The position numbers and the translations under genes are program-made. 36,595 nucleotides of DNA from a virus (lineage: Duplodnaviria > Caudoviricetes). Shown here one piece after another: positions 1 to 36,595 of this stretch. Location of the stretch: positions 1 to 36,595 of the IMG/VR virus record IMGVR_UViG_3300043908_000639. One strand, 5' to 3'. Position 1 is the first letter of the stretch; the number at the start of each line of letters is the position of its first letter. The notes beneath the pieces were generated by a model. The model was not told where the DNA came from and did not search any database. It was given only the letters and a program-made list of their open reading frames with translations.

Positions 1-259
1 GGGATTCTCCAGATTCTTCTGGTTTAGGTTTGCTGTCCTCATATGCTTTCTTAACTGCATCTGTCCATAGTGCATTTGCCAATGCCTTTAATTCATCTGA
101 TTCAGCACTTACATCTGCATCTGGCATGAATGCCTTCCTATGGTATGAGAATGATATTTCTACACCATCTTCTAAGATTGACGTTTTACATCTTTCTTGA
201 ATACATTTGTATTCTCCACGAACCTCATAATCGTATGTTTGTTTCTTTTCTAAAGCCAT
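1..259 (-). CDS. Small tail-fibre-associated protein (partial; runs off the window edge)
   Basis: Not in the ORF track. ATG at 259 with AGGAG RBS. Reads MALEKKQTYDYEVRGEYKCIQERCKTSILEDGVEISFSYHRKAFMPDADVSAESDELKALANALWTDAVKKAYE..., which resembles the small proteins that follow DDYEEGTWTP-type fibres in marine phages. Confidence 0.75.
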   Translation of the reverse strand, partial: MALEKKQTYDYEVRGEYKCIQERCKTSILEDGVEISFSYHRKAFMPDADVSAESDELKALANALWTDAVKKAYEDSKPKPEESGES

Positions 260-277
260 TTTTAACTCCTATTTTCC

Positions 278-299
278 ATTCCAAGAATCCACTCGGAAT
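278..299 (-). other. Intergenic hairpin between the fibre and partner genes
   Basis: Minus-strand ATTCCGAG-TGGATT-CTTGGAAT; 8-bp stem with one G-U pair; no U tract. Confidence 0.5.
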
Positions 300-301
300 A
301 A

Positions 302-3300
302 TTATGCAGTTCGATAAGAACCACCTATTAAAATTGAATTTTCATTTGAACCATTTAATGTTGAATTTTGGTCAAGAGAAGTATCGCCATCATTAGCATC
401 AGCCCTTTTATATAATGATATATAATTAACACCATTAACTATTCTAGCACTAATGGGATTATTGTCGGATGCAAAGCCAAAAGCACTCACAGAAACAGCA
501 GTTACCACATTAGTTGTGCTATCTGAAGTAAACGGCAGACCAGAAATTCTTAAATCGCCTGAACCACTACTATTGGAATAAGCATCTGTTCGCACAAAAC
601 ATTGAAAATGAACAACATTACCTACCTTAGTATATCGCCCTATCTGTCTATCGTGAGTCCATGAAGCATCACCGACACTAGAAAGTGTATAAGCTGGTGT
701 CCAAGTGCCTTCTTCGTAATCATCTAAAGCGTTTGCATTGCCGTTTGCAACTTGTGTTGCTGGAAACCTTATTGCACTTGCATATAGTTGAGCTTCCCCA
801 TCAGAAGCACAAAGAACACTAGTTACATTTGAATCTCCAAGAACAACAGAGTTATCTCCTGCACCTATTGCACTGCTACCAATTACTGTTTGATTTTGAG
901 CGTCTGCACCACTTGGGTCAGCTCCATGACCTATAACTACACAATTATCGCCTGTGGTGATAACATCACCAGCATTTGTTCCCATAGCAACGTTGTAATT
1001 CCCATTACTCAAACTTTTTAACGCTTGATAACCAACACCAATGTTTTGGCTGGGAACGTTAAGTGTGGTAGCTAAACCAGCTTGATAACCAATCATGATA
1101 TTCTTTGATGGAGCTTGAGGGTTTTTTAAAGCTTCAACTCCTATGGCTATATTGTATTGTCCAGTCAAATTATCAGTGAGTGCATATGCTCCTACGGCAG
1201 TGTTATCATCACCCTCCGTTAAGGCTTCTAAACTATGACTACCTACGGCTGTATTATTTAAAGAACCATTCATAGCACCACCCATTGAATTAGCTCCAAT
1301 TCCAGTGTTATGACTACAAGCTCCAGTAGTCCAATCACCACCACCAGAATTACGACCCATAAATGTGTTATATGTATTAGCTAAACTAGCATCTTGACTC
1401 ATAGAATTGTGACCAACGGCAGTATTATAATCACCTGTCGTAGTTTCCATTAAACTTTGATAGCCAATTGCTACATTTTCTTGACCGCTCGTAAGAGCAG
1501 TTGCAGACCTACGACCTATAGCTACTAATCCATTTACATCTGTACTATTTACCGCAGTTCCAGAATCACGACCTATTAAAACCACGTTATGAGACTCAGT
1601 TAAGGTGTCTCCAGAATATGAGCCTATACAAATGTTTGAATCACCAGTAGTCAAATCATTCAGAGCATTGTAACCTATTCCTATATTATGGTCTGCATCA
1701 TCTGTCTGAGTTCCACTGCCACCAGCTAACTCACCGACGAATACGTTGTAGTCCCCAGCTCCATCAGAGTCTCCAGCATTTTTGCCAAATATAGTATTGC
1801 TTGTACCACTATCATTATTACTGAGTGAGATTCTGGAGTTGCCATCTAGTTTGAAGTTTAAAACTCTTGAGCCACTAGCAACTGTTTTAAAGGTCATAAA
1901 AGTATTTCGACTAGTACTTACTGTACCCCAACCAGTTAACCCGACTCCAATTGAACCAACGTCTGAAGAACTTGTGCCATCAAAATACTTTTGAAATGAG
2001 ATAATCATTTCTGTGTCTGCTGTTGTGTCCGTATCTGCATCTAACATCCGAATAAACTTTGTCTCTCCACCATCGGTAGCATCCTTAATAATGTCAAGTA
2101 TATTACTTGGTACACCACCTATACCAACGTTACCGCTTGAATCAATAATTAAATCATCGTTAGTTGCAATAGCTGAATTTCGAGACACTTTAAACTCATT
2201 TGTACTTGCATCAACTCCTATACTTACTTCTGCATCTGTTTCATCATTGAATGTAATTTGAGGGTCTCCACCACTTGAATGAATGTTAACAATTCCTGTC
2301 GAACCAACATTTCTTTGAAATCTCGCCATTGCAGTACCACCGCCACCACCTTGCACCAATAATCCAATTGCAGATGCACTTTCACTTAAATGTAATTTTT
2401 GAGTTGGACTTGTGGTTCCGATGCCGACTTTACCATCATGCGTAATTACCAACCTTTCAAGATTTCCATCTGCTGAACTTTGTGTTAAAAATTTCAATGT
2501 CATTTGGTCATTAGCACCATCTCTCCAAGCTTGAATAGCACCCACACTATCAGTATCATTAAAAAATGAAATATCAGCTAATCTTGCATCCGAAGTTGCT
2601 ACAGCTGTAAATCGTAATCCGACATCACTTGATGTTTTACTAATGTGAAAGTTTGTACCAGGACTAGCAGTGCCTATGCCTACATTTCCATCACCTCTGA
2701 CTACAAAATCAACATTACCATCACTATCAAGTGAACGAATTTGGTATTGACCTGTACTACCACTACCAGCTTTAATTCTTAGACCATTCTGGTCAGTTTT
2801 TTCGACATTTAACGAGTAAGTTGAAGTAGGCGAAGCATTTATACCTACATCACCAGAAAACGTAGCATTGCCAGACGATGAAATAGACAAATCGTCATTC
2901 CTATCTCCTGTTCCAATGTTAATAGACCCACTATCAGCCCTGTTTTCAATATAAGCATTGTTACCACTTTTTTGAATCAAAAAGCCTTCACCTTCAGAGG
3001 TAGAGTTATCTACATCAAATAAATAAAGTCTTGCAGCGTCACCACTTAAACCAGTCACATTTAATTGATTGTTTACAAGTACTTTTGAATTAGTTGTATC
3101 AACTGTGAATATGTCACCAGCATCACCATTCTTGCGTACCAGTAAGGCTTCTGTGGAGTCTACATCTATTACTTGTGTACCTTCAATTATTTCATCAAAA
3201 GCCTGAAGGCCTGCACCGCTAACGGTCAAGTCTCCACTTATGGTAACGTCCCCCGAAATAGAACCTCCAGATAATGCTACGTTCAGACTATTATCAGACG

Positions 3301-3427
3301 TACTGAATACTGCATTTAAAGTTTCTTTTGTTGTTGAGGAGTTTATTCCTATAGCGTTACCAGAGGAATCGGTAAACACTTTATTCAACACTTCTTGTGT
3401 TGTGTATTTTCTTAAGTTATCAGCCAT
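302..3427 (-). CDS. Tail fibre / receptor-binding protein
   Basis: 1041 aa, rich in G/S/N/T. Four GxVGI(G/N)xxxP repeats, many ~14-aa NxAxGxxAL beta-roll (YadA-head-like) repeats, and a C-terminal ANALDDYEEGTWTP...GRYTKVGNVV domain. Confidence 0.88.
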   Translation of the reverse strand: MADNLRKYTTQEVLNKVFTDSSGNAIGINSSTTKETLNAVFSTSDNSLNVALSGGSISGDVTISGDLTVSGAGLQAFDEIIEGTQVIDVDSTEALLVRKNGDAGDIFTVDTTNSKVLVNNQLNVTGLSGDAARLYLFDVDNSTSEGEGFLIQKSGNNAYIENRADSGSINIGTGDRNDDLSISSSGNATFSGDVGINASPTSTYSLNVEKTDQNGLRIKAGSGSTGQYQIRSLDSDGNVDFVVRGDGNVGIGTASPGTNFHISKTSSDVGLRFTAVATSDARLADISFFNDTDSVGAIQAWRDGANDQMTLKFLTQSSADGNLERLVITHDGKVGIGTTSPTQKLHLSESASAIGLLVQGGGGGTAMARFQRNVGSTGIVNIHSSGGDPQITFNDETDAEVSIGVDASTNEFKVSRNSAIATNDDLIIDSSGNVGIGGVPSNILDIIKDATDGGETKFIRMLDADTDTTADTEMIISFQKYFDGTSSSDVGSIGVGLTGWGTVSTSRNTFMTFKTVASGSRVLNFKLDGNSRISLSNNDSGTSNTIFGKNAGDSDGAGDYNVFVGELAGGSGTQTDDADHNIGIGYNALNDLTTGDSNICIGSYSGDTLTESHNVVLIGRDSGTAVNSTDVNGLVAIGRRSATALTSGQENVAIGYQSLMETTTGDYNTAVGHNSMSQDASLANTYNTFMGRNSGGGDWTTGACSHNTGIGANSMGGAMNGSLNNTAVGSHSLEALTEGDDNTAVGAYALTDNLTGQYNIAIGVEALKNPQAPSKNIMIGYQAGLATTLNVPSQNIGVGYQALKSLSNGNYNVAMGTNAGDVITTGDNCVVIGHGADPSGADAQNQTVIGSSAIGAGDNSVVLGDSNVTSVLCASDGEAQLYASAIRFPATQVANGNANALDDYEEGTWTPAYTLSSVGDASWTHDRQIGRYTKVGNVVHFQCFVRTDAYSNSSGSGDLRISGLPFTSDSTTNVVTAVSVSAFGFASDNNPISARIVNGVNYISLYKRADANDGDTSLDQNSTLNGSNENSILIGGSYRTA

Positions 3428-3476
3428 AACTTATCCTATATAATATCCGCCACCACCGCCATAAAGGCATTATTAA

Positions 3477-4169
3477 TCATCTTACTGCGTAAGGAGACAT
3501 CGGAAACATCATTGAGATAACTCTTTTATTGCTTTCGTTGTCTGCTAATTTACCATAAAATTCTTTCATAAAATATTCTTTTTTATCTATCTCACCTCTT
3601 TGTTCCGAAACCATTGCTTTGACATAATCAACTACTGCAAGACTTAGCATTTTATTTAAATTAATATGAGAAGATGTAGAAGGAGATGAGTCTTCTTTAG
3701 GTATTTGAGTAATTGTTACTCTTTCACCAGAAGCTTCAGTAATTATATTTTCATTTACTACCATATTTACATCATTTGTTCCACTAAAAGTTGATATAGT
3801 AAAATCTCCATCATTACTAGATGAACCTTTTATTCTAATTTTATCACCTACTTCAAACCCACTTGTTGTTGTCCAAAAGTTTCCAGTAGTCGTAGTTATA
3901 GCAGTTCCACCAAAACTTATATTAGTTCCACTTGCATAAGCAGTTGTTGTTTCTAATGATTCAGATACAAAAGGTTCACTAAGTCTTGTATATTCTATTC
4001 TTAATCCATTTGCAATATCTTCATCTGGATATACTAGTTCATTATCAAATGCTTGTAATACACCAGTTTGTGTAATCCTATCAGCATTTCTGCTACCCAT
4101 TAGTTTGTATAATAAGAGTTCTCTTCCTCTTAGAAAATAATAATATTCTTTATCTACATATACACTCAT
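3477..4169 (-). CDS. Neck/tail ring protein, C-terminal-half-like, with an inserted beta domain
   Basis: Position in the structural operon; YYYFLRG..LLLY, LRIEY and LAVVDYVKA segments typical of ring/adaptor proteins; insert GFEVGDKIRIKGSSSNDGDFTI. Confidence 0.5.
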   Translation of the reverse strand: MSVYVDKEYYYFLRGRELLLYKLMGSRNADRITQTGVLQAFDNELVYPDEDIANGLRIEYTRLSEPFVSESLETTTAYASGTNISFGGTAITTTTGNFWTTTSGFEVGDKIRIKGSSSNDGDFTISTFSGTNDVNMVVNENIITEASGERVTITQIPKEDSSPSTSSHINLNKMLSLAVVDYVKAMVSEQRGEIDKKEYFMKEFYGKLADNESNKRVISMMFPMSPYAVR

Positions 4170-4456
4170 GGTGCTTTATCCTCAAGTAAGTAATGAGGTT
4201 GAGAAGTTATTCTTTTAATCTTTTTATATTTATCATCACTTGTATCTAAAATACTTACATTATTTATTGCAATGAGGTCCGATGGTGTTTGATATACATT
4301 ATCATCAGCTGCTATTGATTTTATGATGTCTTGTTTGTTTACTTCTACTTTCTCTTTTGTATTACTTTGTATTAAATGTATTGCATCTTTTATGTATGCG
4401 ATAGCAAGGGTTTCTTCTCTCATCCCTGTTCGTTCCATCAATTCTAATACTGTCAT
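4166..4456 (-). CDS. Neck/tail ring protein, N-terminal-half-like
   Basis: MTVLELMER...AYIKDAIHLI...YQTPSDLIAINNV matches the N-terminal pattern of phage adaptor/ring proteins. ATGA overlap with the next gene. Confidence 0.5.
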   Translation of the reverse strand: MTVLELMERTGMREETLAIAYIKDAIHLIQSNTKEKVEVNKQDIIKSIAADDNVYQTPSDLIAINNVSILDTSDDKYKKIKRITSQPHYLLEDKAP

Positions 4457-5205
4457 TATCTTGCTCCTTGCATTGCCATAGCCGTAGCTAATGTTTTAGG
4501 GTGATTTTCTATATAAGATTTTATTTCAGCTAATGCTAAATTATAGTGTTGTTGAGACATTTGACCGTAATGAGTTTTTTCTCCTAATTGAGCTTGTATT
4601 GTTTGAACCCTTGCCATCAACATTTCACTATCTTCTTCAGTTACTATCCAATGTTCTGTTCCGCCTGTCCCAGATTCTCCACTAAAATTTCCTTGATGTG
4701 TAGAATCCATCATTAACTTTGCAAACTCTTTAAAACAAGCATAGTTAATTACTACATTTCTTAAATCAGAATCATCATCTATTTTTGTATGGTCTATATA
4801 TAATGCTTTTGCTGTTTGAGAATTAGTAGGAGTAGGTTTTACAATTATTACAGAACCTTTATCCGTAACTGCATTATCAAAATAGTATTTAGGAAAAGTA
4901 GACGTAGGTAATTTTAAACTACCAGAACTTGCTTCTATAAATGCAGAATCTTCTCTTGATACTTCTTGCGCACTAAATCCATTTCTAGACACACTTAGTA
5001 TAGAATCAGTAGCAATTGGAACTACAATATTTCCACTTGCATTTCCACCATCTGTACTTGGGTCTGTAAAAGAAGAAGCCCATTCTAATAAATTTTTAGG
5101 AACATTAGCTACTACGAATTTCTGCGCAGAAACTATGAAATCATTATCTGCATCAGCTACACCAGTAATGCCTTCTATTTCTAATTCAATTTTTGTTGTT
5201 GCCAT
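4456..5205 (-). CDS. Head-tail adaptor / tail tubular-like protein
   Basis: 249 aa, directly after the capsid genes; PKYYF...IIVKPTP motif and a helical C-terminus. Confidence 0.55.
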   Translation of the reverse strand: MATTKIELEIEGITGVADADNDFIVSAQKFVVANVPKNLLEWASSFTDPSTDGGNASGNIVVPIATDSILSVSRNGFSAQEVSREDSAFIEASSGSLKLPTSTFPKYYFDNAVTDKGSVIIVKPTPTNSQTAKALYIDHTKIDDDSDLRNVVINYACFKEFAKLMMDSTHQGNFSGESGTGGTEHWIVTEEDSEMLMARVQTIQAQLGEKTHYGQMSQQHYNLALAEIKSYIENHPKTLATAMAMQGAR

Positions 5206-5215
5206 TTTTTACCTT

Positions 5216-5245
5216 ATATATAGGGGACCGAAGCCCCCCATATAT
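5216..5245 (-). terminator. Strong cUUCGg hairpin after the capsid/decoration genes (terminator or mRNA-stabilising element)
   Basis: Minus-strand ATATATGGGGGG-C-TTCG-G-TCCCCTATATAT; 13-bp stem with two G-U pairs; no U tract. Confidence 0.65.
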
Positions 5246-5257
5246 TCTTATTTACTA

Positions 5258-5737
5258 TTAAGCGTTAGCAGAAGCTGTACCAACTGCCCAACCATCTTGG
5301 TCGTTAGTAACACCTTCAACCCACCATTTACCTTCACAAGAGACAATGTGAATTTTATCTCCAGCTGCTCCTGCAGAAGCGGCTAAAGTTAATTGGTCAT
5401 GTGAGCTTCCGTTGAAATCAATTCCAACATCATTAGTACCTTCAACACTAACAATACTTCCAACAAAGAAATCAACACCATCTCTAGCGTCAATATCAAA
5501 GTCACCAGTTCCGTTAGCAGCTGCTAATAAAAATGTAAACTCAAGACCATCTTGTCCTTTTATATGTGGTAAACTGCAAGCTGCAGCTCCATTAGTTCCT
5601 CCAGAAATATGCACAACTGAACCACTATCACTAGCAGAAAGAGAAACAGCTGCTCCTCCTGTGCATTTTACTACTGAACCAACTTTTCTTTCAAGCTGTC
5701 CGCCATCTTTATTTTGTCCGTATAAAGGGATTCCCAT
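5258..5737 (-). CDS. Putative capsid decoration / auxiliary head protein
   Basis: 159 aa, Gly/Ala-rich beta protein right after the MCP; LSASDSGSVV...LP...GLEFTF pattern; strong AGGAGG RBS. Confidence 0.55.
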   Translation of the reverse strand: MGIPLYGQNKDGGQLERKVGSVVKCTGGAAVSLSASDSGSVVHISGGTNGAAACSLPHIKGQDGLEFTFLLAAANGTGDFDIDARDGVDFFVGSIVSVEGTNDVGIDFNGSSHDQLTLAASAGAAGDKIHIVSCEGKWWVEGVTNDQDGWAVGTASANA

Positions 5738-5747
5738 GATTTACCTC

Positions 5748-7337
5748 CTATTTCCAGACCGCATGGGCTTCTGGCATACGCCATTCCATACCGGCCTCAG
5801 TTTGAATTAAATCAACCCTACGGTCAACACCACTATTCTCAAGAGTCTGAACTCCAACGTATACTGCAGTATCACGATTCAATCCGTTACCAACTAATGG
5901 TCGGTATGCACATTGAGTCATGTTAATTGCAAGTATCTTAATACCAGTTGAATCTAGGTGAATGTTACGAACAAGATTCATAGCTCCATAAGGAGTCATA
6001 ACTTGTGTAACATCTAAACCGTAGACATTCTTCTTTCCAGCCATACTGAAGTCCGCACGACCAAGAGAATTAGTTCCATCACTAACTTTAGAAACGTTAG
6101 CTGAAAAGTAACCACTCAACTTGTGCATCCAATTGTATGTATCAGTAGAACACATAAACAATGTTGCACTTGCATTATTGTATCTTGGGTCAAGAAAGTT
6201 GCTCATATCATCAAGAAAATCATCTTGAGACTTTGAACCAGTTCCACCAATTCCAGAACCATCAAAAATGTTTCCGTAACTAGTAATGAAACTAACTGCA
6301 CCTTCTGTATACTGAGCTCCAGAACTATCAGTTCCTTGAGCACCAAACAACAATGCTGTTTCAATGTCGTACTTATGTTCAATTAACTTTGTTCTCCAGA
6401 TTCTAGCAAATTCGTTAGGTTCATACTTAAGAACAGTTGCTCTTGTAGTATTATCCATCGCCATTGCAGTTTTGAAGATTTGAGTTAATCCAACAGCACT
6501 TGAGAAAGGTTGGTCTTTCCAAGACTCTGGGTATCCAGAACCTTGAGAATGAGCAGAACCTACAACGTAACATCTTTTCTTTTCAAGATACAATGCTATT
6601 GACTCTGAAGAAACATCTACACCATCAAGAGCATTATTGTAAGCTGAATAAGATGTTAGTTCAATATCAGCTCCTGCTGAACCTTTACTAACTACTTCTG
6701 TTTTAAGTACAACTGCATTAGATACAGAATCACTATCTACTGATAATATTTTAACAATAAGATAGTCGTCTGGAGTAGTTGCCACATCAGTTGTTCCACC
6801 TGTATCATCCCAACTACCAGCTGCTTCAGAATCATTAAAATTGCTAGAACCAGCAATAATATAAGGAATCTTCACAATTGAATTTGGAAGAAAGAATGTA
6901 GGTTGAGAACCTGCAGAGCCTGGTAAAACATCATAACTACTATTTCCATAGATATTTTGAATATTACCTGCTGATTTATAATCACCAATCATACAAAAGT
7001 AATATATATCACCAGCGTCTACATTTCCATGAGTCACAGTTGCATCTGTTCCAGCTAAGCTAGAAGGAGCAGATGTTCCATGATTTGATACATAAGCGTA
7101 TCGTTTGTGATACGAACCCCTTCGTTCAGTAAATTTAAACTCTGGGTCATCCGTAGGTTTTTTAGCGACTTGTGATACAAATCTAAAGAAAGGGTCTTGA
7201 GCTATTGAAAGTTCAGAAATCCTATCCCCAAAATTATATCTACGTCTGAGGTCGCCTGTACTAGGTAACTCACCATAACCATTACTTCTGGCATCTGGGG
7301 AAGCCCCTAGTTCTTCCATGCCGAATACATCAGCCAT
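5748..7337 (-). CDS. Major capsid protein (HK97 fold, SU10/DUF5309-like) with a large insertion
   Basis: 529 aa after the scaffold; PFF...KKPTDDPEFKFTE, GSAHSQGS, TQIFKT, KLIEHKYDIETALLFG, TPYG and TEAGMEW...AHA motifs. Confidence 0.85.
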   Translation of the reverse strand: MADVFGMEELGASPDARSNGYGELPSTGDLRRRYNFGDRISELSIAQDPFFRFVSQVAKKPTDDPEFKFTERRGSYHKRYAYVSNHGTSAPSSLAGTDATVTHGNVDAGDIYYFCMIGDYKSAGNIQNIYGNSSYDVLPGSAGSQPTFFLPNSIVKIPYIIAGSSNFNDSEAAGSWDDTGGTTDVATTPDDYLIVKILSVDSDSVSNAVVLKTEVVSKGSAGADIELTSYSAYNNALDGVDVSSESIALYLEKKRCYVVGSAHSQGSGYPESWKDQPFSSAVGLTQIFKTAMAMDNTTRATVLKYEPNEFARIWRTKLIEHKYDIETALLFGAQGTDSSGAQYTEGAVSFITSYGNIFDGSGIGGTGSKSQDDFLDDMSNFLDPRYNNASATLFMCSTDTYNWMHKLSGYFSANVSKVSDGTNSLGRADFSMAGKKNVYGLDVTQVMTPYGAMNLVRNIHLDSTGIKILAINMTQCAYRPLVGNGLNRDTAVYVGVQTLENSGVDRRVDLIQTEAGMEWRMPEAHAVWK

Positions 7338-7382
7338 TTTTACACCTCTTTATTTTGAGTTAATGGCTGTCAATATATTATT

Positions 7383-8246
7383 TTATATACTGAAAGCCTT
7401 TTCTAGTTCACTTCCAGAACCCAAAATAGTATCAAAGACTTTATCATCGGAGGATTTCTCAACTGCTACACTACCTTGCGTTGCAAGTGTAGTAGGTTGT
7501 TGTTGAACTTCTCTCATCTTATTGTGGATTTCTTGTCGAGCATTATTAGCTATTTGTTCATCTCGATTCTTACGATTCATTAAAAAGTATATATCCTCTA
7601 ACTCAAGAGATTTAGATTGTGCATAATCAACAAATTGTTTCCACTGTTCATCTGTCATATTCATCTTTTGTTTGAACTGGGCTTCTCTTGCTAACTTTGC
7701 ATTTTCATTCTTTTGAGTTTTCAAAGCATTACCTAGTCTACGTTGGACTATTCCGTCTATCGTAGCTCCAAGCACTTTTGCAGAATCAGAATCGGGTTTA
7801 CCAAAAGCCTCTTCAGCGTCAAATACAAAATCCTCATCTAGATTAAGTTTTTGATTTAATGTTTCTGGGGTCTGGCCTCCACCCTCAAAATAATTTCTCA
7901 CATGATTAATTAAATTGGGGTCTTCTCGCATAGCATCTAGTATAGGCATATAAGGTTCAATTTCCTTTAGTTTACCATTTAACCTTTTAGCTTCTCTACT
8001 AGAATCGCTATACCTTTTTTGTAAAGTATCCAAATTATTATCTGGAACTTCATTCTGAACTTCTACATTAGGGCTCGACTGCGTGTTACCGCTTTGTACC
8101 GAGGTTGTTTGTGAAGGTTCTAATATGCCGCCATTGACTTGATTGTCTAAAGACTCAAAAAAGTCTTCACTATTCATACCCATGACTGCATCTTGTACGT
8201 TTGTACTTTCGGGGGCCTCTGTGGCGTTACCTACTTGTTCTGACAT
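7383..8246 (-). CDS. Scaffolding protein
   Basis: 287 aa between portal and MCP; acidic disordered N-terminus and coiled coil LQKRYSDSSREAKRL. Confidence 0.75.
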   Translation of the reverse strand: MSEQVGNATEAPESTNVQDAVMGMNSEDFFESLDNQVNGGILEPSQTTSVQSGNTQSSPNVEVQNEVPDNNLDTLQKRYSDSSREAKRLNGKLKEIEPYMPILDAMREDPNLINHVRNYFEGGGQTPETLNQKLNLDEDFVFDAEEAFGKPDSDSAKVLGATIDGIVQRRLGNALKTQKNENAKLAREAQFKQKMNMTDEQWKQFVDYAQSKSLELEDIYFLMNRKNRDEQIANNARQEIHNKMREVQQQPTTLATQGSVAVEKSSDDKVFDTILGSGSELEKAFSI

Positions 8247-8272
8247 ACTATCTCCTATTTTAAGATTATTTT

Positions 8273-8302
8273 AATTTAGCAAATATAAAAATAAAAATGC
8301 AA
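8273..8302 (-). promoter_or_regulatory. sigma70-type promoter for scaffold/capsid genes
   Basis: Minus strand TTGCAT-18 nt-TAAATT with extended -10 TG, upstream of an AGGAG RBS. Confidence 0.6.
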
Positions 8303-8305
8303 GAG

Positions 8306-10561
8306 TTATGATTGCTCATTCTCATTTACATTTTTCTTTACAGAATCCATATCTACCATTAATTGTTCTTTCATTTTTTGAAACTCAACTTTTAACATAC
8401 CTCTTAGTAGTTTTTGTTGTGCTTCTGTTTCTAGAACATCTTTTCGTATCTCGTTATTCGCATCTCCAACTTTCATTTTAATACCTGCTTGTACTAATTG
8501 ACGTTGAAGTGTTTCTATCGTACCATCTCTTTCTTTTACCATTTCTTGCATTGAGTTTAATTGTGATTGCGCTTGTGCAACCATTGATTTTCTTTCAATA
8601 ATCTTTTCTTTATTTCGTATATCAGTTTCTGCTAACATAGCAACATCATCTATTAATCCAGATTGAAACCATCTAAAGTATTCTTCTAGTAATGCCCATC
8701 TATTTAATGGTAATGTTGCCCCTGCTATAATCCTTACATCGAATCTAGCAGCTGAATAATCTTTATATTTACCGATAGCTTTTCCATAATCATTGTATAG
8801 ATTTACATTTATTCTTACTTCTTTTTCTTGTGAATCGCCACCTTCTGGCTGTACAATTCTAAATACTTTTTCTATAGTGTAATGTTTTTGAGCCATCATC
8901 TTAAATACTCTACCTATATGTTCTAGTGATGGTTCTACAATACTATTCATCCATGCTTTTAATCTTCTAGTACCAAATTCATCGTTTGCAAGTAATCCAC
9001 GATATGTTTCAGCTTGGTCTTGAGAGAATCCCATCATTGCAGATGGTACACCACTTATATACTCTGCATCACTTTTACCTTGTTGAACAACTGTAAAGAA
9101 TGCATTATTTATTGGAGCGGGTTGTATTGGTGTAGGAGGTCTAAATCCTTGTCTATATTTTAACAATGCTCCAGGCGCTGATGAATATTTTTCCCATTCT
9201 TCTTCTGGTACAGAACCTTCTTCATACATCCATCTAAGATTAGAAGATAGATTTGCATTATGTAACATTATCTGATGAGCTTTGTTTATTTCTTGTTGTT
9301 TACCTATTAATGGAGTAACTGCACTCATCGGATATGGAGTTCCTGTATATAAATATGGAATAGGAATAATAGGATATTCACTAATAGGTATTGTTTGCTC
9401 GAATAAAAATGTATCATCTCCTACACTACAAGTTTTTACAATTCTATTTTCATAAAACTCTATAGAATCCACTATATTTTTTGAAAAGTTTTTATCTTGT
9501 TGAAACTCTAAGAATTGTTTTTCAGACATAACCTGTTCTTTAACAATGGTAGCTTCATCTCTAGCCATAGATATAAGTTCCATTTCTCTTTCTTGAATAG
9601 ATGTAATACCCATTTTTTGAGAGTTCTCTATTAACAACTTACCTCTTTCTGGTATAATCTCACCTTCTTGAACTTGTCGTTCTATTTGTAATTGTTTTTC
9701 TATTAATTGAACTTCTACTTCTTGCTTAAAATTTTCTAATTCCTCTTGGACCTGTTCTTTTAACATTAACAATTGAGATTCAGTAGGTTCTATTTTAATA
9801 TATACATTTCGATACTTGAATTTCTTTTTTGCATATGTTTCATAGTATGGAATAATATCATCATCTTCGCCTTCTGTATTTATACCAAACGATAAATCTT
9901 CAGGTTGAGTTGTGTCTGTAAAATTTAAATCTCTTTGAGAGTATGATACTACATCCGTCCCTCTTGTAACCTTTTTTATCTTTGCTTGATACTCTGGTAA
10001 CATATTTATTAATCTAGAACGAGCTATGTTTTTTCTTATTTGTATAAAATTAGCATCTCTAAATAAAAAATCTCTACTGGCAGGGTCTACAAATACATCA
10101 TATGGGTCTATTCTACTAAACTGCACTTCTCCCATTCCCCTATCTGCATCTTTATCTATATCTACAAGAAAGTATCCCAATCCTTTTGTTAGTGAATCTA
10201 GTATTACTTGACTGTATAAAGACTTACCATTTGATAAATACCAACAGTAATCAGCTATATCTGAATGAACTTGTGCAATATCAGCATCATCTCCAGTTAC
10301 TCCAACTGCTTTCCATTTAGGATTATTAGATGTTGCAAAGTATTTCATTATCTCTATAATAGGAGTTATCCTATTTATAGTAAATGAGGGCATACCAGAT
10401 TCTTCTAATGCATGAAGTTCATCTTTAGTCAATTGTTCATTTAAATAGAAATCAAATCCTTTTTGACTACTGGATTGCCACCTCATTCTATTAGTATTAT
10501 TTGCTTTATCCCATATCTGTTTATTTACTTGAGCTTTTGATTTTTTTGTAACTCTAGCCAT
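8306..10561 (-). CDS. Portal protein (P22-like)
   Basis: 751 aa; FY..EQ, P.FTINRITP.I, GLGY, DPYDVFVDP.SRD..F.DA, QQEINK and YISGV..AMMG motifs; C-terminal coiled-coil barrel. Confidence 0.9.
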   Translation of the reverse strand: MARVTKKSKAQVNKQIWDKANNTNRMRWQSSSQKGFDFYLNEQLTKDELHALEESGMPSFTINRITPIIEIMKYFATSNNPKWKAVGVTGDDADIAQVHSDIADYCWYLSNGKSLYSQVILDSLTKGLGYFLVDIDKDADRGMGEVQFSRIDPYDVFVDPASRDFLFRDANFIQIRKNIARSRLINMLPEYQAKIKKVTRGTDVVSYSQRDLNFTDTTQPEDLSFGINTEGEDDDIIPYYETYAKKKFKYRNVYIKIEPTESQLLMLKEQVQEELENFKQEVEVQLIEKQLQIERQVQEGEIIPERGKLLIENSQKMGITSIQEREMELISMARDEATIVKEQVMSEKQFLEFQQDKNFSKNIVDSIEFYENRIVKTCSVGDDTFLFEQTIPISEYPIIPIPYLYTGTPYPMSAVTPLIGKQQEINKAHQIMLHNANLSSNLRWMYEEGSVPEEEWEKYSSAPGALLKYRQGFRPPTPIQPAPINNAFFTVVQQGKSDAEYISGVPSAMMGFSQDQAETYRGLLANDEFGTRRLKAWMNSIVEPSLEHIGRVFKMMAQKHYTIEKVFRIVQPEGGDSQEKEVRINVNLYNDYGKAIGKYKDYSAARFDVRIIAGATLPLNRWALLEEYFRWFQSGLIDDVAMLAETDIRNKEKIIERKSMVAQAQSQLNSMQEMVKERDGTIETLQRQLVQAGIKMKVGDANNEIRKDVLETEAQQKLLRGMLKVEFQKMKEQLMVDMDSVKKNVNENEQS

Positions 10562-11061
10562 TATACTTCCATTGTCCTTCTATACCAACCATATAAAAAC
10601 TTTTCCTGTTCTGGTTTTTTATTTACCAAATCATAATAATATTTCAATCTATAACACCTAACTCTATTTGAAGATGGTGTATATTTTTTTAATGCTCTTT
10701 TACTTGCAGGTCCAAAACCACCATCTACAACTAACTTTCCACCTCTATTATTGATTGCTCTTTGTAGAACTTTTACAGCAGTTTTTCTTCCTTGATTAAC
10801 ACACATATCAAAAAATATATGTCTTAGTTCTTTTGGAAGTTCTTCTACTTTATTTTTATCCCAATAATCTTCTTTATATATTTCTGTGGCGTACTCAACA
10901 GTAAGATTTTTTATATCTAAGTCTGGGTAAAATCTTTTTGTAATACCCATATTTGTTTCTCCACCTAAATCTTTTGGGTCATTAACATATCCACCTTCGT
11001 GCTTTAAAGTAACTTTGATTATATCCTTAAATTCTGTTAATGAACTCATACTACAATCCAA
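10561..11061 (-). CDS. Endolysin, glycoside hydrolase family 108 with a C-terminal peptidoglycan-binding segment
   Basis: HEGGYVNDPKDLGGETNMGIT, FFDMCVNQG, VDGGFGP, QEKFLYGWYRR. True start may be the Met at 11049. Confidence 0.9.
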   Translation of the reverse strand: MDCSMSSLTEFKDIIKVTLKHEGGYVNDPKDLGGETNMGITKRFYPDLDIKNLTVEYATEIYKEDYWDKNKVEELPKELRHIFFDMCVNQGRKTAVKVLQRAINNRGGKLVVDGGFGPASKRALKKYTPSSNRVRCYRLKYYYDLVNKKPEQEKFLYGWYRRTMEV

Positions 11062-11063
11062 CT

Positions 11064-11336
11064 TTATTTTCTTTTTTGTTTTAAACTTCTTAAAATTTCT
11101 TTTTCTGGATTTCTTTTTTTATTAGACCTTCTAATTTCCATAGGTTTAGATTTTAATTTAGATAAAATTTCTCCTTTTTTCTTATAATGAGGAGTACATA
11201 CCTTTGACGCTTCCGAACTACTTAATCCTAATTTTTTTCCTTTAGAAATACATGAAGCTTGATTTGCAACATACTTTATTGGATTTTTCATAAATTTACC
11301 CAACGTTCTTAATTTATCTTTGTCTATCTTTGCCAT
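11064..11336 (-). CDS. Small, very basic hypothetical protein
   Basis: 90 aa, K/R-rich; AAGGA RBS. Confidence 0.7.
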   Translation of the reverse strand: MAKIDKDKLRTLGKFMKNPIKYVANQASCISKGKKLGLSSSEASKVCTPHYKKKGEILSKLKSKPMEIRRSNKKRNPEKEILRSLKQKRK

Positions 11337-11349
11337 TTAAATTTTCCTT

Positions 11350-12918
11350 TTATGCAACTAACCAACTTTTTGCTTTTTTCTTACGTTTAAACCAACTTTT
11401 TTTATTATCATCTTTTTTCATACTAGGTGGAAAAGAGTGAATTTGTGAGTAATAAAGGCTCTCAATTGTATCATCGTGAGCCATTTTAGGGCCGAAAGTA
11501 AGAATTTCGTTAATTAAATCAAACATATTTTTCCTTAAATGCACAGTTCCTGTACTAAAACGTGCCGAAAGTCCAGAATATATGCGATTTCTCTTTTGTG
11601 TCCCACCGGGTTTTTCTGGTATAACTGCAATGTCAAACTTATTTAGTCTTCTTCTTTCATCATTCAATGCTTGAAATATACTTCTGTTCATTGCAACGTC
11701 TTCAACTGTAGAAGATACACAATTGTATTTTTGATGTAGTTCTAGTATAATATCAACTACTCCTTTCTTACCAAGTATCTCTCCTGTCTCTGGATTCTTA
11801 GAACCAATAGTAGGAACACTTCTATGTCTCTCATATTCTAAAACATATAATTCATTGTTTACATCAATAGCTATTACAGTAATAACTGAAAAGTCACTAT
11901 GCTTTGTATCAATATCTGTAGCGGGGTCACATCCTATAAATGTATTTACTGGTATATCTTTCCCATCTTTTACAATATAATTAATCCCATCTTCATATTT
12001 ATAGTATCCTTCCCAATATTGTATGTGTTCTCTTCTCCATATCGCATCTTCTTCAGATTGTACTTCCATCATATATTCTTGATAAAACTTTTGAGGTTGT
12101 CCAGAATCTGCGTAAAACTTTTTCTTTTCTTTTATTTTAGATAATGGAAAGAATGATTCCCATAATGGTGTATCTCCATCTATAAGAGCTTTATATGTAA
12201 TAACTTTCCAAGCAAACTTTTTACCATCCTTTGTTGCTTTTGAATAATTATTGATAAGATTGTTAATAAAAGAATCATAGTGAACTGGAGTACCATTTAC
12301 CCTCAATCTACCAGTGTGAGGTTCAATAGCAGGATATACAACTGCTGTAACTAAGTTTGCATTTTTATCTCTTGCTTCTTTTGTAATCGTATTTGCTTCA
12401 TGTTCAAAGTCATCCAATACAATAAGGTCATATCTTTTATGTAATTTTGCACCTCCACGAATACCTGCTACATTTGATTTGCTAATTAATTTACATCCAT
12501 TTGATAATTCTATATCTTCTTCTGTCCACTTTCTGCCTTTCATAGGTCCAAAGTAATATTTAATCATATCGTTAAACTCAAGATGGTGTTTAATATAATC
12601 CATATTACCCACACTAAGTTTCTGAGTAGCGGATACCCATGCATAAAATAGAAAGTTTTCCTTTGTAGCAAATACAAAGTCTTTTATAATAGATGCTTTT
12701 GTAAGAACTGTTTTACCATGACCTCTAGGAACAATGACAGCAGTTTGTTTTATATTTTTATCATCAATAGCATCTGATATTTCATAATGAAAGAATGGAG
12801 TTTCTGACCGCATAAAGTCATCTGGAAGAAATAACTTACCAAATGATATAAGGTCTTTATATGCTAATTGTAATGTTTCTTCAGCTTTACTTATGTTCTG
12901 ACTGTTTATATTTGCCAT
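11350..12918 (-). CDS. terL: Terminase large subunit
   Basis: Walker A VPRGHGKT, Walker B LIVLDDFE, GTP coupling motif, FYQEYMM, nuclease IGCDPA and HDDTIES. Confidence 0.95.
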   Translation of the reverse strand: MANINSQNISKAEETLQLAYKDLISFGKLFLPDDFMRSETPFFHYEISDAIDDKNIKQTAVIVPRGHGKTVLTKASIIKDFVFATKENFLFYAWVSATQKLSVGNMDYIKHHLEFNDMIKYYFGPMKGRKWTEEDIELSNGCKLISKSNVAGIRGGAKLHKRYDLIVLDDFEHEANTITKEARDKNANLVTAVVYPAIEPHTGRLRVNGTPVHYDSFINNLINNYSKATKDGKKFAWKVITYKALIDGDTPLWESFFPLSKIKEKKKFYADSGQPQKFYQEYMMEVQSEEDAIWRREHIQYWEGYYKYEDGINYIVKDGKDIPVNTFIGCDPATDIDTKHSDFSVITVIAIDVNNELYVLEYERHRSVPTIGSKNPETGEILGKKGVVDIILELHQKYNCVSSTVEDVAMNRSIFQALNDERRRLNKFDIAVIPEKPGGTQKRNRIYSGLSARFSTGTVHLRKNMFDLINEILTFGPKMAHDDTIESLYYSQIHSFPPSMKKDDNKKSWFKRKKKAKSWLVA

Positions 12919-13081
12919 CTAAATATTTATTAAACTTTTTTTCAAGTTTTTGCATATCAATAAAATCATTAAATAATGTTTCTGTTATTCTAAGTCTTTC
13001 TGTAACAAATTGCAATTGACTATATATACTTTGAATAGAACGTCTCATATCATGTTTTGTTATTGAGTTTTTCTTTTTCAT
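12887..13081 (-). CDS. Hypothetical protein
   Basis: 64 aa; GGAG RBS; ATGA coupling with the upstream gene. Confidence 0.6.
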   Translation of the reverse strand: MKKKNSITKHDMRRSIQSIYSQLQFVTERLRITETLFNDFIDMQKLEKKFNKYLDGKYKQSEHK

Positions 13082-13269
13082 GTCTCTCCCATTTTTTCTG
13101 GAATTTCTAACATATCTATAATTTTTTGTATTCTTAATATATTGTAATATGTTTTAGATGTCATATTATATAAAATATACTCACTTCTTATTTTGTTATT
13201 TAATTTTTTTAATAGTTTAATTGCTTCGTCTAATTCTAAATCATCTGGAATATTATTTAGTTGATTCAT
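13078..13269 (-). CDS. Hypothetical protein
   Basis: 63 aa; AAGGA RBS; overlaps its neighbours in operon fashion. Confidence 0.6.
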   Translation of the reverse strand: MNQLNNIPDDLELDEAIKLLKKLNNKIRSEYILYNMTSKTYYNILRIQKIIDMLEIPEKMGET

Positions 13270-14317
13270 ATTCTTTCCTTAAATATTTTAAATATTCAGC
13301 TCCTTTTTCTGGATTAAATATTGTAGTTATTAATCTACTATCATCGTCATCATATCTAGGGTCTATAATTGTAACAGGACAATTAAATATATTTTTATCG
13401 TCTAATCCTAATTTATCTGCATAACTATCCATAATCTTAAAACTTGCAACTTGCAATGCATGACTAATTGTTCCATTTGCTGGATTTTTAACTACTTGGT
13501 ATCCAGAAACATGAGTGTGTCCACAAGTAAGAATATTGTCTGCCCAACCTGTCTGAGCAGCTCTTGCAACTCCATGAGCAGTATTCCAAATACTGTTGCC
13601 TTTAAATGTATGCCTAGCATTGATAGTTATTGTTTTTCCGTTTGGAAATTTTAATTGCATTCTAGCTCCCCACTTTTCATAAAGTCCTTTGTGGTCTCTC
13701 ATAATAAAATCTAATGGGTCTCCATCACCAGACCATACATCGTGATTACCTGCTACTAGATATAACCAATCAAGTTTATTAACAAAGTATTCTGTAAGTC
13801 TCCAAGATTCTTTTGCAGATGTAGATTGTTGTCCATATAAATATGATAATCTTCCTATCCAATTGTTTTGTATATCGCCAAGATTACCAGCAAACATTCC
13901 TTTTGTATTATTTATAATACTCATATAATGAAGTATCTGGGATATATCAGTGCCATCATCATCTACATGAGGGTCTCCGAAATGTGCAATACCTATGGGA
14001 CCATCTACATTTATATCAATACCAACTAGTTTTTTACTCTTTTTAGATATTGCTTTTTGTTTGTATTGTTTTTTTCTATGTTCAATTAACTCGTCTATTG
14101 GTATGTGGTCGGGGTCAACGTCATGTACTTTAAATTCATTTTCTTCTATAATAGTAGGAGCTACTGTTTTTCTACCGCAAGCAGTGCATTTCCATTGTTG
14201 TTTTTTATGACTTGCTCTATAAAGAAATCCACTTTTATGTATAGACCTTGAACCACAATGAGGACATCCTATAATATTGCCATCCGCATCTTTTCTTATA
14301 TCATCCCCTATACTCAT
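13253..14317 (-). CDS. Calcineurin-like metallophosphoesterase with an N-terminal zinc ribbon
   Basis: CPHC...CTAC ribbon; GDPH, GDIQN, GNHD, RH and GHTH metal-binding motifs. Confidence 0.88.
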   Translation of the reverse strand: MSIGDDIRKDADGNIIGCPHCGSRSIHKSGFLYRASHKKQQWKCTACGRKTVAPTIIEENEFKVHDVDPDHIPIDELIEHRKKQYKQKAISKKSKKLVGIDINVDGPIGIAHFGDPHVDDDGTDISQILHYMSIINNTKGMFAGNLGDIQNNWIGRLSYLYGQQSTSAKESWRLTEYFVNKLDWLYLVAGNHDVWSGDGDPLDFIMRDHKGLYEKWGARMQLKFPNGKTITINARHTFKGNSIWNTAHGVARAAQTGWADNILTCGHTHVSGYQVVKNPANGTISHALQVASFKIMDSYADKLGLDDKNIFNCPVTIIDPRYDDDDSRLITTIFNPEKGAEYLKYLRKEYESTK

Positions 14318-14332
14318 CGCACCCCCTTACAA

Positions 14333-15094
14333 TTATTCTATTTCTTTTACTCTTTTAGCACCTTCTAATTGTTCTTGTGAAAAACCTTGAAACATTCCAA
14401 GCAATCCAACTTCTTTTTGTTTTATATTATTATTAGATGTTCCAACTATCTTACCAAGTTCTTTTGTTGATTGTAATATAATGTTATCATCTTCACTATA
14501 ATCAGCAAGATGTTTTAGTTTACTTAATATATATTCGTGGTCTATACCCATTCCTTTTGCAACATCAAGTACAGACTTTTGTATTTCTTCCATTACTCTT
14601 TCCTGTTTTAATAATACAGTTGCTTTTTTTCGTGCTTTTTGGTTAGACTCTTCTTTATATACATTCTTATAAGCCTCTATCGCTCCCATACCTACAACAA
14701 CATTAGTAGCAAATTGTTTTTCTTTGTTAGTGATTTTAGTTCTTTTGTGTACTCTTTCGGAAGTATTTTTTATTTTAGTAGAAAATGTGTATCTATTAGG
14801 GTGATTGCTAAAATCTGTATCCATTTTTGTAGATTCTTTATTTATAAAACTACCTACAATAGTACGAACCCACCCTTTTGCATAATTATAATTTTTAGTA
14901 TCTCCATGATGATTTACACCATTTTTTACTTTTAACAATTGTACTATTCTATCATCATCACTATAGACCCAATCACCTTCGTTAGCTTTTCGCCAATCTG
15001 GATGTACTATAGTATTAGGGTGTGATTGTTTAAACTCGTCTATATCTTCGTAAACAAAATGTTCTACGTTTTTAATTTTTCTTTTTTCTGCCAT
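14333..15094 (-). CDS. terS: Terminase small subunit with an N-terminal extension
   Basis: TNKEKQFA...AIEAYKNVY...ARKKATVLLKQERVMEEI HTH pattern followed by oligomerisation helices; upstream of terL. Confidence 0.7.
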   Translation of the reverse strand: MAEKRKIKNVEHFVYEDIDEFKQSHPNTIVHPDWRKANEGDWVYSDDDRIVQLLKVKNGVNHHGDTKNYNYAKGWVRTIVGSFINKESTKMDTDFSNHPNRYTFSTKIKNTSERVHKRTKITNKEKQFATNVVVGMGAIEAYKNVYKEESNQKARKKATVLLKQERVMEEIQKSVLDVAKGMGIDHEYILSKLKHLADYSEDDNIILQSTKELGKIVGTSNNNIKQKEVGLLGMFQGFSQEQLEGAKRVKEIE

Positions 15095-15282
15095 TCAATA
15101 TTGTTTTTTGTTAATAATACTACTTGTCTAGATAAGTTATCAATTAACTCACCTACTTCTTTTTGTACAAAAAATACTTTCTCATCTATCTCTACAGGAA
15201 CAATATTTTTAGATAATCCATTTAATATTAGTTCTTGTTCTTCTAAACTAAGGTCTGCTAGGTGTTCTAATAAATCTGCCAT
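15064..15282 (-). CDS. Hypothetical protein, first gene of the leftward operon
   Basis: 72 aa acidic ORF downstream of a predicted promoter. Confidence 0.6.
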   Translation of the reverse strand: MADLLEHLADLSLEEQELILNGLSKNIVPVEIDEKVFFVQKEVGELIDNLSRQVVLLTKNNIEWQKKEKLKT

Positions 15283-15320
15283 TTTTATACATTTATTTTA
15301 TCCCGACCCAACCACCCATT

Positions 15321-15349
15321 AAGTTAACTTATTATGCAAACATTTGCAA
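15321..15349 (-). promoter_or_regulatory. sigma70-type promoter of the packaging/virion operon, overlapped by palindromes
   Basis: Minus strand TTGCAA-17 nt-TAACTT; palindromes AAGTTAACTT (15321-15330) and TGCAAA-CA-TTTGCA (15335-15348). Confidence 0.6.
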
Positions 15350-15416
15350 TAGCTACCCCAGTTATTTTATAGAAAAATTGTAGGATTTTGATATGTAACC
15401 TTTTTCCCATTATATA

Positions 15417-15485
15417 CCCCCTATATGGGGGATTTACTAAATAACTTTTCAGTTATTTTCTATTTTGATTATTACTTTTATAATC
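15417..15485. repeat. Three tandem inverted repeats at the transcription divergence point
   Basis: CCCCC-TATAT-GGGGG (15417-15431), AAATAACT-TTTC-AGTTATTT (15439-15458), GATTAT-N7-ATAATC (15467-15485). Confidence 0.7.
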
Positions 15486-15518
15486 TAATTAACAGTCAAT
15501 TTCATAAAGGAGAATATT

Positions 15519-15788
15519 ATGAAGATAGATATACTTACATCATTCGATGACTACAAGCAACAAGCTAAGAGCTTAAAGAGTGTTGCTTTTGCTAGGTACA
15601 AGAATGCTAGTATCCGTAGAGAATGGGATGCATTTACTAAGCAGTCTCATAAGAGTAAGAATGACATCAAGAGAGAACTTCAGCAAGACTTGGAGTTTCT
15701 TAATCAACTGTGTATGTCAGACGGGCATCCTTCTATGTTTAAACAAGAAGAAGATGTTGTTATACCTGATTTGTCTTGGGAAGAGTAG
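15519..15788 (+). CDS. Hypothetical protein, first gene of the rightward arm
   Basis: 89 aa; AAGGAG RBS; followed by an intrinsic terminator. Confidence 0.8.
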   Translation: MKIDILTSFDDYKQQAKSLKSVAFARYKNASIRREWDAFTKQSHKSKNDIKRELQQDLEFLNQLCMSDGHPSMFKQEEDVVIPDLSWEE

Positions 15789-15810
15789 GCTTTATGCCTA
15801 CTTTTTCTTT
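15784..15810 (+). terminator. Rho-independent terminator
   Basis: AGTAGGC-TTTAT-GCCTACT followed by TTTTCTTT. Confidence 0.8.
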
Positions 15811-15955
15811 AACACATTACACCTTAACTGTGTGATATAAAGTGTCAATATACTTAAGTGTTGTAAGAATGTAAGCGCATCTAACAAACATACAGAACAG
15901 AGATATTAACTTCCATTTTTACGATAACTTGGGTATAAACTTATAGGAGTATTAA

Positions 15956-16072
15956 ATGTTAAGATTTGTTAATTTCATCCATGACTTAACAGTTGTGGTA
16001 TTGTGTAGTTTCCTTTTCACATCTGTAGTTGTAGGAGCTGCCACAGTTATATTTGTACTAGCTGTTGGATAA
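15956..16072 (+). CDS. 38-aa hydrophobic membrane peptide
   Basis: Not in the track. AGGAG RBS; MLRFVNFIHDLTVVVLCSFLFTSVVVGAATVIFVLAVG. Confidence 0.65.
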   Translation: MLRFVNFIHDLTVVVLCSFLFTSVVVGAATVIFVLAVG

Positions 16073-16081
16073 AAGAACTAT

Positions 16082-16167
16082 AGGCACTGTTCACTTTCTT
16101 ATACCCACAACTCACGATAAAAAACACAGTATACAGAAAAGGACTCCGCATCCTTAGAGCAGTGCCT
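16082..16167 (+). ncRNA. Structured RNA module 1 (3-way junction)
   Basis: Closing stem AGGCACTGTTC/GAGCAGTGCCT (11 bp, 1 G-U); inner TTTCT-TATAC/GTATA-C-AGAAA and AAGGA/TCCTT stems. Confidence 0.55.
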
Positions 16168-16174
16168 TATTATT

Positions 16175-16237
16175 AAGAAAGAGTAGCACTAAGTCACGTG
16201 GATATGTAGTGTGGAAAAGGTCAGACCTCTCTTTCTT
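16175..16237 (+). ncRNA. Structured RNA module 2 (3-way junction)
   Basis: Closing stem AAGAAAGAG/CTCTTTCTT; inner GCACTA/TAGTGT and AGGT-CAG-ACCT. Confidence 0.5.
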
Positions 16238-16245
16238 TAATTTAT

Positions 16246-16322
16246 TTGCCTATCTAACGCAACAGTCTTTACTCCATTTGATTGTGGCTCCGTTACTATC
16301 CGTTGGAGTCGGATGTAGGCAA
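16246..16322 (+). ncRNA. Structured RNA module 3 (3-way junction with complementary loops)
   Basis: TTGCCTAT/GTAGGCAA; TAACG/CGTTA plus ACAGTC/GATTGT; ATCCG/CGGAT; loop segments ACTCCA and TGGAGT are complementary. Confidence 0.6.
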
Positions 16323-16328
16323 CAATTT

Positions 16329-16395
16329 TATGTATTATCTTAGTGCTGGCTTTACCGCTCAATAGAAGTGAATTAAATATCCAGTGATATACATA
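16329..16395 (+). ncRNA. Structured RNA module 4 (bulged hairpin)
   Basis: TATGTAT-T-ATC/GATATACATA, CTGG/CCAG, TTTA/TAAA, CGCT/AGTG. Confidence 0.4.
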
Positions 16396-16398
16396 TAA

Positions 16399-16472
16399 GA
16401 GAACAGGTGTTAGCAGAATACGCAACAAGCCATTAAGTGGATAACTCCGAAAGGGTAATCTGTCCTGTTCTC
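16399..16472 (+). ncRNA. Structured RNA module 5 (multi-stem, GNRA loop)
   Basis: Perfect 9-bp GAGAACAGG/CCTGTTCTC; inner CCAT-TAA-GTGG and CC-GAAA-GG. Confidence 0.55.
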
Positions 16473-16481
16473 AAAATATTA

Positions 16482-16698
16482 TTTTGATATGCAGAGGGAG
16501 CTGGGTAAACCAGAGTAGTGGATAATTATTATATAGCTAAGAAGATTGTGGTGGTAAAACTAAACAATGCACTTTGAATTATAATAATTAAATAAAGTGA
16601 CTGAGTGTCCGAATTGCTGAAGTTTTGGGAGGCACACTTCTTTATTTAGGTTGTGGTGGATTGGGTTGAAAAACACCAATCGTGTACGCATATCAAAA
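16482..16698 (+). ncRNA. Structured RNA module 6 (217-nt multi-branch RNA)
   Basis: Perfect 11-bp TTTTGATATGC/GCATATCAAAA closing stem around four arms: CTGG/CCAG; 11-bp TAATTATTATA/TATAATAATTA; AAATAAAG/CTTTATTT plus AGTGT/ACACT; GATTGG-GTT-GAAA-AAC-A-CCAATC. Confidence 0.65.
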
Positions 16699-16726
16699 AT
16701 TTTTAACACATACAAAAGGAGAAACA

Positions 16727-16810
16727 ATGAACATAATAGTAGCAATAATTATAGCAGTCGCATTTATATATGGACTGTATCAACTAACAATAGGAGATAA
16801 TGATGAGTAA
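16727..16810 (+). CDS. 27-aa single-TM peptide
   Basis: Not in the track. AAGGAG RBS; MNIIVAIIIAVAFIYGLYQLTIGDNDE. Confidence 0.65.
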   Translation: MNIIVAIIIAVAFIYGLYQLTIGDNDE

Positions 16811-17054
16811 AGCAGTATTACATCTTAAGCATAAAGATGAAGTTATTATAAGATTAAGAAGAGAATATATGTTATTAAGTCATGCTAGCCAACGTCAATT
16901 TCTGAAAAATAAAAACCCAGAAGAAAATAAAATATTGATAAGGAAACTTGAAGGTTCAACATCAGCATTAGAATGGGTATTGGGATTTGATTACATAGAC
17001 CAATTAGCATATAAACAAAAAGAAGAGGAAGAAAATGGTAACACAGACAAGTAA
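16800..17054 (+). CDS. Hypothetical protein
   Basis: 84 aa; AGGAG RBS; contains ALEWVLG, a motif common in small phage helical proteins. Confidence 0.75.
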   Translation: MMSKAVLHLKHKDEVIIRLRREYMLLSHASQRQFLKNKNPEENKILIRKLEGSTSALEWVLGFDYIDQLAYKQKEEEENGNTDK

Positions 17055-17580
17055 ACTAGCATACAAACAATTAAATGAAGAAGGTATTGGTGATACACAG
17101 AAATCTAAGATTCTGTATGTTGTAAGAGACCATTACAAAATTAGTGATAAAGGATTATCTTTGAGAGAAATATCTAATCTAACAAACTTTGAAATTAATG
17201 CTGTTAGTGGTAGAGTAAACGATTTGAAGAAAGATGGACTACTTGAGACAACAGATAAGAGAAAGTGTATTCATACTAAAAGATTAGTGTCTCCTGTTAT
17301 TCCAAAAAAAGATAATTCAGTATTTATTACAGAATTGCAAGATAAAATACTATTGTTATTAGGAATATATGGGTATGATAAAACTAAAGTATTATTTCAA
17401 AACAACCTTAACACTGGTGATGTTTTATTTACAATACGATATAAGTATTGGAAATCAATAGACATAAATGATTGTAAAAAAATAGAACAAAATGCTGGTT
17501 GTTTGATAGTTCCATGTCATTGGGAAGATAGTGATACTGGAGACAACTTTTCATACGAAGTAAAAGATAATTGGAAATAA
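17035..17580 (+). CDS. Winged-helix DNA-binding protein with an extra C-terminal domain
   Basis: TSKLAY...GLSLREISNLTNFEINAVSGRVNDLKKDGLLETTDKRKC is a wHTH pattern. Confidence 0.75.
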   Translation: MVTQTSKLAYKQLNEEGIGDTQKSKILYVVRDHYKISDKGLSLREISNLTNFEINAVSGRVNDLKKDGLLETTDKRKCIHTKRLVSPVIPKKDNSVFITELQDKILLLLGIYGYDKTKVLFQNNLNTGDVLFTIRYKYWKSIDINDCKKIEQNAGCLIVPCHWEDSDTGDNFSYEVKDNWK

Positions 17581-17598
17581 AATAAAAAGGAGTATAAT

Positions 17599-17973
17599 AT
17601 GACTGTACCATTTGGAATATCAATAGAAAAACAGTTCAAACTTGTAAACAATATGAGCAATGTCAATGATTTTGTTGTCGGAACTTCTTACATTGGTGAG
17701 ATAGATATTGCTCCGTCTAAACTTATTGCAAAGTTTGGTTCTCCAATGTCTAATGGAGATTCAAAAATCTCTGGAGAATATGTGTTTCAAGGCAATACTG
17801 GTAGACCAATTACGTTATATGATTGGAAATGGACAACTCTGTATGATGAAAGTAATCCGTTTACACCATCTGGCTTTTGGGCACTTGATAAACCAATACG
17901 AATGAATGTTGGTGGCAAGAAAAAATCAGACTTTTATGATTTTGAAAGATGGATTAAACATTTAATAAAGTAA
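17599..17973 (+). CDS. Hypothetical protein
   Basis: 124 aa; AAGGAG RBS; FGSP...DSKISGEY...ITLYDWK...NVGG pattern typical of phage early proteins. Confidence 0.75.
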   Translation: MTVPFGISIEKQFKLVNNMSNVNDFVVGTSYIGEIDIAPSKLIAKFGSPMSNGDSKISGEYVFQGNTGRPITLYDWKWTTLYDESNPFTPSGFWALDKPIRMNVGGKKKSDFYDFERWIKHLIK

Positions 17974-17983
17974 TGGTATGTGG

Positions 17984-18057
17984 ACAGATATGGCGGCTAA
18001 TTAACACTTTCAGCGTATGGGGCCCTCACGAAGTCACTTAATTAGTCGTCTATCTGT
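17984..18057 (+). other. Long intergenic RNA hairpin (processing or termination element)
   Basis: ACAGATA-T-GGCGGCTAATTAA pairs with TTAATTAGTCGTC-TATCTGT (20 bp with G-U pairs); inner ACTT/AAGT and CGT/ACG. Confidence 0.65.
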
Positions 18058-18085
18058 TGACTATAAGTATTGATATTATTAAATT
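18057..18085 (+). promoter_or_regulatory. sigma70-type promoter for the recombination/replication genes
   Basis: TTGACT-17 nt-TAAATT, followed by AGGAG RBS elements. Confidence 0.7.
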
Positions 18086-18109
18086 TAGGAGACATATAAG
18101 GAGAGATAT

Positions 18110-18856
18110 ATGGATATTAAAAGCATTTACAATGCCTACTTAAAAGAACAAGAAAAACTAAATAGCAGAGATAAGAATGTGTTTCATGCATCGTCTGCTG
18201 GTTCTTGTTATAGAAAGCAAATGTATTCTTACTATGATTATCCATCTGACATGAAAGATGATAAGTCATATAGATTGTTAAGATTAGGAACTATTGTTCA
18301 TAGTGATGTTGAAAAAGCATTGTCTATGTATCAAGATAAAAATCCAGATAAAGATATATATATTGAACAAAAAGTACAAATAAAAGATTTAGAAGTATCT
18401 GGTACATTTGATGCTGGTGAAATGTATGAAGAAAGAAGTGGTAGATATGGATTTGCTTTGTATGATTTAAAAACTGCAGCTGCTTATAAGTGGACTACTA
18501 AGTTTGGTAGAAAAGTAAATAGAACAGCAAATTCTGATTTAAATTATAAATTACAACTTGGCACTTATGCATTAGGTGTAAAAGACAAGTACAATCCAAA
18601 TCATATTTATATGTACTTATTATGGTACAACAAAAATACATCTCAGATGAGAGAGCAAATGGTTTCTCCAGAATGGATAGACAAAGCTCGTGAATATTGG
18701 GAAGAAGTATATGAAATAAAAGAAGACTTAGGCAAATCATTCGAGAGAGAACTAGAACCTATGATGACTTACGGAGTTCCTATGCAAGATTGGGAATGTA
18801 GTTATTGTCAGTTTGAAAGTATATGCCCAAGTACACTATCTAAGAAAAAGAAATAA
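18110..18856 (+). CDS. Cas4-like PD-(D/E)XK exonuclease with four conserved Cys
   Basis: HASSAGSCYRK, GTIVH, SGTFD, YDLKT, QLGTYA, CSYCQFESIC. Confidence 0.85.
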   Translation: MDIKSIYNAYLKEQEKLNSRDKNVFHASSAGSCYRKQMYSYYDYPSDMKDDKSYRLLRLGTIVHSDVEKALSMYQDKNPDKDIYIEQKVQIKDLEVSGTFDAGEMYEERSGRYGFALYDLKTAAAYKWTTKFGRKVNRTANSDLNYKLQLGTYALGVKDKYNPNHIYMYLLWYNKNTSQMREQMVSPEWIDKAREYWEEVYEIKEDLGKSFERELEPMMTYGVPMQDWECSYCQFESICPSTLSKKKK

Positions 18857-18869
18857 CAAAGGAAACACA

Positions 18870-19493
18870 ATGGAAAACAACACACCAATTGTAGTGGATG
18901 AGAACGCCTTATCTGCAACAAACGAAATAAGAAAAGCAATAACAGAGAAACACAAAAATGTATCATTCATGACAACACCTGGTCCGTATATCAAAAAGAA
19001 ACAAGGACAAGATTATGTAGAATATTCCTACATGAGAGATGTTGCTGATAAAGAGTTTCCCGGTTGGTCTTGGGAAATAATAAAGACTGAGAATCTAGGG
19101 AGTGAAGCATATGTAGTTCATGGTAGATTAAAATGGTACGATGAGGGTATATGGAGAACTGGTGATATGGTAGCAGCTCATAGAATACAAAAACAAAGAG
19201 GTTCAGAAAGTTTTGTAGATATTGGTAACGATGTTAAAGCAGCTAATACGGATTGTATTAAGAAAGCATTCAACCAATACTTGAATATTGCAGATGATGT
19301 ATATCGTAATCAAGTTCACGACCTTACATTAACAGATGAAGAAAAGAATGATATACTTGTTATAGCATCTGAAATAAGTGAGAAGAGAATGAAAGAAATA
19401 CATGAACTAATTAATAATGACACTATTAATCAATCGAACTACAAAGGTTCACTAGCAAAACTAAAACGAGAAAGAGGAGCAATAGATGCTTAA
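18870..19493 (+). CDS. Rad52/Sak-like single-strand annealing protein
   Basis: YVEYSYMRDVADKEFPGWSWEI and KAANTDCIKKAF...IADDVY motifs. Start moved to ATG 18870 (AAGGA RBS). Confidence 0.8.
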   Translation: MENNTPIVVDENALSATNEIRKAITEKHKNVSFMTTPGPYIKKKQGQDYVEYSYMRDVADKEFPGWSWEIIKTENLGSEAYVVHGRLKWYDEGIWRTGDMVAAHRIQKQRGSESFVDIGNDVKAANTDCIKKAFNQYLNIADDVYRNQVHDLTLTDEEKNDILVIASEISEKRMKEIHELINNDTINQSNYKGSLAKLKRERGAIDA

Positions 19494-19779
19494 AATAAAT
19501 AATTATGGTGAAATACACTCATTACTAGAAGTAGATGAATGCTATACTATTGGTACAAATGATGGCAAAGAGTTTAGAAGAGTTGTTTATCTTGGAAACA
19601 AGAATCTAAATGGCAAACCTATGATGGTATTCAGAACAGAAGATAATAGTAAACTGACAGTTAATCCATCATTTCATACATTTACTATTGAGGAACAACC
19701 ATTACCTCAACCTGAGGACATTGAATCTAAAATAGATGTTCATATCCAAAACCAAATAAAAGGAGACTACAATGGGTAA
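19486..19779 (+). CDS. Hypothetical protein
   Basis: 97 aa; GAGGAG RBS. Confidence 0.75.
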   Translation: MLKINNYGEIHSLLEVDECYTIGTNDGKEFRRVVYLGNKNLNGKPMMVFRTEDNSKLTVNPSFHTFTIEEQPLPQPEDIESKIDVHIQNQIKGDYNG

Positions 19780-20038
19780 AATCAAACAAAGTGATATAGA
19801 TAAACTCAAAGAGGCTGGCAAGTTGTCAGCTTCTGCTGAGAAATCACTAAAGAAAACTAAATCAGTATCTAAGAAAACCACTACAACAAGAAGGTTTATG
19901 AAGACAAAGAATGGAACATTTGTTTCACCTAGTCTTTACTTTCGTGGTGGTAGAGGATTAGAGCCCTCTAATGATATGATTAAGTTTCAAACAGAGTACG
20001 AGAAACTAGTAACTAAATACACAACAACAAGTAAATAA
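19772..20038 (+). CDS. Basic hypothetical protein
   Basis: 88 aa, K/T-rich; AAGGAG RBS. Confidence 0.75.
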   Translation: MGKIKQSDIDKLKEAGKLSASAEKSLKKTKSVSKKTTTTRRFMKTKNGTFVSPSLYFRGGRGLEPSNDMIKFQTEYEKLVTKYTTTSK

Positions 20039-20048
20039 GGAGAGATAC

Positions 20049-20678
20049 ATGGCAAAACAACTTGATAATGTAACTTTTTCACCTAAGAAACAAGCATTTG
20101 TTCCATTTGAAGAAGGTACATATCCAGCTCATATTAAGTCTTTGAAAACAAAAACAAGAATGACAAGAGCAGGAGAAGCAATTATTGTCAATATGTCATA
20201 CGAAGTGCATGAAGATGCTGCAAATCAAGAGCAATATCTTTATGAAATGGATGGATATAATTTTAGAAAAGATGTAAACAATCAGAGGATACCTGTGGTA
20301 GACGAAGATGGCAATCATCTAAAAACAAATTGTACTCAGATAGTGGGAAGAACATTCTATGACAATGGATTCTTTATATTCACAGCGACAGAATCTGCGA
20401 ATAAGAATAGTAGATATTTCAAACTTCTTGAAGGTCTTGGAATAGAACTAGAGGAATCTAATGGAATGAAGAAACTAGTGCTGATTGAAGAAGAAGATGT
20501 AGTAGGTCTTCCTGTTCATGTCACACTAGTAACTCATTCATACATAACGAGTGATACAAAAGACTTACCTCCAGAACAACAAGTAACAAGAACGCTTTTG
20601 AAAGCAAAAGAAATTGTTCTTTGGGAAGGTGGTGAGAAACTATCACAAGAAGAAATGGATGATGACGTTCCTTTCTAA
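20049..20678 (+). CDS. Single-stranded DNA-binding protein (DUF669-like)
   Basis: FVPFEEGTYPAHI N-terminus and acidic C-terminal tail DDDVPF, like the SSB DDIPF tail. Confidence 0.75.
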   Translation: MAKQLDNVTFSPKKQAFVPFEEGTYPAHIKSLKTKTRMTRAGEAIIVNMSYEVHEDAANQEQYLYEMDGYNFRKDVNNQRIPVVDEDGNHLKTNCTQIVGRTFYDNGFFIFTATESANKNSRYFKLLEGLGIELEESNGMKKLVLIEEEDVVGLPVHVTLVTHSYITSDTKDLPPEQQVTRTLLKAKEIVLWEGGEKLSQEEMDDDVPF

Positions 20679-20693
20679 CAAATAAAATGGTAA

Positions 20694-20805
20694 GCCGAGA
20701 GATTTTACTTGTAGTAGTTTATCTAGTATGAGTAATTTAAGACGAGGGTGGTGTATATCCAACCCATATACTCTCCAAGAACTCGTCTCTCTCGGCATCA
20801 CCCTC
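20694..20805 (+). promoter_or_regulatory. Intergenic 3-way-junction RNA with an alternative pairing (possible switch)
   Basis: GCCGAGAGA/TCTCTCGGC, TTACTTGTA/TATGAGTAA, AGACGAG/CTCGTCT, GTATAT/ATATAC; alternative GAGGGTGGTG/CATCACCCTC. Confidence 0.55.
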
Positions 20806-20824
20806 AAATATTTAAGGAGATTAT

Positions 20825-21073
20825 ATGAAAGAATCAAGCGCATTAATTAAATTAACTAAGTCTGAAATAGAAATGGTTATAAATGCTTTACAACTTACTG
20901 AAGATGCAGCTGAACATTTTGATATAGAAAGTATGTTCACACATAAAATAAAACAAGACTTTATTCAAATAAGAAGAGATATAATAGAAGGAGAAAAACA
21001 AAATGAAACCAGAAACAAAATGGAAGAGGAAGTTAGAGGGAATCAAAAAGCTTGCGAAGTCTGCGATGATTGA
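20825..21073 (+). CDS. Hypothetical protein with C-terminal CxxC
   Basis: 82 aa; AAGGAG RBS; ends CEVCDD. Confidence 0.7.
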   Translation: MKESSALIKLTKSEIEMVINALQLTEDAAEHFDIESMFTHKIKQDFIQIRRDIIEGEKQNETRNKMEEEVRGNQKACEVCDD

Positions 21074-21287
21074 TAAACCACAATGGGGACCTGCTGAAGG
21101 ATATGTGTATATAAAAGATGTCGAAGAAGGTCAATTAGTAACAACAGGGAATGGAACAAAAGCAATTGTCACAGACCCTAGTAGTTCAGCAACTCTTGTA
21201 TATTGCACAGAACATAGAATCAATGATAAGTTTTATTTAGGGAGTCAAAGATGGGCAGGAACTACAGAAGTAAAAATCATAGAATAA
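21003..21287 (+). CDS. Hypothetical protein
   Basis: 94 aa; AAGGAG RBS. Confidence 0.7.
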   Translation: MKPETKWKRKLEGIKKLAKSAMIDKPQWGPAEGYVYIKDVEEGQLVTTGNGTKAIVTDPSSSATLVYCTEHRINDKFYLGSQRWAGTTEVKIIE

Positions 21288-21289
21288 AA

Positions 21290-21544
21290 ATGATTCACAG
21301 CAGAAACTATGCAGAACATGATGCTAAAAAAGCAGATAACAATATATACTGTTGTCCTACTTGTAATATATGTTGGGAAGTTATAGGAAAAAATCAAGGA
21401 TATAATAAAGCAACAATTAGTTATTATGATAATTTTCCAACGTATGGAAAAAAAAGAAAACAGTGTAACAGATGTAAAGGAGAAATTAATGGGAAACATA
21501 TACGACGCTTTAATAGAAATGAAAAAAAGAGAGGAGATGTATGA
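21290..21544 (+). CDS. Zinc-binding hypothetical protein
   Basis: CPTC...CNRC. Start placed at ATG 21290, just after the upstream stop. Confidence 0.6.
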   Translation: MIHSRNYAEHDAKKADNNIYCCPTCNICWEVIGKNQGYNKATISYYDNFPTYGKKRKQCNRCKGEINGKHIRRFNRNEKKRGDV

Positions 21545-21909
21545 AAAAATGTCCAGCTTGTGGTTACGAAAAACCAACGAACAGAAACGTAAGTCTTCAG
21601 ATAAACAAGATGATGTCAAAGAAAAGCAAGAAGACAAGAACGAACATCAATAAAGTAGCAAGACTAATCATTAATAATGTTCCTCAAGATAATAGATTCT
21701 CACTTGAAAAATTCTTGTACGCTATTAAAGATACAAAAGATTCTATTGTAGATTATTCTATAAATCAGTATTATGAAAGTCGTGCATTTGAAAATGGAAA
21801 AGGTTTTCCTTATTTGAGAGCAATTATACAGAACCAAAATAAATACAATGGCGAGCTTGTAAAACAAGAAAGAAAAAGATTGGGTTCTGTACCACCAGTA
21901 ATAGATTAA
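21541..21909 (+). CDS. Hypothetical protein with CxxC and a DnaD-like C-terminal motif
   Basis: MKKCPACG; GKGFPYLRAIIQN resembles the YxxxILxxW motif of DnaD/replisome organisers; GAGGAG RBS. Confidence 0.6.
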   Translation: MKKCPACGYEKPTNRNVSLQINKMMSKKSKKTRTNINKVARLIINNVPQDNRFSLEKFLYAIKDTKDSIVDYSINQYYESRAFENGKGFPYLRAIIQNQNKYNGELVKQERKRLGSVPPVID

Positions 21910-21998
21910 AAGCTCCTCATTTCATATGATACATTTTTTTTAGATTAGATATAAAAATGATGCAAATGAAAAAAAGTTGGCTACTTGGGGAGCTTTTA
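21907..21998 (+). other. Long intergenic hairpin
   Basis: TAAAAGCTCCTCA/TGGGGAGCTTTTA (13 bp, 1 U-G); inner TTTCAT/ATGAAA and CATTTTT/AAAAATG. Confidence 0.6.
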
Positions 21999-22012
21999 TA
22001 AAAGGAGAGAGT

Positions 22013-22114
22013 ATGATAATATTAGATATATCTGAACATTTATTAAATGCTATACTATTAATGATTGTAATACATTACTTAGTATTCTTAATAAACAAAA
22101 TAAAAGGAGATTAA
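22013..22114 (+). CDS. 33-aa membrane peptide
   Basis: Not in the track. AAGGAG RBS; MIILDISEHLLNAILLMIVIHYLVFLINKIKGD. Confidence 0.65.
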   Translation: MIILDISEHLLNAILLMIVIHYLVFLINKIKGD

Positions 22115-22115
22115 T

Positions 22116-22289
22116 ATGAGATACTATTGGGAAGTTTTATTTAGCACAGAGTATTTTCCTTATTGGGAATTTACAATGCTAATGATGTTATTAATGTTGT
22201 GTAGTATTTTATGGAGATTGCATAGAATAGAAAATAAAGTAGACATTATTAATGAAACATTAAATCATGTTTTAGACGATTTAGAATAA
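22116..22289 (+). CDS. 57-aa TM plus coiled-coil protein
   Basis: Not in the track. AAGGAG RBS; MRYYWEVLFSTEYFPYWEFTMLMMLLMLCSILWRLHRIENKVDIINETLNHVLDDLE. Confidence 0.7.
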   Translation: MRYYWEVLFSTEYFPYWEFTMLMMLLMLCSILWRLHRIENKVDIINETLNHVLDDLE

Positions 22290-22308
22290 CAAAAAAAAGG
22301 AGAGACGT

Positions 22309-23106
22309 ATGTTACAACAAGCTAAATTTCCTGTAAAGGAAGTACCAGCAGTTGGTTATCCACTAGATGATAATCAAGATGTTACACTACTTGATAAAAC
22401 AGGATACAAGTTTATAGTTAGAGAAGATACTGGAAGAGTTCTTAGTTGTATGACTAATAACTACAAACTAGTAAAAAACGAAACTATAATTAAAACTGCT
22501 AACCCTCTTATTAAAAGGATGGGTGGCAAACTATCAGATGTTAATGTACTAAGACAAGGTGCAAAGACTATGATGAAATGGACATTTCCAGATAATAAAA
22601 TCAAAATGTCTAAAGACGATGAAATGATACCAGAGATTAATATCGTTAATAGTTATGATGGAACTGTAGGGCTTAATATACTTGGTGGAGCATTTAGACT
22701 TATATGTTCTAATGGATTAGTAATTGGATTCATAGCCTCTAAATACATAAACAAACATATTAAGACTAACATAGCATTGAATGATTTAGATAAAATAATT
22801 GAAGAAACTGTTAATAATACTTCTCGAGTATTTGAAGATGAGTTTCCAGTTCTTGCAGAAACGAAGTTTCAAGAGAGACATCTCATCGAGTTTATCAAAT
22901 TATTTCCAGAGTATGCAAATACAATGGTAACTGATAAGATAATCATAGAGAATCCTAAGACGTTCTGGGATTTACTAAACGTAGGTACTAACATACTTAC
23001 ACATCACATGAATAGAGATATGGACTCTACTCACAACTTAGAGAACAGACTTTACCCTAAAGTAAAGAAACTAGCACTCAAAGAGGCAAAAGTTGCCGTC
23101 GCTTGA
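22309..23106 (+). CDS. DUF932-family phage/plasmid protein
   Basis: IVREDTGRVLS...YKLVKN and NSYDGT...AFRLICSNGL motifs. Confidence 0.8.
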   Translation: MLQQAKFPVKEVPAVGYPLDDNQDVTLLDKTGYKFIVREDTGRVLSCMTNNYKLVKNETIIKTANPLIKRMGGKLSDVNVLRQGAKTMMKWTFPDNKIKMSKDDEMIPEINIVNSYDGTVGLNILGGAFRLICSNGLVIGFIASKYINKHIKTNIALNDLDKIIEETVNNTSRVFEDEFPVLAETKFQERHLIEFIKLFPEYANTMVTDKIIIENPKTFWDLLNVGTNILTHHMNRDMDSTHNLENRLYPKVKKLALKEAKVAVA

Positions 23107-23923
23107 TTGGTACGATTGTCCTATAATTATACCTTATTATGGTGGGAAATATATGTTAAGCAAGAAACTTGTTCCATATATACCTCACCATGATAGGTAT
23201 TTTGAAGTGTTTTCTGGAGGTCTTTCCATGTTCTTTCGTAAATCAAAAGCAGAATGGAATGTACTAAATGACAAAGATAATAATATAGTTAATCTATACA
23301 CTTGTGTTATAGAAAATTTAGATGGTTTAATACATTATCTTAATTGGCTTCCAAAATCCAGAGAAATATTTGAGGAATATCGTACTGATATAAAAGAAAA
23401 AAAACCAATTGATATACCAGACCCTTATCAAGCAGCTAAATACTTTTACTGCATAAGACATAGTTTTAACAAATTAATCCATACACCTATGTCAATGGTA
23501 AAGGATTGGAATAAAGATTGGGAATCTGAAATTAAGTATTCTAGAGAAAAGATAGGTGGAGCTACTATTGAAAATCTTGACTTTGGGGACCTCATAGATA
23601 GATACACACCTAAAGATAATGATTTTTGGTACTTAGACCCTCCATACTTTATAGCAACAGATAAAGGTGATTATTACCAACATAATTTTGATGCTAATGA
23701 CCATATAAGATTAAAAGAAAAAGTAGACAAAATTAATTCAAATGGTGGTAAATTCATGGTATCGTATGACTACAGAGACGAGGTCTATGATTTATACAAA
23801 GAGTATAATATAAAAACCATATCACTTAAGTATCATGGTGCTACAGACGAGCATAGGGCAAAGGAAAGAAAAGAATACTTGATAATGAACTATGAACCAA
23901 TGAAACAAGCAAGTTTATTTTAA
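23093..23923 (+). CDS. N6-adenine DNA methyltransferase (Dam/D12 family)
   Basis: YYGGK, EVFSGGLS, LND, YLDPPY, FMVSYD, EYLIMNY. Confidence 0.92.
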   Translation: MPSLDWYDCPIIIPYYGGKYMLSKKLVPYIPHHDRYFEVFSGGLSMFFRKSKAEWNVLNDKDNNIVNLYTCVIENLDGLIHYLNWLPKSREIFEEYRTDIKEKKPIDIPDPYQAAKYFYCIRHSFNKLIHTPMSMVKDWNKDWESEIKYSREKIGGATIENLDFGDLIDRYTPKDNDFWYLDPPYFIATDKGDYYQHNFDANDHIRLKEKVDKINSNGGKFMVSYDYRDEVYDLYKEYNIKTISLKYHGATDEHRAKERKEYLIMNYEPMKQASLF

Positions 23924-23933
23924 AGGAGATTAT

Positions 23934-25259
23934 ATGAAAAACATAGAAGATGTAACAATAAAGAAAATGCCATCTAATATAGAAGCAGAAGAAGCAATGC
24001 TTGGATGTGTTCTATTGGGAGGCGATGTAGAAATGGAAATAGCAGAAGCTTGGATACGAGAAGATGATGCATTCTATTCAACTAAATGTATGCAAGTGTT
24101 TCAATGTATGAAAGACTTATACAAGAATAGAGTTCCGATTGATACGATTACACTATCTGATAAACTACAAGATACTTTTGGAGAGAAAGATAGTCTTTTT
24201 ATCCTTGATTTACAAGACAAATCAGTTAGTAAAACAAAAGTAGAATACTATGCAAGGATTGTATGGGAAAGATACATACAAAGAGAAACAGCTAAGTCTG
24301 CTCAAGATTTACTTAATGCAAGTTTTGAGAACTTCAAAGAAGTTGGAAAGATTCTTGAGAAACATAGCAAACTAATACACGAACTAAGACAGATACAACC
24401 TTCTAAATCAAGAGAAATATCTGACATTGTTGATGAAACAAATCGTGCATTGCAAGAAGAGTCTTCTACTATCAACTTTGGTTTAGGTAGATTGGATAAC
24501 TTTGCAGGCGGAATGACTCGGAAAGAAATTACTGTACTTGGTGGTAGACCAGGTCATGGTAAAACTACTTTGATGCTAAACATTGTACGAGGTTTGATTG
24601 AACAAGGATACAATGTAATGCTATTCAATCGTGAAATGAGTAATGTTGAAACAATGAAAAAGTTGTATGTTATGGAATCAGCAGACCTTACTTATACAAT
24701 GATACGTTCTGGCATTAAAGATGAGTCAAAACTAAAATCTCTTAGCAGTATATCAGAATATGTCAAGGATAAGTATGCAAATCTTACAGCATTCGATGAT
24801 GTGAGAACACTAGACGACTGTATGAGGGAGATTAGTAAAGGCAAACCAGACGTAATCGTAGATGATTACATTCAATTGATTGATGTAGATGGTAAGCATA
24901 GAGATAGAAGATTCGAGATTGAAAAGATATTGCAAGATTACAAATGGGCAGTAAAACAAAACAATTGTTCTGCAATACTTGTCTCACAACTTAATCGTGA
25001 TATTGAAAAAAGATTTGACCCTAGACCTAGAATGAGTGATTATGCTGAGTCTGGTGTTATTGAACAAACTGCTGAATCAGCAATGTTTGTATTCTATGGA
25101 TACAACTTTGACAGCGAACGATACAACAAGTATAAGACAGAAGTTATCGTAGCTAAGAGTAGGTATGGTGAGATTGGTACTTATCCTATGGGATTCAATG
25201 GTAATAAATGTAAATTCTACAACGATTACAAAGAGGCAGAAAAAGATACAATTACATAA
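23934..25259 (+). CDS. dnaB: Replicative DNA helicase
   Basis: PSNIEAEEAMLG N-domain, Walker A GRPGHGKT, EMS, VDDYIQL, SQLNR, RP.MSD..ESG.IEQ, AKSRYG. Confidence 0.93.
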   Translation: MKNIEDVTIKKMPSNIEAEEAMLGCVLLGGDVEMEIAEAWIREDDAFYSTKCMQVFQCMKDLYKNRVPIDTITLSDKLQDTFGEKDSLFILDLQDKSVSKTKVEYYARIVWERYIQRETAKSAQDLLNASFENFKEVGKILEKHSKLIHELRQIQPSKSREISDIVDETNRALQEESSTINFGLGRLDNFAGGMTRKEITVLGGRPGHGKTTLMLNIVRGLIEQGYNVMLFNREMSNVETMKKLYVMESADLTYTMIRSGIKDESKLKSLSSISEYVKDKYANLTAFDDVRTLDDCMREISKGKPDVIVDDYIQLIDVDGKHRDRRFEIEKILQDYKWAVKQNNCSAILVSQLNRDIEKRFDPRPRMSDYAESGVIEQTAESAMFVFYGYNFDSERYNKYKTEVIVAKSRYGEIGTYPMGFNGNKCKFYNDYKEAEKDTIT

Positions 25260-25557
25260 GAGTTGTTATGGGTGTTACTACGAATATGATGAGAACTGTT
25301 ATTGGTTCAAACTTATTGGTGGTAGCACCCAGAAAAAAATACCAGAAGATATACTAAATAAAGGATGCTCAAAGTACGAGAACAATGCATCTATAAGCAA
25401 TCAATCTGGAGACGAGTTAACAACTAAACTTATAAATGTATTTAATGGAGAAATTGTAGGTAAAAAATATAAACCCCCTACAAGAACATATAAACCATAT
25501 AAGAAAAAGTATGTAAAAAGTGCGCATAACTATTCTTATAGAAAGGATGCACAATGA
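25165..25557 (+). CDS. Cys-rich hypothetical protein (true start probably near 25250)
   Basis: SCYGC...C...C; fills the gap between dnaB and the next gene; ATGA-coupled to the downstream ORF. Confidence 0.55.
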   Translation: MVRLVLILWDSMVINVNSTTITKRQKKIQLHKSCYGCYYEYDENCYWFKLIGGSTQKKIPEDILNKGCSKYENNASISNQSGDELTTKLINVFNGEIVGKKYKPPTRTYKPYKKKYVKSAHNYSYRKDAQ

Positions 25558-25817
25558 AAAAAATAAAAGTTACGTTAGAAATGGTATCATATTGGGTAGG
25601 AGCAAATCCATACGAATCATCTAAAATAATAAAAGAAATTGCTAATAGCAAATTTGAATCAGAACCGTGGACACCTAATATATTACATAATGATATAATA
25701 GAAACTTGGAATGAAAATGAGGATAAAGAACCTAGTCCATTTAAAAGAGCATTACGCTCACCATTAGCAGAAAAAAATATGGAAGAAGTTTCTAAAAATT
25801 GGAGAAATAATAAATGA
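25554..25817 (+). CDS. Hypothetical protein
   Basis: 87 aa; AAGGA RBS; ATGA overlaps on both sides. Confidence 0.7.
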   Translation: MKKIKVTLEMVSYWVGANPYESSKIIKEIANSKFESEPWTPNILHNDIIETWNENEDKEPSPFKRALRSPLAEKNMEEVSKNWRNNK

Positions 25818-26293
25818 AAACAATAATAGGAATAGACCCCGGTGCTAGTGGAGCTATAAGTTTTACTAATACTGAAGAAAAAAAAATTCATTACTATAAA
25901 TGCCATGAAAGAATATCTGGTAGAAGATTGACTGTTTCTACAGCTTTGAATGCATATAGAAGTAAAGAAGCAATAGCATATATAGAAAAGGTACATGCTA
26001 TGCCACATGATGGTAGAAGTTCTTTATTTAAGTTCGGAGTAAACTATGGAGCATGGTTGGGAATACTCAATTCAATAAAAGGAATAACTAAAATAGTAGA
26101 AGTATCACCACAAAAATGGATGAAATTTTGGGAAGAACAAAATAATTTTAAACTTCCTAAAGAAAAGAAAGATAGAAAAAATGCATTAAAAGATATTGCT
26201 TCTATATTCATCCAACCAGAAAAAGCAACTCTATGGAGTGCTGATAGTATTTTAATAACGATGTACGGAAGACATCAAGAAAAAGGAGAGTAA
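25814..26293 (+). CDS. RuvC-like Holliday junction resolvase
   Basis: IIGIDPG.SGAI, AYIEKV, S.FKFG.NYG, VSPQKW, ADSILI. Confidence 0.85.
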   Translation: MKTIIGIDPGASGAISFTNTEEKKIHYYKCHERISGRRLTVSTALNAYRSKEAIAYIEKVHAMPHDGRSSLFKFGVNYGAWLGILNSIKGITKIVEVSPQKWMKFWEEQNNFKLPKEKKDRKNALKDIASIFIQPEKATLWSADSILITMYGRHQEKGE

Positions 26294-26294
26294 A

Positions 26295-26336
26295 ATGGAA
26301 AACAAAGATAGTATAGATATGTGGATTAAAACTTGA
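26295..26336 (+). CDS. 13-aa mini-ORF or truncated gene
   Basis: Strong AAGGAG RBS, then MENKDSIDMWIKT-TGA. Confidence 0.3.
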   Translation: MENKDSIDMWIKT

Positions 26337-26355
26337 TCCTTTGCTGACTGGGAAT

Positions 26356-26382
26356 GAGGGGGTAGGTTTTACCTACCTCTTC
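26356..26382 (+). terminator. Hairpin at the convergence of the two arms (possibly a bidirectional terminator)
   Basis: GAGGGGGTAGG-TTTTA-CCTACCTCTTC; 11 bp with G-U pairs; overlaps the stop codon of the 957-aa gene. Confidence 0.55.
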
Positions 26383-29242
26383 GTTCTAATTCTTTTAATG
26401 AATTTTGTATTTCTATTGGTAATCCAGTGTATCTTTTTTTCTTTGATTTACTTTTTCTTTCCAATCTATCAAAGTAATATGTAGGAAATGCTTCTTTGGT
26501 TGTAGGTTCTATAATATCTCTATATATAGTTCTTTCATCTTTTTTCTTAGGATAAAGTGTAAGTTCTTGCATAGCAGCTGCGCCAAGACCATAAGGAGTC
26601 TTAGCAGTCATAGGAATATATCTATCGTATGTTCTGCCACCCATTTGATTCAATAATCTAGCATATCTTCCATAGGTTTCCATAGTATCATCATTTGCAA
26701 AATCACCAGCAGTAAATAATATGTTATCTAAATACTCACTATCAGCATTTATTAGTTCCATCATTATTCCTATATCTAACATAGTTCCAAATGTAGGACC
26801 TAGTTTAGAACCTACTATTCCTTTTCCGTAAAACTTTCTATTTATTTTCTCTATAGCATCTGGGTCATCATAGTCTGATGTAAACAATAACCATAAATCA
26901 TCCATTAATTCTTTACCTGTGTGTTCAATTAATGTTTGATTGTAACCAGAAACATAACTTATTAACAATGGAGCCATGAAATACGCAACAGATACATTCA
27001 TTGCTTTATGTACACCTCTAGCATCTTTAGCCCAATTAGAAAAACTATCCTCACCTCTTACAACATTCTGCATAAATGCTCTTCTATCCCCTTGAGCTTC
27101 TTTCCATATAGACCAATTTCTTTCTAAAAACTCCATACCATAATGTTGAAACTGAAACAAAAATTGACCTACGCCTTCTCTCATGTTTCTTGCTTTTGCA
27201 TATCCTTCATAATCAAAGTGATTAAGAATAACCATATTCTTAGCATAATTTTTAGTAATACTTCTTCTTAAACTTTGTATTGTAATTTTTGAATCTGGAT
27301 TTTTTTCTTTTTCAGCTCTTACTTTACTTTCTAAATATTGTTGAAACTTAGTATTGCCATCCATTACTTTTTGTATCTGAGCAAATGCAATTTCAGCAGT
27401 TAATTTTCTGTTAGCATTCTCAACACCCCTATGAAGACCAGCGCTTAAATTAGCAATCTGTCCCATTTTAGTAGCAAATATCTTAGAACCTTTATATAAA
27501 AAACTTTCCTCATCTGCATAAACTATCTTACCATTTTCATCCATTCTTCTTATTCTATTAAAAGATGCTGATTTACTTCTTACTCCAGATTCTATAAGAG
27601 CTTCTGATGTATCCATAAAAAGATTTTCTTTTTTCATAAAATCATCTAGGTCTCCACCAAATATTTCTGTAGCTCTTTTTTCATTTAAATACTTTCTTGA
27701 TTCTCTAACTGCTGAATAACCAAATGTTGCAAAGTTCATTAAATACTGAGTAGCGTTTCTAGCTGCAGAACGTACGCTGAAACCTAACTTATTAGTAAAT
27801 TGATATGAGAGTAAGGCCTTTTTTATTTCGTGCATTGAACCAGTATTTTTTACTGTCCCATTAACAGAGCCATAAAGACTATTTATTATATCAACAATCT
27901 TACCTGCGTATTGAGATTCTTTAGTGTACATTGACTTTGCTTCATTTAAAGAATCAATCATTCCACTTTTAACAAATACTTGAGTATTAAATTTATTAAC
28001 ATCATTGATATATGTATTTATTACATCAATAAAATTCATACTATATTCATTGTATCCATCTCTTTGTCTTGATTTTCCATAATCTGGTATTGCTATATTA
28101 ATGCTTTTAATAATTTCATCTATAGACCTACTATTATGTTTCATATCTATTAATGATGTATCTAATTCATCAAAGTGTTTCATCATTCCATCCATCATTT
28201 TAGCATTTAGTTGTTTTGTAAAATGTGGAAAATATCCTTCTGAATATCTAGGCATTAATCGTGAACGTAAGTTTTCTTTTAAAGCATTTAAATTATCTAT
28301 AGTAAGTTTAAAACCTTTTCTATTTTCTATTTGCTTAATGGTAACATTTATTTTCTCTTCAATACCTGCTCTTAAAACCCTGTATGAATCCTCCATTAAA
28401 GAATTGTATTTTATTAATGGACTGATTATGTCGTCTGAAACCCCTAACTGTTGTAAATATTTTCTAGATTCAGAATCAGTTAATCTTACAAGTTTCTTAC
28501 CACTATCATATTGTTTAACTCTTTCAATTGCTTCTTTGTTTCCATCTTCTGCTAATGTTTTTTCTGCTTGGTATTTAATATTTATAGCTTTCGGCATCTT
28601 ATCTTCTACTACTTTAATAAAATCAACAAAAGTTTTAACAGAACCTTTGCTTTCAAAGTCTTGCAATAATTTTTTTGCTTCATTTTGTTCTGTTTCTGTT
28701 CCACTATCTAATGCTTTTATATAATCTATTTCTAGTTGTCTGTGTTTTTTTAATGCAGAATTAAGTTTTGATGTACTAAAAGCACCTGTCAATCCACCAG
28801 CAGCTCTTAATTCATCTACTACTTCTTTAAATTTTTGGTTAGTATTATTTCTTCTTTTATTATCACTATCTACTACCTTTCTAAGATTTTTTAAACTTTC
28901 TGCCAATACTGGGTCTCGCTTACCTAAAACTGTTCCAACCATAAATCCTTCAGTAGTTTCAAATTGTGTAAATTTTCCACTATCAACTCTTTGAGCATAT
29001 TTATTTAAGTCTCTTATAAAAGAATTAATATTACCACTAGTTAAGAATGCTCCACCTTGCTCTGGACTTAACAACATAGCGTATTCCATTTCTATATTAA
29101 ATCTTGACTCGAACATTGACATAGCTGCTTGGTAAGGAGATTGTATATTACGAGCAACCATATCTGTATTTGCCCATTTTTTTATACCATCTAATAATGT
29201 TAATGCTTTTTTATTATAAGTTTTATTGCAATCTACTTGCAT
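26369..29242 (-). CDS. Large alpha-helical protein, probable internal virion/DNA-ejection protein
   Basis: 957 aa, overlapping the end of the RNAP gene; YFPH, KLGFSVRSAARNATQ and FLFQFQHY motifs recall phage ejection/polyvalent proteins. Confidence 0.6.
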   Translation of the reverse strand: MQVDCNKTYNKKALTLLDGIKKWANTDMVARNIQSPYQAAMSMFESRFNIEMEYAMLLSPEQGGAFLTSGNINSFIRDLNKYAQRVDSGKFTQFETTEGFMVGTVLGKRDPVLAESLKNLRKVVDSDNKRRNNTNQKFKEVVDELRAAGGLTGAFSTSKLNSALKKHRQLEIDYIKALDSGTETEQNEAKKLLQDFESKGSVKTFVDFIKVVEDKMPKAINIKYQAEKTLAEDGNKEAIERVKQYDSGKKLVRLTDSESRKYLQQLGVSDDIISPLIKYNSLMEDSYRVLRAGIEEKINVTIKQIENRKGFKLTIDNLNALKENLRSRLMPRYSEGYFPHFTKQLNAKMMDGMMKHFDELDTSLIDMKHNSRSIDEIIKSINIAIPDYGKSRQRDGYNEYSMNFIDVINTYINDVNKFNTQVFVKSGMIDSLNEAKSMYTKESQYAGKIVDIINSLYGSVNGTVKNTGSMHEIKKALLSYQFTNKLGFSVRSAARNATQYLMNFATFGYSAVRESRKYLNEKRATEIFGGDLDDFMKKENLFMDTSEALIESGVRSKSASFNRIRRMDENGKIVYADEESFLYKGSKIFATKMGQIANLSAGLHRGVENANRKLTAEIAFAQIQKVMDGNTKFQQYLESKVRAEKEKNPDSKITIQSLRRSITKNYAKNMVILNHFDYEGYAKARNMREGVGQFLFQFQHYGMEFLERNWSIWKEAQGDRRAFMQNVVRGEDSFSNWAKDARGVHKAMNVSVAYFMAPLLISYVSGYNQTLIEHTGKELMDDLWLLFTSDYDDPDAIEKINRKFYGKGIVGSKLGPTFGTMLDIGIMMELINADSEYLDNILFTAGDFANDDTMETYGRYARLLNQMGGRTYDRYIPMTAKTPYGLGAAAMQELTLYPKKKDERTIYRDIIEPTTKEAFPTYYFDRLERKSKSKKKRYTGLPIEIQNSLKELERRGR

Positions 29243-32200
29243 TTTGCATATTCCTCCATCATTCTAAAGGCTTCATAACCAGAGTCTCTCATTGGATTTT
29301 GCCTAGCACCAGTCATTAAATTTTCATTTACTTGATTGACAGTTTTTAACATACGAATCAATGTTTTAGATGACTTAACTTGTTTTGGTTTAAACTTTAA
29401 ATATTTTAAATGAGTGTACATAGGATTATCTTTTACATGACGAGGCAATCCATTTTCATCAGCCATGGTAAATACATCTTTTTTAATCATTTCTAAAAAT
29501 GTTTCATCATTATCTAATCTAAGTTTTAAATATTTCATAGGATTTAAATAATCTTTTCTAGATGAAAATTCTTCTAAGTCATTTATTGAGTTTAAAAATT
29601 CTTTATACTCTTCTTTTGATTTATCTGGCATCGAGTTTACATAACTCATATAAAATTGAGTTACTGATTTATTCATAGTTGATAGTGGATTAGATGGCAA
29701 CATCTGAGATAACCAATCAAAATCAGAATTATCTTGTCTCATTCTATTTTCTACATTTCTACTAAAAGGCATTAATCCAAATCGTTCCATATTAGAATCT
29801 GTTAAATTCATCATAGAAATATCTTTATCAAAAAACCTTCTATAATGTTCATTTGATTCTATCATTCCTTTTAATAACCACTCACCCCAATTTTTAGATT
29901 TTTCTTGTTTAAAAGTATCGTCACCAAGTGTTAGTTTGCCATTCGCTAGTCCAACAAGAGTTTGTAATCCATGTCTGTATCTAGCACTTTCCTTATAAGG
30001 CATTGCAATTGGTCTATTATTAAATATACCTATATCATCTCTATTCCTTATAGGTTCCATATATGCATAAAGAAAATTAACTTTATGCTTCTCAACCATT
30101 CTTATCAAATAGTTTTGCCTTAATTCATAAACACTACCCATATCTCCTTTATGTTCTTCTACAAACTTAAATATTTCATTGTTTGTTATTAGAGATGTTT
30201 TGCCATATGGAAATATTTCATCAAGTAATGTATTAGAACCATAAGTCTGTTTGTTAAATTCTTTTATTGCCTTCAAGTCTGTCATTGCATTATCATCCAA
30301 TGTTTCAGTCCAACTATCATAACGAGTTCCATAATAGTTTCTTAACATTGAGTTCATTGTATTTGCATGAATAATACTTGTTTTTAAATCACTATCTTCT
30401 ATTGCTACATAATTTTTATACTTTAAATCTCTGGGATGTATTTTTCTTTTAACAGATTCTGGGTGTTTATCTCTAAGTTCATTAGTTAGTTTATTTATTA
30501 CCCAATCTATATTTGATATTTTTTTCTTTTTCCATTTCCAAGAATAGTTAGTGTTTTCTATTTGTTTCTTTTTCTTATCTAAATTTTTAATTATAGCTAC
30601 TTGTCTATTAAATCTTTGAGTATCGTTTTTTATTCCTTTTGCTATTTCATCAGACCTTTCAACAAAAGCATCCTGTTCTTGTGGTGTGTTTCCTGTAGGT
30701 TCTTCTTGGTCAAAAGGGTCTTGCAATCTTTTGTAATCTTTAAATACAGAAGGGCTAGATACTAATCTATTATACCAATTATCTATTTCTTGAAATGTTT
30801 CTATATCTAAATTGTATTGTTTTTTATTTTCTAATAAATCCCTCGTAGCTATCTGAACAGCTATTCTATCTAAATAATTACCACCATCACCTTTGGCAAC
30901 ATTTGAAACTGCATCTGCTATAGGTTGAAATCTATTATTTTCTTTTTTTATTAGGGTTTCTAAATACTCTTTATTTTTTATATCAGCTTTCTTATATGCT
31001 AAAAATCTATTTAATCCGTCATATACATCTTCATGGAAACTCTTAAATACTTTACTAGCCATATTCATATCATAAAAACTAGTTCTTCTTTTTTCACCAC
31101 CAACATATTTATAATCACCGAAAGCGTTAAGAAGTTTATTCTGTTGATTTAAAAATTCTTTTATAATCAGTTTATCTGCATCATTCAAATCTTTTGTACT
31201 TTCTTCGTATTTACCATCAACTAATTCATATTTAGAAAATATCCTTACTCTTTGACCGTTAGCAGTTCTTCCATTTTTCAATATATCTTTTAAGTCTTGA
31301 GAACTAGCATCTTTAGGAGATATTGAATCTTCTTGTTTTGGAAACAAAAAATTATCTGCCCATTCATATATATTACCTGCTATATTTTTATTTAATGCAT
31401 TTGAACCGTCAATAATATATTGAACTTCTAAAGCTGCTCTTTGATAATAAGCAAGAGATTCTGTATCAATTGTAACAACTTCTGTTGTTTTCCCATTTGC
31501 ATCAACATCAGAATTATAAAGAATCGAAGGTCCTATTAAGTTTCCCTCATCATCTTCTGTAACTATATCTTCCCATGCTTTTATTTTTCTTGTTAAATGA
31601 TTTTTATTTGCTAAGTTTTGAAGATAATTCAATTTTCTAGGAGTTTTTTGTGCTAATCCAATTGCTTTTTTAAATGCAATACTTTGTCCCATTTTTGCTA
31701 GTGTAGCTTTTCTAGAATCTTTAGCATTCATTTGAAATGTAAACGATGGGTTTTGTTGTAACTCACTAGGGTCTACTCCTTGAACATAAAATACTTGATT
31801 TCTTTTAATATAATCAAACATATAATCACTATGTGCAAAAAAGTAATCTACTTTATCAGCGTCATAATCACCTTCATACACATTAGCAATATCATAACTA
31901 TTAATCTCTACTCCCAATCCTTGTTCCTTGTCTAAAAATCCTTTTAATCCTAGTAAAGTTATATCATTAGGTCTGGTTCTTGGATTTCTTCTAGAAACTA
32001 TGCCTAGTTCATATCTTATATTTACAAGTTTAGAATATGATTCTAAAAAATCATGCACACTACCAATAGTTGCATTATTTAATATATCGTCAATACTTTC
32101 AATTGTATTATTATCAGCATCTCTTAGTGTAGTTAGATTAGCTATTTCTTGAATGTCTTCAACTGTATTTTTTATTTCGCTTTTAAAATCTTCCAAAGAT

Positions 32201-35200
32201 AACACTCTTTCATTTTGTACAATTCGTATATTTTTATCACTTGGTAATTCAGAAATGCTTGTGTTTCTTTCTTCAAAAGGCAATGCTATTTGACCCCTTA
32301 GTATCATTTTATTATTGGAATCAAACAACGTAGGAAACAATCTAGTCTTTAATCCTTTACCTAAAAATGATTTAGCGGATTGAACTAAGAAAGCTTGTCC
32401 TCCATATCTATTTGATGGCAATGCTTGTGATTTATCTTTTTCAGAATATACTCTGTTTGTTATAGACCTTCTTGTACTAAATAATGTATCTATATATTGT
32501 TGAGCTAAATATTTTTGAACTTGGCTTGAACTATAATCATATGGATTAGCTGCGTCACTTAATTGTAGATAATACATCATATTACTAAGATTAGATAACG
32601 CTCCCTGTTCTGGAGAATCTGGTATATTGTTTAGTTCTAATTGTTCCCTCATAAAATAATTCATCTTATAAGGGTCTGCCATTATGCTTTCCATTTCATT
32701 TAAATTATCAGTTAGTTCTTTTATTAATCCTTTAAATGCATCGGCATGTTCTTTTCTATTCATATAATTATAGTCGGCATCTGATTCACTTGCAGACAAA
32801 AGGTCAGCATCTTTTTCTGGTCTGAACCCTATCCCATCTAAATCTATTTCCCTTATAAATGTATTTCTATCTGTAATTCTATAATCTTTTAAATCATTCC
32901 ATTCTAATCCCTTGAGTATGCTATCTTGTTCTTGTCCATTTACTATCTTAGGGTCGTATATTTTTGCACCAGAATCGCTTAATAATATATCTACAGGGTT
33001 TTTATCAAAGAAACCATCTAATGCTGGACTATAAACAAATAATGTCTTTCCATATAATAATGTTTTACCCTCTCCTTGAGATGATATAATTGGTTTAATT
33101 GGATTCTTAGAATCTGGACTATGCCCCATCATTGTATGATATTCAGACATAGCTTCTTTAGATAAAAATCCTATACTATCAAAAGCAGATACCTTTTCAT
33201 GAGCATTCCCTACAATGTTTTTTCTATCATATCCTTCTAATTCTGGTATTTCATCTTTAAACTCATTAACAACATCGTCAACAATCTTTGCCATATTCTC
33301 TGTGCTATCATCCCATATAACAACTCTATGTTTGCCATTCTTTCCTTTTTCATTAAGTCTATCTTTTAATAGTTTAGAAACAGGGTCTCCACGAAAAACT
33401 TTTCTAGATTCAATAATAGATTGTATATAGTTTTCATTTGGTCTTATAAAATTTTTAGTAGTTACTAATTTAATTCTTTTAATATAGTTGTCTACTTGAA
33501 CTGGGTCTTTTGAATTAAGAACTTTTAATAACTCAACGTCACTTTCACTTTTTAGTGCAGTTTCAAGTATCAAATATTTTGTAGCAGTTTCAACACTTTC
33601 TTCATCGTATGAATGTTCATTCTTAGTATTATCGAATGTATCTTTTAATAATTGTATTGCTCCTTTATCTGTAATCCTATCTTTATATTCATCATAAAAT
33701 CTTGTAAAGTCATTTACAATGTTCTGCATATCTGAACGATTAATTACAATACTATCCATCCCATCATAAATATCTAATTTTATTATACCAGTTTCAGACC
33801 CAGATAATCCCTTATCATTTAGTTTTGTATCAACATTAGAAACTTCAATATTAACCTTTTGCAATTGATTAGATATTCTACTTCTAATCTTTTTTATGTT
33901 TTTTATCTCTAAAGGACTTAATTCTTCTGTACTTAATATATTATAAGTTCTTTCTTGTATATAATCTTTAAAATCTGTATAAACTACATTATTATCAAAA
34001 ATAGCATAATTAATTTTAAGTTTGTCTAACTTATCAAAAACTGGATTTTTTTGAAAAAATTCTCTTTCTTCTGTGGGGTCATATTTAATTGTTAAATTTC
34101 TTATAGACATAGTAGGAATATCTATTCTGTCTTTTAAACTAAAAACTATTTGAGTAATATCTTCTACAACACCACTCTTTTTCTTTTCACCTAAATCCTT
34201 AAACTCTACACCATCTAAAACTATATCTCTTTGCAAGTTATTTATAGACTGTTGATTTAAATTACCAAATTTATCCAACATATATTCTTCACTTTTAAAT
34301 CTATCTATCTTTTCACTAGCAGTTTGACCAGAATAATCTTCATATATAATAGTTCCGTCTGTTTCTTCTATTTTAAAATTATACTTTCTATAAAATTCAT
34401 CTATGCTAATTGAAGGATTTTTGTTTTCATCAAAAGCTTCTTTAACATACCTTCTATCAATTCTTTGTCTGCTTTCTATTTCTCTTTGTAAAAACTCATC
34501 TGTATATCCAGTTTGAATTAATTTATTATTAATAGGTTCTAAAGCTTCAGTAAGAGTTGTGATTGCTTCTCTTCCCTCAGTTTCATCTAATATTTTTTCT
34601 ATTGTAAATCTCTTATCAATTTCTAAGTTATTTTCTACATTTCTTTTTACTATACCTTGAGTTCTTAACATTGCCATTAAATCATTTCTAGCTCTATCTC
34701 CAAGAGTCTGCATATATTCTAACATTCTTGTTTTAACACTTTCTAGCGGTGTATTACTCATAACTTCAAATAATTCACTCAATACTACATTTTTATCTTT
34801 TGAATCTGCAGTATATATATCAATCATTCTCATTTTTAATTGTTCAGCTTGATTCCTATTTAATGTTCTTCTTTTTGCTTCGACTATTTTTACAAAACCT
34901 TCTGTTTCTTCATTTAATCTTACTAGTATATCTTTATTGTATTGGATTTCTAAATCGGGGTCTGAGGGTATATTTAATTCATATAGTCTAAATCCACTAA
35001 CACCTTCATCTGATAAAAGTTTGTTATCGCTAAACATTGCACTTCTTGATTGAGATATTAAAAATTGTATATCTTCTACATTAGTCACTTTGTTTTCCAT
35101 TCTTCTTCTGTTAATGTCAGATAATGTCATTTGATATAAAAACTTTTGAGATGAACTATTGAATTTGTCTATATTTACATTATTATCATTTAATATAAAC

Positions 35201-36595
35201 TTTAAAGAATTAATATCAGTCTCTGTAACTTTCTTACTAGGCTTGCTATCTGTTATTTTATAATCGCCTAATGCCATTAGTATTCCATGTAATCTACCTA
35301 AATCTTTTGCTTTGTCTTTATAATCTGTATCTATATTAGATATGTCGTCTATGAGTTTTAAACCATCATCTGTGTCTACTAGTAATCCAGCATTCTTTAA
35401 ATAAGATTGCAAATTCTCTGGCATTGTATCTCTAGATAATGTGTTTGATAACTCTTGAGTAAATATCTTAGCATCATTTTGTATCAATGGAATTAAGTAA
35501 GAATCGGTATCTCTAAAACTAAATTTTTTCCTACCATCTTTAACATTAGCAGCTTGGTTAATAGAAGTCTCAGCGTCATTTATTATATTGTAAAAATCTT
35601 TTAATGAATCTTCTGTTTTTATTCTACTTTCTAAACTTCTATCTAATTCAACTTTTTCTAAACCCATTAAAACATCTCGTATAACATGATAACTTCTATT
35701 TACATCGGATATTGCTTCTTCTGCCTCAACTCCAGTTTTACCTAACCAAGATTCAAAATCTCCATCTCTTGCCTTTTTTCTCAAATCAGAAGATATATCT
35801 AATACATTTGGAACAACAATCTTATCACCATTTGTGGTCATTGTTACTCCTTCTAACTGTGCATTTTTTATACTATTCATAACATTAACAATGCTATTTT
35901 TCATACCAGCAGTTGCTTGTTCTACTCTTTGTGTAAATGCTTTATCTATATCTTCCGATGTTTTAAATCCTTGTTGAGATAATATTTCATTTATTCTATT
36001 TGATTGAGTTTCTGTTATTCTTGTAATAGGTCTAACATGCTCAAAATCTTCTTCCATTATCTGATAAATTTTATTTATCTTACCATCATGCGGGTCAAAA
36101 GGAGTTCCAGATTCTAAATCAAGAAATGTTTTTTCACCATCTGGAATAGTTTCTTTTGTAACAGTTGGGTCATCATCGCTAACTATTCTTTGCTCTATCA
36201 AATAATTTTTAAGTTGTTCATTTTCTCTAGATAATCCCACACCATGAATATTGTTTGGTTTAGAAAATGTAGATGCAAAGAATGTTTGAGAATTGTCAAT
36301 CCCTAAATGTTCTAGTGTTAATCTTAGTTTGTTTATATTCTCACCTAAATCTGCGCTTTTTGCAAAGTTACCCCTACGTTGAGTCCATGCACCAATCAAC
36401 ATAGTAGAAATAAAATCTTCACCTCTTAATTCTTGTCCAGATATATGGGTTTGTATTCCTTGCACTCCAGACATAGCTAATCCAGCAACTGCCATTCTTG
36501 GAAATAACAATCTATAGTTTTGCAATCCTTCTCTTGTTGCTTCTGCTATTATCTGTTTACCATAGTATCTTTTTTGGGACATCAACCATTGTTGT
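29233..36595 (-). CDS. Giant protein with a two-barrel (DPBB) DNA-dependent RNA polymerase; probable virion RNAP (5' partial)
   Basis: More than 2450 aa; frame open to the window edge. FDSIGFLS (DSIGFLS at 33160-33180), YGKTLF...SDSGAK, SRRNPRT (~31975-31992) and catalytic GDYDAD (31855-31872), in canonical order. Confidence 0.82.
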   Translation of the reverse strand, partial: QQWLMSQKRYYGKQIIAEATREGLQNYRLLFPRMAVAGLAMSGVQGIQTHISGQELRGEDFISTMLIGAWTQRRGNFAKSADLGENINKLRLTLEHLGIDNSQTFFASTFSKPNNIHGVGLSRENEQLKNYLIEQRIVSDDDPTVTKETIPDGEKTFLDLESGTPFDPHDGKINKIYQIMEEDFEHVRPITRITETQSNRINEILSQQGFKTSEDIDKAFTQRVEQATAGMKNSIVNVMNSIKNAQLEGVTMTTNGDKIVVPNVLDISSDLRKKARDGDFESWLGKTGVEAEEAISDVNRSYHVIRDVLMGLEKVELDRSLESRIKTEDSLKDFYNIINDAETSINQAANVKDGRKKFSFRDTDSYLIPLIQNDAKIFTQELSNTLSRDTMPENLQSYLKNAGLLVDTDDGLKLIDDISNIDTDYKDKAKDLGRLHGILMALGDYKITDSKPSKKVTETDINSLKFILNDNNVNIDKFNSSSQKFLYQMTLSDINRRRMENKVTNVEDIQFLISQSRSAMFSDNKLLSDEGVSGFRLYELNIPSDPDLEIQYNKDILVRLNEETEGFVKIVEAKRRTLNRNQAEQLKMRMIDIYTADSKDKNVVLSELFEVMSNTPLESVKTRMLEYMQTLGDRARNDLMAMLRTQGIVKRNVENNLEIDKRFTIEKILDETEGREAITTLTEALEPINNKLIQTGYTDEFLQREIESRQRIDRRYVKEAFDENKNPSISIDEFYRKYNFKIEETDGTIIYEDYSGQTASEKIDRFKSEEYMLDKFGNLNQQSINNLQRDIVLDGVEFKDLGEKKKSGVVEDITQIVFSLKDRIDIPTMSIRNLTIKYDPTEEREFFQKNPVFDKLDKLKINYAIFDNNVVYTDFKDYIQERTYNILSTEELSPLEIKNIKKIRSRISNQLQKVNIEVSNVDTKLNDKGLSGSETGIIKLDIYDGMDSIVINRSDMQNIVNDFTRFYDEYKDRITDKGAIQLLKDTFDNTKNEHSYDEESVETATKYLILETALKSESDVELLKVLNSKDPVQVDNYIKRIKLVTTKNFIRPNENYIQSIIESRKVFRGDPVSKLLKDRLNEKGKNGKHRVVIWDDSTENMAKIVDDVVNEFKDEIPELEGYDRKNIVGNAHEKVSAFDSIGFLSKEAMSEYHTMMGHSPDSKNPIKPIISSQGEGKTLLYGKTLFVYSPALDGFFDKNPVDILLSDSGAKIYDPKIVNGQEQDSILKGLEWNDLKDYRITDRNTFIREIDLDGIGFRPEKDADLLSASESDADYNYMNRKEHADAFKGLIKELTDNLNEMESIMADPYKMNYFMREQLELNNIPDSPEQGALSNLSNMMYYLQLSDAANPYDYSSSQVQKYLAQQYIDTLFSTRRSITNRVYSEKDKSQALPSNRYGGQAFLVQSAKSFLGKGLKTRLFPTLFDSNNKMILRGQIALPFEERNTSISELPSDKNIRIVQNERVLSLEDFKSEIKNTVEDIQEIANLTTLRDADNNTIESIDDILNNATIGSVHDFLESYSKLVNIRYELGIVSRRNPRTRPNDITLLGLKGFLDKEQGLGVEINSYDIANVYEGDYDADKVDYFFAHSDYMFDYIKRNQVFYVQGVDPSELQQNPSFTFQMNAKDSRKATLAKMGQSIAFKKAIGLAQKTPRKLNYLQNLANKNHLTRKIKAWEDIVTEDDEGNLIGPSILYNSDVDANGKTTEVVTIDTESLAYYQRAALEVQYIIDGSNALNKNIAGNIYEWADNFLFPKQEDSISPKDASSQDLKDILKNGRTANGQRVRIFSKYELVDGKYEESTKDLNDADKLIIKEFLNQQNKLLNAFGDYKYVGGEKRRTSFYDMNMASKVFKSFHEDVYDGLNRFLAYKKADIKNKEYLETLIKKENNRFQPIADAVSNVAKGDGGNYLDRIAVQIATRDLLENKKQYNLDIETFQEIDNWYNRLVSSPSVFKDYKRLQDPFDQEEPTGNTPQEQDAFVERSDEIAKGIKNDTQRFNRQVAIIKNLDKKKKQIENTNYSWKWKKKKISNIDWVINKLTNELRDKHPESVKRKIHPRDLKYKNYVAIEDSDLKTSIIHANTMNSMLRNYYGTRYDSWTETLDDNAMTDLKAIKEFNKQTYGSNTLLDEIFPYGKTSLITNNEIFKFVEEHKGDMGSVYELRQNYLIRMVEKHKVNFLYAYMEPIRNRDDIGIFNNRPIAMPYKESARYRHGLQTLVGLANGKLTLGDDTFKQEKSKNWGEWLLKGMIESNEHYRRFFDKDISMMNLTDSNMERFGLMPFSRNVENRMRQDNSDFDWLSQMLPSNPLSTMNKSVTQFYMSYVNSMPDKSKEEYKEFLNSINDLEEFSSRKDYLNPMKYLKLRLDNDETFLEMIKKDVFTMADENGLPRHVKDNPMYTHLKYLKFKPKQVKSSKTLIRMLKTVNQVNENLMTGARQNPMRDSGYEAFRMMEEYAKCK

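Follow-up and report, generated by a model that had tools for sequence, protein, structure and literature searches.

Introduction

Self-cleaving ribozymes occur in phage-associated arrays, among them the hammerhead, twister, pistol, hatchet and HDV-like classes. Phage T4 encodes RNA C and RNA D (rnaC and rnaD, or species 1 and 2), adjacent small non-coding RNAs that are transcribed in a row according to the available text of PMC3014915 and PMC12685909. The CcsR, or cuckoo, clusters of Alphaproteobacteria hold several structured sRNAs after a small ORF; the accessible part of PMC8034643 describes one precursor and C-rich anti-Shine-Dalgarno loops. The pseudo-ToxI of phage PhiTE is a non-coding RNA decoy that mimics an antitoxin and changes via expansion and recombination (PMC3475682, available portion). 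At the protein level, the anti-defence clusters and sponge proteins of phages (Tad1, Tad2, Acb2, Acb4) are small, variable, stackable and sometimes fused modules of the accessory region, as outlined in the excerpted text of PMC13728456.

The window analysed here is a linear IMG/VR virus record of 36,595 nucleotides (IMGVR_UViG_3300043908_000639), ~65% complete, and positions 16082–16698 of its + strand hold an array of structured RNA modules, U1 to U6, with U6b and U6c nested in U6. Each known system shares one aspect with this array, and the array could be assigned to none of them. Like rnaC and rnaD, it consists of neighbouring phage non-coding RNAs without an assigned role; unlike these two RNAs of a tRNA region, it comprises eight modules in one phage, no tRNA and nested units, and 14 or more module types are pooled among its relatives. 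The likeness to CcsR lies in the C-rich anti-Shine-Dalgarno loops that we infer for U1. However, CcsR copies are homologous, share one set 9-nt motif in their loops and lie after a DUF1127 gene, whereas the array units are unrelated, their motif differs, no Rfam match was found and none of the flanking ORFs scanned, a 38-aa ORF apart, matched DUF1127. Pseudo-ToxI is one repeated unit, whereas the window units are not repeats and have no ToxI match; the H-type pseudoknot of type III antitoxin mimics is present in a module confined to relatives, and U3 is invariant. Tad1, Tad2, Acb2 and Acb4 are proteins and the array is RNA; the terms 'RNA-based', 'non-coding' and 'small RNA' do not occur in the available text of PMC13728456. 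Self-cleaving ribozyme arrays resemble the locus in having small conserved cores with variable arms amid short phage ORFs, but no model of a known ribozyme matches it.

Searches of the window with Rfam 15 returned no match at the gathering threshold, be it to a riboswitch, ribozyme, sRNA, manA or ToxI model, and the modules match no catalogued family. Within 15780–16800 the best match had an E value of 6.2 and lay outside the array, and 30 related loci yielded three chance-level matches; Rfam ribozyme models gave none at E values up to 10 in the window or up to 2 in the 30 loci. ARAGORN identified no tRNA or tmRNA gene in the window, and no direct repeats of one unit recur across the units as in a CRISPR or type III antitoxin array. 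The literature searched, which took in few subscription journals, contained no description of such an RNA-module cassette. The 10,006 viral candidate RNAs mentioned in the available part of PMC10690425 may include individual modules.

Genomic context of the array

By PHROG matches, the - strand left of 15300 encodes both terminase subunits (small and large), portal, major head, endolysin and tail proteins, and the + strand from 18110 encodes a Cas4-like exonuclease, a DNA methyltransferase, a DnaB helicase and a resolvase. The array marks the start of this + arm with its recombination and replication genes and lies ~1 kb upstream of terS; its transcript is called early from this position in the window. 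The collection of cultured phages searched has no DNA match to the window, and the closest TerL among cultured phages stands at ~24%. Relatives come from marine metagenomes. One GTDB contig matches the phage, in a Dehalococcoidia bin; TerL is present in 0 of 60 relatives of this bin, and Dehalococcoidia was therefore rejected as host, the match being a likely binning artefact. Names of TerS homologues gave no host clue.

Upstream of the array, a 38-aa hydrophobic ORF with a ribosome-binding site (15956–16072, +) is carried by only some relatives. Directly 3' of the array, 16699–16810 (+) contains a conserved end anchor, a ribosome-binding site and a 27-aa hydrophobic ORF (16727–16810). Three related loci (L006:542-1018 on the - strand, L010, L020) have an ORF of 158–178 aa, nuclease-like by eye, inserted directly after this anchor, which is partly duplicated around it. 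The first early ORF (15519–15788, 89 aa) has no family match and is highly variable among close relatives, with conserved flanks. Where terS and the early arm diverge, a short G/C palindrome (15410–15435) is a possible packaging site or genome end; similar C-run motifs occur there in L182, L210 and L282. A second conserved non-coding motif, upstream of the Cas4-like exonuclease gene (18057–18090), is 94–97% identical in distant relatives and is likely a middle promoter or operator.

At the far end of the window (26369–36585, -) lie two very large proteins of 957 and 2450 aa without significant family matches, likely ejected virion proteins. An earlier note on this DNA had suggested a virion RNA polymerase as the possible enzyme that transcribes the array, an idea that would call for a large virion protein with a polymerase catalytic motif, as in N4 or crAss-like phages, and that gains no footing here: in this ~65% complete window, neither protein has a PHROG match or a significant Pfam match, no intact motif of the DxDGD type is present, and the single lead is an unnamed Atlas match at 0.85. 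Nor does the analysis lend support to expression first after injection, which the note had also put forward.

An array of separately folding modules

The array had been described in the earlier note as six units, each closed by its own stem, and this layout is reproduced. A strict tiling test, restricted to perfect stems of at least 8 bp that close 55–230 nt, recovers five of the six units and misses U4. Tiling in 200 dinucleotide shuffles averages 2.2 (sd 0.9); a score of 5 occurs in a single shuffle and in none of the other segments among 120 of equal size along the contig. The linkers between successive units measure 7, 8, 6, 3 and 9 nt and contain a single C in 33 nt, in agreement with the short, mostly A/T linkers first noted.

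Folding against dinucleotide shuffles, a check proposed with the original description, favors the + strand. The whole region has a z-score of -2.23 on the + strand (1 of 20 shuffles equally good) and -0.38 on the - strand; with limited span, the values are -4.05 and -2.12. Because other + strand regions of the window reach span-limited z-scores of -2.0 to -2.9, folding energy alone is moderate evidence. Per-unit z-scores, inflated by borders picked by hand, are -5.5 for U1, -1.2 for U2, -2.7 for U3, -1.19 for U4 and -3.2 for U5. In the ensemble computed with flanks, the closing stems of U1 to U6 have mean pair probabilities of 0.96, 0.66, 0.88, 0.26, 1.00 and 0.92, and 165.5 expected pairs fall inside units versus 24.1 across units. 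The units are thus predicted to fold separately in full context, U4 excepted. Strand assignment is also reflected in a variable pair of the U1 closing stem, which among 39 distinct homologues is C-G in 27, U-A in 8, U-G in 4 and C-A in none; the presence of U-G and absence of C-A fit the + strand.

The only ORFs that overlap the array are three short ones, all with TTG starts, and relatives differ by indels that are not multiples of three (13 nt in U1, 58 nt in U6), which argues against coding and upholds the claim that no credible ORF is present. There is no direct-repeat family within the array, and nhmmer finds the units unrelated to each other, as had been supposed when tRNAs and CRISPR were discounted. 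The array is real, and U1, U2, U3, U5 and U6 are conserved, separately inherited structured elements of the + strand. For U4 and U6c the support comes from predicted folding, so that the description as six self-contained units stands for five of them and lacks comparative backing for U4. The window contains at least five to six new RNA families.

Module U1

U1 (16082–16167, +) is a three-way junction with two constant C-rich, G-poor loops, at 16105–16128 and 16144–16150, on freely changing stems. The loops are predicted to be more than 80% unpaired in 34 and 38, respectively, of 39 distinct full modules selected by loop pattern. Loop constancy is partly built into a set gathered in this way; loci derived from TerS and the exonuclease, collected without the pattern, have the same loops. 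The closing stem is 99.3% paired across 28 sequences, with compensatory changes at 4 of 10 pairs and a covariation score reached by 0 of 500 shuffles; the model that matches U1 (R1) covers this closing helix only. The two inner stems have been rewritten among lineages, and both C-rich loops stay constant and unpaired. The window's own copy has a 13-nt insertion (about 16113–16125) that disrupts the otherwise constant loop 1. Among the window units, constant single-stranded seed loops on variable stems are found in U1 only. Pattern matches in L164, L168, L172, L186, L201 and L202 have no closing stem and are chance-like; L164 is retained in the U1 count.

Neither loop has a perfect complement elsewhere in the window, and antisense action on the phage's own genes was discarded on this basis. 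Mimicry of an anticodon loop by loop 2, which in the window has 7 nt on a 5-bp stem, was likewise discarded: the loop varies between 7 and 9 nt and the position equivalent to 37 is not a purine. U1 variants (L160:1780-1943, L123:2518-2590, L174, L191, L194) form a tandem pair or carry three C-rich segments per module. In variants, loop 2 changes while loop 1 is kept, which suggests retargeting.

Modules U2 to U6

U2 (16175–16237, +) is a closed module that combines an inner hairpin with a conserved 3' core. Five distinct sequences show changes on both sides in 3 of 18 pairs, in an alignment where several broken cells stem from the poorly aligned L057. U3 (16246–16322, +) has a nearly invariant core and one exchangeable peripheral hairpin, in place of which L072 and L169 have a longer one; because the core is invariant, 0 of 20 pairs are compensatory among 14 sequences. 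A candidate pseudoknot in U3 is possible. U4 (16329–16395, +), closed by an inverted repeat, is the weakest unit and has no homologue among those searched: of 286 sources only the window's own strain has it, and 47 whole records contain no full match. U5 (16399–16472, +) is a multi-stem module with a variable GAAA-capped side hairpin. Its single homologue (L117, 86%) differs on both sides at 3 of 23 pairs, two of which lie at the frayed outer end.

The last unit, originally taken as one module, proves to be a scaffold with nested sub-modules. U6 (16482–16698, +) is a four-way scaffold with invariant G-rich junction strands. Across five sequences, 169 of 170 cells are paired and 9 of 34 pairs are compensatory, with a covariation score reached by 0 of 500 shuffles and slid controls 31–50% paired; the structure was derived from the window sequence, and these statistics ignore the relatedness of the five sequences. 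U6 and the U1 closing stem both display covariation among relatives, a check that had been put forward for the array. U6b (16523–16590, +) sits in helix P3 of U6 and is free-standing in L156. U6c (16591–16648, +) is a 58-nt self-closing insert in one junction of U6, with a probability of 0.70 for its 9-bp closing stem; it is missing from all four other U6 copies, and neither the 286 sources nor the 47 whole records contain a homologue of it. The copy of U6 in L132 bears another additional arm.

Gain, loss and nesting of modules among relatives

Related loci were drawn from searches with TerS (58, 80 and 1), the exonuclease (56) and a promoter-like element (45), and from pattern searches with U1 in metagenomes (45) and with U6b (10); the overlap among all these sets is large. 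Among 87 distinct module-bearing stretches (286 sources) there are 39 architectures, with constant module order. U1 is present in 68 stretches, U3 in 25, U6b in 7, U2 and U6 in 6 each, U5 in 2, and U4 and U6c in 1 each; six more module types that the window does not have each occur in 4 to 19. These counts are biased to U1 and U6b, which had patterns of their own, include truncated contigs and come from lineages that are not independent.

Close relatives keep both flanks and differ in their module sets: U1 and U3 (L005-L007, L010), U1, U2 and U3 (L012), U1, another module and U3 (L009), U1 and U2 (L022), or U1 only (L017). One and the same pair of ORFs can enclose as many as six unlike modules, and the loss of every module except one can leave the flanks unchanged. 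In 27 loci chosen as module carriers, 73 of 75 BLAST ends inside the region (31 of 33 distinct positions) lie no more than 9 nt from the border of a unit or sub-unit, compared with an expectation of 36% of positions. The unit of inheritance is thus the unit as first drawn. No two modules always co-occur among the 87 stretches. The same module precedes different genes at differing distances from the start codon, as U6 does in the other gene neighbourhoods of L132, L210, L212 and L213, and U1 alone stands before different genes in L174, L191 and L197. In L009, L012 and L014 the modules alternate with short variable ORFs, and in some relatives the linkers are just a few nt long. No mobility enzyme recognized by PHROG or Pfam adjoins the modules.

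The hot spot also holds modules that are absent from the window. One is an H-type pseudoknot (L005:1399-1485 and L025:4581-4672, both on the - strand; L042, L166, L173, L196), 98.3% paired, with 3 of 11 pairs compensatory, changes in both helices and no Rfam match; a minimal 35-nt version often precedes it. Its topology resembles that of type III antitoxin units. At least five further conserved closed modules occur in relatives only (L009:4612-4728, L016:1158-1268, L014:3090-3160, L016:915-978 and L025:4505-4572, all on the - strand), and still more are visible in L061, L117, L167, L182, L213 and L282.

Probable transcription of the array

A conserved promoter-like element (15924–15940, +) is present in single copy in the window, where the next-best copy has 4 mismatches; its 18-nt pattern has exact matches in 45 viral stretches. 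In L163, U1 begins 7 nt past the -10-like hexamer of this element, and in other relatives the first module lies within about 10–15 nt of it. A sigma-70 scan does not list the element at 15924–15940. The pseudoknot module of the relatives has the same 9-nt ending, so the element could be partly an RNA feature, or the pseudoknot module could carry a promoter. Judged by its placement, the element likely drives a transcript that includes the array, and no terminator is predicted from the array to the next ribosome-binding site.

Parts of 15900–16800 are present in twelve seawater metatranscriptome runs, and contigs cover the array in all eight seawater RNA libraries examined, as mismatch-free contigs over parts of it (X1-X4) or as depth in the array bin (X5-X8). 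These libraries are assembled contigs from runs chosen for holding the stretch, probably from one campaign, and they show presence, with DNA possibly included. A reading of the contigs as RNA and not DNA, from a terminase region without contigs versus many capsid and scaffold contigs (X5-X8), was set aside as evidence, since holes prove nothing with contigs. Contigs span linker 1 (X1, 16089–16259) and linkers 2–4 (X2, 16167–16429) and hence represent uncut molecules, either an RNA precursor or DNA; partial cutting is still compatible with them. At 16684, the last single-stranded junction of U6, contigs of X1, X6 and X8 end, with adapter directly behind in X6 and X8, and a contig of X4 ends at 16687. 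Shared contig ends also occur inside coding genes, at 8244–8245 and 19508, which makes cross-talk or fragmentation bias as likely as cleavage at 16684. At 8244–8245, contigs of X6, X7 and X8 end within the start codon of a scaffold-like gene, two of them with adapter behind.

Proposed function

The array folds as independent units, its structure is under selection, whole units are gained, lost and nested, and no downstream gene is fixed. The reading we favor, at a probability of roughly 50%, is that the array is an RNA equivalent of an early hot spot of accessory genes, in which each module binds a different host target in trans. A promoter at about 15924–15940 would yield a polycistronic RNA comprising the 38-aa ORF, the array, the 27-aa ORF and further early genes. 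The closing stem of each module would insulate it, giving the same fold in any order or when nested, with release by a nuclease being optional. The two C-rich loops of U1, one of which has an anti-Shine-Dalgarno-like core, would be displayed as single strands and would pair with or mimic host RNA, and U3, U5, U6 and U6b, with invariant cores on variable arms, would be folded decoys for host proteins or ligands. Put in terms of anatomy, U1 has the apparent build of a seed-presenting RNA and the other four look like folded binders. Recombination among relatives in the hot spot would tune the module set to the host strain, as for the small anti-defence or takeover ORFs with which modules are interleaved in relatives. 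That the same module precedes different genes at differing distances is easier to reconcile with action in trans than with control of a single gene, and unlike modules set side by side without spacers would have different jobs. The antitoxin mimic of PhiTE (PMC3475682) and the polycistronic sRNAs with anti-Shine-Dalgarno loops (PMC8034643) are precedents for parts of this reading. A bolder version, rather improbable in our estimation, is an RNA-only anti-defence island of aptamer modules, each sequestering its own immune signal nucleotide or protein of host defence, with the G-rich junction of U6 as a possible quadruplex-type pocket and the modules stacked, swapped and nested like sponge or anti-CRISPR genes.

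The modules could instead be cis-acting elements through which an early mRNA sets the levels of downstream genes: processing sites, exonuclease roadblocks, or signals for antitermination or translation. Early RNase III sites of T7 and the put sites of HK022 are precedents for cis-acting phage RNA elements. The transcript around the modules is likely polycistronic, no terminator is predicted ahead of the next ribosome-binding site, and the long closing stems of the modules could serve as double-strand nuclease substrates. The placement of U1 at the likely transcription start (L163), or alone shortly upstream of a ribosome-binding site, as is common (L174, L191, L167), would also suit a cis stabiliser. 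We consider this unlikely, though still a serious alternative: the loops and junctions are conserved and the closing stems drift, no module is tied to a particular gene, and stacks of as many as six unlike modules shrink without change to the flanking ORFs. Some of U3, U5, U6 and U6b might also belong to undescribed classes of self-cleaving ribozyme and cut the early transcript. Small ribozymes typically have invariant cores with exchangeable side hairpins, as these modules do, and the contigs that end at 16684 hint weakly in the same direction. However, library effects can explain that position given the shared ends in coding genes, the Rfam ribozyme models are silent in the window and the 30 related loci, several cutting elements in direct succession, or one within another, would be redundant, and the conserved parts of U1 are terminal loops; the ribozyme proposal is accordingly quite doubtful.

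The precursor cut into small RNAs that the earlier note had envisaged survives as one likely early transcript, but not as regards cutting at the linkers. Obligatory cutting at the A/U linkers, giving separate small RNAs that act in trans, differs from the favored reading only in the release it requires. Cutting of the RNase E type would be favored by linkers that are single-stranded, A/U-rich and flanked by closed stems, and the CcsR cluster matures in this way according to the accessible part of PMC8034643. Yet the RNA-library contigs cross linkers 1–4, the linkers of some relatives are down to a few nt, and the nested U6b and U6c would not be freed at linkers, their release being destructive to U6; we regard obligatory cutting as very unlikely. 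Least probable of all are structural RNAs that pair or multimerise into cage-like forms, DNA hairpins, or selfish passengers without an RNA function. The available text of 10.64898/2026.07.01.735769 indicates that short phage RNAs can build higher-order assemblies, and the region is hypervariable; against this, no pair of modules is always found together, U-G without C-A on the + strand and the constant loops point to a selected single strand, and no mobility enzyme lies beside the modules.

Significance

Accessory regions of phages have been mined for proteins only, and the array appears to consist of uncatalogued structured RNAs that evolve like accessory genes. The novelty lies in the new families and their arrangement; the mechanism may turn out to be of a known kind. 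Each module is 60–220 nt long, has a comparative structure in hand and can be tested in vitro without a host. The marine phage group is abundant, with an estimated ~690 TerS-bearing stretches in IMG/VR, and it seems to maintain at least a dozen structured RNAs that no catalogue lists. If these are decoys or aptamers, they would represent a new class of factors for counter-defence or host takeover, and natural aptamers or ribozymes could be drawn from them.
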